A stretch of 64,000 nt of DNA from a virus. Location of the stretch: IMG/VR virus record IMGVR_UViG_3300019935_000002, positions 1 through 64,000 of that record. One strand, written 5' to 3'. Position 1 is the stretch's first letter, and every line of letters begins with the position of its first letter. Shown here in pieces: positions 1 through 64,000 of this stretch. The translations under genes and the position numbers were made by a program. A model generated the notes under the pieces. That model had not been told where the DNA came from. It ran no database searches and saw nothing but the letters and a program-made list of their open reading frames with translations.

Positions 1-465
1 TCTATCTCAAATAAAGTTGTCATTGCTTATACGGATAATGGCAACTCTAATTACGGTACAGCAGTGGTTGGTACAGTATCAGGGACAAGTATCACATTCG
101 GCACTCCTGTTGTTTTTGAGAGTGCTAATTGCGCATATACCACAGCTACATTCGACTCCAACTCAAATAAAGTTGTTATTACTTACAGGGATAATGGCAA
201 CTCTAGTTACGGTACGGCCACTGTCCTTACCCCAGAACAAACCAACGCTGACACCTACATCGGTATTTCAGCGTCCTCTGCGAATGACTCGGAGACCGTA
301 CAAGTCACAACGCTAGCAGGAGTGTCTAATCAGTCAGTCCTAACGCCAAACACCTACTACTACGTGGATTTTGACGGGGACATTGAGCCGTACAATACCG
401 GGTATAGCTTGGTCGGCAAGGCCATAGCGGTTAACAAACTACTACTAACCACGGGGGGTGCATGA
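1..465 (+). CDS. C-terminal part of a tail fibre/virion repeat protein (5' end outside the window)
   Basis: The frame is open from the window edge. Repeated unit NKVVI(A/T)YxDNGNSxYGTAxV, then a Thr/Ser-rich C-terminus of the kind seen in phage tail fibres. Confidence 0.6.
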   Translation, partial: SISNKVVIAYTDNGNSNYGTAVVGTVSGTSITFGTPVVFESANCAYTTATFDSNSNKVVITYRDNGNSSYGTATVLTPEQTNADTYIGISASSANDSETVQVTTLAGVSNQSVLTPNTYYYVDFDGDIEPYNTGYSLVGKAIAVNKLLLTTGGA

Positions 466-946
466 GATGTTCGCCATCGTCAATAAATCGACTAACCGGG
501 CTGCCTTTCTGTTTGACGAGCAGCCTTACTTTAAAAACGGTCTGGCTTATCCGATAAAGGCGCCTAATGTCACCCAAGACAATTTTGAAGTAGTCGAGGC
601 TAACCAACCACCTATGACTTTTGTGGGTAACTTACTAACACTCACGGACGGAACCTGGTCTATCGCTGACGAAGTTGCCTACGCGGAGGCCACAAAACCG
701 CCAGTACCTAAAACCATAGATAAGCGGAAAGCTAAGCAACAGCTAGTTATTGACGGTCTTTACGGGCAAGTGCAGTCAGCCATCGGCAGCATCTCTGATC
801 CAACCGAAAGGCTAATGATGGAAATTTACTGGGAGGACTCTCAGGTGTTTGAGCGCAGTCATCCGCAGCTAATTGCAATGGCTACTGCGCTAGGTCTGAC
901 CAGCGAACAGATTGACATTATGTTTATTAACGCATCTAAACTATAA
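458..946 (+). CDS. Tail-fibre-associated hypothetical protein
   Basis: Overlaps the fibre stop. The C-terminal 'WEDSQVFERSHP...LGLTSEQIDIMF' motif recurs downstream of phage fibre genes. Confidence 0.55.
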   Translation: MHEMFAIVNKSTNRAAFLFDEQPYFKNGLAYPIKAPNVTQDNFEVVEANQPPMTFVGNLLTLTDGTWSIADEVAYAEATKPPVPKTIDKRKAKQQLVIDGLYGQVQSAIGSISDPTERLMMEIYWEDSQVFERSHPQLIAMATALGLTSEQIDIMFINASKL

Positions 947-959
947 CCGGAGAAACGGT

Positions 960-1442
960 ATGCTTAAAATTTTAGCTTTGTCTGTGATAGTCGTCACATT
1001 GAGCGCATGCTCGACACTTGGCGATTTATTCGTATCCGGCACTAACGCGGCCTACGCTATTGACACGAACGGCGGCAGCGTCAGTACTATGATTCTTAAA
1101 GCTGATCTGACAGACACAGAGGTAGGGAAGGTGGTAGCTGCTCGTAGCACTATAAAGAGTCTCAGGGATAAGTTCTCCAGGATCAAACCAGAGAATCTTC
1201 TTCTCCTACAGACGGACTATTTCACGGCCAGAGACGCTTACCTTGATGTCTACGCAGTCGTCCTGGCGCATAAAAACGAGTACACAGTTGACGAATGGCA
1301 GGCGTTTGAGGATGCACATAAAGCTGCCATGGCACTTGACGACTCTGTATCACAGTTCATTAAAGCTAGAGACGTTAACGGCTCAGCCTACCAGTTGTCG
1401 CTCTACCTGACTACGGCGGCCAAACTGGCTCTGCTTCTTTAG
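960..1442 (+). CDS. Predicted lipoprotein (possible spanin or exclusion protein)
   Basis: ATG at 960 after GGAG. Signal peptide MLKILALSVIVVTLSAC with an LSAC lipobox. Confidence 0.65.
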   Translation: MLKILALSVIVVTLSACSTLGDLFVSGTNAAYAIDTNGGSVSTMILKADLTDTEVGKVVAARSTIKSLRDKFSRIKPENLLLLQTDYFTARDAYLDVYAVVLAHKNEYTVDEWQAFEDAHKAAMALDDSVSQFIKARDVNGSAYQLSLYLTTAAKLALLL

Positions 1443-1450
1443 GTGGCGCT

Positions 1451-1807
1451 ATGATGACACTGATAGTTAATCGCCCGAAAATTGAGTGGGTTGGAGGGGA
1501 TAAACCTTACATGCTGTTAGAGGAGTTCACATTCCGAACCCCCTACGGCGATATCACTGTCCCCGGCTTCTATAGGTTTGACGGGGCATCAGTGCCTCGC
1601 ATCCCATTTGTACACGCCCGGTATGGAGGCAAAGCGTTAGAAGCCTCATGTCCGCACGACTATGGGTATGAGTTTAAAACTCACCCCAGAAAAACGCTGG
1701 ATAAAATGTTTCGCTATCTGATGGACTTCTACGAGAACCCAGAAGTACCTAGCCAAAGGACTGCGATGTATGCTGTAGTAAGAGTTGCGGGCTGGACACA
1801 TTGGTAG
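1451..1807 (+). CDS. DUF1353-like protein
   Basis: Motifs ITVPGFYRFDGASVPR, HDYGY, DKMF and MYAVVRVAGW. Confidence 0.75.
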   Translation: MMTLIVNRPKIEWVGGDKPYMLLEEFTFRTPYGDITVPGFYRFDGASVPRIPFVHARYGGKALEASCPHDYGYEFKTHPRKTLDKMFRYLMDFYENPEVPSQRTAMYAVVRVAGWTHW

Positions 1808-1871
1808 CAGGAAATGACTAAGAGGTATTTTAGTAGTAGAATTTAGAAAACCGACCAGCTGAGAGGGTGTT

Positions 1872-2222
1872 ATGGGCCAGGATAGTGATCGACGACAAGA
1901 GGCTGTAGAGCAGGACGTTAGGGCTATTTTCAAGGCCATTAGCCAGCTAACCACCGACATGAAGTTGATGACGCAGTCGACGATTACGACTCAGCAGTCT
2001 ATGGAGGAAATGAGGAAGGCAATGGACGCGCAGCACGAGATGGATAAGAGGCTGCAGGCGGTAGAAATAGCCGTTGATCACCTAGACGGACTACCTAAGG
2101 CGCTAGAGACTTTGAACTCCCGGGTAACTAGTAACGAGTCGGTGGCGACTATTATAAAATGGGTGTCAGCATCTGTAGGTCTGTCAGCAATAGGCGTAAT
2201 AGTCAGTAAAGGGTTGGGCTAA
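1872..2222 (+). CDS. Coiled-coil protein with C-terminal TM helix (holin/XhlA-like)
   Basis: Heptad-rich body followed by IIKWVSASVGLSAIGVIV. Confidence 0.5.
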   Translation: MGQDSDRRQEAVEQDVRAIFKAISQLTTDMKLMTQSTITTQQSMEEMRKAMDAQHEMDKRLQAVEIAVDHLDGLPKALETLNSRVTSNESVATIIKWVSASVGLSAIGVIVSKGLG

Positions 2223-2527
2223 TGCACATAACCTACCTACCTCACTTAATAACTTTCCTAATGTGCTCAATGGTGGCTTTCTTGGCCATAACCAATATAG
2301 CAGCCTATAGGCAAGTTAAAGGAGCCAGGGTAGGCCAGCTGGTCATCTGGGTATCCTTCTTTCAGCTAGCGGTTGTGGCTCTGTTCTGCTACAACCAGTC
2401 CCTCTGGCTAATAAACAACCATGAGGAACTGGTAGGTACTGAAATATCAATCCTGTGGTTGAGCTACGACTATGGCAATACCACGTTCCATCTTCTAGTC
2501 GCAGCCACGATAAGGTCAATCAGGTAA
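2222..2527 (+). CDS. Multi-pass membrane protein (holin candidate)
   Basis: Three hydrophobic segments in 101 aa; translationally coupled to the previous ORF. Confidence 0.45.
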   Translation: MHITYLPHLITFLMCSMVAFLAITNIAAYRQVKGARVGQLVIWVSFFQLAVVALFCYNQSLWLINNHEELVGTEISILWLSYDYGNTTFHLLVAATIRSIR

Positions 2528-2968
2528 CTATCTTCGTTTGTTGCTTGCAGCCCTACGTCGGAACGCCCCCAAAATCTTGTCGTCCAGATTGTCCTCAGAT
2601 TTGACTGCCGTATAGGGATCAACGGAGCTGGGGTCCTGACCTGAGAAGTAGTGACTAACATAGGCGACACTCATTTGCCGGATAGCTCTAACCTCACTAG
2701 GACTTAAACACACCCCTGTCAAATTCACGTAAGACTCTATCTCAGACCAAGGTATTGACTGAGGGCCATTAGCCCCTGGGACGAACATCCCTATCTCTTC
2801 AAATATGTCAACCAAGTGCTTAACGTCTGACACGTCCGGTAGTTCGCAATCCCCCAACTCGGAACGGGTCTTTCTTTCCTGCTTTTTACTGGAGTATTCG
2901 GGGTCAGGTACAGATGACAGCCAGCCTTTTTTGCTAGCGTAAGTGACTAGCTGCCTGGTTGCTTTGGG
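2528..2968 (-). CDS. Tail assembly chaperone T segment, reached by -1 frameshift (gpGT equivalent)
   Basis: The -1 frame stays open from the slippery site (KATRQLVTYASKKGWL...) into ORF 2528-2857, which has the 'IPWSEIESY..LTG..LSPSEV..IRQMS' chaperone motif. Confidence 0.8.
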   Translation of the reverse strand, partial: PKATRQLVTYASKKGWLSSVPDPEYSSKKQERKTRSELGDCELPDVSDVKHLVDIFEEIGMFVPGANGPQSIPWSEIESYVNLTGVCLSPSEVRAIRQMSVAYVSHYFSGQDPSSVDPYTAVKSEDNLDDKILGAFRRRAASNKRR

Positions 2969-3444
2969 ACCCAGTTAGACAGCTCAGACCGGAAGCTTAT
3001 AAGCTGATCTGCTATCCAAGAGTTCTCATTGAGGACGTCCAATATAGAGGGAGAATCAGACGAGTCGGTTTCTATAGAGCCCTGCAGTCCAGTACAGCAC
3101 CTGGCCAGATGAGAGACGAACTCTTCTTGTATGATAGGCAGCATGGCGCTCTTAATGGTCTCACTGTTGTCCTCATCCCATTTGGCCACTTCAGCTACTT
3201 CAGCCGTAGAAGAATTCTGGTCAGTTACCGGCCTTCCCATAGACTGAACCAGCTCATACTTCCTGCGCAGGATGTTAGTGTGCATCTGAGACTTAGACGA
3301 AGACCCTTTTTTACTGTTGTCGCTGTAAGTGTAGAATCCAATCTCGACCCCATCCTCATCTTTAAGAGGCTCCCCGGTAACAGGGTGTAGTATGTGGAAG
3401 AACTCAGGAGTCTGCTTGTTAGGGTTAAAGTCAGATATTTTCAT
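2947..3444 (-). CDS. Tail assembly chaperone (gpG equivalent)
   Basis: Lies directly downstream of the tail tube gene; HPVTGEPL motif; ends just after a slippery heptamer. Confidence 0.75.
   Translation of the reverse strand: MKISDFNPNKQTPEFFHILHPVTGEPLKDEDGVEIGFYTYSDNSKKGSSSKSQMHTNILRRKYELVQSMGRPVTDQNSSTAEVAEVAKWDEDNSETIKSAMLPIIQEEFVSHLARCCTGLQGSIETDSSDSPSILDVLNENSWIADQLISFRSELSNWVPKQPGS
2962..2968 (-). other. -1 programmed frameshift site C CCA AAG
   Basis: X XXY YYZ heptamer in the correct codon phase (GTC CCA AAG), 5 codons before the gpG stop. Confidence 0.8.
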
Positions 3445-3542
3445 TATTCATCTCTAATAATAACGCCTCGGGAAGAAGAGCCAGCAGCAGGAGACGGCTG
3501 CTTTCGGTAGCTAACCTAGCTGGCCCAAACTCGCAGATTCCG

Positions 3543-3995
3543 CTAAGGAGCGGCAACCTCGATAATATCGTCATCGATCTCCAAAGTTACTGCTCCGGAG
3601 GTGATAGAGTCAACGTTGCCAAGGTTGTAAGTAAAGCTCATAACCTGAGCGCTGAAGTAGAGCTTAGCGCCACCCTGCAAAGTCAGGTCGAAGTAGTGAC
3701 TGTCGTCGCTATCGAGCGCTGTGTTGGCGGCGATTTGTCCTGCGTCAGTGGCGTCTCGGCCCAACTGAAGCGTAACAGCTCCGTCGTTGAAACTGCCTTT
3801 GCGCTTGACGGTTCGGCGGTCACCGATAGGGTTATGGGTAACCAAGTTATAGGTCCGACCAAATTCACCCATATCTGTAATATCAGCGATAGAGTCGAAG
3901 GTCAGAGCAGCAAAGCCTGCCTCGTCATAAGTAGCAGGGGGCGTGGCAGAAATGCCAAGGGTAGATCCTGCCGTAGTACGTACTTTAGAAGCCAT
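3543..3995 (-). CDS. Major tail tube protein (siphovirus)
   Basis: Motifs PATYDEAGFAALTF, GEFGRTYNLVTHNPIG, KRKGSFNDG and DAGQ; followed by the G/GT chaperone pair. Confidence 0.8.
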   Translation of the reverse strand: MASKVRTTAGSTLGISATPPATYDEAGFAALTFDSIADITDMGEFGRTYNLVTHNPIGDRRTVKRKGSFNDGAVTLQLGRDATDAGQIAANTALDSDDSHYFDLTLQGGAKLYFSAQVMSFTYNLGNVDSITSGAVTLEIDDDIIEVAAP

Positions 3996-4078
3996 GGCTT
4001 CCTCCTGTTATTCAATTTTCCGGAAATGGAACAGGCCCATAGCTGAGCCTGATTGAATTGTACTACGGAGGATAGGTT

Positions 4079-4516
4079 TTATCTATTATTGGACGGGTTC
4101 CCGCTACTCTCGTAGAGGGAGGCCAGGCCGGTTATGCTGCGTTTGGCATCCGCCAGCAGAGCAGCCGACAAATCAACCTCTGATGTCTCAGCCATCCCCA
4201 GCTCCAGCAGGAACATGACACATGCTGCGGCATGGCCCAGATGATGAAGGCCGGACTCTTTGTCCGTAATCTCTCCGCCACGGTAAGCGTTAACATGGCG
4301 CAGCATAGCGTCCATATACCTTTGCTGCGCATTCTCAACCCTCCGCCAGTTGTCCGGACCGTACTTCTCTGCCCCAAATGTCAGCACTTTTGCCAACTCC
4401 AACTCTGCGGCAGACGGGATAAGACTCATCATAGGCTTACCTGCGTCAAATTTCTTGCCCGCGTCAAGACACTCAGGTGCTTTCAAAGTCGTAGCAACCA
4501 TCTTTACCTCCATCAA
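4079..4516 (-). CDS. dATP/dGTP diphosphohydrolase domain protein (DUF5664-type)
   Basis: Motifs KFDAGK, VLTFGAEKYGPDNW, YMDAMLRH and DKESGLHHLGHA. Confidence 0.8.
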   Translation of the reverse strand: MMEVKMVATTLKAPECLDAGKKFDAGKPMMSLIPSAAELELAKVLTFGAEKYGPDNWRRVENAQQRYMDAMLRHVNAYRGGEITDKESGLHHLGHAAACVMFLLELGMAETSEVDLSAALLADAKRSITGLASLYESSGNPSNNR

Positions 4517-6840
4517 ATTAATTCAACGACGTTCTCTGCAGAACGAATCTCGTCTTCTTTATGCGTGACTGTCACGACCTGCCCATTCATAGAGCTGATC
4601 ACCGAAATACAGCGTGTACCGATTTTAGAACTCATGGCCGACGTTGGCTCATCGAGCATCAGGAATCCAGAACCCGGGTTGAGTACTTTGGACACGGCGA
4701 TCTTAATAGCAATCCCCGCAACATCCTCCTGAGCGCCTGACAGCTCCTTGATCGCAACTTCATGACCGTCCTCAGTGCAGACGAAAGTATCTCCGTCACG
4801 GCGGAAGCTATCAATCTCTGTAGACTGCCCGGACTCAGAGGTGATCCCCTCTGTGATGGCTTTAGCCACTGAGCTGGCCTCTCTACAGATACTGCCCCAG
4901 ACCTGGCCCAGATATTCTGAGCGGCGAGACTTAACGTACTTCGCAAGCTCCGCCACCGAGACTTTGCGAGATTTAAGGCCATCAATCTCCGTCTTTTCCT
5001 GCTCAACTTTATTGATCATCTCAAAGAGAGACGCCAGCTCACGCTCTGCCGACTCTACCTCAAATTTCGCACGATCTCGGCGGGCGATGAAGTCAGCGGC
5101 TTGTTTAGAGAATTCCTGATGACGACGCTGACAGTAGTCCACGTCAGGTCGGTCTCCCAAGACGGGGAGGGACTTCAGCTGCCCCTCAGCAGACTTCTTG
5201 TCGGCTAAAGCCACATCAATCTGATCGGATAGTCCTTTGATGCGGGCATCAGCCTTAGCCCGATCCTCTTCCTGCCGGCGCAGGTAAGACAGCTCCTCGG
5301 AGATCTGCTCTTTCTCTGCGTACAGAGGGGCGGTGTCGATCCGTTCCGGAATATCAGACAGGTCGGAGTTAGCAAGGTCTTCTAGCACTGCCTCCAGGCC
5401 CTGAAGTTCTGCCTTGGCCTGCTCTTTGGCGTGTTGACGGGCCTCAGAGGAAGATAACTCTCCTTCCACAGATGTAAGGGCGCTTCTAGCCTCGACAACA
5501 ACCTGATTCAGGCGCTGGGACTCATCGTCAGCATGAGATATTTTTTCTTGCTCCAACTCCAGCTTGAGCTTAGCTGCAGCTATCTCCCCCTCCACCTTCT
5601 CAACATACTCCGGAGTCACCTCTGGCATACTCTGGTGGCAGGTAGGGCAAGTCGTGCTATGCAGTTGGTTCTCTAAGGCGGCCAGATCTTTTTTGAGGCC
5701 CTTAACCTGTCGGGCAGCTACATCTCGGTCATCCTGAACCTTCGCCCAGCTATCCTGAGCTGCTTTAAGCTCAGCCCGGGCACTCTCTACTGCCTGACGA
5801 AGATCATCAATAGGCTCATCATCTGCTTCTGACTGCTTGCGATAGGCATCTATCTTACCTTCAACCTCAGCTTTCCGGCGCTCGAAAACTTTAAGCTCGG
5901 CCTCTGCGGCTTTAATTTGCCTCTCTACCTCAGCTGCGTGTCGGATCTTAGCGCTAACCTCATCAACCCTCTGACCTAAAGTGTCCAACAGGGACAGATT
6001 TACCGGGTCAGGCATAACTACCTGAGATCGTTGAGACATAAGAAGGTCGACTTTATAGCTGGCAGACTCTACCGCCTGAGCGGCTGACTCCCGAGCCTGT
6101 TTAAGGGCTACCCACTGGGCGTCCTGATCACGGGCCACTTTCTCGTCATGGGCGGCTTGGTCCCTCTGCTCCAGAAGATGGGCATGGACGTCTACGTCCT
6201 CCAAATCACGGAGCTTAGACTGCAGCAGCAGTGACATCGATTTATGCTTTTCTTTCAGTCCACTCAAGTCATGCTCAACAACAGAGTGTCGATGATTGAC
6301 GATGGCGTCGATACGATTGAACTCAGCCTTGCACCAGTCCTCCACACGGATCAGCACGTCAGCACCCGTCTGCTTCTCAACTTGCCTTTGCAGACGAATG
6401 CCGCCGGAACGCGCGATAGAGAACGCCTCTTTCTGCTCAACAAGGTGCAGGAATTTGAAGGACTCCGCAGAGCCAAGCAAGGCGGCTACCGCAGCTGTAA
6501 CGTCAGAACGACCTTTAGCTATGACCTCAGGAGATTTAAAATCGGAGGTTTCGCTGCTGACGAGTTCCGCTGTAGACGCAGAGCACGACACTTTATAAAA
6601 GAGTTTGCCTGCCTGGAATGTCGCTGCCACCTTCCAAGCGCCGGTAGTGTCTCGGGTCTTGAGCGCGGCTGCTGCTCCGCGAACTTGAGAGGTCCCGTAC
6701 AAAGCGGTAAGGAAGGCCTCAATCAGGGTAGTCTTGCCGAACCCGTTAGGGCCTGTAATCGCGTTTAGGCCAGACGTCAGGTTAATTGTTCGAGTGCCTA
6801 AGCGTTTGAAATTCGTGGTGGACAGTTCAATGAGTTTCAT
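4513..6840 (-). CDS. SbcC/Rad50-like ATPase
   Basis: Walker A GPNGFGKT, long coiled coil with CPTC zinc hook, LSGAQ signature, MLDEP Walker B. Confidence 0.9.
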   Translation of the reverse strand: MKLIELSTTNFKRLGTRTINLTSGLNAITGPNGFGKTTLIEAFLTALYGTSQVRGAAAALKTRDTTGAWKVAATFQAGKLFYKVSCSASTAELVSSETSDFKSPEVIAKGRSDVTAAVAALLGSAESFKFLHLVEQKEAFSIARSGGIRLQRQVEKQTGADVLIRVEDWCKAEFNRIDAIVNHRHSVVEHDLSGLKEKHKSMSLLLQSKLRDLEDVDVHAHLLEQRDQAAHDEKVARDQDAQWVALKQARESAAQAVESASYKVDLLMSQRSQVVMPDPVNLSLLDTLGQRVDEVSAKIRHAAEVERQIKAAEAELKVFERRKAEVEGKIDAYRKQSEADDEPIDDLRQAVESARAELKAAQDSWAKVQDDRDVAARQVKGLKKDLAALENQLHSTTCPTCHQSMPEVTPEYVEKVEGEIAAAKLKLELEQEKISHADDESQRLNQVVVEARSALTSVEGELSSSEARQHAKEQAKAELQGLEAVLEDLANSDLSDIPERIDTAPLYAEKEQISEELSYLRRQEEDRAKADARIKGLSDQIDVALADKKSAEGQLKSLPVLGDRPDVDYCQRRHQEFSKQAADFIARRDRAKFEVESAERELASLFEMINKVEQEKTEIDGLKSRKVSVAELAKYVKSRRSEYLGQVWGSICREASSVAKAITEGITSESGQSTEIDSFRRDGDTFVCTEDGHEVAIKELSGAQEDVAGIAIKIAVSKVLNPGSGFLMLDEPTSAMSSKIGTRCISVISSMNGQVVTVTHKEDEIRSAENVVELI

Positions 6841-6849
6841 GGTGGTTCC

Positions 6850-7920
6850 TTATTTAGATTCTATGGAGGACAAAGCTTCTTTCATAAGCTCAGCTGTTTC
6901 GCCTTCAAGCTCAGCCAGCATTACCTCGGGCAGAGACTCCAGGTTGACTTCCTCTTCCGCTGTGCCGGCCTCATGGATGTACTCAATCTTCGAGGTACGC
7001 AAGGCGATTAGATGTTCGGCCTCCTTCCATAGCTTAGCGACAGTGTCGGCCACTTCCACAGACACTTTTGCGTCCGCCTTCCCTACCACGTCGATGAATT
7101 GAACATTGCTGTCAGCTAAATCCGTCAGCCTGACAAAATCTTCAACATCGACAGTCCACGCCCTTTTTGAACTCCATGTCAGGTGGTGCTCGACCTCCTT
7201 AGTCTCAGTGTCGATAGTCGTCACGAACTTGTCCGAGATGTCGGAGAAGCTGGTCGGATGGGTCTGACCGACAGAGATAACGCGTCCGTCTTTACGTTTA
7301 GCCAGCTGGTGCTCATGGCCCATGACGATAAAGTCGAAATCCTCAAGCAGTCGGTCAGCCATCTCCTCTGTCAGATTCAGGTTCTGCTCTTTCTCTGTGA
7401 CGAGGTCGTTGTCATAGTTGCAGTGCAGGAAGAGGTAATTGTTCGAGGTATGAGACGCCTGCTGGGCTGCTGACAGCAGAGATTCCTCAAACACCTGCTG
7501 GCTAACGCAGTGGGGGATGAAGTAAAGGTTGGCCCCGCTACAATTCTCATGGTGGAAGCTGGGCTCCCACTGAGTAGAGACAAACCAACTGTCTGACTTG
7601 CCGCCGGAGGCTACCGCAGCCAACAAGCCAATGGAGCTGACGGTGTCCTTGCGGTTTCGGTCATCGTGGTTACCGAACATAACGACGTCGCACTGACCAG
7701 CCAGTCGGCTTCCGTCCAGGATGTCGGCCTCGTCATTCACGGCTTTATCGAATAGGTCGGCAGTATGGATTACGATGTCAGCGCCTTCCTGCCTCAGAAG
7801 TTCTGCGCCGTAACCTGCAGTCTCGCAAATTTCTTTTTTAAGCCTCGCACGAGACTCGACTGTGGTGTTGGTCTTAAGGGACTTTCCGATATGGGTGTCT
7901 GATAGTATTCCGAGTTTCAT
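6850..7920 (-). CDS. SbcD/Mre11-like metallophosphoesterase nuclease
   Basis: Start re-assigned to MKLGILSDTHIG (ATG 7920). Motifs DxH, ADLFD, GNHD and GHEH; adjacent to Rad50. Confidence 0.88.
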   Translation of the reverse strand: MKLGILSDTHIGKSLKTNTTVESRARLKKEICETAGYGAELLRQEGADIVIHTADLFDKAVNDEADILDGSRLAGQCDVVMFGNHDDRNRKDTVSSIGLLAAVASGGKSDSWFVSTQWEPSFHHENCSGANLYFIPHCVSQQVFEESLLSAAQQASHTSNNYLFLHCNYDNDLVTEKEQNLNLTEEMADRLLEDFDFIVMGHEHQLAKRKDGRVISVGQTHPTSFSDISDKFVTTIDTETKEVEHHLTWSSKRAWTVDVEDFVRLTDLADSNVQFIDVVGKADAKVSVEVADTVAKLWKEAEHLIALRTSKIEYIHEAGTAEEEVNLESLPEVMLAELEGETAELMKEALSSIESK

Positions 7921-7930
7921 TTTGATTCCT

Positions 7931-8596
7931 CTAGCTATTGAAATTCCACTGGTCTGCCATAGCGTCCGACCAGCCTTGATAGGTTTCGGACCTTGCTTTC
8001 CACCGGTCAGCGGAAGGAGGCAGCCTGTTTTGACCTGAGTCGGTCTGGTTGTCGAACCGCTCAACCATTTTTCCGGAGCCTCTAGGCCACTCAACCTCCC
8101 TACCGCGCACCCTTTTAGTAGGTTCCAACTTCGGCAGGCCCTTCAGCCATAAGCAGGTCTTCTTGCTCGCGTTGTGGCCGTACTCAAAAGGTTGAATGAT
8201 TTGGTCTGGTTTTCTGTATCTAGTCGACATCACCCCTACAGGGTTCTCTACCGCTATTCTTGGGCAGTCAGCGTTAACGATTGCCAAGAAGAAGTTGGCG
8301 GCCTCGTCTCTTGCTGCACGGCGAGCGGAGCCGTACAACTTGTCAGGCGACAGCTTCTTATTGATTTGCTCGGGCTCCTTGTAGGCCCACTCAGCAGAGC
8401 AGGTGAGGTACGTGCAGGGTGGGTGGCCGACAATCAGGTCCCACCCGTCATCGAGCACTTCCAGTACGTCACCCTGGATATGAAACTCTGAGCCATCATC
8501 TGCAGGGAGAATATCGCAGCTCCATGCGTCATGACCTTTGGCCCTGAATGCGTTTCTGGTGTTGCCCGACGACTCGCAGGCTATTAAGACTTTCAT
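7931..8596 (-). CDS. Phage-type DNA cytosine methyltransferase
   Basis: VLIACESSG SAM-binding motif, HPPCT catalytic motif and ENP motif. Confidence 0.75.
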   Translation of the reverse strand: MKVLIACESSGNTRNAFRAKGHDAWSCDILPADDGSEFHIQGDVLEVLDDGWDLIVGHPPCTYLTCSAEWAYKEPEQINKKLSPDKLYGSARRAARDEAANFFLAIVNADCPRIAVENPVGVMSTRYRKPDQIIQPFEYGHNASKKTCLWLKGLPKLEPTKRVRGREVEWPRGSGKMVERFDNQTDSGQNRLPPSADRWKARSETYQGWSDAMADQWNFNS

Positions 8597-8678
8597 GCTT
8601 TACTCCCGTAGATGTAGAACCGGTAGCTGCCGGTTCTACAGAGATAAAGTTATAGCTTAAAGTTCAGCTAAGGTCAAC

Positions 8679-9895
8679 TTACAGCTCATCCCGACGCCGA
8701 GCGATAGGGTGACGAGGCAAACCTTCGTCCGTCCACTCGAAGTATTTGCAGGTGGCCAGCTTGCCAACGAAATCAGAATCATCGGCAGCCCACAGCTTGG
8801 CCCGCAGCAGGACTCCGCCTTCCATTGTGGCCCTAAATTCTTTTCTTTCACCGTCCACCTCCCGGACACAAATCAGCTGCGCCTGTTGAGCATACCCGTC
8901 ATCGACCGAGCGATCAGGGTAGTCGGAGGCTGAACCCACCACCGGAGCAGGCTTTATGGTTCGGTCGATGCCTACGATCTCGAACTCCTCGTCGTGGAAG
9001 TCCTTACGTTTAATCATGCGCTTGTCACGGCCATTAGGCTTGTAAGGTTGCTCGGAGCACCGAGCGATGGAGCCCTCATACCTTGCTGAATCCACCGGGC
9101 GTGGGACGAATCCCAGACCTGTTCAAGCTCTCCCTCTGCGACGGGGTCGTCGCCTTCAAACTTGTAAGGCTGGGCACAAATTGAAGGGACGCCCATGATC
9201 GGGAACCCAGCACGGTAGACATGCTCAGTGAGGTACTCATAGCGGTCACCGTAAGACATATCCGACACCATATCGTAGACGTGATACCCGAGCTTAGCGG
9301 TGTTCTCGTTAGGCTTCTTGGCCGCAGAGCTGATCTGCTGGAACGTCAGATCATGGCAGTACAGCTCTCCATCAAGAGTGGTTCCTACCGGCACATGAAC
9401 CTTGTCGAGTGCAGCCTCAATGTGAGGCACCGAGATAGACTTTGCCTGCCGGGTGTACAGCTGCCAACCGCCTTCCTGCTTCAGGGCAAGCATACGGAAT
9501 CCGTCGAGTTTCGGCTGGAACAGGTACGTTGCGAGGGAGACCTCCTTGGCTTTTTCCCTTGATAGGGCCAGCATTGGCTTAGTAAAGCCTAAGCCGTTTT
9601 TGCCTGCGTCCGCAGCCGCAGGGATGTCTTCCTGATAACCCTTGTCCTGCTGCTTCTTCGCTTTCGATTCAGCTTCCGACAGAGCCTGCTGCAAGGGAGT
9701 CGTCTCATTAGCCCGGCCAATGTTCTTGCCCTGGGTGATATTGGTCTTACGCTCGGTAAGCTTGCCATCTTTAAGGCCTTGGCGGATAGAAATGGTGGCG
9801 GTGCCGTCCTCATTCTGATCTACAGAGATAGACCACTGGCGGACTTTGTTTTTGCTGTCCAGGTTGAACAGGGTTTTGGTGAAAATTGGGTTCAT
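8679..9895 (-). pseudogene. ATP-dependent DNA ligase split by a 1-nt deletion near 9081 (assembly error or pseudogene)
   Basis: KLDG motif I and LDGELY in 9014-9895. YEGSIAR, KRK and the OB-fold 'PRHP' lie in 8679-9095. The junction CAA GG TAT GAG lacks one base of the Gly in G-YEG. Confidence 0.8.
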
Positions 9896-10496
9896 GGTTG
9901 TTCCTTTTTAATAAGCTCTACGGTTACTTTGCCACGCAGCTTGCGGGTGTATAGTTTGTCGCTATTTTTCTTGCATCTGGTCGGTTGCGGGCAGAAAACG
10001 ACCAAGCCTTTGACGTCGTCCGCGTACACAGCTTGGTCTACCTCGTTGCCGTTAACAAAGACTCTCACAGGCTTGCCGATCAGGATTGTACTCTTAGGCG
10101 TGTAGATCACTGCAGCCTCCTCAGGTCGTAACGGTAGTAGGAGAAACAGTCCGGCTCAGGCTTGGCAAGATCCTGCTCTCTGCGGTACAGGAACCCGGCA
10201 TGATAGAAATCCGAGACTTGCTTAGCAAGTCGCCCGTCATCGGCCCAAGACACGGCTGAGGTAGTCAGACAAACAGGCCGAGGTGCATAGCCTGTAGCAT
10301 GAAGTAATCTATGCACCCTTAGAAACTTGCTACGGCTGATTGTTTTCTTCATTCCGCACTTGTTGACGTCTTTTAGTGAGATCATTAGTCCTCTCCTGCT
10401 TAAAAAGTTTCTTTAACTTTGTGCACGACGATAGCGGTGCCCACCATAACAAACGGAGCGCAAAGCCCGAAGGTTATGGTGGGCACCAGCTGCTAC

Positions 10497-10988
10497 TCAT
10501 TTCCAGCTACCTCCTGCCAATTTTATTAAAATCTCATCCAGCTCCTCGACCGATCCCACGGCCAAGTAGTCTTCCTTCCTAAGACGTTTGCCATCCATCT
10601 TGGCCTCCACTGCCAGAGCGCCGTCGATTACATCCACACGCCCAATCGTGCAGTCGCAGAATACAACGAAGGCCCTATTCCCTGACCGAATCCACCTAAG
10701 AATACCAGACACCTGAGCAGGCTCTAGCAGAGAAGGAATAAAGCTCGCCCTCTTCTCTGATGCCTTAGCCTCCAGCAGGAAAGAGCTCCCGTTCAGCGCA
10801 AACAGGTAATCTGCGGGCTGGCCTCTAACCACGTTTCTTGCTTCGTTAGTGTCCACGAACCGGTGCTGGAATCCCCTGTGGGATTTCTCAAGCGAGTTGA
10901 GAGCAGGCTCGACGACCTGCTTCTCAAACCACTTGCCAGCTCGCTGCTTGCCCTTGTAGGCGGTCAGCGGTTTGGCGATTTTAATCAT
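10497..10988 (-). CDS. PD-(D/E)xK nuclease, Holliday-junction resolvase (RecU-like)
   Basis: GKWFE...PADY...LEAK pattern; sits in the replication module. Confidence 0.65.
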   Translation of the reverse strand: MIKIAKPLTAYKGKQRAGKWFEKQVVEPALNSLEKSHRGFQHRFVDTNEARNVVRGQPADYLFALNGSSFLLEAKASEKRASFIPSLLEPAQVSGILRWIRSGNRAFVVFCDCTIGRVDVIDGALAVEAKMDGKRLRKEDYLAVGSVEELDEILIKLAGGSWK

Positions 10989-11311
10989 CTTCCCGCCCTT
11001 CGTTATCAACTTTCAATCGGCCTGTCTTCAGGCAGTCAAATAGAGCCTTAAAACATCCACAGATGATTTCATAGTCAACTGCATCCGCACCTGGTACCGA
11101 AACCTTAACCATGTCGGACGCGCGCCTGGCGAACGCCTTACGGTCAGCGTCAACGTCTCGGTACCGGCATTCAGTAACAACGAAAATATCATTCTTATTC
11201 AAAGCCCTAAGCAGAAGGATGGACTTCTCGGCCGCTTCTCTTGAAGAATGAGGTCCATCCGTATTCCACGCAGTACCATGGCTATCCACTTTAGCTACCC
11301 AGTAGTCCGTC

Positions 11312-11719
11312 CTAATCATCAGCTTTTACCCCGTGCTTCTCCATCACCTCAAGCAGGTCCTCCGCTAACTCAGGCGTCATGCTTCTGTAGATGAGGGATC
11401 GAAGGCAGCGATTGGCTTTGGATACGGACTCCTTCTGCTTTACTCGCTTAGCTAGGCCCTCCATGGTCGCAAAGAACTCGAACGAATCTGGCGAGCCTAC
11501 CTTTGATCGGATAGCTTCCTTGGTTACGCCTGTCTCCGGCAGGTAATCGTCCACGAACCTAGCGTACCCGCCTGACAGGCGTTTCAGCTCCACGTACTTC
11601 CTGCCTACTTTCCACACCTCGAAAGCGACCGGCTCAGAGTTTCTGCGATTGGCTCCAGACGGCAGGCCGAACACTTTGTCACCTACTTTGAAATGGGATA
11701 TTGCTGTAAGTCTATTCAT
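11312..11719 (-). CDS. Hypothetical protein
   Basis: SD plus ATG at 11719; 'KVGRKY' small beta-barrel motif common in phage proteins. Confidence 0.5.
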   Translation of the reverse strand: MNRLTAISHFKVGDKVFGLPSGANRRNSEPVAFEVWKVGRKYVELKRLSGGYARFVDDYLPETGVTKEAIRSKVGSPDSFEFFATMEGLAKRVKQKESVSKANRCLRSLIYRSMTPELAEDLLEVMEKHGVKADD

Positions 11720-12095
11720 CTTCTCGTCCTCTATACTCGTAAACGTAGTACATAGCCGCCCATGCGTTGAAAACGATACCAAAGGTCACCCCTAGGGCTA
11801 TGTGCCCAAGCAGCATAAGGAAGGTACCGGGACAGGCCTTACCCGTATACTGGCAGTCACGGACCCAACTCTTAATAAATTTATTCATCTTTCTCTCTTC
11901 CCAATGTCAATACCTGCTTTGATCAAAGCCGCCGGCAAGTACCACGGCCATAGGCAGAGCTTGGCAGTTCTTTTCCACCAAGTCCTGGTCTCTGTCCGCT
12001 TTATAGGCTCGATTCCCATAGATACCAGCCAGACAGAAGCTGACAGTATGATCAGCCATGGAGTGGCCATGTAACACACGATAAATACTTGCCAA

Positions 12096-15000
12096 TTATT
12101 CATCCTCAGTCACCTCAACCTCCAGATCGTATTCGACGTGAAGCTCTGTGCTTTCCGCCTTCTTCTCAGCCAGCTTCTGCTTAACCGCTTCTATGTCGTT
12201 AACAGAAGAACCAAGCTCCGCCATGTTGAACCAGTCATAGCCAACCGCTACGTCGGTCTCCATAGGAACTGGAATCCTTGTAGGGACAATCACTTCCATC
12301 AGGTGTCGCATCCCGGCGATGTAAAGCTCAAGTTCTCCCTCATCGACAGAGGACAGAACCTCATCGTAGATCGGTAGCACGTAGCTACAGCCTGCCTGAG
12401 CGTATAGTCCTGACTTCCACATACCTGACAGTGTGATTTTAAGCAGGTCAGCGGCTGAGCCCTGAATCTCTGCGTTGATCAGCTGTCGGGCAATTCGCGC
12501 CTGCATAGCCCGGTCACCGGTCATCAGCTCAGGTTCAGCATGTCGAATAGAACCGAACGCTGTCTTAGTGAATCCGTTTCTACGAGCCTCAGCCTCGGTT
12601 TGGGACTGCCATTCGACGACACCTGGGTAAGTGCGGAAGTAGGCATCCACGTAGCCATCAGATTCATGACGGTCAATGATCATCTTCTCTGATAACGCCA
12701 TAGAGGACATGCCGTAGATCAGACCGAAGTTAATGACCTTCGCCTTCTTCTTCCGGATACCGTCCGCCCACTCATGATCAGGGTGATCCTCATCTTTGTA
12801 GGCCGCATAGAAGTCTTCGTAACTCCAACCTACGATACTGGCGCCTGTAGCAGAGTGCAGGTCAATCAGACCCTTAGAATCCTGCAACATTTTCTGCAGT
12901 CGGTCCGCAACCGCGTCACCAAACAGGTTGCGGTAGTGCTCAACCAACTCAGGCCCGATATAAGCCTTGATCATGGTAGCGTCGCAGCTCTGTCCTGCCG
13001 TCAGCCGAAGCTCAAGACCTGCCCAGTCAATACCGACTAGCACATCGCCTTCCTTTGCCGGGATTACTGTCTGGCGCATCACAGGGCTGATCTGCAGGAA
13101 GTTAGGGTTACCGCCTGTTGGTCGGCCTGTTGCCGTAGCACACCAACGGAACTCGGGGTGGATGTTCCCGGTCTTTGGGTGCTTCCACATAGGGTACTTC
13201 TTATGGTACAGGCCGTCCCTTGTTGCCGCTGCTGACATCTTAACCAGATTGGCCAGAACGTCTTTCACCCACTGGCGATCAGTGTGCGCGTCAGCCCACT
13301 TATACGCCAGAGCATTAGCAGAAGGAGCGCCGGGCAACTTATTCTCCCTGCGGAGAGATCCCGGAGACGTTTTGCCTCGCAGATACACTTCTGACCCCAG
13401 CAGTAGATACAATAGGTTGCGGGATTTTACCGGGGAGCTGGTGGTAATCTCGAAGCCAGTCTCGACTTCTTTACCCTCTAGGCCCATAACCCGGATCGCA
13501 AAAGTCTCCAAGTCGCGGAACTCGGGCTCCTCTCTGTCCTTGGAGGTAATCACTGGGACCACTGCCTCCAGCAGACGGGCGAACTCTTTCTGATCTTCAG
13601 TGGCGAATTCCTGCCAGTTGTCATCCAAGTACAGATTAAGATAGCCTTTAGTGGCCTTCTCTATGACAGGAAGCTCCAGAGCTTTGCTCAGATCCCGCAG
13701 GCCTGCAGCAGTAGGGTGAAACTTAGCGCCTACCGTTTCTCGCTTGTACGGTCGGTACAGGGAGGCAGACATCAAGTTGCCCTTGACCTTATCGATCCTG
13801 TCCTCTGTAAAGATGCCGATGAACTTGGTGAAGTTGCCGTCAACAGCCAGTTGCTCGTACTCATCCAGCTCTGCGCCTTCGTCAGCTTTTGCTCTCAGGT
13901 CTTCGATTTTCTCCTGAAGTTTATCCCAAGCCTTACTAGCGTCCGATCTGGCCTTGCAGTAGTAATAGTCCTTGTCCGCATTAAAGAACTTATTCGCATT
14001 GTCCAGCTGGGCAATGAAATCCCCGTCTGCGTTCTTATCGAGATTTTCCTGCAACAGTTTTTCGATAGCTGCCTGGCTGGAGGCGTGGGTCTCAGCGTCT
14101 TCAGCCTTGATCCTGTTCAGAGTGTCCCAGTCCATCTTTACGCCCTTAAGGCGCTCAGCGGCTAGGATGTTGAGTGGCGCTACGTTGTACTCACAGTAGA
14201 AGTCATAAGTACTCTCTAGCTGCGAGATGATCATTTCAAGCCAGTACAAGTGACTTGTGACCAATGAGTCATCGCAACCATAATGCAGTACATCGACCGC
14301 AGAGACGTCCGCCATGGTCTTACCTTCTGGGACGACCTCAGAGAACTCAGTCTGGCGATATCTCAGCCAAGTTGAGGCGAGGTGCTTAAGGCCTGACCGC
14401 TCGTTCTCGTCCACCTCTTGACTCAGGATCATGCTGTCGTGGGAGTCCCACATCTCAATATCGAGAGATTGTACCGACAGGGCCATCTCAAACTGAGCAT
14501 TGTGAGCCACATAAGGCTTTTTCTGTCCCCGACAGGCATCCCTCATTGCGGTTAGCAGGTTGGCCAGTTTGGTCTTTTCCAGGTTGTCGAACTCAAGTTC
14601 GCTGTTGTCGTGCTCCACAGTAAGGTAAACGCTGTGCTGGCAGTTCGAGCCAAAGCAGACAGATGCGCCGGTTGCCTCCATGGATACTACGTCAAGGTAG
14701 GTGCTGCCGGACTTTGCCTGCTGAAACGCTTCATGTTGTAGGGTGTCGTAACCCTCGTAGTCGTATGAGATTAGAGGAGAGCCTGCCACCTGCTGCGCCA
14801 TCCGCCCCGGCATATCGTCAGACCAGTTGCCGCTGTGGATAAGAGTCTCCGTAGGCATGAACTGTTTGAGTGATTGCTCAAACACGTCAGTGCAGCCAAC
14901 AGAGGCCATAAGATCGGTCACGCGCTGACGGCTGGGAACTCGTTTACGGAAGTCAGGCTTGGTGATCTTACCCGCGTAGCTACGCCAGCACAGCTGCGGC

Positions 15001-15929
15001 CTTAATGACGCCACCGTGTACATGGTCTGCCAGTTGGGGGCATCTTTCAGGATAAGAGACAGAGCTTTCTTTACCTGCTTGGGCGTACTGTCGTGCTCAG
15101 CAGCAGCCTCGATGTTTTTGTAGTTACGGGTGGTTACGGCTTTGACCAGCTCATCCAGCCCACCATCACCTACAGCAGCGTAGAGGTCGTTCCATTTGGC
15201 TGGGCCAAAGGACTTAACGCCACCGTACTCGTCAGAGGCGTCCCCTACAAGCGACTTAAACAGCGTCACATAGCGCAGAGGAAATGGGCGCTCAACACTC
15301 TTGTCCACATCGTAGTAGTTGGTCTCTTTCCAGCGACCCTTGAGCACTGCAGTCACGTCTTCTCGCTCGGCAAGGGCAAGTAGATCGTGATCGTTGGTGT
15401 ACACAAACTTGTCGCCCTGCAGACCTTGGCAGCACCAAGCGATTACGTCGTCAGCTTCAACGCCTTTAACTTTGATCGCGGTTGAGCCGGAATAGACCAG
15501 CACATCCTCCAGTACCTTCTTGAACTGGATCAGATTCTTCATCTCCTGATCCATCACCTGCTCAGCTTTGCGGGCCTCGCGCTTTGCTTTGTAGCCGGGG
15601 AAGATGCCTTTACGGAAATCGATGCCGCCGTCTTTTGCGAGGATGACGTTGATAGGCGCAGTGCCCATATTGCTGAAAAGTTGTGGGCCATACACGTCAA
15701 AGAAGAAGCGCATAGCGCCACCGACAGTGGGAATCTTCTTGTCGGTTTCCGGATCGTACTCCTTGAAGCTGGCGCCATAAAAGCAGTGCTTGGTGACAGA
15801 GTTCCAGTCCAGCAGGTGCCAGAATGTGTCGCGTACTTTGGCCGCACCGTAATCAGCGATGTTCCGGTCGATACCCGACTTGATATCTTCTACGGTTAGT
15901 TTTCGATGTTCAGGCAGTAGGTGGTTCAT
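12096..15929 (-). CDS. polA: Family A DNA polymerase with 5'-3' exonuclease, 3'-5' exonuclease and polymerase domains
   Basis: 5'-exo: YKAKR, EADD, NDHD, GDASD. 3'-exo: YDYE, AHNAQFE, YGCDD. Polymerase: TGRPTGGNPNFLQI, IDWAGLELR (A), KAKVINFGLIYG (B), IYDE (C). Confidence 0.95.
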   Translation of the reverse strand: MNHLLPEHRKLTVEDIKSGIDRNIADYGAAKVRDTFWHLLDWNSVTKHCFYGASFKEYDPETDKKIPTVGGAMRFFFDVYGPQLFSNMGTAPINVILAKDGGIDFRKGIFPGYKAKREARKAEQVMDQEMKNLIQFKKVLEDVLVYSGSTAIKVKGVEADDVIAWCCQGLQGDKFVYTNDHDLLALAEREDVTAVLKGRWKETNYYDVDKSVERPFPLRYVTLFKSLVGDASDEYGGVKSFGPAKWNDLYAAVGDGGLDELVKAVTTRNYKNIEAAAEHDSTPKQVKKALSLILKDAPNWQTMYTVASLRPQLCWRSYAGKITKPDFRKRVPSRQRVTDLMASVGCTDVFEQSLKQFMPTETLIHSGNWSDDMPGRMAQQVAGSPLISYDYEGYDTLQHEAFQQAKSGSTYLDVVSMEATGASVCFGSNCQHSVYLTVEHDNSELEFDNLEKTKLANLLTAMRDACRGQKKPYVAHNAQFEMALSVQSLDIEMWDSHDSMILSQEVDENERSGLKHLASTWLRYRQTEFSEVVPEGKTMADVSAVDVLHYGCDDSLVTSHLYWLEMIISQLESTYDFYCEYNVAPLNILAAERLKGVKMDWDTLNRIKAEDAETHASSQAAIEKLLQENLDKNADGDFIAQLDNANKFFNADKDYYYCKARSDASKAWDKLQEKIEDLRAKADEGAELDEYEQLAVDGNFTKFIGIFTEDRIDKVKGNLMSASLYRPYKRETVGAKFHPTAAGLRDLSKALELPVIEKATKGYLNLYLDDNWQEFATEDQKEFARLLEAVVPVITSKDREEPEFRDLETFAIRVMGLEGKEVETGFEITTSSPVKSRNLLYLLLGSEVYLRGKTSPGSLRRENKLPGAPSANALAYKWADAHTDRQWVKDVLANLVKMSAAATRDGLYHKKYPMWKHPKTGNIHPEFRWCATATGRPTGGNPNFLQISPVMRQTVIPAKEGDVLVGIDWAGLELRLTAGQSCDATMIKAYIGPELVEHYRNLFGDAVADRLQKMLQDSKGLIDLHSATGASIVGWSYEDFYAAYKDEDHPDHEWADGIRKKKAKVINFGLIYGMSSMALSEKMIIDRHESDGYVDAYFRTYPGVVEWQSQTEAEARRNGFTKTAFGSIRHAEPELMTGDRAMQARIARQLINAEIQGSAADLLKITLSGMWKSGLYAQAGCSYVLPIYDEVLSSVDEGELELYIAGMRHLMEVIVPTRIPVPMETDVAVGYDWFNMAELGSSVNDIEAVKQKLAEKKAESTELHVEYDLEVEVTEDE

Positions 15930-16191
15930 GGAGTCTCCTCATACGTGTCATAAGGGCTGCAGTCCCAAACATCATCAATGTCGCCCTGCATCAGGCTGTA
16001 AGTGCCTGACTCGGAGCACTTAGCGAGGGCGAAGTCCCTGCCGACGGCTACAACCGTCTGCTTTTTATCGGAGCCTTTACTGCCCTGGTAGTGAAATTGC
16101 TTGGCCCCGCAAAACCCGAACCAGATTTCGTCACCCAAGTGGATGTCGGAGTACTTTGTTATTTGTCCCATAAGTCACCTTAATTCAGACA

Positions 16192-16216
16192 TAAAAATAG
16201 CGGCCCGAAGGCCGCC
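16192..16216 (-). terminator. Rho-independent terminator
   Basis: GCGGCC-TTCG-GGCCGC followed by TATTTTT, after the SSB-like gene. Confidence 0.8.
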
Positions 16217-16233
16217 ATCCAAGCTTCCAACGA

Positions 16234-17157
16234 TCAGAAGTCTTCCAGGTCTTCCACAGAGATGCCTGCAGCAGTCTCCAGGTTGATGCCCAGCTTCTGG
16301 CAGAAGTCGTCCTTCGTGCCAGCGACCGGATCGATAACCCAAGGGTTGTAAGTCTTGCCATTACCACCCTGAGTTTTAGGCCCTACGCTTACCTTCAGCA
16401 CCCGCTGATCAATGGGAGTGCCTTGCTTCTTGGCCATCACCATCAGACCGCGAAAGCGCTGCATGGAAGCCTGAGCGATCTGCATCTCACACATAGTACC
16501 TACCGGCACCACATCGCCTACTTCCTTGCTGAACTTCAGAATTTGAGCGCCGACCATTTCGTACTCAACTTCTTCAGGCTTCAAGCCTTCCTCACGCAGC
16601 TCCTGCTTGAACTGCGTGACAGACTTGCCTCGGGTGGTCTGCATCTCATTTTCGCTGAGGCCAGGCTGCACAGTATAGTAAGCCATCTGTTCCTTCGTCG
16701 GATTCTCTACGCCAGCAGGCTTAATGAGGCGCTGCAGGCGGCGGTTGACCACTGCCACGATAAGCGCCTTACCTGCAGATGCGTTGTCCAGATCAAACTC
16801 GGCGTTCTCAATCTTCAGCTTTTTGAAGGCACCGTAGCCCAGCTCACTAACATCCACGTCTTCGCCGCCCATCGTAGGAGCCTGAACATCGGCTGGGTTA
16901 GCGACCGCTGTTGACTGAGTTCGTACCGCAACCTGAGTGCTTGGCTCTGAATCCATAGGGGCGCCTGCCATCAGGCCGTTGCTGGTTTCTTCTGCCGGGT
17001 CGGCGTCCATTACCAGACCATTAGCCGGCTCCTGTTCTGCAGCTTTAGTTTCTGCAGGCTGGGCGTCCTCAGTCACCAGACCGTTGCCGGAAGCAGCTGC
17101 GCCATCTTCTGCAATAAGTTTGTTCATCTTTTTGTTACCAATAACATTAAAGTTCAT
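16234..17157 (-). CDS. Putative ssDNA-binding/replication accessory protein
   Basis: Lies upstream of the polymerase; acidic-aromatic C-tail (VEDLEDF); low-complexity N-terminus with NGL(V/M) repeats. Confidence 0.45.
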   Translation of the reverse strand: MNFNVIGNKKMNKLIAEDGAAASGNGLVTEDAQPAETKAAEQEPANGLVMDADPAEETSNGLMAGAPMDSEPSTQVAVRTQSTAVANPADVQAPTMGGEDVDVSELGYGAFKKLKIENAEFDLDNASAGKALIVAVVNRRLQRLIKPAGVENPTKEQMAYYTVQPGLSENEMQTTRGKSVTQFKQELREEGLKPEEVEYEMVGAQILKFSKEVGDVVPVGTMCEMQIAQASMQRFRGLMVMAKKQGTPIDQRVLKVSVGPKTQGGNGKTYNPWVIDPVAGTKDDFCQKLGINLETAAGISVEDLEDF

Positions 17158-17236
17158 TTTTTCTTCTCTTCTTCATTTAGTTGGGGGGTAGACCGTGTAG
17201 GTCTGGGAAAGACTATAGCAGCGGTTGCGGCTACAG

Positions 17237-17575
17237 TCAAAGGTTAGTGTTTACCAAAGGGCATGACTTTTCTTGGGACTTCAGCCTTTCGCTGACAGCT
17301 AAGGCCTCTTCTGCCTGAAGCTTTTTCTTTTCAATCTGTTCAGACTCCTCCAGTATTTTGGCAGCGGCCCTAAGATAGTCAGCGGCATAGGTGTTGCTTA
17401 CCTTATCAGCAAGTCGGAACGCTACCTCTGAATCTTTCAGCACCAAATTGCGGGCTGCGGCCCTAAGGCTCCCATCACGTACCCAGTATGAGATTCCACC
17501 GCAGGCGATGTAATCTTCCACATCGCCTGCGCCTGTGAACTGAACCTCATCCAGCAGCTCTTTTTCGTCAATCAT
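17237..17575 (-). CDS. Hypothetical protein (cassette A)
   Basis: GGAGG SD then ATG at 17575. Confidence 0.6.
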   Translation of the reverse strand: MIDEKELLDEVQFTGAGDVEDYIACGGISYWVRDGSLRAAARNLVLKDSEVAFRLADKVSNTYAADYLRAAAKILEESEQIEKKKLQAEEALAVSERLKSQEKSCPLVNTNL

Positions 17576-17602
17576 CAGAACCTCCAAAGAGTTCTACTAC
17601 AG

Positions 17603-18025
17603 TCAAAGGTTGATTTTGTTCGCCTTTACGTACTCGGCACTACCTTGCAGTAGGCTCTTTAATTCAGCAATTCTGAACTCTTTAGGTACGATATTACCAG
17701 GAATAAGAGGGTTGCTGTGCGGAGCCTCCTTTCTTATCTTGGCAAACTCACACCTGCCTACCGGCCTGCGTCGGACAAGCAAGGCCCTGATGGCGTCGCC
17801 TTCCACCTCAACTTTCATCAGGGCGAACTGGTGCTTGTCTTTTATACGTCTCACTACGTGCTCTGAACTTAAGACCATCACGCCACACAGAGTTATAGTT
17901 CGCTCTCCCTCTATGGCGACTGCAAGTCGGGAGTTGCTGTCAAAGAGGTCTGAGGACTCCATTAACTTCTCCATCTCCACAGCTCTTGCTTCTGCCTTGT
18001 CAATCTCACTCAGTAAATCAATCAT
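17603..18025 (-). CDS. Hypothetical protein (cassette B)
   Basis: GGAGG SD then ATG at 18025, overlapping the helicase stop. Confidence 0.6.
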   Translation of the reverse strand: MIDLLSEIDKAEARAVEMEKLMESSDLFDSNSRLAVAIEGERTITLCGVMVLSSEHVVRRIKDKHQFALMKVEVEGDAIRALLVRRRPVGRCEFAKIRKEAPHSNPLIPGNIVPKEFRIAELKSLLQGSAEYVKANKINL

Positions 18026-19577
18026 CAGAACCTCCAAACAATTCAACTTCCATCGCTTGAACAGGGAACTCTCTGCCGTTAATCTCCGTAACCTTCCTAG
18101 TCTTATCTACCATCTTAGAGAAGGACTTGTCGGCTACAGTGCCCAACACCCGCAGGAAGTAACAGACCATCGCAAACTTCTGCCCCGTCCTCTCCATGCG
18201 AGCTACCGCCTGCTGCACGTCCCTAGGGGTCGTAGGGTTCTCGACAAACAGCATGTAACGCGCTACCTGCCAGTTGAATCCTGCCCCTCCTGCACCCCAG
18301 TTGGCGATCATCATCCCACATTCGTCCGAGGTCTCGAATTTGATTCGGTTCGCCTCTGAGTCTTTTGGTGATTGGCCACCGTAGATGACCGCAGGATTAA
18401 ACTCTGCGTACCGTTCCTTCAGGTAGTCAATGGTGTCCTTGTACCAGGCCCATACGATGATCTTGTGCTTCCTTGGGTTAACAGACTCAATAATCTCGTC
18501 AGCCGCCTGCAGTACAGTGTTGTCTTTCTTGAATTTACCCGCCTTGTCGTCATCTACATAGTGATGAGGGCAAGATAGGATTCGCCCGGCGTACTGCCGT
18601 AGCTGAGAGGCATGCTCTGCATTAAGCAGCTCGCCGTTCACCTCCAGCAGACGAGTGTTGATCAGATTGCGGTAGAGCTTCCGGTGTGCAGGGGAAAGGT
18701 CGACAGGGACTTCGACCGGTCGCAACTCAGGCAAGTCCTTCTGTACCTCACGCAGAGTTATCTTCCTTGCCCTGCGGCACATGATTTCACCGAGCTTGTC
18801 GAGATTCTTATAGGTGTAGCCTATGATGTTCTCGAACTTACGGCCGGTATCAGGGTCCTCCTTATAGACGGTAATTGCCTGATCTACGAACATGTTGTAG
18901 AACTCTGCGTAATCAAAGAAAAGTTCAGGGTCAATAAGTTTGATCAGACCATAGGCGTCTGTCGGAACGTTGCGGATCTCTGAACCTGTAAACAGGTGAA
19001 CTCCGTACATTCCCTTGCTGGCGTAGAACAGTCTCCATACAGCCCCCCATAGCTTGGTCTCGGCATTAGATAGCTTATCTGCCTCGTCAAACAGGAACGC
19101 TCGGTAGCCGACACTCTTTAGGTAGCTGCCGTCTCTGCGGATTCGCTCATAGCTCATCAGCATCAGAGGTGGCCAGCTGTCGTCCATCGTGTATTCGGCA
19201 TACTTTTCGTCGCGCTTCTTGGGGGTCATGTCCTGGACTAGGTAGTCAAACCCCAAGTCGTCAGGCACCGTCCAATCTCGCTTAAAGTCAGACAGCCACC
19301 GTCCTATCAGTTTAGGAGGCATCACCATCAGGCACTTAATGCCTGACAGGTGGTACAGGAGGATCAGAGCTTGCATAGGGATCGTCTTGCCGACCCCCGG
19401 CTCATCCCATAGCGCTGACCGCTCCGACCACTCCTGTCCGGCCAGAATGTTAAGGCCGGATATTTGGTGGTCGAACGGGGAGTACTGATCGTTGCCGTCC
19501 GGATGGCATACGATCCTATCTGATCCTGGAGGTGAAGCAACCCCTGCCTTCTGGCACATTTCACTGAGTGTCATCAT
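18018..19577 (-). CDS. SNF2-family (SF2) helicase
   Basis: Motifs DEPGVGKT, FDEAD, TGS, GAGFN and QAVARMERTGQ. Confidence 0.88.
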   Translation of the reverse strand: MMTLSEMCQKAGVASPPGSDRIVCHPDGNDQYSPFDHQISGLNILAGQEWSERSALWDEPGVGKTIPMQALILLYHLSGIKCLMVMPPKLIGRWLSDFKRDWTVPDDLGFDYLVQDMTPKKRDEKYAEYTMDDSWPPLMLMSYERIRRDGSYLKSVGYRAFLFDEADKLSNAETKLWGAVWRLFYASKGMYGVHLFTGSEIRNVPTDAYGLIKLIDPELFFDYAEFYNMFVDQAITVYKEDPDTGRKFENIIGYTYKNLDKLGEIMCRRARKITLREVQKDLPELRPVEVPVDLSPAHRKLYRNLINTRLLEVNGELLNAEHASQLRQYAGRILSCPHHYVDDDKAGKFKKDNTVLQAADEIIESVNPRKHKIIVWAWYKDTIDYLKERYAEFNPAVIYGGQSPKDSEANRIKFETSDECGMMIANWGAGGAGFNWQVARYMLFVENPTTPRDVQQAVARMERTGQKFAMVCYFLRVLGTVADKSFSKMVDKTRKVTEINGREFPVQAMEVELFGGSDD

Positions 19578-19937
19578 GGCCGCAGACTCCCAGACCCTCT
19601 TTAAAGAACTTTACCGAGGCGTCGAATTCTTCTTCGCTGATTTGTTCCAGTAACGAATCAGGTCGCCAGTTCAGATAGCTCTTGTGCCTATACCATCCTC
19701 TCCTTTTATTAGGCACTATTAAGAAGATTACAGTCTTACCTGCTGCCGAGAAGCCGGTAGCGGCAGCTCCTAGGCCCTCTCTTCCCTTAAAGAGCAGAGG
19801 TTGTTTGGTAGTAAGGCCCGCAGCTTCTACTATTTCAGGGCACAGTTCTCCGTCAGTGCCGTGCTCGGTAAAGGCTTGAATCAGCGGGCCTTGTTCCGCT
19901 TTGTAGAATGAAAACTTTTCCATAGAGATTCCTGTCA

Positions 19938-22841
19938 CTAAAATTCATCTATTTCAGAGGCAGGCGGTGAAGACATCCACCAGCCTTTCTCCTCCAGATC
20001 CTGCATGGAGATGTATGCGAATCCGTCCTCTCCCATTCTGACGTACTTAGGAGGCGCTGACTTGAGCATCTTCTCAAAGTCTTCCGGAGCCATCTTGAAT
20101 ACACCTCTCTGACCCTGACGATCTATCCGGGACAGAGCCTGGTAGGCATACAGAGGCAGGAACCTGACCTTATCCGCTGACGCAAGATACATCCCGACGG
20201 AACCTGACATCTTAGGCCCGTCAGGATCTATATCGAGCACAGCATTATTGATCGACCATGCAATACGCTTGATTATGAGATCTATGTTAGAGTCAATCGT
20301 CTTGCTTTCAGTAACGGTAAGCTTGTCAAGCAGCGCCACTTCCAGCTCTTTTAACCTTACGCTACAGTCAGCACCAAGCCGCTTAAGAGCCTTACCTAAG
20401 AAGTCCAATCCCAGCAGGCAGGCGGCATAGCCCTCCCGCTTGCGGTCAGATCCGCTCACCTTAGGCACCTGCTCGATTCTTCTGCTGAATTGGTCTGCTA
20501 CCCATAGGACTTCAGTAGCCTGCACAGCCTCTACTAACAGGTCTAGTCCGAAGCTGGCTAGCAAGGGCTTTCGGGCTGAAACGTACATAAAGTTCGCCCT
20601 TCTGTCACTGTCGTCCTTCCATTGCATATCGAACGCAACCTCCAAGGTCCTGGTGCGCAACGACCGGTGCTCTGCGGCGATGGTCTCCTCACCGCAAGTC
20701 ACCACAGGAGAAGTAGACACCTTGTCCTGAACTCCGCCTGACGCCATCTTAGAAGTCGCACTGTGATCCCATGAGGACTTGAACACATTGACCAGTTCCT
20801 TGTACTTGTGGAAGTCAATCGTGCCTTGGTTAACCTCGTCCACAATGGTAGGCACCGAGTTAGACTGGGACAGCTTTTCCCGGATAGAGACAATCGTAGA
20901 CTGACTTGCATCCACTACTGGGGCATCTGTGCCAGGCACTCCGTGCAGGCATAGCATAAGGGACGCCGACGCCGTCTTGCCTGACTCCGGCGCTCCGTAC
21001 AGGTTCAGCAGTGGGAAATTGACTCCTGTCGCCCTCAAGTGAGGTTTGATGTGAGCAGCGCAGAACCATCCCAGGACAGTAGCTGCCTCAGCCTCAGGCA
21101 GAGTTCTGCTGATGCTGTCTATCAGCTTGCTAAGGTCTTCTGCGGTGTAATTGCGAGCACCCCTTTCCATTTTTCTGCTAAACGGAGGTACGTTCGCCAG
21201 ATTAGGCATACGGCTCCTGCAATTCTTTACCTTCTCTCGCCTCGGATCTTCAGGAAACTCGGTTCTAAACACCTCCTCAATATCCGGATCAGACAGAAGA
21301 TCCGTATCCGGATCGCAGTACACGATGACCGGATCTCCGTCCCTGAGAAAGACGGAAGTTCCGAAGTGAGGAACTACTGTGATCTCTTCTGCGTTCATAA
21401 CTTTTAGGTTCCCACGATCTGTAAGTACCATCCTTAATTTGCTCCAGAAGTCCGGAGAAGTTAACCAACTGCCGCCGGATGACACGATGACATCTCTGGC
21501 TATCATTGGGGAGTTTGCCGCTTCCTCGCTCAGGTTCACCTCAACAGGCTCCGAAGCCCCCATAGAGTCAAACGTCGTCATCTCCAGTAGCAGTCCGGCA
21601 GGTTTGCGGTAATTCCTGCGCAGCTCAGGGGTGTTGTGCCAGTCCACGGGGTAACCTACCTTCACCGCCTTGGTGCGCAGGTGGAAGTTAGTTGCTGGTT
21701 GCATGGCCTTGCCAAACCCAATCTCATAGCCTTTGTTTCCTATGGCTATCTGCAGTCGCTCATCAATATCAATCGCCACGTCGCCCTGCAGGACTTTGCG
21801 GGTCTCGCATAGGCTACAGCCGCCGCACTTGTTGATTACTGAGAACAGCCCGCCCTTGCTGAAGTGTCTGTCAGAAGTTCTGATGTGCTCATATACGGAG
21901 AGGATGGCGTTGTATCTCTCCGACTCCGTCCGGTAACTGGACGATGTAACTGACTTAGCCATCCTCCGGCACAGTTCTTTTACTTCCGGTGCGGAGAGTC
22001 CGGCATCCTTGCAGTACGCCGCTAGCTGCATACACGCCTGATTAAAATTGCTCTTCTCGTCTCCTTTGGTTACCAGCCTGTCGATACAGCCAGGAAGGCC
22101 GTTTTCCTTGTAGTCTTTGGCAAGGTCTTCCTTAGGCGTAGCCTCTGAAAGTTTCTCGCGCTCCTTCCTTAGCTTAGCGGCCTCCTCTCTCGCCATCTTA
22201 AATACGGCAGCGAGGGAATCCGCCTTTTCAGGCTCCCCAAATACAAACCCAATTCTTCTTTGGGACACCAGCTTCAGGTAGCCGTCAGGGCTGAGCAGGC
22301 TCAGTTCGTCTACAGTGAGAGGCACTTTATAGGTGTTGATGCCTTCTCTGCGCACATTAGGCATGCGTAACGTAGACCCCTGCCCTCCCTTGTAGACTCC
22401 CATGTCCAAACCGTCTACCTTAAAGTGGACGGCTATTTGGCGGTATGTGTCATACAGAAATGGCTGCGGCCGTAAGCGGCCAAAGTTCTTCCAAGGCAGG
22501 ATTACGTGGAACCCTTTTGACCCTGACGCATAGATTTGCAGGCCGGTAGCTCCTACCCCCAGCAATTTAGAGACTAGTTGCTGGCATGACTTAATGGCCC
22601 CTGCTATCGCGTCTTCCTTCGTGCCGCCCACTTCCTCTGGCTTGAAGTCAATATCGAACCACATATCACCAAAATATTTAATGACATGTCTGGGGGTCTC
22701 TTTAGTAACTGGCCTGTCAACCGACAGCACAGTCATGTGGCGGACAACGTTGTTCGTTATCAGCTTTACCAGAGTCTCCGGGTCGTCTTCTGTCTGCCGC
22801 CACTCACCAGCTTTTTCCTCTTTTTTCCAATACTTATACAT
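19938..22841 (-). CDS. Primase (AEP-like) fused to a C-terminal P-loop helicase domain
   Basis: WFDID and SGSKGFHV AEP motifs, CGGCSLC Cys cluster, GAPESGKT Walker A and IVDE Walker B. Confidence 0.8.
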   Translation of the reverse strand: MYKYWKKEEKAGEWRQTEDDPETLVKLITNNVVRHMTVLSVDRPVTKETPRHVIKYFGDMWFDIDFKPEEVGGTKEDAIAGAIKSCQQLVSKLLGVGATGLQIYASGSKGFHVILPWKNFGRLRPQPFLYDTYRQIAVHFKVDGLDMGVYKGGQGSTLRMPNVRREGINTYKVPLTVDELSLLSPDGYLKLVSQRRIGFVFGEPEKADSLAAVFKMAREEAAKLRKEREKLSEATPKEDLAKDYKENGLPGCIDRLVTKGDEKSNFNQACMQLAAYCKDAGLSAPEVKELCRRMAKSVTSSSYRTESERYNAILSVYEHIRTSDRHFSKGGLFSVINKCGGCSLCETRKVLQGDVAIDIDERLQIAIGNKGYEIGFGKAMQPATNFHLRTKAVKVGYPVDWHNTPELRRNYRKPAGLLLEMTTFDSMGASEPVEVNLSEEAANSPMIARDVIVSSGGSWLTSPDFWSKLRMVLTDRGNLKVMNAEEITVVPHFGTSVFLRDGDPVIVYCDPDTDLLSDPDIEEVFRTEFPEDPRREKVKNCRSRMPNLANVPPFSRKMERGARNYTAEDLSKLIDSISRTLPEAEAATVLGWFCAAHIKPHLRATGVNFPLLNLYGAPESGKTASASLMLCLHGVPGTDAPVVDASQSTIVSIREKLSQSNSVPTIVDEVNQGTIDFHKYKELVNVFKSSWDHSATSKMASGGVQDKVSTSPVVTCGEETIAAEHRSLRTRTLEVAFDMQWKDDSDRRANFMYVSARKPLLASFGLDLLVEAVQATEVLWVADQFSRRIEQVPKVSGSDRKREGYAACLLGLDFLGKALKRLGADCSVRLKELEVALLDKLTVTESKTIDSNIDLIIKRIAWSINNAVLDIDPDGPKMSGSVGMYLASADKVRFLPLYAYQALSRIDRQGQRGVFKMAPEDFEKMLKSAPPKYVRMGEDGFAYISMQDLEEKGWWMSSPPASEIDEF

Positions 22842-22863
22842 GCTGTGGCTCCGGGCCGGACGA

Positions 22864-23328
22864 TCAGATGAAGACTATGGCGATGAAGATCTCTCCAGAT
22901 GGCATTTCCTGACGCAGCAGGGTGTAGTCTTTGTTAACCTTCAGCCCTATGACACCGAGCTGCTTACGGCAGTTGTTGCTGCTTCGGTCGAAGTCGAGCG
23001 GGAGGACTATTCGCTTACCGTCGAATACCCCAGACTTGACCCGGCTTCTGAACAAGTTCCACCGGAACCGCTTACCCCGCAGACTGTGGGAGAACATGTT
23101 GTCCAGCAGCAGCGCTTCTTCGCCCGCCAGAGCCGACTTGAGGGTGACGTCACCGGCAACGATCTCCTCCGGGCCGTCATTTGGCAGCACGGAGGGGTGG
23201 AACTCCTCCTCAGCGTCTATCTGTTTGCACACGGCAGCGAAAGCTGAGTCTGCGTCCGACTGCTCATGCGTATCAGAGAAAGTTGAGTCAGTGCTATCGT
23301 CCTTAGGCTCAATATTGTCGTATGACAT
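22864..23328 (-). CDS. Hypothetical protein
   Basis: GGAG SD; preceded by its own sigma70-like promoter. Confidence 0.55.
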   Translation of the reverse strand: MSYDNIEPKDDSTDSTFSDTHEQSDADSAFAAVCKQIDAEEEFHPSVLPNDGPEEIVAGDVTLKSALAGEEALLLDNMFSHSLRGKRFRWNLFRSRVKSGVFDGKRIVLPLDFDRSSNNCRKQLGVIGLKVNKDYTLLRQEMPSGEIFIAIVFI

Positions 23329-23361
23329 ATTCGTCTCCTGTTAAATTCGGGTTGGATCGCA

Positions 23362-23390
23362 ATACTAGATTGAAATGATGAGGTCGTCAA
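23362..23390 (-). promoter_or_regulatory. sigma70-like promoter
   Basis: TTGACG-17 nt-TAGTAT. Confidence 0.55.
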
Positions 23391-23396
23391 TCACGG

Positions 23397-24782
23397 CTAT
23401 AGAGCACCGTGATTGAACGCAACGTTAAACTTGGCCCGGCTGGTGCCGACATAAATAAGGCGCCAGTAAAGGTCTGGGCTCAAAGTGCCACCCAGGTATG
23501 CCTGCATGTTTTTAGCGTCAACAAATACTGTGTGGTACGTGCTGCCCTGAGAGCGGTGGGCAGTGATTGCGTAGGGGTATTTAACTTGGTTAAACTGCTC
23601 TTGAAACGGGTAGAACAGCTTAGACCATTGCGACCTGTCCGTATAGCAAATCTTCTTGATGTCATTCAGGGCCTTATCAAACGCCTGTCTCTCGCTCTCG
23701 TGGAGAATAGTCAGGACTTGCTGTCCAGATCCTCCTCGCTCATGAACGTAAAGCTGCCAACACTTCCACGCTCCTGTCTGGGCGACTTCATCGTGGATCT
23801 CGACGTTCTCCACAACCTCATCTACAACCACTTCCTCGTCGGTAGGAAAGATCGTGAACTTTTCCTCGTGGTCGATTACCGGGGAAGCAATAATCAAAGT
23901 CTCGTTGCGGATGAATCGCTTAACGTCTTCACCGTGGATGAACTTCCTTGCCTGGTCATTTAGGAAGTCGACCCGAGCGTTGGTATAGGCAATAGCGCGA
24001 CTGTGGTCAATATTGCCCGAATCCCAGCAAGCCTTTGCCTGAGCCTTGAAGTGACTCATCCAATCCCCTGGAGACAGGATGTACTGCCCGCCTAGCTTGG
24101 GGTCATTTGATGGGCTAAGCCACATCTCGCGGTAGTCCTTATTACGAATCTTCTGTCGGATCTCATGGACAGTCGCTTGGATTGGGCTGCCTGCATCTGA
24201 GCGCTCAATCTTTAGAAGCTCCATGAAGTCCTGCACCAGCGCAGATACCGGAGAGTGGCTTTCCTTGACAGGTGGAATCTGGTCGTCGTCGCCTAAAAAG
24301 ATCAGCTTTAGGTTGAACCTTAACGCTACGTTAGCCAGCTCTTCTGTCACTTTTCGAGGTAGCATGGAGTACTCGTCCACGACTACGATCCGGAACTTGG
24401 AGGCAGCAGGTTCGTCTGATGCCCGTGTGACATGGCGTACCTCTCCACTGTCCATAAGGCGCATACCGAGTGCCTTATAAATCGTGGTCGTCTCGAACCT
24501 GACGCCTACGTTGTCAAGCATGACCCGAAGCTGACGGGTGGCCTTATTGGTTGGAGCTGTAATTAGGATAGGCGGCAGCGTTGAGGTTGGGTCCGTCAGG
24601 GCCGGGCCTGCGATAGATAGCATCGACAGTACCAGAGTGGTGGTCTTGCCCGAGCCTGGAGGACCGGACATTCGGATAGCCTGCAGGTCTCCTTCTTTAG
24701 GGGGCTGGCTGCAGAACTCCTGCAGTCTCTGCAGGGCGTTAGATTGCTCTGGGTTTAGTTGTTCGATAGTGGGTAGTTTCAT
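23397..24782 (-). CDS. Dda/RecD2-like SF1B helicase
   Basis: Motifs GPPGSGKT, APTNKA, VDEYSM, GDDDQIPPV, YAITAHRSQGST and YVGTSRA. Confidence 0.9.
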   Translation of the reverse strand: MKLPTIEQLNPEQSNALQRLQEFCSQPPKEGDLQAIRMSGPPGSGKTTTLVLSMLSIAGPALTDPTSTLPPILITAPTNKATRQLRVMLDNVGVRFETTTIYKALGMRLMDSGEVRHVTRASDEPAASKFRIVVVDEYSMLPRKVTEELANVALRFNLKLIFLGDDDQIPPVKESHSPVSALVQDFMELLKIERSDAGSPIQATVHEIRQKIRNKDYREMWLSPSNDPKLGGQYILSPGDWMSHFKAQAKACWDSGNIDHSRAIAYTNARVDFLNDQARKFIHGEDVKRFIRNETLIIASPVIDHEEKFTIFPTDEEVVVDEVVENVEIHDEVAQTGAWKCWQLYVHERGGSGQQVLTILHESERQAFDKALNDIKKICYTDRSQWSKLFYPFQEQFNQVKYPYAITAHRSQGSTYHTVFVDAKNMQAYLGGTLSPDLYWRLIYVGTSRAKFNVAFNHGAL

Positions 24783-24794
24783 GTTGGGTCTTCT

Positions 24795-25220
24795 CTATTT
24801 AATCAGGTTTGCATATTCAAGCAGCCAGACCTTGGGTGCGATTAGAATCTGCAGCCAAACCAAGTTGAAAGTCTTGAGGAGTACGATAAGTAGTACTACT
24901 GCAACTACTAGTACCACTAGCGAGCCTGCGTGCAGATCTCCCTCTGAGTCGTGGGTAAGGGTTTCCTTCCTTGTTTCTCCAGAGTCGGAGTCAGACTCTA
25001 TGACTTCCCCTTTCCCGCAATGCTGGCTGATCATTTTTGCCGCCACGACCGTAAAAGTCAGAGCTGCTGCAGCCTTTAAAGAGTAGTAAATTAGGTTCCA
25101 AGTCAGTAGCTGGTGCACATACTCAGGTAGCTGGGCGCTAAAGAAGCTGGTTGTAGCCTCCAAGCTCTGCACCGTCTTTTCTATAAGCTCTACGAGTTTG
25201 CTTTCGAGTTGCCCGTTCAT
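24795..25220 (-). CDS. Membrane protein
   Basis: Two TM segments; 'LQILIAPKVWLLEYA' C-terminal motif common in phages. Confidence 0.6.
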   Translation of the reverse strand: MNGQLESKLVELIEKTVQSLEATTSFFSAQLPEYVHQLLTWNLIYYSLKAAAALTFTVVAAKMISQHCGKGEVIESDSDSGETRKETLTHDSEGDLHAGSLVVLVVAVVLLIVLLKTFNLVWLQILIAPKVWLLEYANLIK

Positions 25221-25267
25221 TGCGGTTCCTTGGTTGCCCTCCCTAAGGAGGGCTGTATAGATAAAAA

Positions 25268-25882
25268 TCAGAAGCTTGTAACTTCACCAGTCGCTTTCTG
25301 CGTATCGCCTGCCATAGCCTTGCACAATCGCTGAACCAGGATGGCGTCATAGCGGGCACGGTGAGCCCCTCCAGTCTGGTCAACCATTACCACGCCTTCC
25401 TGCTCAGCGGCTACGACCAGCTTGATGGATTTGTAAGAGCCGCGAGCCGTCCGTGCACCGTTGAATACCGAATAAGGCTTCATCGCGCAGGTGGTCTGCT
25501 CGTCGATCATCGTGTCGAACTCGACGCCGCCCTTGCCAAACGGAGCTGCCGTCTGCTTGATGATGCGGCTGTCGAAGCTGCGGTTGTAGAAGACCACGGT
25601 CTTGCCTTTAATAGCTTCCATGAACTGGTCGTGAATATCCGCCCAAGTAGGCGCATCTTTCAGATCATCTTCGGTGATCCCATGTACTTCTTGGGCACGC
25701 GGGTTGATGGGCACGGTTGGCTTCAGCAGAGTATCCAGCACCGTGTTGCCTTCATGGTCGACCAGAGTGATTTCGATGGCTTGGTCGGATTTCGCTACAC
25801 CTGTGGTTTCGGTGTCACCGAACAGGTAGCCTTCAGAGGCGAAATTCGCCAGGGTTTGTTTTGCTTTAATTTTGTCGTTCAC
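25268..25882 (-). CDS. DEDDh 3'-5' exonuclease (DnaQ-like)
   Basis: Motifs DTETTG, VHGIT, YNRSFD and HRARYD. Confidence 0.9.
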   Translation of the reverse strand: MNDKIKAKQTLANFASEGYLFGDTETTGVAKSDQAIEITLVDHEGNTVLDTLLKPTVPINPRAQEVHGITEDDLKDAPTWADIHDQFMEAIKGKTVVFYNRSFDSRIIKQTAAPFGKGGVEFDTMIDEQTTCAMKPYSVFNGARTARGSYKSIKLVVAAEQEGVVMVDQTGGAHRARYDAILVQRLCKAMAGDTQKATGEVTSF

Positions 25883-26588
25883 TTAGTTTTCTCCGTCTTT
25901 ATCATTAGCGTTCAATGCCAGCCACATGGCGACTAGCTCTGACTCTTCTACTTCGGGATGGGCATACATCACCTCTTCGAGCGCTGGCAGCAGACTGTCG
26001 TGCATTTTATAGGCGTCCGCCATGGCATAGGCGGCTTTTACTGCCGGATGCTCGGCAGATAGTTCGCTGATTTCAATCATCGCTGTTCTCCTTCGGGTTC
26101 ACCACTTGCTCCCTGATGTCAAAACCGACACCAGTTCGGCATTACTCAAATCATTCAGCCAATCCTCCACGTCAGGAAGCTCAGCGCTGTGGCCATTCTT
26201 GGCTGCGGCCTTTTGCTTGAAGCCGCAATCCTGCTCGTAGGCTTCTGACACGTTGTCCTGAAGCAGAGCCTCGACCGCATCTTTGGTTAGCCTTGCCTTG
26301 CCGTCTTGGTCTATATCCAAGCTGTAGTATTCAGGTTTCATTGATCTCTCCTTTAATCTCAGCCTCTTTTTCCACTTTAGGCAGGTTTAGCTGGGCATAG
26401 TGGGTGGGGAAGACGAAGTCTTTGCCTACCTTGTAACCTACGCCTCCTTCAGGAGTGAAAGTGAACTGAGCCGCTACAGGTCTGGTGCAGACACCGGTTG
26501 TCTTGTCCAACGAAATGACCAGAACATACTCACCTATCTTAACCGGGTCATCATCTTGGATGTCTTCCCATTCGATCATTCTGTCCCC

Positions 26589-27059
26589 CTAACGTCGGTG
26601 GTCACAGCGAGAATCGTCAGAAGACCCAAACCCGCCTTCGCCTCGATCTGTCACTGAGTCAAACTGGTCGACTTCCAGCAGCTGAACCTGCTCGATTCGC
26701 TTGAACACGAGCTGGGCCACTGCCTTGTTCACGTCTACCGGCATGCGCTCATCCGTGCGGTTCCACAGGCTGACCTTCAGCTCTCCTTGGTAGTCCTGAT
26801 CAATCAGACCTACCAGATTGCCGATAACCAGGCCCTTGCTGCCAGTACCTGACCGGGGCAGGATCTCAGCAGCAATATTGACGTCGTTAATGTGGATACT
26901 GATGCCCAAACCAACCAGCTTCGATTCGTTAGGGTACAGAACCACCTTCTCCGTCTGAGGTAGGTACAGGTCATGCGCTGCTGATCCCGGGTAGCCCTTG
27001 GATAGCTGGTCAGGGTGGTGGGCGACTTGTGGGTCGCGGATTAGCTCAACTGTTTTCAT
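26589..27059 (-). CDS. dut: Trimeric dUTPase
   Basis: Motifs SAAHDL, PRSG, GLIDQDYQGE, AQLV and RGEGGFGSS. Confidence 0.93.
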   Translation of the reverse strand: MKTVELIRDPQVAHHPDQLSKGYPGSAAHDLYLPQTEKVVLYPNESKLVGLGISIHINDVNIAAEILPRSGTGSKGLVIGNLVGLIDQDYQGELKVSLWNRTDERMPVDVNKAVAQLVFKRIEQVQLLEVDQFDSVTDRGEGGFGSSDDSRCDHRR

Positions 27060-27417
27060 GCTTTTCTCCGATTTGCTCGCTTGTACGTTATAACACCAGC
27101 AACAGGGCCTAGGTCAGAGATGGACACTTCTTTCAGGTAGTCCATCGAATTGTGTCTGACATTACCTTGCAGCATCCTTCTTACCGCAGAGAACTCCGCA
27201 CCTCTTAGCTTGGCAAAGTCTAACTTGCTGGCAGCTTCCGGATTGTCCCTTATCCTTGAAAAAACTTGGTAGGCGTCCTGCCCTAGAAGCAGCCAGAACT
27301 GATCAGGGCTGCACTCCATCGCAATGCTTAGAGGAACCTCTTGCTTCTTGAACCTCCCGTCCTTCTGCCTTACCAAGGTGGCCCTAATTTCATACCTGTT
27401 TATCTGGTCGGACATGG

Positions 27418-27819
27418 CTACATCACATAGCCGGTGTCATTGGCGCGCTTCATAGCCTCTTCGCGGCCAAAGCTTTCCCAGTCTGCGCCGGCAAACAGAT
27501 CGTCAGGGTCATCGTAGATGCCGAACACCTGCTCTTCCTTCATGACGCCCAGCTTCTCACCTTGGTGCCAAACAGAATAGGACGTAGCTACCGGAGAGAT
27601 GCTGACCAAGTTGCCCGGCACTACCAGCTTACAGTCACCTCCTACCGCGAGCACCAAGGCGACATTCAAATCCGCCTTATCAGGGTTGGTATCGGTAACA
27701 ATGCCGCCTGCCGACACCTTCTCCAGCTGGGGTAGGATACGAACACAGATATGGGTTTGGGTCGGTACCAGAGGGAGTTCGCGGATGGCTTCAAATTTTT
27801 TGCTGTAGTCTTGAGACAT
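27418..27819 (-). CDS. GroES-like co-chaperonin
   Basis: LVP..HICVR, SAGGIV mobile loop, VLAVG and MKEEQVFGI. Confidence 0.7.
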   Translation of the reverse strand: MSQDYSKKFEAIRELPLVPTQTHICVRILPQLEKVSAGGIVTDTNPDKADLNVALVLAVGGDCKLVVPGNLVSISPVATSYSVWHQGEKLGVMKEEQVFGIYDDPDDLFAGADWESFGREEAMKRANDTGYVM

Positions 27820-27857
27820 GTTGTGCTCCTAGATTGGTTATGGGTTAATTCCCAATT

Positions 27858-27887
27858 AATATACGAACAGAAGGGTCAGCCTGTCAA
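27858..27887 (-). promoter_or_regulatory. sigma70-like promoter inside a 15-bp inverted repeat
   Basis: TTGACA-18 nt-TATATT; repeat arms at 27868-27882 and 27906-27920. Confidence 0.6.
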
Positions 27888-27943
27888 CAACTTCTGTTGC
27901 TGCGTAGGCTGACCCTTCTGCGGTTAGTGATGCAGTTATGCGG

Positions 27944-28186
27944 CTACCATACCTTCAGCGTCCTCTTACCTTTGTTGCTCATGACCTGCTCATATTCCTG
28001 AGCACATTGCCCGCCCGGGCAAAAAATTGCGTCAGGGTTCTCCAGGTCGTCGTCGCAGACTGGGTTGTGGCAACGCCCTTTCGGCACCAACTTCGGCTTA
28101 GCTGCCTGCTCCGCTTTAGCCTTGGCGATTGCGTTATCCCGGATGACCTGCTCATTCTCGGACGCGATATCTACATTTGTATCCAC
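27944..28186 (-). CDS. Small C4 zinc-finger protein, TraR/DksA-like
   Basis: N-terminal VDIASE helix followed by CHNPVC...FCPGGQC. Confidence 0.45.
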   Translation of the reverse strand: MDTNVDIASENEQVIRDNAIAKAKAEQAAKPKLVPKGRCHNPVCDDDLENPDAIFCPGGQCAQEYEQVMSNKGKRTLKVW

Positions 28187-29502
28187 TACTGTTCTCCGTC
28201 GGTTAGATAAAAATCTTTTACTTTCTGCTCAAACTCCTGCCACACCCCGTGCTGCAGGCTCTTAGATCGTCCCATCTTGCCCTTCCATGATGCCCATTCC
28301 AGTCTGTCCACCACTTCAGAGACGAATGACTCAGGGTAACTTCTCTGGTACGCATAGGAGGCTACTTTAGCGAATACTTGGCTGGTGGTGACGCTGAAAT
28401 AGAAGCGGTAGATTTTCCGGGCAGGGGTCCGCTCTACTCTGGATTGGATAAAGTCCGGGTGGCACTTCCATACGTCTGCCTGGTGCCGCTGGACGCCTTT
28501 GGCCAGTACGCCTCGGTTAAACGCCTTGTAAGGGTGCTCAGTTCCGTAAGCGTCTGCCGCCTCGAAATAGGCCTTCAAGAGGGTGCAGGGGGTAATATCC
28601 ATGGCCTGCATGTTACCTGGCTCAGCAACCTTAGCAACGATCTCTTCCGCCACCGCATCTACGAACCGCTCAGCAAAGTCTAGCTTGAGTCGGAACTCAG
28701 TGAGATCCGGCAGGTCGTGACCCTGCACCTCTAAGTGAGTTGTCAGCTTGTCAAAGGATTTCAGGTTAGCCAGAACGGATGCTGACATTACCTGTAGGTA
28801 CAGGGCTTCGTCCAGCATTTCCGCCTTGCCTTTTAGGATAGACGGGACCATAAGCATGAGAGCCAAGTACTCCCCGATGGCTGGTAGCACCAAGTCCTCC
28901 AGTGCCTCTACCGTAGGAGTAACCGGGATGGTGTGGGTTTCCCATGCCGGGATGTCGTAGGAGGACACAGGGACTATCCAGTCTACTTGGATTCCCAGAT
29001 GATTTCTTAAGCTAAGTTGGCGGCGGCAGTGACCTAAGAAGATGCCAATAGAGTTCGGCATGTTGCCTCCCAGTCCGTAACCCGCACCGTCGATGCTGTC
29101 AACTGGGAAGCTGGAAGGGCTATACAGCGTCTGCAGCCCGTGAGTACGGTAGGCGGTAAGACGAAGCTTAAGTTCGCTCCAGACCTTTTCCTGAAACACT
29201 TCGTGCCCCTCGAATGCCACCAGAGACGACAGGTATCCCAGCCCTGAGCCGGGCAGATGCTGCTGCCATACAGTAGGGTCTGCCTGTTCCTCCTCAAGGA
29301 GATCATTGCCGAGTAGCACGAAGGGCTGCATTAAGGCGCCTAAATAGTTCGGCTTCTTGCAAAACCCTGATACGTTTACTGTGCCTAGCAGTAGGTTAGC
29401 GATGTGAAAGTTTCGGCTCAGCATGACGTTGGCCCATGCAGGAGATGCCTCCTGAGGAAGATCTTTGCTGGGCTTTACTTTGTGGTGCTTAGGATTGTAC
29501 AT
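28186..29502 (-). CDS. Hypothetical protein (438 aa)
   Basis: Long ORF with SD; no recognisable motif. Confidence 0.7.
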   Translation of the reverse strand: MYNPKHHKVKPSKDLPQEASPAWANVMLSRNFHIANLLLGTVNVSGFCKKPNYLGALMQPFVLLGNDLLEEEQADPTVWQQHLPGSGLGYLSSLVAFEGHEVFQEKVWSELKLRLTAYRTHGLQTLYSPSSFPVDSIDGAGYGLGGNMPNSIGIFLGHCRRQLSLRNHLGIQVDWIVPVSSYDIPAWETHTIPVTPTVEALEDLVLPAIGEYLALMLMVPSILKGKAEMLDEALYLQVMSASVLANLKSFDKLTTHLEVQGHDLPDLTEFRLKLDFAERFVDAVAEEIVAKVAEPGNMQAMDITPCTLLKAYFEAADAYGTEHPYKAFNRGVLAKGVQRHQADVWKCHPDFIQSRVERTPARKIYRFYFSVTTSQVFAKVASYAYQRSYPESFVSEVVDRLEWASWKGKMGRSKSLQHGVWQEFEQKVKDFYLTDGEQ

Positions 29503-30310
29503 AATCTCTCCTACTTGAATTTATGGATGTGCATGTCACGGGGGTTTTTTAGGAAGGTTGTAACAATCTTCTTGCCTTCGTTTATCATAACAGCTGCCAC
29601 TGCGCCTCCCTTCGATACATATATCTTTCCACCGTTACCTACCTTATTCGAGACCGGGGTACACTTACCCGGCAAGGTCTTTGCCAGCTGCTTCATTAGG
29701 CGCTTGCTGGCAGGCTTGAAGGTCTTTTCCTCCTTCACTAGGTTCAGATGTGGGTAACGCTCGGCAAAGCGCTTCAGGGCGTGTTTAGTATAAATCATGG
29801 CATCTCCTAGTTAGGTAAGCAGGGCTGCTGCCACCGTCAGTGCGAGGTTAGAAAGAGCGGCCAGCATAAAGAATGCGGCGATGAAATTGGTCACTGGATT
29901 TTGGAAGGCCGAGTTATCCCCTGTCAATCTAAAGTCCAGGTAGCTGATGGGCATCAAGGTAAGGTAAAAGGCCATCAAAGGGTGGTAGGCCGGAGTCAGG
30001 CCCGCCAAGATTGCCAAAAAGCATAACAGTGCTGCTGTTAGGAACATTAGGTTCTCCTTAGTTAATTTCTTGTTGCTGGCGCATTTTATCGCAAAGGCTC
30101 TCGGACATCTCTACTGCTGAGTCGGGATGCTCAACGCTCCACTTTGCAATAGCCTCTAAACCTATGCGGGCTCTATAATGCCCCTCTTTAGGGTCGCCTT
30201 GGTACTCGTAGGCCAGGTCGATGAATCTCTGCCCGATGCTATGGAACGGCTCGGGCAGAGAGTTAAGAATGCCTGCGCTGTCCTGCTTCAGCTGTTCCAG
30301 ATATTCAGCC

Positions 30311-31042
30311 TCAAAACTCATAACGCTTAAGCCTGTTTCGGATGTCTTTCTTGTAGGCAAACGGATGCTGCTCGCAGGCTGATCCAGTTATTTCCTGCTT
30401 GATCAGAGCCAGACGGACAAAGGTTCTGCGGGGTTTGCCTGGCCAAAGCCAGCCGTCGCTTAGGCTAAGACTGGCGCGGTGCACAGATGTCCCGGTATAG
30501 TAATCCCAATGCCCTACGCTGCCTTGGCAAAACTCCTTGCCGTCGCCCTTTCCAGAGTACCAAAGATCTTCCAAATACCAATTCACGTTATGAACTCTGG
30601 GGTCTAAGTCTTCCGGATAGTCAAACCGTCCTACCCAGAACTCTGTCGGCTCCCGGTTGCACCACGTAAACATAAGGTCTACGTCCTGCGGATGGTTGAC
30701 TGAATAGCCATCCCGGTGCCACTGCGATGCGCTTTCACTGTAGATGTCGCCGTGCCTAACCGTCAGGTACAGGTGGTGCTCATCCCATGCGTGACCTATG
30801 CCTATCGATTTAAGGTAAGCTTTAAGATACTTCAGATGAGGAGCCAGCCACCGACATCGGTGCGGTAGCTTTATGTAGTTCCTACCCTTGAAGAGGTTGC
30901 TATCTGAATCCTTCGGCCATTTTATCAGCAGGCTTTGTATGTACTGGTGGTCGTAAGGTATGTGAACCTTTGGGATCGCCAGTCCTCTCAGGGACACCGG
31001 AGGGTGGGAGATGTGGCTGTCCACTTTACTAGGCTGGGGCAT
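30311..31042 (-). CDS. Putative 2OG-Fe(II) dioxygenase-fold protein
   Basis: WHRDG (HxD), distal SVHRA (H) and RTFVR (R). Confidence 0.5.
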   Translation of the reverse strand: MPQPSKVDSHISHPPVSLRGLAIPKVHIPYDHQYIQSLLIKWPKDSDSNLFKGRNYIKLPHRCRWLAPHLKYLKAYLKSIGIGHAWDEHHLYLTVRHGDIYSESASQWHRDGYSVNHPQDVDLMFTWCNREPTEFWVGRFDYPEDLDPRVHNVNWYLEDLWYSGKGDGKEFCQGSVGHWDYYTGTSVHRASLSLSDGWLWPGKPRRTFVRLALIKQEITGSACEQHPFAYKKDIRNRLKRYEF

Positions 31043-32511
31043 ATCATACTCCTTTGAACTGGACGAATGGATATCTTTCTCGTAGTTGCGCCTCCACGTC
31101 CTCGCGTGACCCTCTCAGGTAGTCGATGAACAGAGTACGGTCAGAGCTAACAGAGATGACTTCCTCGTCCTTAACCCCGTAGCCCATGGCTTTCAGCTCG
31201 CTGGTAACGAGGACGGCGTGTGCCACATAAAGCGGCCCGCCGTCCATGCTGTTACCCCAGTAAGCTCCTCCACGATCATAGCCTTTTTTGTTCAGCTGGA
31301 CCTCCCGCAGATTCGCTCGCCACACACAAGCTTTTAGGGCCATATCGAGAGGGCCTGTAAGCCTCACCTTCCTGCCGGAAGGGACGCCATGAAGCTCCGG
31401 GGTGTTGCAGATCAACTTGTCGAAGGGGAGGGCTTTATCAGTGGTGAGGGTTTTGATTGTTTTCATCTCAGCCTCCGAACTCAGACATGTAATCCTCGAC
31501 CATAACTGCGCCCTCGGGCAAGTCTTGAACCAAGCGGCCGCTGGCGATTGACTCTTCAGCCAGCTCTCGACTGACGTTAAAATGCTCTCCGTCTACCGTA
31601 AATCCGTGGGTGTACAGGATATCCGCCAGTTGCTGCTTGTCTTTCCTACTCAGGCTACGTGCCTGGGTCGGGATGGCTACTTGAGTTGGCCCAGGGATCA
31701 GCAGGTAACGTGTCTTGCTTGATTTCATTTTGCCTCCAGAATTGCTTCAGTTAGTTTAGTTACACAGTCAGGGCAGGTGTTGACTTGGTTGCTTAGATCG
31801 GTGTCCACCTTGACTATTACATCATTCTCAGCTTTTCCGCACAGCGAACACGACAGCAGCCCTGCTCGCTCTCCTTGTGTGTGATTTGCCCACCCGCTGA
31901 AAGTGAAGGTCTCATATTTCAGATAATCGAGAAGGTAGCCCGCCTCCCTGCACTCTCTACAGTTGCACGGCTGGTCCTCGCATAACCAGGCAGATAGGCG
32001 GGCGATCTCGGCTTCTATCTGCCCTCCGACATCTAGTACGGTTACCTTCATTTTCTCTCCAGAATGGCTTCAGTTAGTTGTTTGGTTATCTCCCGCTCCA
32101 GTTCCAGCGTTCCTCTGTTGACTTCTGTTAGAGGGACGGACACTGAGTCATGCAGGGCCTCGGCAAGGGAGAGTTGGCCCTCGGTTAGCTTTGCTTTGGG
32201 ACCGTCCCCAAATTTTTCCCGTATACGTCGGACATCGGAGACATACGTCGGAGGGTGAAACAACTCCTCTATTTCGTCCGGTGCCAGGGTCAGCTCGGTT
32301 CCTGCATCAGTCAATGCCTCAAACTGGTACAGGGCCGTGCTGCCGGCCGGAACACTCTCGCGGACGATATGGGCATTTCCGCAGCGGCGGCCATCTTTCG
32401 TAGGTAGTTGGGCGCCTACCTCCAATCCCTCTGCGACCCCCTCAGCCCATTCAGGTGGTGGCATTAGATGCCACCACTTCTCGTCCATAGGGTCTATCTC
32501 GCTAAATGGAA

Positions 32512-33210
32512 TCATTCGCTCACCTTTACCTTCGCTCGCCGGCCTCGCTTACCGTTAGAAGACTCACGCATCTTTGCCATTTCGGCCATTAGCTCAGCAG
32601 GAGGTACCGCTAATTTGACGCCTGTACCTTTCACTGAAATCGGCACGTATTTCTCAAGGTCTGGGTAGGTCTCAATTAGTCGTTTGACCGTGGTCACAGA
32701 CTCCAGGCAGCTGGACAGCTTCGACTTCATTTTGCTTTCGTCTCCTCTCAGTTTGCTGCGTTTCAGGAAGAAGTCGTCGAGCTGTTGGCTTTGCTTAGGG
32801 GTGACGTACTTTTCCCTAATGTCCGTCCCATACTGGGAGATAACCGGCATACTGACCGTGGTAGGTTTGCCAGACATTGCTCCTCTGACAAATTCGCCCT
32901 CGCTGTTGAGGTAGTTGTTAAGACGGTCCTCGCTATGCCACTTTCCGAAGCATGACGCGACGCAGTAGGTGTATTCGACCCTGAGGGCGAAAACCTCCTG
33001 CCCCAGCTCTTTATTGCACTGCTCGATCTTTTCCCGCAGTTCGCGGCGTAGTCGTTCCGCCTTGTCCTGATCTTGAACCGCCCGAGCCTTAACAATCTGC
33101 TGGACTAGCAGGCTCTCCTCTCGAAGCAGCTCTTCGCGTCGCGTCTTGAAGATATCGTCCATCGCGTTGGTTACGATGGTTTCTTTGGCAGATTTAGTAA
33201 GTCTTGTCAT
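32512..33210 (-). CDS. Nmad5-like (nucleotide-modification-associated) protein
   Basis: N-terminal MTRLTK..KETI and C-terminal TTVKRLIETYPDL motifs. Confidence 0.6.
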   Translation of the reverse strand: MTRLTKSAKETIVTNAMDDIFKTRREELLREESLLVQQIVKARAVQDQDKAERLRRELREKIEQCNKELGQEVFALRVEYTYCVASCFGKWHSEDRLNNYLNSEGEFVRGAMSGKPTTVSMPVISQYGTDIREKYVTPKQSQQLDDFFLKRSKLRGDESKMKSKLSSCLESVTTVKRLIETYPDLEKYVPISVKGTGVKLAVPPAELMAEMAKMRESSNGKRGRRAKVKVSE

Positions 33211-33794
33211 GATGGTTCCTTAATTTGGGTTCAATTTTGCTTTAATTCTGGTTCGTAACGTCAGTAGATGCACCACTCATAGGCACCAGTTACTTTCTCT
33301 CCGGTCGACTCAATCTCGTACTCAACCAGAGATTTGAAGTCCTGCCCCTTCTTAGGAGGCACCACCACGTAGTTCGGCCTTCTGCATAGGACTGGGATCA
33401 TCCTCTTTGGCAGCTTTACCCAAAGCAGTACGCCCACAGGTGGAAGCCCTGTGCTGAATTTTGGCTCCCAGTTGGGGTCGGACAGTGGGGCGGATGTCCT
33501 CCATCTGTGATATGAGGCAATCATTTCCTTTGGTACCCGTAATGAGTAATGGCAGAGGCCAGGGTTTGGATCTCTCGGAATCCCCTGTGGAATCCATTAC
33601 CCTTAATCCTTTGGGCGATCTGGTCGATTTTCTCAGCGTCCAGAGTCTCGAAGTAGTTTGCGATAAAAGAGGTTTGGGTTGATATGTCCGCCTTAGCTAG
33701 AAATTTGGCCACGCAGTCCACGTCTACCTCGTACTCTTTCATCTGGCTAACTGTAAATGTCTTCATCAGATCTACTCCTATCAGCAGCGCGGCG

Positions 33795-34142
33795 TTACTT
33801 CCACAAGTCACCCGACATGCAGCCAATGGTAATTTCCGATGCGAAAGCTCTCACAGTCTCTTGCTTACCCTCGGTCGTATCGGCCACCGGCTTTGACCAT
33901 GCCTTGGCTGCCAATTTAGCGTGAAGGCGGGCCAGTGGGCCATAGCTGGCCAGAGCCATGTAGCCGTCCAGTGTGTCGCCTCGCTGTCTGGCTCCCATCA
34001 CCGGGGCGGCCATATTGCCCAAAGCCTTGCACTCGCTGTAGGGCGAAGCTTGGGCTGGTTGCGCGGAAGCCGCTGCCATTACCGCCACGAATGCTGCAGC
34101 CAGTAACTTATTTTTCAGGCTCAATTTCTGTGCTTTGTTCAT
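33795..34142 (-). CDS. Secreted/periplasmic protein
   Basis: Signal peptide LLAAAFVAVMAAASAQPAQA and a pair of Cys residues. Confidence 0.55.
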   Translation of the reverse strand: MNKAQKLSLKNKLLAAAFVAVMAAASAQPAQASPYSECKALGNMAAPVMGARQRGDTLDGYMALASYGPLARLHAKLAAKAWSKPVADTTEGKQETVRAFASEITIGCMSGDLWK

Positions 34143-34170
34143 GGTTATTCTCCAAAGTGTAAGTAGCTTT

Positions 34171-34199
34171 ATTGTAGCCATAGGTACTGGTTTATTCAA
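34171..34199 (-). promoter_or_regulatory. sigma70-like promoter inside an 11-bp inverted repeat
   Basis: TTGAAT-17 nt-TACAAT; repeat arms at 34176-34186 and 34200-34210. Confidence 0.6.
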
Positions 34200-34215
34200 T
34201 ACCTATGGCTCATAC

Positions 34216-34251
34216 TCGATTTAGTCGATTTAGTCGATTTAGTCGATTTAG
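34216..34251. repeat. Tandem repeat (TCGATTTAG)x4
   Basis: Four exact 9-mers that reiterate the stop codon of ORF 34248-34598. Confidence 0.9.
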
Positions 34252-34647
34252 TTGATCTTACTCAGGCACATACTGCGGTTCATCGCTGACATGGCGTTAT
34301 CTGTTACGCCAAGCTCATGCAGAGCATCCAGAAGTGAAGGTGACATGCCTTCGGCCATCTCGATAGCACGGCTAATGTTCCCGTTGATCAGCTGCCCTGC
34401 TATGAAGTAGGCCGGATCAAGGGTTGGCTCGCTAATTCTTGATTCGATCTCACCTGAGCTGTCACATATCCACCAAGTGGTATCCGAATGCTGCAGGTAG
34501 TAGTCCGGGTGTTCCGGCAGCTGTCCTCGGTAGACAATGGTGCCGTCCTCAAGTGTAAACGCCGGTTCGTGCTGCGGAGAGAATGTAGGTTTTGTCATAG
34601 GTTTTACCTTTTAAGTCTTAATTTTTAATAGGAGCGGCCTATGGCCG

Positions 34648-35079
34648 CTATTGGATGGTTGTCGGGGCTGGCAGCCTGACGACGTTATCAGGCAGCTTCT
34701 CCTCCGGGTTGCGGCCCATGAGTTGGTCGTAGCCATCAGGCTTTGCATCTGGATCAATGACCAGCTGCACTATGCGAAGGTCATTGGCATGACCGTAGGC
34801 TACAATCGCGGAGTAAGGGATCTTGACCTCGTCAGCGGGCAGCCTGACCTTAACCTCCTCGTGGCATACCTCGTGGTCATACTCCCCAATGTAAAAGCCC
34901 GATACATAGTCCCCATGGGTCTCAATCTCTTGGAGACCCGTCAGCTTAGCCAGGTCTTCTTCCGCCAAATTGAAGTAGACCACTAACCCGTCAGCGGCCA
35001 TCTCCCTGATGATTGCCCGGCCTATGGCGTCATTGAATGTCTTCGGGAATTTAGAGGGTAAGTAGGGAAGTTTCTTCAT
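34648..35079 (-). CDS. Hypothetical protein, weakly SspB-like
   Basis: RAIIREM..DGLVVYF, VKIPYSAIVAY and a C-terminal NVVRL resemble SspB elements. Confidence 0.3.
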   Translation of the reverse strand: MKKLPYLPSKFPKTFNDAIGRAIIREMAADGLVVYFNLAEEDLAKLTGLQEIETHGDYVSGFYIGEYDHEVCHEEVKVRLPADEVKIPYSAIVAYGHANDLRIVQLVIDPDAKPDGYDQLMGRNPEEKLPDNVVRLPAPTTIQ

Positions 35080-35875
35080 TAGGTCTCCTTCTCGTTGTTG
35101 GTTGGGAACCTCACAACCATGTTGAGGTTGACTAGCTCAGGGTCAAAGGCCCCATAGCCTGCAAACATGTCGACCAGTTCTTTCTCCATCAGACTGAAAT
35201 CGATATCACCGGCAGGGGATGCCCACCAAGCATAGGAGACGAAGTGCTTCTCGTTTTGAGAAGCTATCAGTCTGTCGCACATCTTCCTGATGGCAGGCGA
35301 TAGGGACTTTATCGTTCCAGATTCCTCAAGGATGTCGACCTTGTGGTACAGCTCGTCATCTGACTGGCAGAAGACTATCGCTATCACCTGCCAGCTGTAG
35401 CTACCCTTTAGGATCTTGTTTGCGGTTGCCTGGGGCAGCACCACCGTCCTGTCTCTGGATCGAGATATCATCTTGGGAAGCATGGTACCGTCGGCGCACC
35501 AGAAGTTTTTGACTTGGTCTCTGATAAGGTTGTCAGCTCTCTTCCGCCGGAAGTGAGTCTTTGATTTTCTGTGTTTGGATTTAGGCATAATTGCTCCTAG
35601 GCTGAGCCAAAGTTGTGGTCACCGGTGAATCATCAGGGTCTCGCCGTAGATGTGGTGACATTCATCCTCGTCCAGCCCTAAAATATCGTACAATTTGTCG
35701 TCCTGCTCCCTGTCAGTGCAGGACATATCAACATAGAGCTGATCTGGGTCGCCTTCACGGGTAAAGCAATCAATCTGGGAGGCGACTGCCTCAAACTGTT
35801 CAAGGCTTACCTTGATTGAGTACAGTGCGGCGGGTTCGATGCTTGTCATAGGTTTCTCCTATCAAAAATCCAAAT

Positions 35876-36085
35876 TCAATCGTCTGAATCTATCTCGTCA
35901 TCGATCCGGTCAGCATCCCAGTAGCCTGCCAGCCACCAATGTCTTAAAGTCATTGGTGACGCTGACCTGTCTGAACGATATTGAGGCAGAGACTCCGGAG
36001 GGTAGGGGCAGGCTGATTCTGATTCGCCTACCCACCTTGACCGGATGCCTTCATAGTAGACATCCGGGTAATCTTCCGGCTTCAC
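35876..36085 (-). CDS. Ribosome modulation factor (RMF)-like protein
   Basis: Y.EG...G.S..CPY...R.WWLAGYWDA matches the RMF pattern (GxSxxxCPY...WLxGWxxA). Confidence 0.55.
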   Translation of the reverse strand: MKPEDYPDVYYEGIRSRWVGESESACPYPPESLPQYRSDRSASPMTLRHWWLAGYWDADRIDDEIDSDD

Positions 36086-38667
36086 TTCCTAATCCAAATA
36101 GAGCAGGCCATCGGCGCCTTCATAAACATCGACGTCGCCGAACTTAACCGCTACTTCAGTTAGCCAGCTGCCGAGATCCCCCAGCCCTCTATCAAAGAAC
36201 CCTGACCCGTGGCCACAGCGGGTCAGCCAGAAGTCATGGCCGAGGTTGGAGGCTTGGTCCTCCATATACTCGCGGATCTTCTCGGACACCTCCAGCTCAA
36301 TAACAGAGGTGTCCAAATCCATCAGGTTATACATACCGTCTGCAGCTATCAGCATGACGCCGCAGTCTCTTTGGGCTTGGAGGACGGCAATGGGTGAGAA
36401 GTTCTCGACGGAAAACGAGGCGTCCATGGGGTTGCTATACTCATCTACGGATGCCCACAGAGCTGTGGCCAGGTATTGGTGCGTCATCTTATCGATGTCT
36501 TTGCTGAGGTCTAGGTTAGGATGCGGCATGGTGAACTCCTATTGAGCTTCTTCGGTTTCGTCTTCAGGTTCGGTCAAGGCTAAGATCGCGCCTGACATGG
36601 CTTGGATCAGCATTGTCGACCCGTGCCCTAAGTTGCCGTAACCGCGCCAAAAAGGTGCTACTAACTTTGCCAAATCAGCAGGTGTTAAGACTTCGCGCTC
36701 AAGTAGTGTGCCTAGCAGTCTTGGGTGGAACTCTTTCCCGCACAGGATGGACAGCGCAACGGTTATATCTGGGCTGACAAACTCGGAGCTTATATTGCCG
36801 TCCCAGCTTATGTAATCGACGCACTTAACCAACTGCTCAAAGTTGGTGACCTGTGGCAGAATGTCTGAGTGCTTCCAGCCTTTCTCAACTTTCGGCCATA
36901 TAGCTTTGGCCTTGTTAAGCGCCTCTCCGTAAGTCATCGGGAACTTGGGGTACCGGTACAGGTCGATAGAGCGACCCTCAACCGAGAAATGGCCTTTGTT
37001 GAAGTCGTCGACGAAATTGATCAGGTCGTCTGCGCCTTCATGGTTAGCGAATATATCGAGTACTTCGTCGACGCTGTAGTTTACGTGTTCTTTGGTATGT
37101 TTGAGTGGTTTCATGTTAATGCCTTTAGTTTTCGGTTAGTTTGATTTGAAGAGCCTTGAACTCTTCGTCAGTTAAATCTTCGATGAACTGCTTATCAGCC
37201 AAAACTTCCTTGCGAACCCTGTCGTTCTGCTCCGCTGGCGCCAGCATATAGTCCCTCAGCCTTTCCGTCCGGTAGCCGTGAGACTCAGGCAGGTTTTCGT
37301 AGGGTTCATCCTCTACGGAGACTTTAGGACTGGCGGACATGTCAATCAATAAGGTGGCTGGCTGATTAACCCTAAGCTGTAAGGAGAGCAATGCCGGGCG
37401 GCAGTTCAGACGTACATTCCCTAAAATATGCGGGTGGCTTATATAGCTGAGAGGAAGATTTGATCCTAACCCTGCTACGGAGGTTGTAACTTCTAAAGTG
37501 CTGCGACCTATGTCCACCTCCTTTTGCAGCTTATCAAATAAGGCTTTGGCGTGGCGTACCACTCCCTCCCTTGGGCCAAAACAAACGCTTATGAACTGCC
37601 TGTCCGGGTCATCGATTCGCACCTTGACGTGAGTGTCGACCACTTTAAAGCCCAAGTTAGCAGGCACCGGTACACTTGCCAGGCGGTCGAACTTGAGCAG
37701 GAGTCCTAACTCATGCGTGTCTTCCGTGATGAACCCTCCCTCGGTCAGACTTTTAACATGGCGGCCAAACCTTTCCCTGGAAGCTTCAAGGTCAAGCCCC
37801 AAGTGCATAGCCCTGTGCAGGAGGTCACTGATATCAGGGTGTTGACGGCTGTAGCCTGCGATGTACAAGCCCTGCGTCTCGGGATCGGTTATATGGTGAA
37901 CCCGGTATCGAGTCTTGACCTGAACCTCTGGCTTCACGTCGTCTGCGACTGATGAGCTTACCTTGGGCCTAGTGACCCAGTAAGAGGTGAGAGCGGCGAT
38001 AGTTCCTGCCGCGATCAGAAAGTCTGAAAGTTCCATGGCTGTTCCTCAAAATTTGCCCGACAGAACTCCCAGCAGCCCTGCCAGAGCGGTTAATTGCAAT
38101 AAAGATCCTGCCGTCCATTTCAGTGACTCTGCAGGCAAAGCCGCCCACTGCTGTAGCCGTAGCTCCGGATATTTCCACCACAGAGCCACAAGCATAACTA
38201 AAGGCCGGTAACCTAGCAAGCGCAGGACATTGGCCATTAGCAGGGAGGAAAGGGCGGCGATGGCTACAGAGATCACTTCAGGTAGTCCATTGAGGTCTTA
38301 AGGATGTGCTCGGCTTGGCGCATCTGCCTGTCCAACTCCTTCCTTCGCAGCTCAGCTGTATGCCTTACCTCCTCAGCGGCCTGTTCTGGGCATTTAAATA
38401 GGAAGCAGGATGAAAAATCGTACTCCGCATCCCTCTCTAAGACACTGCGGAAGAGTGGGTCGCAGCTTATTGCGAATTTTGACGGTCTGTGAGCTGTCTT
38501 AACTGCTGAGAAGCCTATTCCCTGCAGCTCAGAAGACCGATTCAGCACTCCGTAAAATTTAGTGCCTATAGGGGCTTCAAGTATCTGCATAACCGCCTCC
38601 TCAGAAAACAAAAGTCTTCAGCTGCTGATCTTTAGGTACCCATACCACTGTCGGTTCAATCGCAGGT

Positions 38668-39402
38668 TCAGCTGTCAGGATCATCGCGGCCAGAATTAGT
38701 GCCATGCTTAACTCCTTTAAATTTTGGAATTTTAATTTTAGTCAGCGCCACGACCATCCGCTGCATCGCGTCAGCTGTTGCGCAAGCGCCGCACTTCTTG
38801 AAAGCCTCAGAGTTTACATCTTGTCCGCAGGGAGAGCAGATGACTCTGTCCGCTGGCGGCTGGGGTGGAGTTGGAGGCTGAGGAGGAAGGTTGGCAGGCG
38901 TCATCTTCTCCTTAAACTCTGCCTCCCTCCTGTGATAGATTTGGCCGGATTCAGTGTCTTGGTAGATGACGCGGTTCTCACCGCGAGATCGCCCTGCGCC
39001 TTTTGCTATGCCTAACACCCTGTAGATCGTGAGGTTGGCACTGTAGGTTACGTACTCAGGTAGGTTCGTGGCTGTCCCCGGTTTGATGTGCAGTCCGTCT
39101 TTAGAGAGACACACCTTAAAATCCCTGCCTTGGTTAACAACTGTAATGCGAACCTGAAGAGGTGATGTGGGTACGGTTCCGTCCCAGGATTCAGCGAAGG
39201 CGTGAGTTATTTCCTTCACTTCACCCGGCCGAATCTTGCCAATCAGGTTGGCAGACATCCGGGTGCCTAGCCCTTCCAACTTCTCTAACTTTTGTCCAGT
39301 GGTTAGCTCTGTACCCAGCAGGGACTGGGCCTCGCGCCTTAGGTAGGCTGGGACGTTCAGATCTGACGCCACCTTTTTAATAAAGCTTTCAGTTTTGGCC
39401 AT
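38668..39402 (-). CDS. Hypothetical protein with DUF1653-like domain
   Basis: IYRVLGIA...VIYQD...IYHR...F motif. Confidence 0.45.
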   Translation of the reverse strand: MAKTESFIKKVASDLNVPAYLRREAQSLLGTELTTGQKLEKLEGLGTRMSANLIGKIRPGEVKEITHAFAESWDGTVPTSPLQVRITVVNQGRDFKVCLSKDGLHIKPGTATNLPEYVTYSANLTIYRVLGIAKGAGRSRGENRVIYQDTESGQIYHRREAEFKEKMTPANLPPQPPTPPQPPADRVICSPCGQDVNSEAFKKCGACATADAMQRMVVALTKIKIPKFKGVKHGTNSGRDDPDS

Positions 39403-41333
39403 CCTACACCTTCAACTCTTCAAATCCATCCACCAAATTCAGAACCAGCTCATCACCCGGCAGGCTGTTATAGTAGTCCTGCACTTTTTGGACGAACGCT
39501 TCAGCCTGCTCGCCTTTTACAGCCACGCCCTCGTCCACCCACTCCTTGACGGCCTCGTTGTGGCCTTCCTCGAAGCAGAAGGTTCCGATCCAGCTAAGGT
39601 TGTATGCTGCACTCCAATAGACGAGGTGCCTTACAGGCATGTCGGCTGCGTCCAGAGCGTCAATCACGATCACGTTCACGTTCAGTTGCATAGGTTTGTC
39701 CTAGTTGTCTGCCATCCAGTACGTCATGTGCATAAAATGCCCGCCGAGATAGACGGGTCGTGAGGATAGCTTAGGGTTAGCTGCACCTCCTAATGTGCAG
39801 TAGCCAAGGTACGATATCTGCGTCATGTCGAGGCCTATAGATTGTCGGAGGCCGGAGCCTCCTATTGTAGTTACAGCTCTACTTCACCCGAGTTGAGCTT
39901 ATTCGCCAATTCTTCCGCCACTTCTCTCGGCATGTAGACTTTGCCAGCATCCTGCAGGGTGCTCTCAAATGACGCCCCCCAGGCTTGGTTAGTATGGTCG
40001 AAATAGACGTACCACTTTCTCTCCTTAATATCAGACCACTCAGGTTCCCACCCAGGAGCATGCTCATCGACATAGGCCAGGAGACGGTTGAAGGTTCGTG
40101 CTTTTTCATAGGCAGACTTGGCCTGCTCTCTGGTCTTTCTCTCGATGCCGTAATCACGGCATCGAGAGTCGGAAGTGCCGTAGAAGGCCCCGGAAGCAGC
40201 GAAAACAAAATCCCCGTCCTCAGGCTCCCACTTCTCAATCTCAGCCTTGCCCGCCGTAGCATTCTTCAGCTCTCCGGCAACCTCCAGCAGCTCAGCTGCC
40301 TTTGCTTCCAGTTTTTCAATCAGTTCTTTTGACATGTTGTAACTCCTGATGCTTGTTTATGCTCACGTTTAGGTGCCTTCACACCCTCTTCCCGTTCACG
40401 ACCACCTCAGCTTCCATATCCACTACGATGACCCGGTACTTGTTCTCACCATTGACGGCTACGTTCTGGACAGTTCCGACCGGGAACTTCATCTCCATCG
40501 TCTTCAGGAACTCGCTGGTGACGTCCTTCTTGCTATTGCCTACCGCTACGCCTTGGCCGTTATGGCGGCCCCAATAGATGCGCTCGGTCAGTGGGCTGAA
40601 CATCAGCCCTGTTTGGTAAGCCATAATTTTCTCCTCAGCCTTTCGGCAAATCTCCGGACAAGAATTTAAGAGCCTCATCGCCTACTAACTGCGTGCTGCC
40701 GATGTTTAACTCAAGATGGTTGGACTCAGTCTTGTGCACGCAGGCCAGCAGAGCGTCCTTCCACAGACCTACGCCGCCTAAGGTCAGCTGATAGATTCCA
40801 TCCCTGACATAAACGACCGTCAGACGTCGCGCTTCTTCGCGCCCAAGGCGGAACTTAAGGAAGTAATTTAGCGGGCCTGATCGGCTAATCTGTATCTCTG
40901 CCTTTCGCAGACCTAGCTCGGTCACGGCCTGGCGATACAGCAGGTTGTGCTCGATGTGGATTTCCTTGATAACACTGTCGATACCGTCGGCACAGGCGCG
41001 GGCTACCTCTATCTCGCTGTTGTATGCAGGGATTATTTTTAGTGTGACTGTTGCCATCAGAACCCTCCTTTAAGCTCTTCCAGTGCGCTTACACACCCGG
41101 CCATCTCCGCAATCTGCGTAGCCAGATCACCAGCCAGTATCATGATCTGTTTAGGCTCCCAATCCTCGAAATCAAGGTTCAGGGCCATGTTGATATCATC
41201 CAGCAGGGCTGTTTTGTTGCCCGCCAAATAGCTGACAATTTTGCTACCGTCCATGTGTTCTCGGAGGAAGGCAGACAGCGCTATCTGATAACAGTCGATC
41301 ACCTTCTGGGTTTGTTCTGAGTATTTCATAGGG

Positions 41334-41507
41334 TTACTCCTGTTTCTCTTTTTTGATGCGCTCGAAGATCTCTTGTCGGTGCACCTCGACCTCCCGAGGC
41401 GCACTTACACCGATACGAACCTGGCAGCCGTTAACCTCCAGAACCTTTACCGCTACGTCATCACCAATCATGATAGTTTCGCCAATGCGTCGAGTTAGAA
41501 TAAGCAT
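41334..41507 (-). CDS. csrA: Carbon storage regulator CsrA/RsmA (57 aa; absent from the ORF track)
   Basis: Translates as [57 protein letters not shown]; AAGGT SD. Confidence 0.95.
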
Positions 41508-43135
41508 TTTATTTACCTTTTATTGAGTTTGTGGGTTGTGGTTTGTCGCTTAGTTTTGGTTCGGTTGCTTACCTGGGTCAGGTAATTCAATCGAGTTTTC
41601 CAGCACTGCAGACAGCATCGAGCCTACCTGTGCCCTTGAATCCTGCAGGTCTTCGTTGCCTTTACGGGCGATGGCCTTCTGGATGCGGTCTGTCTGGAAG
41701 CTTACGCTGCCCGCTACATCGGACAGGTTTTCGGCTAGGTCTCGGAGACCTACGACCTTCATCGCCTCGCTAAGGTAGGCTAACTCTCTAGCGTTATCAC
41801 GCTAGAGTTTCCATCGCGTCGAAGGTTTCGTTGATATAGTCACTCATCAGCAATCTCTCCGCTAAGCTCGAAGCTAATGCCCTCTTCTGCCTCGAAAAGG
41901 TCTCGGGCAATGTCAGCCAGCTCTTTTGACAATTTGGTGTTACCTACCCGCTCAAGGTGGATGGACAGCCCGTGCAGATTTTCTGAGCAGTTGGACACTG
42001 TTGACAGGTGCTGATCGATTTTTGAGGGTGCTGGAATGAACTCCACCTTGAAATCAAAGCAGGCGTCGGTTCCGGCGCGAACGAGCTCCATCTTGCAGAT
42101 CTTCTCTGCAATACCCTCCTTAACCAGCAGGTCAGCTGCCTGATCCTCTACGGGCTCGAACATGTCGCACCGGAACCAGGCATCTGCCCCTGCCCCTACA
42201 TTCGCCTTAGCTGAGCTTTGCAGGCTTGTAGAGCAAAAGTGAAAATGAGGGTGACCGGATAGTGGGGCTACAGTCACGATTACTGATTTGGTTTCTTTCT
42301 GGTTTGCTGGGTCTTTCTTAGGATTGGTCATTCATCACCTCTACAAATTTCTCAAGTTCAATTCTCAGGGCGGTGGGTTTGTCGTCCTCGTATCCTCCGT
42401 CCATGCCCATACGGATATTGCCGTTCAGGCAATACTCGGCCATGTCCACTACCGTAGACTTAGCTTCCTCACTGAGCGAATCCCAGGCAGTCTCAGGCGA
42501 GCCTTCCTTCCCAAGCTTACCCACCAGCCACTCGGCCATAGCCTCAGTGTTAACCATGGCGATAGTTTCTGTCTGGTCGTCATGGTCATCCACAATCCGA
42601 CGAACTACCTCCCATCCATCCGCGCAAGGGCTGTAGCTGTATGTCGTAAGGTCATCTCCGTGGCGAGACTGTATGGCCCGTTCGCACTCCTCCCAACGCT
42701 CAGGGTGAAGATCTGCTCGGTCGACCTTGGCCTTTGCCATAGTCTCAGACATGTGACTGGTGCAGAGGATTATCGCCTCCTCTCGCGTCATATCGGTATG
42801 AGTGAAATCCTCCACCACATCGCTGAAACGGGCATAGAGTCCGTCGGGTTGTTTTACAATTCGCCAAGCCATGTTGTTCTCCTCAATTACTTTGCGGCTG
42901 CCTCTATGGCGCCGTAGTCTAATTCCGACACCTTCAAGGTCTGCCCTCCCAGCTCCACCTGCGTCCAATCCTCACCTCGCTGCCACAGCAAAAGCAGCTT
43001 GGCAATCCTTCCGTCTTCGAGAACGACGAACGTCTTATAGGTGAAGGATTCTACGTAGACAGGCAGATTGTGCAGGTCTGGCAAGAACACTGTGATTCTT
43101 TCTTCTTGCCTCCTCTGGGATAGGTATGAATATTT

Positions 43136-43813
43136 CTAACATCTGTGCCCCTCATTCACCTGCAGAACCTCTTCTCGGGTCAGCCAAGTGCTCTTATCGC
43201 TGACTTTTACGGTCTTGTAGGCATAAGCTCTTCCGGCTCCCACCGGAACCGCCCCATACATCCTCGTCCAGTCATCCGTCGTGTACTCCATCATTCGGAA
43301 ATGCTCGAACTGCCAGCCCGTTACCCAATTCTCCGGCGGCAATGCCTCCAGAGCCTCCCAGTACTCCTCATCCGCTATCCGGTGTACCTTACCGAAGCGC
43401 TTGCGATCAAGGTCGTCCTGAATCTCCAGAGCTTCCTCAAGGGTCGTAACCAGGAAAATCCGCTCTTCATCAGGGTCTTCGTTGAGGATTTTCCGGTATT
43501 CTTCCTTCCAGTTGTCACCATGCAGTTCCTGCCAGTTCTCAAAGACTTCCGCCTTGTGCTTACGAAAAGATTCGTAGCTGTATGCCATCAGCCGGTCAGC
43601 TGGCTCTGTGCGTCGGCCTAAATTCAGCTCCTCTGACAGGGGCAGAGAAACCGCCCGGGGAATGCTCGCTACGCTGTAGTAGTTAAGCCGGCCTTCCCTG
43701 ATATAGATCGCGACCAGCGTACCCTCAAGGTCAGGGTGCATAGCTTTGATGGAGATGCCAGTAACTGCCGACTCCTCAACCATGACACGGTCAGACGTGT
43801 AGATGTTGTTCAT
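43136..43813 (-). CDS. DUF1419-like protein
   Basis: EEYWEALEALPP and FRMMEY motifs. Confidence 0.5.
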   Translation of the reverse strand: MNNIYTSDRVMVEESAVTGISIKAMHPDLEGTLVAIYIREGRLNYYSVASIPRAVSLPLSEELNLGRRTEPADRLMAYSYESFRKHKAEVFENWQELHGDNWKEEYRKILNEDPDEERIFLVTTLEEALEIQDDLDRKRFGKVHRIADEEYWEALEALPPENWVTGWQFEHFRMMEYTTDDWTRMYGAVPVGAGRAYAYKTVKVSDKSTWLTREEVLQVNEGHRC

Positions 43814-46244
43814 GGTTTTCTCCTTGGTTTTAGTCTGAATCAGCCATCCAGTCGGCCGGGACTGTGTAGCACTCGACGACTACTCCTTTTTCCACAGCGT
43901 CTAGCAGTGCTGCCGTTGTCCCGAACGCGCTCTTCCCGTGAATCAGACTGCCTAAATTTCCTGCTCCAGGTACACAAGGGGAGCAAGGCCGGGCATAGAC
44001 TATCGACTCCGACGACAGGATGAAGAAGTTCAGCGCTCCTCCCAGCCAGGAGGACAGGTAGTGAACGCCTTCCTGCTGACCTTCTACTGAAGGTTCTTCG
44101 GTGTGAAGCCTATCCAGCAACTCTTGGTAGGCGTCGAAATCTGACTCTCCCAGATCAGCTTCAAACTCAGCGATCCAATCGCACAGCTGTTTGTACTTGG
44201 CGCGCCTTTCTTCGTAGAAGTAGGTAATTTTAATCTCTGGGCAGCAAGCAGTTATTCCTGCGCCTTGGCAAAATTCCTGGATGAGGTTTAGGTGTGCCTG
44301 CAGATGTGTCCAGTCCATTGAATTTGGGCCATACATTAAGGTATCAACCAGCTCACTGTCCAAGCTATCGGCGGAGATGTAGCCAAAGGCTACACCTGTT
44401 ATGGGATTAGTATTCATGGTGTTCTCCTGTTCCATGCTGTCAGTTACTGTTGTGGATCGCCTCATCGACCTCATCGCCCGCCATACGCAGGCAGAAGCAA
44501 GCGATCATATAGAGGTATTTGGCATGGTCATCGGTGATGGCGTCGTCGTAGAAGACTGCCATCCAATTGCTGCCACACTCACCAATAACCCGAACGCAGT
44601 CGATCAGCATAGTCTCGGTGCCCAGAGCATCCCATTCTGTCAGACGCAGCATTGCTGTGTAGCCGGCCACAGTCGAGCCATGCGCCCTTGCATGCTCCTG
44701 TAACCGATCCCGCACCAAAGGCCAGTACTTAGCACAGAAATTAACGCCGTCTTCATAGCTGATAAAGCCTTGGTAACCTTCGTTGCCGTCTCGCATGCTG
44801 GCGTTGATCGCGTCCTTTGCCCAGCTGTAGAGGTTGCCTTCGGAGTCGTACAAATCCCGCAGACGGGTTGGTGCAGGGGTTGCTCCTAACTGGCTCAGCA
44901 CGGCGGCGGTGAGAGGAGATAGTTTGATAGACATAGGTCACCTGTGTAATAGGAGGTTGGATTTAGAAGGAAGTTTTGATTGAGATCTCAAAAGGAGCCT
45001 CAGCCAGGATGGCTTTCTCCTTTTCCGTAGCAGGCGTTCGCCAGCCGTAGGCCAGCCCTTTGCCGGTGTAATAGATCAGGTTATCCATGTGCAATTCTGG
45101 ATGTTTCGCTATCCACAGGCGGGCTTCGCCTTCGATTTCGAGAACTCGCTCCTTCTCCTGAAGTTCCTGCCCGCGAGCCTCCAGCCAATCCGCAGCGCGC
45201 TGCTCTCGGGCAGGCACTTGCTCGATCACCCATGCCTCCCGCAGCTGCTTCATATCAGGGGACGTCCCACGGCTACCGTCAATAGACGTCCACGCCAGCA
45301 GAGATAGGTTTTCTTCCTCAAGATATCGATTTGGTAAACAGCCTGCGTGGTAGTCCTCGGTCGGCTCCACCTCTATAGCGCCGCAATAGCCGCACTTAAA
45401 GGTCGTGCGACGAATCTCACGCATCTCATCGGTGATGGTCAGGTAATGTCCAGCCTTAATTCTCCGGTTCGGGAGGATGGATTCCGCCCAGTCAAAGACG
45501 CGGAGACCTGATTTGCCCTCCTCCTTAGGTACAGTGTTCCACTGATTAGAGGACAGGAAGTTTGTAGCCAGTTCCACTTCGCCAGCCGGGACTTGGTCGT
45601 AGGTCCGGTATTCGCCTCCCTGACCGCTAGTAGCATAAGTGTCGAACACTTTCAGACCTTGAGCCTCCAGAGATGACTTGAGTTCAGCGTAAGCTGCGGC
45701 CTCCTCAGGGTTATCGATATTAAAACAGTAGGTGTGCAAAGTCGTTTTGAGTGTTTTCATGGTGTGATCCTGAGTTGTAGGTTTGATTCAATTTGATTAA
45801 GGTTCGACCTTTAGCTCTCGTCCGAGAGCTGGCCAGCGGGACAGAAAGGCTTAACCCTGTCACCGCAGTCAGAGACTTTATCAGCCAGGGAAAGGCGGTC
45901 GACCTCTGGCCGCTTGTACCAGCCGGGCATGGGCTTAGTCACCATCCCAGCTAGAGCTTCAGACGTGACCTCAGTCAGGCAGCCGAAACTGTTCAGCTGA
46001 CAACCAGTGCCAAACTGCCGGGACGGCCTGCAGACAGAGCCAAACTTATAAAGTCCTGTCAGTCGCTCCACCTCGAACCCTACGGCGGGGCTGTCGAGCG
46101 AAGTTGAGAAGAATCCGTAGTTGAAATGGGTGGAGTTGGATACGTACACCCTGAACCCCAAACCGTTCATGTGTTCCGCCAGTTTAAGTAGGCGATCTCT
46201 GTAGAATTTTCGCATAGCGCACCTGTAGGTTAAATTATAGTCCA

Positions 46245-46273
46245 AGCGTAGCCGTAGACCTTGATTTTGTAAA
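46245..46273 (-). promoter_or_regulatory. sigma70-like promoter inside a 14-bp inverted repeat
   Basis: TTTACA-17 nt-TACGCT; repeat arms at 46246-46259 and 46274-46287. Confidence 0.5.
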
Positions 46274-46301
46274 GTCTATGGCTACGCCTAACGTAAGAAA
46301 T

Positions 46302-46421
46302 TTAGTCAAAGCTCTTCCATGACCAAGGTGTTTCTTGGTCGCAGGGCGTGAAGTCGATCTCGGTGATCTCTGCGATCTCGACAATCTCGTCAAGACCTTC
46401 GGTCAGCAGGTCAAAGTCCAT
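46302..46421 (-). CDS. 39-aa acidic peptide (absent from the ORF track)
   Basis: AAGGAG SD; MDFDLLTEGLDEIVEIAEITEIDFTPCDQETPWSWKSFD. Confidence 0.6.
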   Translation of the reverse strand: MDFDLLTEGLDEIVEIAEITEIDFTPCDQETPWSWKSFD

Positions 46422-47265
46422 CGCAGTTCTCCTTCTTGTACTCATCCAGCAGCATTCGTGCTGCTGCCTTACCCACGCAAGTGCGGGTGCTCAAGGAGGG
46501 TAAGGAATTCATCCCTACCTCCCCTAACTCCCTCGCCTTTTGTAAACCTATCGGTGTGCGGTCCCATAACCAGCTCCCTCGACCGCTGCGGGACAGGATG
46601 TCGTTAAAGTGCGGGTCTTCCGACTCCAGCAGTCTCTGGACGCCAATATGGGTGCAGACGTAGTGGAGAGTATCTTCCGTGACGAACTGCTGGTAAAAGT
46701 CCTGATATAGACGTTCTGAGTCCTGCATGTACTCTTGATGTGTGATGCTCATGATTTCTCTCCAACAGTTGGTCGATTTACAGACGCGATCATCGCGTCC
46801 AGCAGAGTTGTATCGTTAAGCTCGGTCGGCCTCTGGCTTCGGATCAGAGTTAGCTCGGTCGTCCCGATCAGACCTTTGCGCGCCATCGGCACTAGGTCTT
46901 CCGGCGTGAATCGCCGACCCAGCAGCAAGGACAGTGCGATGGTTGTGCTGACAATTGTGCCAGCCTCCTGGTTTTCGGGAACTACGAAGCGGTTTAACCG
47001 GCTGCAGAGCTCGCGGAAGTCTTCTACCGGCTCGTCCTTGCGATAGGTGCCCATCTTCCAGCCCATCCGGTTTAAGGCCACCTCTACCTCTTCTAGGGTC
47101 GCAGGCAGGCGGAACGGTCTTATATCCCGATAGGTCACCTCGTCCACCTTAAGGTCTCCCGCCAGGAACTCATCGCACAAAAGTATGCGGTCATCGCTGG
47201 ACTCGTAGAAGTCCATCAGCTCAGCCAAGAACTGAGCGGTGGTGATTTCTCGTGCAGTTTTTTCG

Positions 47266-47742
47266 TTATTGGGCATGTTCTTTACCTTCTTTCTGATCCA
47301 AACATTCAATCAACCCTCGGAGCAGGACAATTGTAGCGCCCAATAACTCCCGTCTCTTGGTTAACGATTTGCCTTCCCACTTAGGCTGATGGATGTACTC
47401 CTGAGTCCCGCCTATAGGGAACTTAGGCAAGGCGATAACCCTGCCGTCCAGCTCGGTTACGGGGTCATCAGGTGTTATGCAGCACCAGCTGAACTGCTGA
47501 GCGGCTAACCCTACCAGCCAGTTCATAGCCGAAGTGTGGCTCAGGTTTCGACATAGGCCATGGTGACCCAAAAACCAGCCAGGAGGCTTACCTTTCAGCA
47601 ACCCCTCCTGCAGCTCCTCTGCCATAGCAAGCGGGCAGAGGAGGTTTGACGGAGCTATCTCCAAGTCCTCACACATGGTCTTGGCGAAACGCAGGATTTG
47701 TTCTGGGGTTAAAGTTTCAGCTCTGACTACTGGGCTACTCAT
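47266..47742 (-). CDS. Hypothetical protein, paralogue 3 of a tandem triplet
   Basis: Shared motifs GLCxNL, LVGLAAxQFxWC and PKWEGxSLTKR. Confidence 0.7.
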   Translation of the reverse strand: MSSPVVRAETLTPEQILRFAKTMCEDLEIAPSNLLCPLAMAEELQEGLLKGKPPGWFLGHHGLCRNLSHTSAMNWLVGLAAQQFSWCCITPDDPVTELDGRVIALPKFPIGGTQEYIHQPKWEGKSLTKRRELLGATIVLLRGLIECLDQKEGKEHAQ

Positions 47743-48190
47743 CGGGTTCTCCTTCCAAACATTCAATCAATCCACGTAGTAGGACAATTGTAGCGCCCAA
47801 TAACTCCCGTCTTTTGGTTAAGGACTCACCTTCCCATTTAGGCTTGAAGTAGAACTCCTTGCTGCCTCCAACCGGAAAGACAGGCAGGGCTACGGTTTTG
47901 CCTCCGAACTCGACCTGATGGCAGGTCGTAGAGCAGTTGCACCAATCAAACTGCAGAGCCGCTAGACCTACCAGCCGGCAGATGAAAACCCAGTTCTCCG
48001 GTGTGTCCAAGTTGTCGCACAGCCCCATTCCCTTGTTGAATCCTCGCGGTAACTTTTTAGCAAGCTGACCTCTTAGCCCCTCCGCCTTACTCAGGGAGAC
48101 ATTTAGGTCTGCAATCGAGCTTGTGCTTTCTTCCCACATCACCTTGGTGATGGATAAACACTCTTCTGGGGTTAATTTAGGGTGTTTCAC
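47735..48190 (-). CDS. Hypothetical protein, paralogue 2
   Basis: Same motifs as its neighbours. Confidence 0.7.
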   Translation of the reverse strand: MKHPKLTPEECLSITKVMWEESTSSIADLNVSLSKAEGLRGQLAKKLPRGFNKGMGLCDNLDTPENWVFICRLVGLAALQFDWCNCSTTCHQVEFGGKTVALPVFPVGGSKEFYFKPKWEGESLTKRRELLGATIVLLRGLIECLEGEPDE

Positions 48191-48660
48191 AACTCGTCCT
48201 CCATGTCACAGACATATTCCAAGACTTCAATTACCGCGTCTAACAGTTGAAGTCTTTTAGTCAAACCTTCTCCTTCCCACAGGTTGACTGTGCGGCAGTA
48301 GGCATCTACTCCCTCGACTGGGTACGTGTAAATCTCTACTGGCAGACCAAAGTTCGCCCGGGGTAAGTCCATACAGCACCAATCAAACTGCAAAGCCGTG
48401 AGCCCTACCAGATCTATAACATTTGAAAGATCATAAGTTCCTCTGATGTTGTCGCAGATGCCCGCCTCAGGCCAGAACGGTCTATCTTTGACCTGCTCAG
48501 GTAGGTCAGGCAGAGAGTGGCGCAACGCAGACCTTAGCGCCTTGCCTCTTACCAGAGTCTCAGCAGGAGACCATGCGCCTAGTGTTCGGCAGCTGTGGCG
48601 GTAAAGTTGCCGAACATATTCCTTCACCTTTGCGTTTGATAATTTCTGATGATTTTTCAT
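48187..48660 (-). CDS. Hypothetical protein, paralogue 1
   Basis: GICDNI, LVGLTALQFDWC and LWEGEGLTKR; GGAGG SD before ATG 48660. Confidence 0.7.
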   Translation of the reverse strand: MKNHQKLSNAKVKEYVRQLYRHSCRTLGAWSPAETLVRGKALRSALRHSLPDLPEQVKDRPFWPEAGICDNIRGTYDLSNVIDLVGLTALQFDWCCMDLPRANFGLPVEIYTYPVEGVDAYCRTVNLWEGEGLTKRLQLLDAVIEVLEYVCDMEDEL

Positions 48661-48725
48661 GAGGGCTCCTCCATGGAGAATAAGAGTTACAGATGAGATA
48701 GGACTGCAGATGCGGGCCGGTTGCT

Positions 48726-49337
48726 CTATCTGTCTGAGGGTTGGGTAGGCTCGGCAGGGGATGCCTTTATGATTTGACGCAGTACCGGCTTCCATCGCTT
48801 CCACCAGAGTAGAGCCCTTTTACCGTCCATCTCCAGAATGGCTCTGTCGTCAAAGCTCCACCAATCCTCGATAGGATGCTGCTCGCACCCAATCTGAACT
48901 ACCTCTGCCGTGTAGGTGACAGGGTAAGTGTCGCAGAGAATGGCCTTTATGTGGCGCATGTCTCCTAAACATCTCCAGAGCTTAGCTCCCCCAAGGTCAG
49001 CCCCTTCAAGATTGGCTCCCTCAAGATCGGCCCCTCCAAGGTTAGATCTTCTGAGGTCAGCCCCTCCAAGGTTAGATCTTCTGAGGTCAGCCCTCCATAG
49101 GTCAGCTCCTTTGAGGTCAGCTCCTTTGAGGTCAGCTCTCCATAGGTCAGCCCCTTCAAGGTTAGATCTTCTGAGGTTAGATCTTCTGAGGTCAGCTCTC
49201 CATAGCTTAGCGCCTTCGAGATTGGCTCTCTCACCTGTGGCCTTTCCATCCAACCAGTCCTTGTGCTTTCGCAGGATTTCAGGCAGGTCTATAGGTCTCC
49301 CCTTAACGTCAGTAGGGGCGAAAGTTGAGTCAGTCAT
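48726..49337 (-). CDS. Pentapeptide-repeat protein
   Basis: Run of A(D/N)Lxx and SNLxx repeats, then a C-terminal IGCEQH..WW domain. Confidence 0.9.
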   Translation of the reverse strand: MTDSTFAPTDVKGRPIDLPEILRKHKDWLDGKATGERANLEGAKLWRADLRRSNLRRSNLEGADLWRADLKGADLKGADLWRADLRRSNLGGADLRRSNLGGADLEGANLEGADLGGAKLWRCLGDMRHIKAILCDTYPVTYTAEVVQIGCEQHPIEDWWSFDDRAILEMDGKRALLWWKRWKPVLRQIIKASPAEPTQPSDR

Positions 49338-50129
49338 AGGTTCACCTTTGTGTGTGCGGGCTAGCCCACCAAATAAAAATGTCCGTCGACCCATTTGATG
49401 CGCATTCCCACCTTGTAGCAGGTAGCAAAAGCATCAGTCAGGGTCGTGTTGAGTGGTATGTCCACCTTTAGACGGATAGCCATCAGTAAGGCCTCGCAGA
49501 TTGGCAGATTGCCTCGCAGAATTTAAGGCAAGCCTCGTGCTCAGGCTCGGTTAGATTCGATTTCTCAATCTCCTCTCCTTCCTCACCAGTGGCCCAGTTG
49601 TGGTTCGTGATGGAGAACTGGTCAGAGAGCACCATCACAGTCACGCCATGGTTCGCAGACACCTCATTACGCAGGATCAGAGTTGCGCGTCCACGAGTGC
49701 TAAAATCCGCCTCCAGCTTGTAAGCCTTGAGGTAGCGCGGCAGCAGATCCGCCAGGCAGGCCCCAAGCTGGGTCAGGTCGGTGGGGTTGGCAAGGGTTGT
49801 GATTACGGGCTGGGTGTCTGAATGGGTCATAGAGTTGGTCACGAGGTTGGTCATGGGTTCACCTTTAGGGAAGTTGAGGCTTAGAGTTGTGTGCGTAGGT
49901 GTAACTTGGTGTCTGAATAGGCCTGAGGCTTATCAGAATGGATTCTAAGGCGTTTTCTTTGTTGACAGGTACGATGGCCGCACCTTTATGGGTTGAGCCT
50001 TAGAATCGAAAATAGGGCCACCTTTACTGACAGAGGGTTGAGAGTGGTCAGTCGGGGGGTGGGTCATGAGTCGAGGCACCTTTGCAGGTAGCGCCTAGCA
50101 GATGTAAGCAAAGGTGTCAATGCCCTGCT

Positions 50130-51230
50130 AGTGAGGTCAGAAAACAGGGTGGGTACTCGAAAATGCAAGAAATTTCGGAATTTTTTTTTTTGTTTTGAAA
50201 GTGCGCTCAGAAATGACGAATGTGACCGTGACACGATAAATAGTCACGCTAAAGTAATTATATTATTATTTATATTTATTAAAAAAAAAAAAAAAAAAAA
50301 AAGAAGTTCTGGCTAGTGTTGCTAACGCATTGCTGTTGCACCCTGCCAGTACCCGTGTAGAACGAAAATGGGACATTTTGACACAGGTTAAATCGCGGTT
50401 AATTCGCAATTAAATTCGGGTATAGAAGAACTAAAAAAATTTAATATAAATCTCTTATAACTCGATTTTCGGATTTTTTGCGTTCAAACAGGTGTTTGAA
50501 TGAAATCGTGGCAGACTTTAACCCGAAATTAACCACAAATTGACCCCGAATTAACCACTTTGTACCCGAAACCAATTGCAAACGTATTGCGAACTAACCG
50601 CGAACTAGTTGTGTATTAACCCGTCACCTAAATAATAAGTACCTTTAATCAGTTGTGATTAAATTGCGAACCTACCCCGTTCAAGTTGCTTATCAGTTGC
50701 TAATTAACCACTGATAAGACATCCCTAATATTCGGGTTAAGTCTTGGTTAAATCCGGGTACTAAATTTTGGGTTAAATCCGGGTACTAAATTTTGGGTTA
50801 AATCTGGGTAGTGTCGCAATTAAATCGTGGTAGGTTTACAGTTAGCTATTGGTAATTATTTTATAAAAATTATCTTATAAGAACTCAGTAGTTCAATATG
50901 AGTCTTTTATAAAAAATCCGAGGTTACAAACTGTTACAAAAATACCAAAACGGGTTAAATAAGGGTTAACTCTGTAATAGCGAAACCAAAGTTAACCCTT
51001 ATTTAACCTCTATTAAGTTGCTATTGAATTGCGAAACAACTTAGTTCTAACCCTTCTACTGTTGCGAATTAATAGTTATTTAACCCGAAACTAAGCGACC
51101 AAATTACGGCAAATCCGGCCTTTCGCGCCTGAAATCCAGCCTCTAACCTCTGCCGAATCTTGACGGTGTAAAAGGATTTTTCTATTAAAATCTCTTAAAT
51201 ATAAAATAATTTTTGCAGCCTGGACGACGA
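50130..51230. repeat. AT-rich non-coding region with 11-bp-phased repeats and a 25-bp tandem repeat (candidate origin or packaging terminus)
   Basis: TTAACCCGAAA-like units at 50518-50572; inverted units at 50391-50422; GGTTAAATCCGGGTACTAAATTTTG x2.6 at 50746-50810. Confidence 0.7.
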
Positions 51231-51257
51231 AAGCCCCAGCCGGTTGCCCGACTGGGG
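51229..51257 (-). terminator. Probable intrinsic terminator
   Basis: CCCCAGTCGG-GCAA-CCGGCTGGGG followed by CTTTC (short U tract). Confidence 0.5.
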
Positions 51258-51274
51258 TTAGCGTTTCCGCTTCA

Positions 51275-51302
51275 ATCTCTATTGCGCTTTGTTGTGCCTA
51301 GT
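51275..51302. repeat. 28-bp perfect inverted repeat, left arm
   Basis: ATCTCTATTGCGCTTTGTTGTGCCTAGT is the exact reverse complement of 52307-52334. Confidence 0.97.
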
Positions 51303-51332
51303 TGGGTTGGGAATTGATCAGGCTAGGCCTGA

Positions 51333-52277
51333 TTAGAAATATTGAACCAGTTCTGAAAGGATTTTCTTAAGCTGGTTCACTTCAGGAGCTTCAGACGCTA
51401 GAGCGTCTTTAGCCTGAGATTTTAAAGCCTGCACGGCTTCAAAGTTTAACTGAATGGCGTTTAGCATACTTGCTAAGCCTTCGGTCTTCTCTTCAGACAT
51501 AAGCAGGTTAGCCGCCAGCTCTACACGCTTAGATGCGTCTAGCGCGGCCTCGCTACTCTTGTCCAAGGCTTTTTCAATGCTAGACGCTGCTTTCTTTGCG
51601 TCCGCTTCAGGGTCGTTAAACTTTCGGTTATCCTTGCCGTTTTGCTTGAAGCTACGCAGGCTGTCCCAGTACGCAGGCGGACGCTTGCGCCACATGTAGC
51701 CTTTTTTGCGCTTAAGCAGCACAACCAGCTCTTTCTTGCCGCCAGAATCACCAGCGGTTCCGATGGCCTCTTGGGCTGTCGCGTCTGTCGCTACTACATC
51801 CTTTTTCTGTACACGTACAATAAAAGGTGTAGTTGCTTCCAGATACTTTTTAGCGGCATCAAAATCATGCCGCCAGCCCTTGCTAGTGTACATCAGCCAA
51901 AGGATAGATTGGATTAAGGAGAAGTCTTTATTGCCTGAATCCTGCAAGCGCAAAATACCGGATTGAAGACTATCATTTACCGTTTCCCTGTTAACCGTGC
52001 CATCCTTGAACGCCTGCACTGTTGAGGCGTAGGACTTCAAAGATTCGGCCAGTTTTAAAGGCATATCCGCGAACGTTTCCACGGCTTCAGGATCAGCTTC
52101 AGCAGTAGCATTCTGCAATGCGGCTAACTCAAACTTAGCCGCATCTTGCCAGCTTTTTGCCGGTTGTCCTGTAAGGTCTTTGTACCCCTTCAAAGTCTTA
52201 TATTCTTCTTTTAAAAGAAGAGTGCAAGACTCAATTTGGGCCGAGGTAAAGTCTGTTTTTGCTGTATTTGTTTGCAT
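51333..52277 (-). CDS. Hypothetical 314-aa helical protein enclosed by the 28-bp inverted repeat
   Basis: GTGGTG SD and ATG at 52277; stand-alone transcription unit. Confidence 0.8.
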   Translation of the reverse strand: MQTNTAKTDFTSAQIESCTLLLKEEYKTLKGYKDLTGQPAKSWQDAAKFELAALQNATAEADPEAVETFADMPLKLAESLKSYASTVQAFKDGTVNRETVNDSLQSGILRLQDSGNKDFSLIQSILWLMYTSKGWRHDFDAAKKYLEATTPFIVRVQKKDVVATDATAQEAIGTAGDSGGKKELVVLLKRKKGYMWRKRPPAYWDSLRSFKQNGKDNRKFNDPEADAKKAASSIEKALDKSSEAALDASKRVELAANLLMSEEKTEGLASMLNAIQLNFEAVQALKSQAKDALASEAPEVNQLKKILSELVQYF

Positions 52278-52306
52278 AGTAATCACCACTTTTAAAAGAA
52301 ATGAGG

Positions 52307-52334
52307 ACTAGGCACAACAAAGCGCAATAGAGAT
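52307..52334. repeat. 28-bp perfect inverted repeat, right arm
   Basis: ACTAGGCACAACAAAGCGCAATAGAGAT. Confidence 0.97.
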
Positions 52335-52337
52335 AAA

Positions 52338-52350
52338 TTGTTAAGGAGCG
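52338..52350 (-). promoter_or_regulatory. boxA-like antitermination element 2
   Basis: CGCTCCTTAACAA(TTTATC), compared with rrn leader boxA TGCTCTTTAACAATTTATC. Confidence 0.65.
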
Positions 52351-52411
52351 AACGGGTAACATCTCGCTAAACTGGCAACACTGTCAACCAGTTATTAACC
52401 CGTGATCTTAA

Positions 52412-52566
52412 TCTAGTTTGCTTGTTCCGCTAAACTGGCGTTCCCTGCTGGTGATGGTAGGTGGGCGCATCCTGCGCCCTTTCTTCACATAGTCTTATAC
52501 TCTGCCCCGCATGGCGGCAACAGACGGCAGCCCGTACAAAATGCACGTCCGAGCAAGCAAACCAAA
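52412..52566 (-). ncRNA. Candidate stem-enclosed small structured RNA in the leader
   Basis: Arms 52551-52566 and 52412-52427 pair (about 15 of 16 positions, allowing G-U); internal hairpin GGGCGCA-GGA-TGCGCCC. Confidence 0.55.
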
Positions 52567-52596
52567 TTGTTAAAGAACAACCGCCAGATCAGGCGG
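52567..52596 (-). promoter_or_regulatory. boxB-like hairpin plus boxA element 1
   Basis: CCGCC-TGATCT-GGCGG followed by TGTTCTTTAACAA. Confidence 0.7.
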
Positions 52597-52665
52597 GCAG
52601 CCATCCCGCGCGGGGCTGGCCTGTAAATTAGGGCAATCAAACTGAAATACCCTAACCACAAAGTA

Positions 52666-52694
52666 ACTATAGCAAAGTATAAAAGACTTTGCAA
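52666..52694 (-). promoter_or_regulatory. Strong sigma70-like promoter with extended -10 and AT-rich UP region
   Basis: TTGCAA-17 nt-(TGc)TATAGT with an A/T tract upstream. Confidence 0.7.
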
Positions 52695-52958
52695 ACTCTT
52701 TTATAAAAATAGTAATAAATAAGTACCACGGTTAAAAATTCACGGTTATTAGAGTTACCGTGAAAAAATAACGAACTAGCAATATGACTGTTGCCTTGGG
52801 ACTGGTCACACCAGCCAGCCAGCGACAGAGACCCCCTCCCCAAAATGTTATGTTATAACGTAACATTTCACTCCTACCCTAACTCGTGATATTTTTGGAT
52901 TTTTAAAGTTAGTACCCGAATCCAACCCGTCAGCCTCCCTCCGACCAGAACCAGCCCC

Positions 52959-52987
52959 TTGCAAAGCTACAAAACCTGATCCATAAT
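52959..52987 (+). promoter_or_regulatory. sigma70-like promoter (rightward arm)
   Basis: TTGCAA-17 nt-CATAAT ahead of ORF 53018. Confidence 0.55.
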
Positions 52988-53017
52988 CAGCCCACAAACC
53001 TACTCAAGGAACTGAAC

Positions 53018-53578
53018 ATGAAATACGTTAAAGAGCTGAGGCTACATAAGGTTGGCGATATCCTCACCGGCAAAGATGGCAGAGACATGGGAGTCGTAGA
53101 GCACCTGAAATCAAAAGCCTGCGAAGTAGTGTCAAGCTCTAGCTTTATGGAAGCTGAGGAGCTAGTCCTAACCTTCAAATACGGCGCGCTTAGTGAAGAG
53201 TACCTGCATAGGTACGATAATCAGTTAGGCCCTTACCAACTGACTCTGCACCCCTCCGAGCAGAAGGTCGTCAGATCCGCCACCGTGTTCCTGCTGGGAG
53301 CGTCACTCTCCGATAAGAGTGTATGGAAGTTCATCGATAGCATTGAATGGGCCGATAGAATCACTGCCGAGGAGAGTATGTGCGAATACATTGACATCTC
53401 GCGAGGCGGCCAAGTGGTACTGACCATCACCGTAGAAAAGCCTCTGACCCAGGAAGATTTGATTGAGACCCTGGAGAAATCCCCGACCAACTACGTCATA
53501 AAGTACGTTGAGCTGACAGCTGATGATCGCTGCGACTTTGAAGAGGTGGACCGAAAAGCCTACGAGACTATAAGATAG
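53018..53578 (+). CDS. Hypothetical protein
   Basis: AAGGA SD; first ORF of the rightward arm. Confidence 0.65.
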   Translation: MKYVKELRLHKVGDILTGKDGRDMGVVEHLKSKACEVVSSSSFMEAEELVLTFKYGALSEEYLHRYDNQLGPYQLTLHPSEQKVVRSATVFLLGASLSDKSVWKFIDSIEWADRITAEESMCEYIDISRGGQVVLTITVEKPLTQEDLIETLEKSPTNYVIKYVELTADDRCDFEEVDRKAYETIR

Positions 53579-53632
53579 CAACTGGCCAGCTACGTGATTG
53601 ATATTACCGGCAACCCATTTACAAGGTGATTT

Positions 53633-53932
53633 ATGTCCAGACCACCCCGTAAGTCAGAGCCCGGACTTACTCGAATCAAGATGAAGTTCCACTTGTCGGG
53701 ACTAAGCTCGCCAGACCGGGCTGAGTCGTCTCTGGAGGCCGAGCGGCTACTAAGATCATGGGACTGTGTAACCTCATTATCTTGGGAAGTGAAGGAAGAC
53801 TGGATGTATGTCGACATCAAATTACTCCGAGGCTTCAAGACGTCGGCTGAGTTTAAGGTGGAGGTAGAACGGCGCATTAAGGGGCAAGTGTTCGCCTCCC
53901 TCCTTGTGATAACCGCAGCAGAGATAGCTTAA
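53633..53932 (+). CDS. Hypothetical protein
   Basis: AAGGTG SD. Confidence 0.6.
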   Translation: MSRPPRKSEPGLTRIKMKFHLSGLSSPDRAESSLEAERLLRSWDCVTSLSWEVKEDWMYVDIKLLRGFKTSAEFKVEVERRIKGQVFASLLVITAAEIA

Positions 53933-53941
53933 GGAACCACC

Positions 53942-54898
53942 ATGACCAAAAATTTTTCATCCCCCACACTCGACTACCACAACCTGCTTGTGGATCTGAA
54001 GTTGAACGGGCATACGGAATACAACGAACGTACCGGCAAGCGCTGTACGTTTCTTCTCAACAAGACTCTGACCTACGACAGGCTTCCTTATGTAGCCACG
54101 AAGAAGGTGGCGATTCGTTCTGCGGTGGCTGAGATGCTGGGCTACCTTAAGGGTTGCACGTCGGCTGCTGAGTTCCGAGCTTTAGGAACCAAGACATGGG
54201 ATGCCAATGCGAACGAGAACAAGGACTGGCTTGAGAATCCTGCTCGCAGGGGTCAGGACGACATGGGCCGGGTGTACGGGGCACAGGGAAGAGATTGGAT
54301 TTCTCCTGCTCATGGGCTTGACCGTTCTAAACCTCCTACTTTCTATGGCAACCTCCGCAGCACGGACCAACTGGCAAAAGTGCTTGACCATCTGCTTAAA
54401 AGAATCGACGACCGAGGCGAGATCATAACTTTCTGGAACCCAGGAGAATTTCATCTTGGCTGCCTGAGACCGTGCTTGCACACACACCACTTCTCTGTCA
54501 TGGACGGCAAGTTGTACCTGACCAGCACTCAGAGGTCGGCAGACGTTCCGCTGGGGCTGCCGTTCAACATGATCCAGCCTTGGTTCCTGCTTAAGTTTGT
54601 GGCCTGGCTGACAGGCATGGAGGCGGGCACTGTTACGCACCACATCGTCAACTACCACATCTACGAAGATCAGTGGGATGGCGTGGAAGAGCAGATCGGT
54701 CGTATAGAGGCTGGGATGATGTGCGACAACCGGAACAGGGAAGCGGCAGATGACTTTGCATTTTCCTCTGCTCTTCCTCAAGGCTGCGTGTTGGGATTAC
54801 AGGACGCACTGGACGAAATCAAGGAATTTAATACTGATTGCGTATGGTTCCCGGATGTTGACCATCTGTCGGCTATCGAGTTTCCTTTCTCTGTGTGA
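53942..54898 (+). CDS. thyA: Thymidylate synthase
   Basis: Motifs GRVYGAQGR, LRPCLH, QRSADVPLGLPFN (dUMP-specific Asn) and HIY. Confidence 0.95.
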   Translation: MTKNFSSPTLDYHNLLVDLKLNGHTEYNERTGKRCTFLLNKTLTYDRLPYVATKKVAIRSAVAEMLGYLKGCTSAAEFRALGTKTWDANANENKDWLENPARRGQDDMGRVYGAQGRDWISPAHGLDRSKPPTFYGNLRSTDQLAKVLDHLLKRIDDRGEIITFWNPGEFHLGCLRPCLHTHHFSVMDGKLYLTSTQRSADVPLGLPFNMIQPWFLLKFVAWLTGMEAGTVTHHIVNYHIYEDQWDGVEEQIGRIEAGMMCDNRNREAADDFAFSSALPQGCVLGLQDALDEIKEFNTDCVWFPDVDHLSAIEFPFSV

Positions 54899-54917
54899 CC
54901 GGACAGGCAGCTACTTG

Positions 54918-54946
54918 TTGACATAGGCTCAGAACCTGCCTAGTAT
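54918..54946 (+). promoter_or_regulatory. sigma70-like promoter of the ncRNA/tRNA operon
   Basis: TTGACA-17 nt-TAGTAT. Confidence 0.75.
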
Positions 54947-54952
54947 AGGGAC

Positions 54953-55611
54953 TGTTCAAATAGGTAGTTCCTTCCGGCTAGTCCGGAGGTTTTGGGTACC
55001 TCATCCAGGTACGGCATCTTAGCAGTGACACAGGCCTTTAAGGAGGTTCGACTGTGTAGCGGGTGCCTAATCGGCCGTAATGAGCAGCAGTGGGTTTTCT
55101 GAGTTCCCTTGAGCCGTCCGCCGGCACGGTCTGCGAATGCCGGCATCTGTTTGGTTTATGCGAAGCGATCTGGCCTCATCGCCTATAGATCGTGGAGGAA
55201 CCCCCATAAGTAGATGAGTGCTTGTGCAAGGGTGAGACTTAAACCGCTAAACAGGACGCCCTGCCAGCTAAGCTGGAGCCTGCACTAACCTGTAGTAAGG
55301 TCGAGCCCATGGCGGGTAATAAGTGCGTGGGACTATAGGGCAGTTGCAGGACTCTGCCACCCGCTGACTGACCAGCGGTTAAACAACACCTGCACCCGTG
55401 AAAGCGGAAACCCTTCGAGGTCGCAGAAGTAAAAGCGGCAACCGGCACCATCAGCGGTATATCTGGTGGTCGTTGGTTAGGGCTATTAGTTTGAAAAGGG
55501 TGTCTAAGTAAGCTTTCGGCCTCTGCATTCACCGATCAAAATACCACGCGGCCGCTTTAGAACAGAAGAGTGGAGAGTGAGGTTGGAATCCTCATAGCCC
55601 TAACCAATGAC
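54953..55611 (+). ncRNA. Large structured ncRNA candidate (GOLLD/ROOL-class)
   Basis: No plausible + strand ORF; own promoter; many hairpins; 17-bp terminal long-range helix; crossing helices; tRNA neighbourhood. Confidence 0.7.
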
Positions 55612-55638
55612 AATAATCTACGCAAGCAGGGTGTCATA

Positions 55639-56001
55639 ATGAGACAGCTAGACGACCACAAAATAAACCCAGCAAACGACACTATAAATATCACAGTTCT
55701 GGACGAACCTGGGGCAGGCGGAGCTTGCCACGAATATGAAATCAGCCACAGCGAAATGCCGTCGACTGTTATCAGCTTTCAGAACGGCCCGATTAGTGAA
55801 GAAGGGGTCGGAGTAAACGGCCTGACCCATGAAGTACTGCTGGCTATACTAGCTGATCGTCTGAGGGGTTTTCAGTCTGGCCCCTACGCATGTAAGGCCA
55901 ACGAGCAGGCGCTAACGAAGCTGGAAGAAGCGCAGCACTGGCTACAGCAGCGTACGCTGGAGCGCATGCGACGCGGCGTTGAGGGAACTCATAAGGTTTA
56001 A
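55639..56001 (+). CDS. tad1: Tad1-family anti-Thoeris/anti-CBASS nucleotide sponge
   Basis: GAGGACHEY, ISFQNGP, LLAILADRLRGFQSGPYAC..N..ALTKLEEA..W...R...R..RGVEGT match Tad1 along its whole length. Confidence 0.85.
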   Translation: MRQLDDHKINPANDTINITVLDEPGAGGACHEYEISHSEMPSTVISFQNGPISEEGVGVNGLTHEVLLAILADRLRGFQSGPYACKANEQALTKLEEAQHWLQQRTLERMRRGVEGTHKV

Positions 56002-56132
56002 GAGAACACTCCCCGGCAAGGAGTGATCGTCCGAGGGCGGGTTAGCAACCGTCAAGTGATCTTCGGGAGAATGAACGCGACGACCGTTCCGTTATTGCGG
56101 CTCACAACGCAGTGGCCTGACGGCCAAACTTT

Positions 56133-56207
56133 GGGCCTGTAGCTGGACGGTTCAAGCGGACGGCTCATAACCGTCTGACCCCGGTTCGATTCCGGGCAGG
56201 CCCACCA
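56133..56207 (+). tRNA. tRNA with CAT anticodon (Ile2 or Met)
   Basis: GGGCCTG/CAGGCCC acceptor, GACGG-CTCATAA-CCGTC anticodon arm, GGTTCGATTCC, encoded CCA. Confidence 0.9.
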
Positions 56208-56231
56208 CTAACTACACGAGAGGCAGAAATC

Positions 56232-56423
56232 ATGAAAACTTACGAAGAGTGGAAAGCTGATGTTGACCAAAAGGTCGATGATGCCGTCGCCGCAATGAAG
56301 CGAGTAAAGGCCGTTTTTGAGGAGATCGATAAGGTCGACACTAAGGGCGTCTCACCGACAGACGTACATGCCTTTGCGATTGCTGCGTCTCTTAAAATGA
56401 GTAAAGCCGCGGAGGAAATGTGA
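56232..56423 (+). CDS. Hypothetical protein within the tRNA cluster
   Basis: GAGG SD; 63 aa. Confidence 0.6.
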   Translation: MKTYEEWKADVDQKVDDAVAAMKRVKAVFEEIDKVDTKGVSPTDVHAFAIAASLKMSKAAEEM

Positions 56424-56701
56424 TGGACGTTTTCCCTAAGTGGTCAGTAGTAAATCTCGACAACGGCTATCAAGTGCTCGTAGAGCTGCGTGAACCGGAT
56501 GAAGACGAAGACGACCTAGAGACAGCGACCGCAATTGTAAGCTATAAGACGGCGTTCCCGGAGGCGTTGATGGAAGACAAGTCCTACGTAAAAGATAAAG
56601 CTCCAGAAGAGATTGACTTCGCGGCTATTACGACTACTGAGATTTGCCAGAAACGATGGGATGAGATGGACAAATCCTACAACGCCTTCTACTCTTTATG
56701 A
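56420..56701 (+). CDS. Acidic hypothetical protein within the tRNA cluster
   Basis: GGAGG SD; coupled to the previous ORF. Confidence 0.6.
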   Translation: MMDVFPKWSVVNLDNGYQVLVELREPDEDEDDLETATAIVSYKTAFPEALMEDKSYVKDKAPEEIDFAAITTTEICQKRWDEMDKSYNAFYSL

Positions 56702-56707
56702 TTCACA

Positions 56708-56781
56708 GCGCCATTAGCTCAGCCGGATAGAGCGGTCGTCTCCTAAGCGACAGGCCGTAGGTTCAAGTCCTGCATGGCGCA
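56708..56781 (+). tRNA. tRNA-Arg(CCT)
   Basis: GCGCCAT/ATGGCGC acceptor, GTCGT-CTCCTAA-GCGAC anticodon arm; CCA not encoded. Confidence 0.9.
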
Positions 56782-56785
56782 TCAC

Positions 56786-56859
56786 AGGTCGGTAGCTCAA
56801 AGGTAGAGCAGAGGTTCCAAACTCTCGTGTCGAGGGTTCGATTCCCTCCCGGTCTGCCA
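56786..56859 (+). tRNA. tRNA-Trp(CCA) with an irregular anticodon stem
   Basis: AGGTCGG/CCGGTCT acceptor, TT-CCA-AA loop, GGTTCGATTCC, CCA end. Confidence 0.75.
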
Positions 56860-56860
56860 A

Positions 56861-56934
56861 GCGGGTATAGTTCAAAGGTAGAACATCAGCCTTCCAAGCT
56901 GAGAATGCGAGTTCGATTCTCGTTGCCCGCTCCA
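56861..56934 (+). tRNA. tRNA-Gly(TCC)
   Basis: GCGGGTA/TGCCCGC acceptor, TCAGC-CTTCCAA-GCTGA anticodon arm, TCCA end. Confidence 0.93.
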
Positions 56935-57072
56935 ACCACACTACTCAGGGTGGTCAACTATGATGCTAATCCTTATCGCGCTTCTGATTCTTTTCCACTT
57001 AGTATTCGGCTAACTTGACTTCGAGCTGTGATAAACTCTACACAATGTTACACGCACAGTAGAGGGCGTCCT

Positions 57073-57408
57073 ATGTTCAGAGAAAGAGAAGTGTCAGGTC
57101 CAGTCAACTCGGCTATCGAAGTTGATGACCCTTACTTTAGTCGCCTCCCTAAAGGTTATATCACTGTCGCCTACTTTCAGGATCAGGCCTGCACCGTCCC
57201 TGCCACCCCCTCGACAGGCGACGTAACCCTGCACGTCTGGATGCGTGGAGGACAAGAGCCTTTGGAGCTTGAAGACTCGCCACTGCCCTCTACTGATGTA
57301 GCGTCATTTGGATCGTGGGCTGGGCCAGCTATAAAGTTCAAAGCTACAGCCAATGCGGTAGCTGGAGCTGCCTACTACAAGATGACAATTACAGCGAATA
57401 GAGGCTAA
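57073..57408 (+). CDS. Hypothetical (probable virion) protein
   Basis: GAGGG SD; beta-rich 111 aa. Confidence 0.55.
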   Translation: MFREREVSGPVNSAIEVDDPYFSRLPKGYITVAYFQDQACTVPATPSTGDVTLHVWMRGGQEPLELEDSPLPSTDVASFGSWAGPAIKFKATANAVAGAAYYKMTITANRG

Positions 57409-57411
57409 GAC

Positions 57412-58776
57412 ATGAGAGCACCAAGAGCCGTACCAAGTCGAGGTATAGAGATACGCGATGAGCACATCTTCTCCGACACCGCTGCCAGAGACGCCTACTT
57501 CTCCGCTAACCCTGGCGAGCTTAGAGCTAGCCTCTACGTCTCTGCTGGCAGCCAGCTCTTTAAGCGGGTTGCCGGGCAGTGGGCAGACTTGACCCCGGTT
57601 ATTCAAGGTCAACCGGGGAGCGAGACCGACTTCTCAGAGATACCTACTGATCACTTAGTCGCTATTGGTCTGGACAACAGACCATACGATTCAGGGCTGG
57701 TAAAACAAGGCAGAAACTTAAAGACCGAAGGGAGCATACAGGCAGGCCCATCCAGCCTGCTGATTGGTCCGAAGTTCCGGATGAGTTCAGGTGTGAACGC
57801 CGTAGCGTTCACACTGGGTACAGGTCAGGACGCGGTGGGTATCAACACCACCTATGACTCGCAGGGGTCGACTTACCCTTTCTACTACAAACTGGCCCCT
57901 ATGGAGAATTTGACGGTCAATAACAAGACTGACCAAATGGTCACGTCTCCATTTGAGCTGCAGTACTCCACTTTCGGCGATAACCTCACCTACGACTTCA
58001 TGTTTATACCTGCCGAAGCTGGAGAGATGCGGGTAAGGTACTGGCTAGGCACAGCCATCACTGACGAAGACCTAATCTTTGATGAGATCAGGGAGGTTAC
58101 TCAGGCAGAGGTGGACGCTGGAGTCCCGGTACAATTTGGCGTAGGCAACAAGTACATTCTGCCACAAGGACAAAACTTGTACGTCCAGTTCTCAGGTGTT
58201 GACCTGGTTGGAGGCTATCCTGACTCAGGCCCATTTGCAGGACAGCTTCTCCCTTACTTTGTCAGCCAGATTCACCCTTACCGCAAGATAACCTTCACCT
58301 CGTTCGGATGGTACGACTACAGCAACTCCCTGCCAGCGCAGAGCATCAGCAAGAATACCTGGACGACACTGCTAAATGACGGTGACGGCCCCTACACTAA
58401 CAAGGGGTACCCTCCACACGCAGTAGGAGAAATGCTGGACCCACTAACAGGCAGGATTCTGTTCGACGATCTTGACCCGGGAGACGAGGTCTATATCCGA
58501 CATACTCTGTCGGTCAAGCCGAATGCCAATGGCGTGACTTACTTCGTAAGACACCTTCTTGGCGACGGAGCTGGCCAGTATAGCTTGCCAATAGGCAGGC
58601 CTACTAAATTAGAGCAGGGCGGTGGAACGTCCACAGGTGACTTCGTAGTAGATACTCGTATTTACATAGGCGACAATAATACTCTTATCGGAGGGGCTGT
58701 CCCTCAGATACAGTTAAGCGGAACCGCCGAGGTAGCCTACAAAGGCGCCTACATTTCAGTAACCAGGAGAGGGTAA
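57412..58776 (+). CDS. Probable virion fibre/decoration protein
   Basis: Gly/Thr-rich beta protein with the N-terminal 'F.D.AARDAYF' motif. Confidence 0.45.
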   Translation: MRAPRAVPSRGIEIRDEHIFSDTAARDAYFSANPGELRASLYVSAGSQLFKRVAGQWADLTPVIQGQPGSETDFSEIPTDHLVAIGLDNRPYDSGLVKQGRNLKTEGSIQAGPSSLLIGPKFRMSSGVNAVAFTLGTGQDAVGINTTYDSQGSTYPFYYKLAPMENLTVNNKTDQMVTSPFELQYSTFGDNLTYDFMFIPAEAGEMRVRYWLGTAITDEDLIFDEIREVTQAEVDAGVPVQFGVGNKYILPQGQNLYVQFSGVDLVGGYPDSGPFAGQLLPYFVSQIHPYRKITFTSFGWYDYSNSLPAQSISKNTWTTLLNDGDGPYTNKGYPPHAVGEMLDPLTGRILFDDLDPGDEVYIRHTLSVKPNANGVTYFVRHLLGDGAGQYSLPIGRPTKLEQGGGTSTGDFVVDTRIYIGDNNTLIGGAVPQIQLSGTAEVAYKGAYISVTRRG

Positions 58777-59252
58777 TGATTGCATCAAAATTAGACTGGT
58801 CTCAAATAGAAAACTTCAAAAAGTCAGAGTTCCCTGCAGGCGTATTACGCCAGACGTCTGGCGAGCTGATAGAACAGCTGGCGAAGTACCGGACTCACCT
58901 GGGAAAGGCCCTGCATCCGTCTCCTAACCATAAGGGGTGGGCGAGGACAACCGGATCAGAGGGTTCCGAGCACTACGCTGTAGGGCGGCGATCCACAGCC
59001 GGTGACGTCTTCCTGTCATCAAGTCAAGATGCCAGATACGCATTTACTCTTGCCTGTCAGTACTTTAATGGCGTTGGCATCTACTATGACACTAAGCTTA
59101 ATGGCCAGCCACGCATCATGCTCCATCTCGACTTACGGGACACGCCGACGGTATGGTGCCGCCACCACGGAGAATACCTGTATCCTGCTAAAGGCGGACG
59201 AGATGCTGACGCATTCTACCACCTGCTGAACATAGGACTACCGCAACCATGA
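58776..59252 (+). CDS. M15-family Zn peptidase (endolysin candidate)
   Basis: NFKKSEF, SEH-x8-GD and HLDLR Zn-ligand pattern. Confidence 0.7.
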   Translation: MIASKLDWSQIENFKKSEFPAGVLRQTSGELIEQLAKYRTHLGKALHPSPNHKGWARTTGSEGSEHYAVGRRSTAGDVFLSSSQDARYAFTLACQYFNGVGIYYDTKLNGQPRIMLHLDLRDTPTVWCRHHGEYLYPAKGGRDADAFYHLLNIGLPQP

Positions 59253-59938
59253 AAAACCTGTCAGACAAGTTCTTTACGATAGTTGCGGCTATGGCTAAGG
59301 ATCGAACTATCGGGGATGCCGGAAAACTTCCTTGGCACATGCCGTCCGAGTTGCGTCACTTTAAATCTATCACCACAGGAAAGGTCGTAATCGCCGGTAG
59401 GAAGACCTACGAATCGCTCCCAAAAGCAGCGCTGGCAGGGAGGCAATACGTAGTGGTCAGCAGAGACCCCTACTACGTTCTACGTAGGGCAGAGGACATA
59501 CTGGCCACGGATCTTGAAGAGGCCGTGTTTGCAGCAGCTTACACCTCACCGTCAGCCGAGATTATGGTAATCGGGGGTGGCGAGATATTCCGACAGGCTG
59601 CCGAGTTCGCGGACCGCGCCATCATCTCTACGATAGATGCCGAGTTCCAGGGAGACACCGAGTTCCAGGCGGACTTGTCTGGATGGAGGTCGGACAAGGA
59701 GGAAGAGATCCGCTGCGAGACATCCGAACTAACTGCCACGATACACTACCTAACAAGGCCTGCAGATGGGAGACTGACACCCTGCACCGGCATCTGTTCA
59801 TCTTCCTCCCTTGGCGATCCGGTATGTGCAGGCTGCGGGAGAAAGTCAAAGGAGGTGGACTTATGGTATCTCCAACCAAAAGCCTATAAAAGGCTGGTAA
59901 CGAGTCGATTAAAGGAGAGTCAAAGTGACAGGACTTAA
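59249..59938 (+). CDS. folA: Dihydrofolate reductase with a C-terminal Cys-rich (DUF1289-like) domain
   Basis: IGDAGKLPWHMPSELRHFK, GRKTYESL, IGGGEIF and GDT, then PCTGIC...CAGCGR...EV..W. Confidence 0.88.
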   Translation: MKNLSDKFFTIVAAMAKDRTIGDAGKLPWHMPSELRHFKSITTGKVVIAGRKTYESLPKAALAGRQYVVVSRDPYYVLRRAEDILATDLEEAVFAAAYTSPSAEIMVIGGGEIFRQAAEFADRAIISTIDAEFQGDTEFQADLSGWRSDKEEEIRCETSELTATIHYLTRPADGRLTPCTGICSSSSLGDPVCAGCGRKSKEVDLWYLQPKAYKRLVTSRLKESQSDRT

Positions 59939-60440
59939 CCCGATCAAAGAACCCAAGCCTGCCCCGGAGCGCAGCCTAAACCTAAATATTAAGCAGGCAG
60001 TTTCCATGGTAGCTTCTGCGATGAGGGAAGGCATGCTAGACCCTGACGATGTGTTGATGCTGGAACAGGGAGGTATTCACCGGACGCAAGTAAAGCAGAG
60101 CGTATATGAGACCTATGAGGATCTGCTGGCGACTGCGCAGGAAACCCTAGCTGAGGTTAGATCCAACAAGGTCATGATCCGCGAGTCTCCCGCCGAGTTC
60201 AGCCGGATAGTTGGACTCGTAGTGAAGCTGATGGATTCAGTAAGAAAGTCTCAGTCAGAGGCTCGCAGGGTAGAGGAGTTGACGGCACTGGAATCTGCCC
60301 TGCATGGGTGCATATCTGACATCCAGGATGAGGTGTCGGGCAACAAGGACCTTGAGGTCCTTGTCGATTCTGCAGTTAAGACTATGATGCGTAACTTGGA
60401 AGACAACCTCAAGAACATACAGGCCAAGTACGAGGATTAG
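59925..60440 (+). CDS. Helical hypothetical protein (possible small terminase)
   Basis: AAGGAG SD; close to terL; no diagnostic motif. Confidence 0.35.
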   Translation: MTGLNPIKEPKPAPERSLNLNIKQAVSMVASAMREGMLDPDDVLMLEQGGIHRTQVKQSVYETYEDLLATAQETLAEVRSNKVMIRESPAEFSRIVGLVVKLMDSVRKSQSEARRVEELTALESALHGCISDIQDEVSGNKDLEVLVDSAVKTMMRNLEDNLKNIQAKYED

Positions 60441-60504
60441 GTTGCGATAGGGTCGGTCTATAAGGTAGTATCGGCCACATAGATACAACCTATCGGAGTG
60501 AATT

Positions 60505-60792
60505 ATGAACACTAAAGAGCTTATTAAGGTAGTGCACGAAGAAACTGGGCTGACTTATCGCGAAAGCGAGCGAGCTGTCAGGTCTGTAATTGGTCAAGTT
60601 AAAGAGGCGGTTGCAGGTGGGGACGAGGTCAACCTGAAGGGTTTACTGAATATTAAACGTGTCCACCGTAATGCCAGAGTATATAAGTCCGGAATGACAG
60701 GCAGCACAGTGACTAAACCAGCGCACACTCGGCCAGTTATTAGTCTTTCGGGCCCGCTGGTGAAAGAAGCCACGCGCGATATTAACGGTTGA
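60505..60792 (+). CDS. HU/IHF-like DNA-binding protein
   Basis: MNTKELIKVV...GDEVNLKGL...RNAR...TG pattern. Confidence 0.8.
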   Translation: MNTKELIKVVHEETGLTYRESERAVRSVIGQVKEAVAGGDEVNLKGLLNIKRVHRNARVYKSGMTGSTVTKPAHTRPVISLSGPLVKEATRDING

Positions 60793-60817
60793 CTTGCAGC
60801 TGACCTTCTGCGGCGAT

Positions 60818-60842
60818 AAAAGGCCTCCTAGGAGGCCTTTTT
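60818..60842. terminator. Bidirectional intrinsic terminator
   Basis: AAAAGGCCTCC-TA-GGAGGCCTTTTT between the convergent HU and terL genes. Confidence 0.85.
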
Positions 60843-62723
60843 CTATAACTTAATTCTAGCTCCGTCATCCCGACCGAACCTAGAGCCAGCGCCGAGAGAC
60901 GGCCCTTTAGGTCGGAAGGTAGACATAGCCGGCGGCATATACACACCTGAGCTAGCCCCTTTAGCTACGGCACCCACCACCATATAAAGTAGAGCATGTA
61001 CAAAGTGGTCAGGCTCATTAGAAGCAACTTTGATCCACTGCTCTTCAGGCTGACCGTTGTTATCCTCCAAACGGGTAACAACTTTTTTCACGTTGGCCAT
61101 ATTCCTTCTCAGGTCAGCAATTTTCTTCTCATTCCAGCCCTTAGGCAGCCTTATCTTGCCAGACTGCCATAGGTAGAGAAGGTGGTTTAGCATTTTAGTC
61201 CGGTAGACTTTCGCCACTCGGTCGTCATTATCAACAGCCAACAGGTCGGCAGTACCAAAGCCGCCAGACACATACTGAGCCTGAAGCCCCCAAGTTGCTG
61301 CAGATACCTTCAACGCTGCGGTCTGATCCGGAAGCTGGTCAATTACCAGCGACCGGGCATTATACTTTTTCTGGACGTAGGCCAGACGGTCGAAAAGTTC
61401 CGGTTCAGGGAAAGCCTCAGCAAACTTACCTGTTAAAGTAACGTCGTCAATCGTCTTATGTACAGGGGAGAACCTTTCCCACTCATGTACGGTCACTTCT
61501 TCCGGCATGCCAGATGAGGCAACTTTAACCCTACCGATCACAATGTCAGATGTAGCGCCCACGTCACAGCCTACCGCACAGCCCTGTAGCCTTTCTCCAT
61601 TCTCCACTGCAACTCTTTCGGTTGTGAAAATGCTCTTGTCGTCGATACCCTTAAGACTGAAGGCTTGGTCACCATCCTCATAGGCCTCCCCTAGAACAAA
61701 GTTAACCCAGTCGCCATGACTGAAACCGCCTTTCGCCTGAGAAAGGATCTTAGGGATGTCGTTGAACTCGTAAAAGTCGTAGGGCTTGGTCTCGAATCCG
61801 CGGTGATCAAGGACGCCTGGACGCTGCGCAACCCATTCACGGTCTTTGGCCAGCAGCTCCTCATGCAGCTTCTTGCCACACTTCTGGCACTTGAGGTAGG
61901 CAGATGAGATGTCAACCCCAGGAGTGCCGACATAGTGGCCTCTGAATTCAGAGAGAGGCCTATCGAAACCGGGGATGACTACATCATCAAAGAAGTTAGG
62001 CGCCTGACGAGTTCCGCAGCGACCGCACTTGACCATGTAGCGCATGCCATTAGAACTTTGCAGCAGGCCGTCTACCCCGTAGCCTGGCAAGGTTGGAGTA
62101 GAGAATCGGTACAAAACCCCGCGCATGGTATCTTCGGTGCCTGGGATATTGAACTCGGTCGCGTGACGGATACGGGACTCATACTGGCCTGCAATCTTCA
62201 TGTTCATGAAGTCGTACTCGTCGAGAATCACAGCTTCCGCAGGAGTGGAGATAGCGCCACCGGTGGAGTCCTGAGTACCACCAAGGTGGACAAAGCTAGA
62301 CCCTACTTGCCGAAGAAGAGTAGTCTGAGTGGTCCCACGACCGTAGTTCAGGGCAGGACAGCTGTCGATGATAGGTTTAATCCGGACGGTACTGTTCTTC
62401 TCGGCCATCTTACCAGTAGGCATAACATACAGGATGTTTGCTCCCTTCATACAGGCAGCAAACGCGACAGCCATTCGGATAGTAGCCTCGGTAGCGCCGA
62501 TCTGCGATGGTTTAATAATGCTTACCTTTGGGTGCGGCTCCATTTGATCGCCACCCATAAACCAAGCAGCCTGAGCCTCGTGGCCCTTAAGACTGAACTT
62601 CTTGTCTTTTATGTAAGTATTTCTCGTTGCCCAAGACAAGGCACCGGCCAGGCCTAGCCGAGAGTCGACCGCAGTACCCATGCGATCCAAGTATTGTTGG
62701 TATCTTGGCGATAATGATCTCAT
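60843..62723 (-). CDS. Terminase large subunit (lambda gpA-type)
   Basis: KPSQIGATE Walker A, ILDEYD Walker B, STPT, CxxC pairs, GCDVG nuclease and DHFVHA. Confidence 0.88.
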   Translation of the reverse strand: MRSLSPRYQQYLDRMGTAVDSRLGLAGALSWATRNTYIKDKKFSLKGHEAQAAWFMGGDQMEPHPKVSIIKPSQIGATEATIRMAVAFAACMKGANILYVMPTGKMAEKNSTVRIKPIIDSCPALNYGRGTTQTTLLRQVGSSFVHLGGTQDSTGGAISTPAEAVILDEYDFMNMKIAGQYESRIRHATEFNIPGTEDTMRGVLYRFSTPTLPGYGVDGLLQSSNGMRYMVKCGRCGTRQAPNFFDDVVIPGFDRPLSEFRGHYVGTPGVDISSAYLKCQKCGKKLHEELLAKDREWVAQRPGVLDHRGFETKPYDFYEFNDIPKILSQAKGGFSHGDWVNFVLGEAYEDGDQAFSLKGIDDKSIFTTERVAVENGERLQGCAVGCDVGATSDIVIGRVKVASSGMPEEVTVHEWERFSPVHKTIDDVTLTGKFAEAFPEPELFDRLAYVQKKYNARSLVIDQLPDQTAALKVSAATWGLQAQYVSGGFGTADLLAVDNDDRVAKVYRTKMLNHLLYLWQSGKIRLPKGWNEKKIADLRRNMANVKKVVTRLEDNNGQPEEQWIKVASNEPDHFVHALLYMVVGAVAKGASSGVYMPPAMSTFRPKGPSLGAGSRFGRDDGARIKL

Positions 62724-62810
62724 CTCTGCCCCTACTGCGGTAACTGGTAAAATATTCTAATCTGGTGGTATCATAGCGCACAACCAACCATTCTACACCG
62801 GCAGACATTT

Positions 62811-64000
62811 ATGGCACAGTCACCAAAGATCAAGCCCATAGTAAGACCCAAAAAGACACCAAATAAGGCGCAGTCTCAGGTAGTAGGTCAGAACGTGGAC
62901 GCCGGTTCAGAAATCACGAACCCGGACAGAAGTTACACCTTCTACACCGGCAGAGACCTGCTTTCTCTGATCAACAGCGGGGCTGCCACCGACGCTGTAA
63001 GGCGGATGGTTAGAACTTCCGACTCTACCGTATCCTCAGACGTTAGCACGAAAGCCACTCTGGCCAACTCAGGCTATGAGGTGACAGCTTACAACTCCCA
63101 GACCATGGAGTTTGACGCCGAGGCGACGATTGCGGCGACCAACGTACTTAAATCTCTTGGGAGGGTGTACGACTACACGAAAGGCTTCGTAGCCAAGCCG
63201 TCTATCAGCGAGGTCCTCCACAGGATGCTAGTTGATACGCAGATAACCGGCGCTCCGGCGGCTGAACTGGTTATGGACAAGGATAGGCTGCCCTCTCACA
63301 TCAACACCATAGCCTACGACTACCTGAAGAAGATTGCCAAGAAAGACGGCGGATGGTTCCCAAGACAGGCCATTCCGCGTCAGGATGAGGTTGACCTAGA
63401 CTACCCTAACATCTTCCTAAGTGAGATGCTGAAGGACTCAGGGTCAGTTTACGCGATCAGCCCAATTATACCAGCCCTACCAGACGTCTTTGACCTTAGG
63501 GTGTTTAAAGACGATATGCAGAGAGCGGTGAGCAGGGCGGGTCATGGAAGGTTAGTGGTTACCGTCGACTACGAGTCGGTGTTCAATAATATGCCGGACG
63601 AAGTAAAGTCTGCGGATAAAGAGGTCATTTATGCTGAGATGGAGAAGGCAAGGGCACAGCTTCAGGGCATTGTCGATGAGCTAGAACCACAGGACGCTCT
63701 AGTTTCCTGGGATTCTGCGACGGTCGATGTTAAGGACGGCTCAGGTTCCAGAGCAGATTACAAACCTCTGCTTGAGACTAAACTGAGTCAACTTGCATCA
63801 GCTCTGAAATCCAATTCATCAGCGCTAGGCCTGCGCATCGAAGGCTCCCAGTCTCTTTCCAATACTGAGTCACTGATCTACCTGAAGCAGTGTGCCGGCA
63901 TACAGAAACCGGTGGCAGACGTGATGACCCGCATGCTTACATTCGCCTGCCGCATCCTCGGCATGGACGTCACCGTGGACTTCAAGTTCAAGGATATCAA
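62811..64000 (+). CDS. Probable portal protein (runs off the window)
   Basis: Open frame from ATG 62811 to the window end; divergent from terL; 'TGAPAAELV..KDRLP' and 'SQSLSNTESL' resemble portals of large siphoviruses. Confidence 0.65.
   Translation, partial: MAQSPKIKPIVRPKKTPNKAQSQVVGQNVDAGSEITNPDRSYTFYTGRDLLSLINSGAATDAVRRMVRTSDSTVSSDVSTKATLANSGYEVTAYNSQTMEFDAEATIAATNVLKSLGRVYDYTKGFVAKPSISEVLHRMLVDTQITGAPAAELVMDKDRLPSHINTIAYDYLKKIAKKDGGWFPRQAIPRQDEVDLDYPNIFLSEMLKDSGSVYAISPIIPALPDVFDLRVFKDDMQRAVSRAGHGRLVVTVDYESVFNNMPDEVKSADKEVIYAEMEKARAQLQGIVDELEPQDALVSWDSATVDVKDGSGSRADYKPLLETKLSQLASALKSNSSALGLRIEGSQSLSNTESLIYLKQCAGIQKPVADVMTRMLTFACRILGMDVTVDFKFKDI

Follow-up and report, generated by a model that had tools for sequence, protein, structure and literature searches.

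Organization of the transcription unit

The window, that is, the whole stretch of 64,000 nucleotides that was analysed, belongs to the complete 78,394-bp genome of an uncultured phage from microbial mats. Within an internal divergent control region, on the minus strand, lies a unit in which a predicted promoter and two boxA copies are followed by a 314-aa ORF placed between two perfectly complementary arms. The unit is not at a genome end. An earlier note's suggestion that this is the first-expressed locus was not supported. Beyond the unit come a 1.3-kb non-coding iteron array, which is origin-like, and then a 45-kb block of minus-strand genes from 49854. The features of the unit, in 5' to 3' order along the minus strand, are as follows.

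52724–52699, minus: A/T-rich, UP-like tract upstream of the promoter (24 of 26 positions A/T)
52694–52666, minus: predicted sigma-70 promoter, TTGCAA-17-TGcTATAGT, with extended -10 TG
52596–52581, minus: boxB-like hairpin, CCGCC-6-GGCGG, loop ugaucu, 2 nt upstream of boxA1
52578–52567, minus: boxA1, GTTCTTTAACAA, with the predicted promoter 88 nt upstream
52566–52551 and 52427–52412 (span 52412–52566), minus: arms of a first stem, from folding, weakly supported
52352–52403, minus: long imperfect hairpin directly upstream of boxA2, in boxB-like position, from folding
52349–52332, minus: boxA2, GCTCCTTAACAATTTATC
52334–52307, minus: 5' (leader) arm of the long helix, ending 29 nt before the start codon
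51333–52277, minus: 314-aa ORF, orphan phage protein
51302–51275, minus: 3' (trailer) arm of the long helix, beginning 30 nt past the stop codon
51271–51260, minus: mini-hairpin with a GNRA loop
51257–51234, minus: 10-bp G+C-rich terminal hairpin, followed by a weak U-tract (feature span 51222–51271)

Only five sigma-70 matches in the genome score 11 or more, and that of the unit is among them, in agreement with the strong promoter that the earlier note had placed at 52694–52666. The MFE and centroid folds both contain the boxB-like hairpin, and 2 nt separate each boxA from the predicted hairpin before it. We compared the boxA copies with the consensus GYTCTTTAANA, which was derived experimentally in gamma-proteobacteria (PMC5725501). 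The agreement was 11/11 for boxA1 and 10/11 for boxA2 (T to C at position 5, T5C), although the boxA consensus of the host may differ from this gamma-proteobacterial one. The genome has no match to GYTCYTTAACAA other than these two copies, which share a strand and are separated by 229 nt. The hairpin with its boxA at 52596–52567 and the second boxA, both described previously, were thereby recovered. A third boxA-like 12-mer, at 53036 on the minus strand, is antisense within the start of a plus-strand ORF of 186 aa and was rejected as a coding coincidence. By inspection, the hairpin upstream of boxA2 also contains a TTGACA (52387–52382) with a poor -10, GATGTT. It could be a weak second promoter resembling rrn P2, and because the -10 is poor we leave it as a mere possibility.

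The first stem, which contains two G·U pairs and one C·A mismatch, appears in both folds, the MFE and the centroid, and the RNA inside it, about 123 nt long, is rich in hairpins and free of ORFs. The folds thus contain the ~16-bp stem of the earlier note, but its duplex, at -19.5, is no better than that of shuffled sequences, 125 of 500 of which reached this value. The leader fold gave z = -0.9 to -1.7, and no Rfam family matched at E ≤ 1. The small RNA that this stem had been proposed to enclose was not borne out, and chance explains the stem. At the other end of the unit, the proposed terminator was recovered in part: the 10-bp hairpin is strong, but the sequence after it, CUUUCGUCGU, does not qualify as a proper U-tract, and the terminator scan made no call.

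The 314-aa ORF encodes a protein whose central motif (RKRPPAYW...) is basic and conserved. Its family comprises about nine metagenomic relatives at 24–68% identity; homologues on short contigs include three at 65–68% and five that are more distant. Searches of Pfam, PHROGs, PADLOC, PDB profiles and the ESM Atlas assigned no family or function, and the AlphaFold model was poor (pLDDT 56) and likewise gave no function. The locus and the ORF had no match in the phage collection in near, distant and protein searches, and neither the ORF family nor the DNA polymerase of the phage had one among IMG/VR and JGI metagenome contigs. Relatives of this DNA polymerase are at most 33% identical and come mostly from Vibrio phages and from one Pseudomonas phage. 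The phage encodes no RNase III gene of its own. A T7-type RNA polymerase was not found either, in a search whose control was uninformative; this fits reliance on the host polymerase.

A perfect 28-bp helix encloses the ORF

The 314-aa ORF is bracketed by an inverted repeat that is perfect over 28/28 bp. Its duplex energy is -49.9 kcal/mol, compared with -23.8 ± 2.3 for 100 shuffles, which places it about 11 standard deviations beyond them. Folding of the 1151-nt transcript recovers the helix in the MFE as well as the centroid structure, and no other long-range inverted repeat of at least 16 nt occurs in the genome. Thus, the arms that the earlier note had paired across the ORF, with the partner past its stop codon, were confirmed at 52334–52307 and 51302–51275. 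The leader arm shares 3 nt with the end of the boxA2 extension, so that the helix begins within 3 nt of boxA, and it includes a G/U-rich stretch, UUUGUUGUG, which is boxC-like by position.

The main elements of the unit are present beyond chance. About 0.03 matches to the exact 12-mer boxA pattern are expected in the genome, whereas two are present as neighbours on one strand downstream of a promoter; for an inverted match of 28 nt within 5 kb, chance predicts about 1e-9. These values make it extremely unlikely that the locus has no function and combines a fortuitous likeness to boxA with a recent inverted duplication, an explanation that draws on there being a single genome without comparators. 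Similarity also stops abruptly at the helix ends, which argues against it as well.

Because the helix is perfect, it contains no wobble pairs or compensatory changes that could prove selection on RNA over DNA. We considered whether the 28-bp repeats act at the DNA level, as recombination sites of an invertible segment or as the ends of a small mobile cassette. The perfection and sharp borders of the repeat favor such an element, as do the orphan status of the gene, its G+C content (47.1%, below the 51.7% of the genome) and the apparent interchangeability of helix-bounded cassettes in SP6-like phages. However, the complete genome contains no serine or tyrosine recombinase (Resolvase and Phage_integrase domains), there is no target-site duplication at the borders, and the arm has no further copy in the genome. 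In contigs from four microbial-mat samples, the sequence runs across both arms in the reference orientation only, with no variants and no joints at the locus, although rare forms may hide. Among the sequencing runs searched, none with RNA contained the locus. The absence of a recombinase and the single orientation in four samples make an invertible or mobile cassette very unlikely, and a 5' arm positioned within 3 nt of boxA makes sense only if the function is at the RNA level.

The layout has the order and register of an rRNA leader

We compared the unit with bacterial rrn operons (PMC10250234). In both, an A/T-rich tract lies upstream of the promoter, and they share the boxA sequence, which a hairpin immediately precedes. 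Within 1–3 nt of boxA a long helix begins; its 5' arm includes a G/U-rich stretch, and the partner of this arm is found beyond the enclosed gene. Relative to boxA, the boxB-like hairpin is placed as the boxB hairpin is in E. coli-like and Sodalis rrn leaders. The rrn leader of a Sodalis MAG (L010) contains an 18-mer identical to boxA2, 126 nt before the start of its 16S gene, and the register between boxA and helix in the phage unit is that of its 16S helix. The rrn-like syntax of hairpin, boxA and 5' arm that the earlier note had recognized therefore equals a real rrn leader in both order and register.

A uniform test for a partner of the sequence after boxA was applied to 29 loci with GCTCYTTAACAATTTAT, namely the window's own, 7 on genome contigs and 21 viral ones. 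A strong partner was present in only two of them: the phage unit (-50.8, control -31.9) and a genuine rrn operon (-62.3, control -37.8).

The same layout recurs in other phages

The arrangement of a boxA followed by a helix recurs in SP6-like phages and in unrelated IMG/VR phages. We verified it in SP6, K1E, CrRp3, the Klebsiella phages cp4 and 6939, phD2B and one Pectobacterium phage. In these SP6-like phages a 5' arm directly follows each boxA and its partner lies 200–650 nt downstream, around early genes; the helices reach -45 to -53, compared with about -30 for controls. In SP6 they span 656–925 and 926–1522, and in K1E they begin at the boxA copies at 894, 1663 and 1975. The sequences of the arms vary among the phages while the pairing is kept, and the mismatches are G·U pairs on the sense strand only. 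In addition, the exact 17-mer of boxA1 including TTTGG occurs at 86 IMG/VR loci. Among 54 distinct loci with this 17-mer, at least five have a clean helix of 21–28 bp starting from boxA, and at one (L077) the boxA-linked helix surrounds a single ORF of 213 aa.

An alternative is that boxA serves mainly for processive antitermination into the iteron region and the 45-kb block, in parallel to lambda nut, and that the helix is no more than a local mRNA stabilizer. The weak U-tract at the terminal hairpin and the long co-directional operon that follows the 1.3-kb iteron array are consistent with such a role. On the other hand, rrn-type complexes counter mainly Rho and not intrinsic hairpins, and the arm abuts boxA as it does in rrn and SP6-like helices, which indicates that boxA is tied to the helix. 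This alternative thus appears improbable.

A possible mechanism

The best explanation of the locus is that it constitutes a transcription unit of the host RNA polymerase that copies the syntax of an rrn operon at the RNA level. The phage probably borrows the host machinery for rRNA transcription and processing. In bacteria, the rrn antitermination complex consists of NusA, NusB, NusE, NusG, SuhB and S4, and the 16S leader–trailer helix is cut by RNase III. We consider it slightly better than an even bet that Nus factors load at boxA in the phage unit and that the closing helix is cut or clamped by RNase III.

According to this mechanism, transcription would start at the promoter at 52694–52666, and the nascent leader would present, in order, a hairpin, boxA1, a structured spacer, a second hairpin and boxA2. 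NusB/NusE would bind at boxA and, together with NusA, NusG and SuhB, would turn RNA polymerase into an rrn-type antitermination complex, which would shield the untranslated leader of about 380 nt and the gene behind it from Rho. With boxA2 directly 5' of the leader arm, the tether between boxA and polymerase may hold this arm free until the trailer arm is made about 1 kb later. The arms would then pair as a perfect 28-bp helix that loops out the 314-aa ORF. At distances of 29 nt from the start codon and 30 nt from the stop codon, they would be just outside the ribosome footprints. A perfect duplex of this length would be an ideal RNase III substrate, and cleavage would separate the mRNA from the boxA leader. 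The paired ends left after cleavage could resist both 5'-end-dependent and 3'-exonucleolytic decay.

A related explanation is translational control by Nus factors, on the pattern of the lambda N leader or of suhB, in which a tethered Nus complex represses the ORF until the helix and an RNase III cut release the message. Here the main purpose would be regulation rather than antitermination or stability, and the two explanations are compatible. About 48 nt separate boxA2 from the Shine-Dalgarno sequence downstream, exactly between the two lies the 28-bp helix, and boxA of suhB and the lambda nutL, N and RNase III case provide precedents (PMC5725501). However, the SP6-like layout encloses several genes at once, which fits a general role in packaging or processing better than translational control, and we give the latter only a small chance of being the main purpose.

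More speculatively, and with well under even confidence, we propose that many unrelated phages, the mat phage among them, share an as yet undescribed strategy in which individual mRNAs, and some non-coding RNAs, are placed in rRNA-style helices behind boxA. The rrn antitermination complex of the host would serve as an RNA chaperone, keeping hold of the 5' arm while the 3' arm is still to be transcribed, and RNase III would free end-clamped, stable and Rho-proof mRNAs. The junctions between boxA and arm would serve as portable borders for swaps of early-gene cassettes.

The Nus/boxA system and leader–trailer helices are textbook features of rRNA synthesis, and Rho silences foreign DNA. If the phage mRNA is indeed a pseudo-rRNA, the rrn complex would exert its proposed chaperone and looping function on ordinary messages too, and phages would shield early transcripts from Rho and RNases without any factor of their own. 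Since the layout is found in the cultured phages SP6 and K1E, E. coli and Salmonella offer direct access to the idea. It further points to a natural and compact way of building expression cassettes that are stable and insulated.

Comparison with known systems

The phage unit differs from an rrn operon in that it encloses a 314-aa ORF instead of rRNA, with no tRNA or 23S gene after it, and in that its helix is perfect and only 28 bp long. With the early regions of SP6/K1E-like phages (Molineuxvirinae and relatives) it shares an exact boxA that is repeated and a helix, which in those phages surrounds one to three early genes. They are unrelated to the mat phage, their cassettes measure 0.2–0.65 kb and carry genes of 30–70 aa, and covariation of the arms among relatives is seen there only, whereas the helix of the mat phage comes from a single genome.

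Lambdoid nut sites, suhB and a few other genes are the known cases of boxA outside rRNA. The nearest classical case is T7, in which an exact boxA at 813–823 is located after the host-polymerase promoters and ahead of the early mRNAs. T7 early mRNAs are flanked by RNase III sites. The mat-phage unit has in common with this lytic phage's early operon the host-polymerase promoter, the exact boxA and the proposed processing of an mRNA by RNase III. In T7, however, the RNase III sites are local hairpins between genes, and no long-range helix follows boxA (best duplex -29.9, control -34.5).

In lambda, nutL represses translation of N and RNase III relieves this repression, and E. coli suhB is repressed by boxA, which can act up to 100 nt from the Shine-Dalgarno sequence (PMC5725501). 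The mat phage resembles these systems in having a boxA with a hairpin ahead of the first gene and, as proposed here, a Nus complex on a protein-coding leader and an outcome modulated by RNase III (PMC5725501). Lambda differs in that the N protein is required, boxA precedes boxB and RNase III acts at a local structure; a helix is absent from suhB. The suggestion in the earlier note that such an architecture is undescribed for a protein-coding phage gene is therefore too strong, because the T7 early mRNAs with boxA and RNase III processing, and the classical lambda arrangement of nutL, RNase III site and N (PMC5725501), precede it. In the literature searched, which did not include the 2004 SP6 genome paper, we found no description of a boxA combined with a long-range helix around a phage mRNA.

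Pairing between the 5' and 3' UTRs of one mRNA is reported for S. aureus icaR and B. subtilis hbs (PMC3868564, PMC5737220). As in the phage unit, the mRNA ends pair, and the pairing is associated with RNase III (icaR) or with control of stability (hbs). In icaR the pairing is reported to cover the Shine-Dalgarno sequence and to block translation, whereas the phage helix is coupled to boxA and leaves the Shine-Dalgarno sequence free.

Organization of the unit and its surroundings

The IMG/VR record that holds the window is a complete genome of 78,394 bp with terminal repeats, and the same phage DNA is present in several microbial-mat metagenomes. The phage genes include those for a family-A DNA polymerase (about 32% identical to that of the nearest sequenced relatives), a primase, an SbcC-like protein, a terminase, a thymidylate synthase and four tRNAs. 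The unit is located internally in this genome, within a divergent control region.

Features of the control region, as read from the sequence
53018, plus strand: start of the plus-strand genes
52694-52666, minus strand: promoter TTGCAA-17-TGcTATAGT
52596-52581, minus strand: CCGCC/GGCGG hairpin of the first module, ending 2 nt upstream of boxA1
52578-52567, minus strand: boxA1, GTTCTTTAACAA
52403-52352, minus strand: long imperfect hairpin of the second module, ending 2 nt upstream of boxA2
52349-52332, minus strand: boxA2, GCTCCTTAACAATTTATC
49854, minus strand: start of the replication-gene block

The promoter, one of five matches of such quality in the genome, has upstream of it a tract in which 24 of 26 positions are A or T. 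The two boxA copies are the only matches to GYTCYTTAACAA genome-wide, where about 0.03 exact matches would be expected by chance. Compared with GYTCTTTAANA, the experimentally based gamma-proteobacterial consensus (PMC5725501), which may not be that of the host, boxA1 is an exact fit and boxA2 differs at one position. In a Sodalis MAG, the boxA2 18-mer recurs unchanged as the boxA of a genuine rrn operon, 126 nt upstream of where 16S begins. The promoter, the boxB-like hairpin with boxA1, and boxA2 were all recovered where the earlier note had placed them. The 18-mer also occurs in L003, a contig of an uncultured gamma-proteobacterial MAG (1366-1383, minus strand), where a terminator-like hairpin precedes it and a secreted-protein ORF begins about 20 nt further on; it could belong to a cellular gene under boxA control or be there by chance.

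Several other elements were seen nearby. Two operator-like palindromes at 52741-52764 and 52843-52866 (CACGGTTA...TAACCGTG; AATGTTA..TAACATT) lie between the divergent promoters at 52694 (minus) and 52959 (plus), which suggests a repressor-controlled switch region. Immediately downstream of the unit, 41%-GC non-coding DNA (50380-51100) is densely packed with GGTTAAAT / CGGGTTAA / TTCGCAAT repeats of either orientation, relatives of which lie close to the promoters (52378-52412 and 52905-52928); the array probably serves as a replication origin or binds a regulator. The non-coding region ahead of the replication-gene block contains plus-strand homopolymers of about T11 and A22 (50181-50301), the latter being T22 on the minus strand. 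At 54918-55640 (plus), about 690 nt free of ORFs lie behind a strong promoter, TTGACA-17-TAGTAT; they are G+C-rich and hairpin-rich (fold z = -1.8) and contain a 21-nt inverted repeat (55469-55489 / 55591-55611). This stretch, which immediately precedes a small ORF and tRNA-Met, had no Rfam match at E <= 1 and may be a large non-coding RNA of the phage beside its tRNA genes. Between tRNA-Arg(CCT) and tRNA-Gly(TCC), ARAGORN also called a tRNA (56786-56859, plus) whose 2-base anticodon, 'cc', is abnormal.

A predicted 28-bp helix around the 314-aa ORF

The perfect 28-nt inverted repeat proposed earlier (52334-52307 with 51302-51275) holds: it is the sole long-range inverted repeat of at least 16 nt in the genome, where no further copy of it was found. 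The duplex energy is -49.9 kcal/mol, compared with -23.8 +/- 2.3 kcal/mol for shuffles, and in the folds predicted for the transcript, MFE and centroid alike, the ORF is closed off by the helix. The arms lie 29 nt upstream of the start codon and 30 nt downstream of the stop codon, a spacing that would be just beyond ribosome footprints and leave the Shine-Dalgarno sequence unpaired. The ORF itself is a genuine gene. Its homologues, three at 65-68% identity and five that are more divergent, all come from metagenomes and are conserved throughout their length. No recognisable family or fold was found for it in Pfam, PHROGs, PADLOC, a PDB profile search, the ESM Atlas or an AlphaFold model (pLDDT 56).

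Two other parts of the unit fared less well. The first stem (52566-52551 with 52427-52412) does appear in predicted folds, but its energy of -19.5 kcal/mol is equalled by one quarter of shuffles. Because, in addition, the stability of the whole leader is not unusual (z = -0.9 and -1.7) and no Rfam family matched, the discrete small RNA thought to be enclosed there is not established. The supposed terminator is a strong hairpin (51257-51234) but lacks a proper U-tract. Within the first stem lies a possible 20-codon ORF (52474-52409, minus; MRPPTITSRERQFSGTSKLD), with its Shine-Dalgarno sequence and AUG buried in a GGGCGCA/UGCGCCC hairpin, which may be a leader peptide or nothing.

Evidence for a probable role of the repeat in RNA

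Several results, among them those on other phages given further below, argue that the 28-bp repeat acts in RNA rather than DNA. The leader arm starts 3 nt past the boxA core, a register shared with the leader-trailer helix around 16S in the Sodalis rrn operon. When all GCTCYTTAACAATTTAT loci were tested uniformly (the window's own, 7 from genome contigs and 21 distinct viral ones), a strong downstream partner for the post-boxA sequence was confined to this locus and the genuine rrn operon. A DNA-level element, in which the repeats themselves would act in DNA, is in turn opposed by a complete genome without a serine or tyrosine recombinase and by the absence of a target-site duplication. Moreover, contigs of four samples span both arms in the reference orientation only, although rare forms can escape contigs.

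The same layout in other phages

In SP6 (L051), boxA occurs at 656 and 926, each directly followed by an arm whose partner lies 230-560 nt downstream; the helices surround gp1 (656-925) and gp2-gp4 (926-1522), and the second has 30 continuous pairs. The layout is also found in K1E (L052; helices beginning at boxA 894, 1663 and 1975), CrRp3, Klebsiella phages cp4 and 6939, Lelliottia phage phD2B and a Pectobacterium phage, with helices of -45 to -53 kcal/mol in these six compared with about -30 kcal/mol for reversed controls. Repeated boxA-plus-helix cassettes surround early genes in cultured SP6-like phages, and in many relatives conservation is confined to the boxA-plus-arm junction (query positions 57-114). 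The arm sequences diverge while pairing is retained, and the few positions that depart from Watson-Crick pairing are all G.U when read on the sense strand and would be C.A on the other; the helices have therefore been selected as RNA in that lineage.

The exact boxA1 17-mer, GTTCTTTAACAATTTGG, occurs in 86 IMG/VR loci, about ten times a rough chance estimate that assumes some 6e10 bases in the collection. At least 5 of 54 distinct loci have clean 21-28-bp helices beginning at boxA. In the unrelated viral contigs L077, L088, L108, L123 and L134, the arm directly follows GTTCTTTAACAATTTGG and pairs with a sequence 150-700 nt downstream. What lies between is a single 213-aa ORF in L077, a 47-aa ORF in L134, and ORF-free RNA in L088, L108 and L123 (542 nt in L123).

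Three further uncultured phages carry an exact rrn-type boxA with a consensus promoter within or heading long tRNA arrays: L031 (boxA 2541-2557, minus), L043 (9699-9715, plus) and L047 (4073-4089, minus). In L031 and L047, tRNA-Glu begins about 10 nt past the boxA extension.

Proposed mechanism

The observation as a whole is largely real. We lean, with some reserve, towards the full rrn-mimic mechanism as the best explanation, and are more confident that an RNA-level helix is coupled to boxA. Host RNA polymerase would initiate at 52694-52666; a search for a T7-type RNA polymerase gave no match in the phage, its control being likewise silent. BoxA in the nascent leader would be recognised by NusB/NusE and, with other Nus factors, yield a Rho-resistant complex, an advantage in a transcript whose first ~380 nt are untranslated. 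BoxA2 would then hold the leader arm close to the polymerase until synthesis of the trailer arm, a chaperone role proposed for rrn complexes. The resulting helix would be a textbook RNase III substrate, and since the phage genome encodes no RNase III of its own, the host enzyme would cut it, freeing the mRNA from the boxA leader with its ends left paired. In a variant drawn by analogy with lambda nutL-N and suhB, boxA2, which lies about 48 nt from the Shine-Dalgarno sequence, may repress translation until RNase III cuts. In another reading, boxA would serve read-through into the downstream iteron region and the long operon.

Comparison with known systems

The earlier note knew of no description of this architecture for a phage protein-coding gene. 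Searches of the available literature found no boxA plus leader-trailer helix around such a gene, but the 2004 SP6 genome paper may already describe the layout. Complete novelty is overstated. In T7, an exact boxA (813-823) lies downstream of promoter A3 and ahead of gene 0.3, but no long-range helix is seen; the early mRNAs there are set apart from one another by local RNase III hairpins. In lambda, nutL is combined with an RNase III site upstream of N (PMC5725501). Among bacterial mRNAs, end-to-end pairing is known from icaR and hbs (PMC3868564, PMC5737220). The phage unit has the syntax of rrn leaders (PMC10250234) and is a clean example of the layout, with a perfect helix and the largest single enclosed gene.

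Follow-up and report, generated by a model that had tools for sequence, protein, structure and literature searches.

A 740-nt gap (54899-55638) between the thymidylate synthase and Tad1 genes of an uncultured phage raises the question of what is kept there: a small protein, a non-coding RNA, or sequence without a role. The initial annotation had read it as one pseudoknotted RNA of ~660 nt, of the GOLLD/ROOL class or new, heading an operon of Tad1 and tRNA genes. The source genome is a complete IMG/VR phage of 78,394 bp with direct terminal repeats, and the window, to which all positions refer, is its first 64 kb (64,000 nt). Sequencing runs containing the stretch are mostly microbial-mat metagenomes, none of them being listed as an RNA run. 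The nearest cultured phages are 83-kb Vibrio phages with a terminase identity of 34%, and no region comparable to the RNA described here was found in them. The phage encodes a large terminase, and its DNA polymerase, primase, helicases and SbcCD-like nuclease all lie on the minus strand. The ORF-poor gap sits inside a short plus-strand gene block, arranged as follows.

Start of the block, plus strand: two small ORFs, thymidylate synthase (53942-54898), the 740-nt gap, Tad1 (55639-56001)
After Tad1, plus strand: tRNA-Met, two small ORFs, three tRNAs
End of the block, plus strand: DUF7265 protein, 454-aa protein, 158-aa protein, dihydrofolate reductase, 171-aa protein, HU-like protein

The dihydrofolate reductase (59249-59938, plus strand) carries a C-terminal DUF1289 fusion and shares the block with thymidylate synthase; the HU-like protein is encoded at 60505-60792. 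A replication origin within the gap was considered and rejected, as the G+C content there is normal (52-53%) and an AT-rich repeat region lies at 50-51.3 kb instead. That region (50000-51332, 34-41% G+C) is ORF-poor, contains a 751-nt gap, lies near the switch from minus to plus gene orientation and is likely to be an origin or early control region. A 222-aa pentapeptide-repeat protein (Pfam PF00805, E 1.6e-40), a possible DNA mimic or anti-defence candidate, is encoded at 48726-49394 on the minus strand.

Carriers of related sequence were found on two IMG/VR contigs, L091 and L092, and as one diverged variant in sequencing run X8. L091 is a 14.6 kb contig whose terminase and thymidylate synthase are 82% and 62% identical, respectively, to those of the window phage; relatives of the thymidylate-synthase protein were 96% and 56-62% identical, one of them being encoded on L091. 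The GenBank phage collection, searched by blastn in distant mode with the window and L091 as queries, gave no match. At 73 other Tad1 loci from IMG/VR (blastn, nhmmer), neither similarity to the RNA nor a long upstream gap nor comparable tRNA neighbours were seen, and 15 thymidylate-synthase loci from IMG/VR (blastn, nhmmer) likewise lacked the RNA and had neither gaps nor neighbouring tRNAs of this kind. Searches with the terminase yielded L090-L092 and otherwise distant phages only, DNA pattern scans of IMG/VR picked up L091 and L092 alone or nothing, and motif scans of JGI metagenomes and of 185,579 genomes returned chance matches only. No second copy of the RNA was found in its own genome. 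Judged by these searches, the RNA appears to be very rare, occurring in three or four related uncultured phage lineages.

The absence of a credible plus-strand ORF from ~690 nt, claimed initially, was borne out: the longest plus-strand ORF within 54899-55638 is at most 37 aa. Minus-strand ORFs of 97 aa (55239-55532) and 68 aa do exist, and a small unannotated protein, or more than one, could in principle be encoded there. However, searches with the ORFs of the gap gave no credible family match in Pfam or PHROG, the 97-aa ORF had no homologue among 5.8 billion proteins, the minus-strand ORFs are not kept in L091 or L092, and they oppose the local direction of transcription. A block common to the window and L091 also argues against a protein, since a 10-nt indel shifts its reading frame and the flanking nucleotides are still conserved. 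Recoding (table 4; TAG=Q) opened no long frame, and the gap showed no remnant of a decayed protein gene. The stretch is non-coding, and a small protein is hardly a tenable explanation for it.

The start of the non-coding stretch is organized as follows.

54918-54946, plus strand: sigma-70-type promoter, TTGACA-17-TAGTAT, matching the consensus at 10 of 12 positions
54971-54989, plus strand: 5' hairpin with a 7-bp stem and then UUUU, lineage-specific, absent from L091 and L092
54994-55146, plus strand: conserved 5' core of ~150 nt, delimited by a covariance model and compensatory changes
5' end of the core: invariant, apparently unpaired block GGGUA.CUCAUCCAGG.ACG
55013-55067, plus strand: H2, a three-part hairpin inside the core
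Middle section of the core, between H2 and H3: contains the invariant AAUGAG
55120-55144, plus strand: H3, a hairpin at the 3' end of the core

The promoter confirms the initial annotation, which had placed a consensus promoter ahead of the stretch. A stricter consensus pattern is matched by three sites only in the 78-kb genome, 54918-54946 among them, and transcription would be expected to start near 54953. Equivalent promoters lie at the same place in L091 and L092 (TTGACG or TTGACA, a 17-nt spacer and TATATT), and the promoter stretch is also kept in X8. Across the lineages of the window, L091 and L092 the core begins 20-55 nt past the expected start, and the promoter plus this ~150-nt core is all that the three have in common. 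No terminator-like site was found downstream of the 5' hairpin on the plus strand of the window, and none after the core in the window or L092. H3 was considered as a terminator and rejected, its U-rich tail being present in the window only.

Within the core, three invariant and apparently unpaired blocks (the 5' block given above, UUAGC..UGA and AAUGAG) are separated by helices that vary and compensate. In H2a, GGCAUCU/GGGUGCC of the window corresponds to GCUAUCU/GGGUAGC in L091, two double changes; in H2c, CACAG/CUGUG corresponds to CCUGU/ACAGG in L092, with four of the five pairs altered on both sides. H3 shows one G-C to A-U change, with additional compensations in both H2d and H3; of the seven H2a pairs, three are broken in L092. 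A covariance model was built from the window alone with its derived structure and searched against 252 kb of loci. It matched L092 (72 bits, E 8e-20) and L091 (43 bits, E 7e-11) and no further locus. In the alignment of these sequences, the three on which all of the covariation rests, 94.9% of cells are paired and 11 of the 32 modelled pairs show a double-sided change, figures that are inflated because the alignment was fitted to the window-derived structure. None of 500 shuffled controls reached any of the pairing measures, and sliding the partners by 1-3 columns reduced pairing to 36-46%. The consensus from unguided RNAalifold on a MAFFT alignment was weak (-14.7 kcal/mol), owing to misalignment of the 3' half of L091. 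G-U pairs within H2 are compatible with the plus strand only. The compensatory changes in two related phages show the 5' ~150 nt to be a conserved RNA, predicted to fold as the plus strand.

All eight short helices listed in the initial annotation are present in the sequence, with coordinates correct to within 1 nt. One of them, the GUACCU/AGGUAC hairpin, was set aside as a structural element, as it is broken in L091 and L092 and the block is conserved as sequence. A long-range pairing of CUCAU with AUGAG is possible, all of its positions being invariant. A C/D-box or K-turn at the AAUGAG region was rejected, given only a 12.9-bit snoRNA match and a GA beside the 3' strand that is not conserved. 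A 12-nt complementarity between 55110-55121 and the anticodon arm of tRNA-Met was treated as chance because it is not conserved in L091.

Membership of a known RNA family was examined with Infernal cmscan against Rfam 15. At gathering scores, the whole window yielded four tRNAs only. At E<=10, positions 54700-56250, two sub-windows of ~200 nt and the relatives L091 and L092 gave no GOLLD or ROOL match and nothing else of relevance. The assignment to GOLLD (RF01998) or ROOL (RF03087) is therefore not upheld by the Rfam covariance models. The surroundings do resemble those of GOLLD and ROOL in the phage setting and the proximity of tRNAs; conservation between lineages ends after the 5' core.

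The remainder of the stretch and the region into which it runs contain the following features.

55142-55436, plus strand: optional central block of ~295 nt with no counterpart in L091 or L092
55437-55610, plus strand: 3' domain, consisting of a hairpin (55448-55471) and then a multi-helix junction closed by a 17-bp helix
55578-55594, plus strand: T-loop-like hairpin with a 5-bp stem, a G-C closing pair and the loop UUGGAAU
55609-56002, plus strand: Tad1 cassette (CDS 55639-56001), accessory and inserted where the RNA meets the tRNA region
56003-56132, plus strand: 130-nt spacer leading into tRNA-Met; in the Tad1-less form of X8 it comes immediately after the RNA
56133-56207, plus strand: tRNA-Met(CAU), the first downstream tRNA
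56708-56934, plus strand: cluster of three tRNAs, namely Arg(CCU), a tRNA with an irregular anticodon loop, and Gly(UCC)

Past the core, no similarity was detectable among the window, L091 and L092, so far as these sequences go, and the remaining ~500 nt appear to be specific to this lineage. In L091 the core is followed by ~225 unrelated nt and then directly by tRNA-Arg and tRNA-Met; an 11-bp hairpin with a U-rich tail lies ~60 nt before the tRNAs. In L092 a 19-codon ORF and no tRNA follow the core. This ORF (3953-4012 of L092, minus strand), directly past the core, is strongly hydrophobic and has a good ribosome-binding site. Similarity to the 3' domain was found in neither contig. For the 295-nt block, no group I or group II intron was matched in Rfam (E<=10). 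A group I intron, which requires a U preceding the 5' splice site and a G at the 3' end of the intron, was rejected, as no U precedes the insert in any of the five possible registers of the GGCA-repeat junction described below.

In the 3' domain, the 17-bp long-range helix noted initially is present, with both strands displaced by one position from the claimed coordinates: 14 Watson-Crick pairs, extended to 17 bp, join 55470-55486 to 55594-55610. A perfect 14-nt inverted repeat within ~120 nt is expected ~0.04 times per 64 kb by our estimate, and is thus unlikely to have arisen by chance. The 8-nt complementarity proposed to form a pseudoknot with this helix also exists as described, between AAAGCGGC (55432-55439) and GCCGCTTT (55551-55558); this 8-bp pairing and the 5-nt loop pairing are both within chance expectation. 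Compared with 200 shuffles, the 3' domain alone has a fold z-score of -3.76. For the whole 696 nt the z-score is -2.48 on the plus strand and -1.19 on the minus strand, and most 200-nt windows give about -1.1 to -1.4 on the plus strand, no better than some nearby coding windows, and about 0 on the minus strand. From these helix checks and z-scores, the stretch is mildly more structured than chance on the plus strand and contains one clearly non-random long helix.

The X8 variant allowed the arrangement of these blocks to be compared across 53000-57500 of the window. Identity was ~85% for thymidylate synthase, 94% for the promoter plus core, 95% for 55335-55470, 98% for 55448-55608 (3 differences in 161 nt) and ~94-95% for the downstream genes. 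With the RNA at 94-98% and its neighbours at ~94-95%, the similarity may reflect recent exchange rather than selection. In one X8 contig, 55141 is joined to 55437 across a 4-nt GGCA repeat, so that 295 nt are missing and H3 is intact; this deletion is borderline, since only 34 letters extend past the joint. Another X8 contig covers 55335-55470, and forms with and without the 295-nt block both seem to exist. The claim of a single ~660-nt unit does not hold up against these data, given that only the first ~150 nt are common to L091 and L092 and that one X8 contig is without the 295-nt middle block.

In a further X8 contig only a single A separates 55608 from 56003, and the whole Tad1 cassette is absent; the spacer 56003-56132 follows, differing at 5 of 107 nt. 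The plus strand of this spacer yielded no intrinsic terminator. The neighbouring gene does encode Tad1 (Thoeris anti-defence 1): phmmer against the PDB matched the solved Tad1 proteins 8kbb (E 1e-17) and 7uav/8kbg (E 1.3e-14), and PHROG 2428 was matched with E 3e-32. The cassette is missing from L091 and L092 as well as X8, and the flanks of Tad1 in other phages have nothing in common with this locus. Since the cassette is absent in X8 and its flanks elsewhere are unrelated, Tad1 was inserted later, and the RNA is modular. The suggested functional link between the RNA and Tad1 thus finds no backing, with the cassette missing from all three relatives and the RNA present at none of the 73 other Tad1 loci.

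In X8, 532 unrelated bases stand in place of the tRNA-Met stretch (56110-56218). This replacement and the Tad1 insertion together suggest a hotspot of cargo exchange, possibly with other counter-defence genes. The two small ORFs within 56232-56701 (63 and 93 aa) had no Pfam or PHROG match. The irregular tRNA (56786-56859) scores 51 bits with the Rfam tRNA model; ARAGORN draws a 6-nt anticodon loop (8-nt if a G.A pair opens) and names no anticodon ('cc', Gly or Trp), and the gene may be an unusual decoder or a damaged tRNA. The depths of the X8 contigs range ~9-fold, from 35 to 321, with the flanks at 35-63 and the RNA 3' part and tRNA region at 137 and 321. These are depths per contig, and the spread could reflect several co-occurring phages that carry this module, or a run in which RNA was sequenced.

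Taken together, a fixed promoter and core with no terminator behind them in the window and L092, cargo that is exchanged, and invariant unpaired blocks are best fitted by a leader. We therefore favour, at about even odds (a probability of roughly 0.5), a new, rare and modular structured leader RNA that would head a variable transcript of tRNAs and accessory genes. The functional unit, we infer, would be the promoter plus the core, acting as a structured leader with which a long transcript begins. The cargo after the core differs by lineage: the 295-nt block, the 3' domain, Tad1 and tRNAs in the window, ~225 nt and tRNAs in L091, and the 19-codon ORF in L092. Co-transcription is indicated by the lack of a detectable plus-strand terminator in the window and by the L091 leader, which abuts tRNA-Arg; the L091 hairpin with its U-rich tail would be more in keeping with a discrete, terminated RNA than with a pure leader. 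Most likely, in our view, the leader would act on its own transcript. The invariant unpaired blocks might hold a partner, for example RNA polymerase or a phage or host protein, and its binding might allow transcription to continue, or the precursor to survive, through the structured cargo. Cleavage by RNase P at the first tRNA could then free the upstream RNA. The extra ~500 nt would be lineage-specific add-ons, and Tad1 a late insert simply using the promoter of the leader.

The main rival to a leader is a discrete, stable and trans-acting large RNA that comprises the whole ~660 nt (or ~790 nt, reaching to tRNA-Met, in the Tad1-less form), a new class of GOLLD/ROOL-like kind that would be produced along with the tRNAs and released by the enzymes that process them. 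It would account for a stretch that is ORF-free, has a strong promoter and adjoins tRNAs, and for the 17-bp closing helix and the low z-score of the 3' domain, where 3 of 161 nt differ in X8 against ~5-6% for the neighbours. Abundant unclassified non-coding RNAs have also been reported in the lytic phages ICP1 (PMC7567579) and phage K (PMC9241854), and the possible terminator of L091 would close an RNA of ~345 nt. However, a unit of this size is difficult to reconcile with conservation in L091 and L092 that is limited to the first ~150 nt, with the loss of the middle block in one X8 contig, with the lack of a terminator or defined 3' end in the window, with the modest z-score overall and with the lack of an Rfam relationship, and we regard it as doubtful. 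A bolder form of the idea is a new class of large modular trans-acting RNA, in which the core would nucleate lineage-specific domains (among them a stem-closed four-way junction bearing a T-loop). Such an RNA would be made at high level with the tRNAs and serve, for example, as an assembly, as a scaffold or as a decoy for tRNA-recognising enzymes or defences, and the RNA-tRNA junction would also be a landing site for anti-defence cassettes, Tad1 being one; we consider this decidedly unlikely. Conversely, everything beyond a promoter-proximal element might be non-functional filler, the remains of cassettes at a recombination hotspot beside tRNAs, with helices of no role. The wholly different content past the core between lineages, the gain and loss of blocks at short repeats in X8, the exchange of Tad1 and the tRNA-Met region and the ordinary local z-scores are all as such filler would predict. 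It is unlikely nonetheless, as a helix with 14 perfect pairs extended to 17 bp would seldom occur by chance, the 3' domain folds well beyond its shuffles and is the best-conserved part in X8, and no decayed gene was traced.

A fourth explanation takes up the decoy idea in another form, in which the 3' domain (55470-55610) would mimic a tRNA and engage tRNA-directed enzymes or defence nucleases, as their decoy or their substrate, in parallel with Tad1. Its appeal lies in the T-loop-like hairpin, with 8 nt of the long helix (3' strand) and then A-CCA behind it, in a similar hairpin (loop UUUGAAU) that ends the L091 leader 12 nt before tRNA-Arg, and in the nearby tRNA genes. ARAGORN, however, found no credible tRNA or tmRNA in the 3' domain at default, relaxed or intron-allowing settings, and the Rfam tRNA, tmRNA and YrlA models gave nothing on 55440-55640 (201 nt) at E<=10; the weak YrlA match in L091 (21 bits, threshold 69) overlaps with a genuine tRNA. 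The CCA is base-paired within the 17-bp helix, a D-arm and an anticodon arm cannot be drawn, L091 has no CCA at the right offset, L092 is without the 3' domain altogether, and Tad1 arrived later. Mimicry of a tRNA is thus very unlikely, and the leader reading remains the one we prefer.

Several known systems invite comparison with such a putative leader RNA. HK022 put (~70 nt, two stem-loops) and lambda nut (a boxA and boxB pair) are antitermination RNAs of lambdoid phages, structured and encoded just past strong promoters, and work in cis on the transcribing polymerase whatever genes follow. The leader core differs from both in its length of ~150 nt and in its fold, the likeness being in position only, and neither a boxA nor a boxB is kept across the window, L091 and L092. 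T4 species 1 and 2 (rnaC, rnaD) are stable non-coding RNAs of the tRNA cluster with no known role, which are co-transcribed with it and released by the tRNA-processing machinery; they are ~120-140 nt and lie among and after the tRNAs. Compared by description only, the leader RNA differs from them in being longer and in lying at the 5' end, directly behind the promoter. GOLLD and ROOL are long ORF-free RNAs of phages and prophages that often lie beside tRNAs, may be co-transcribed with them and have no known function (PMC5737381; bioRxiv 10.1101/2024.12.08.627333), and RNAs of this kind form multimeric RNA-only assemblies (bioRxiv 10.1101/2024.12.08.627333). The leader RNA is like them in position and context; whereas they conserve an ornate fold of ~580-800 nt, it conserves ~150 nt and, unlike them, is modular with optional blocks and occurs in three or four related uncultured phages. 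The ~800-nt transcript of ICP1 and the lncRNAs of phage K are long non-coding transcripts from ORF-less gaps of lytic phages (PMC7567579, PMC9241854); the former was likened to GOLLD and ROOL by size (PMC7567579), and the latter, which lie near tRNAs, by position and abundance (PMC9241854). Those RNAs were shown by RNA-seq, whereas the leader RNA is predicted from sequence; no sequence relationship to them was found, the phage collection being without a match. The leader RNA is a member of none of these groups: GOLLD, ROOL, the ICP1 and phage K non-coding RNAs, put or nut.

The element is best described as a putative phage non-coding RNA associated with tRNA genes, with limited covariation support. 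Its present value is as a lead, given how rare it is, with three or four uncultured lineages carrying it. It is a candidate for a new RNA family, with covariation support and no Rfam relative, and its small conserved core should be easier to dissect than an RNA of 600-800 nt. Cargo appears to be exchanged at the RNA-tRNA junction, and such junctions may help to find new counter-defence genes.
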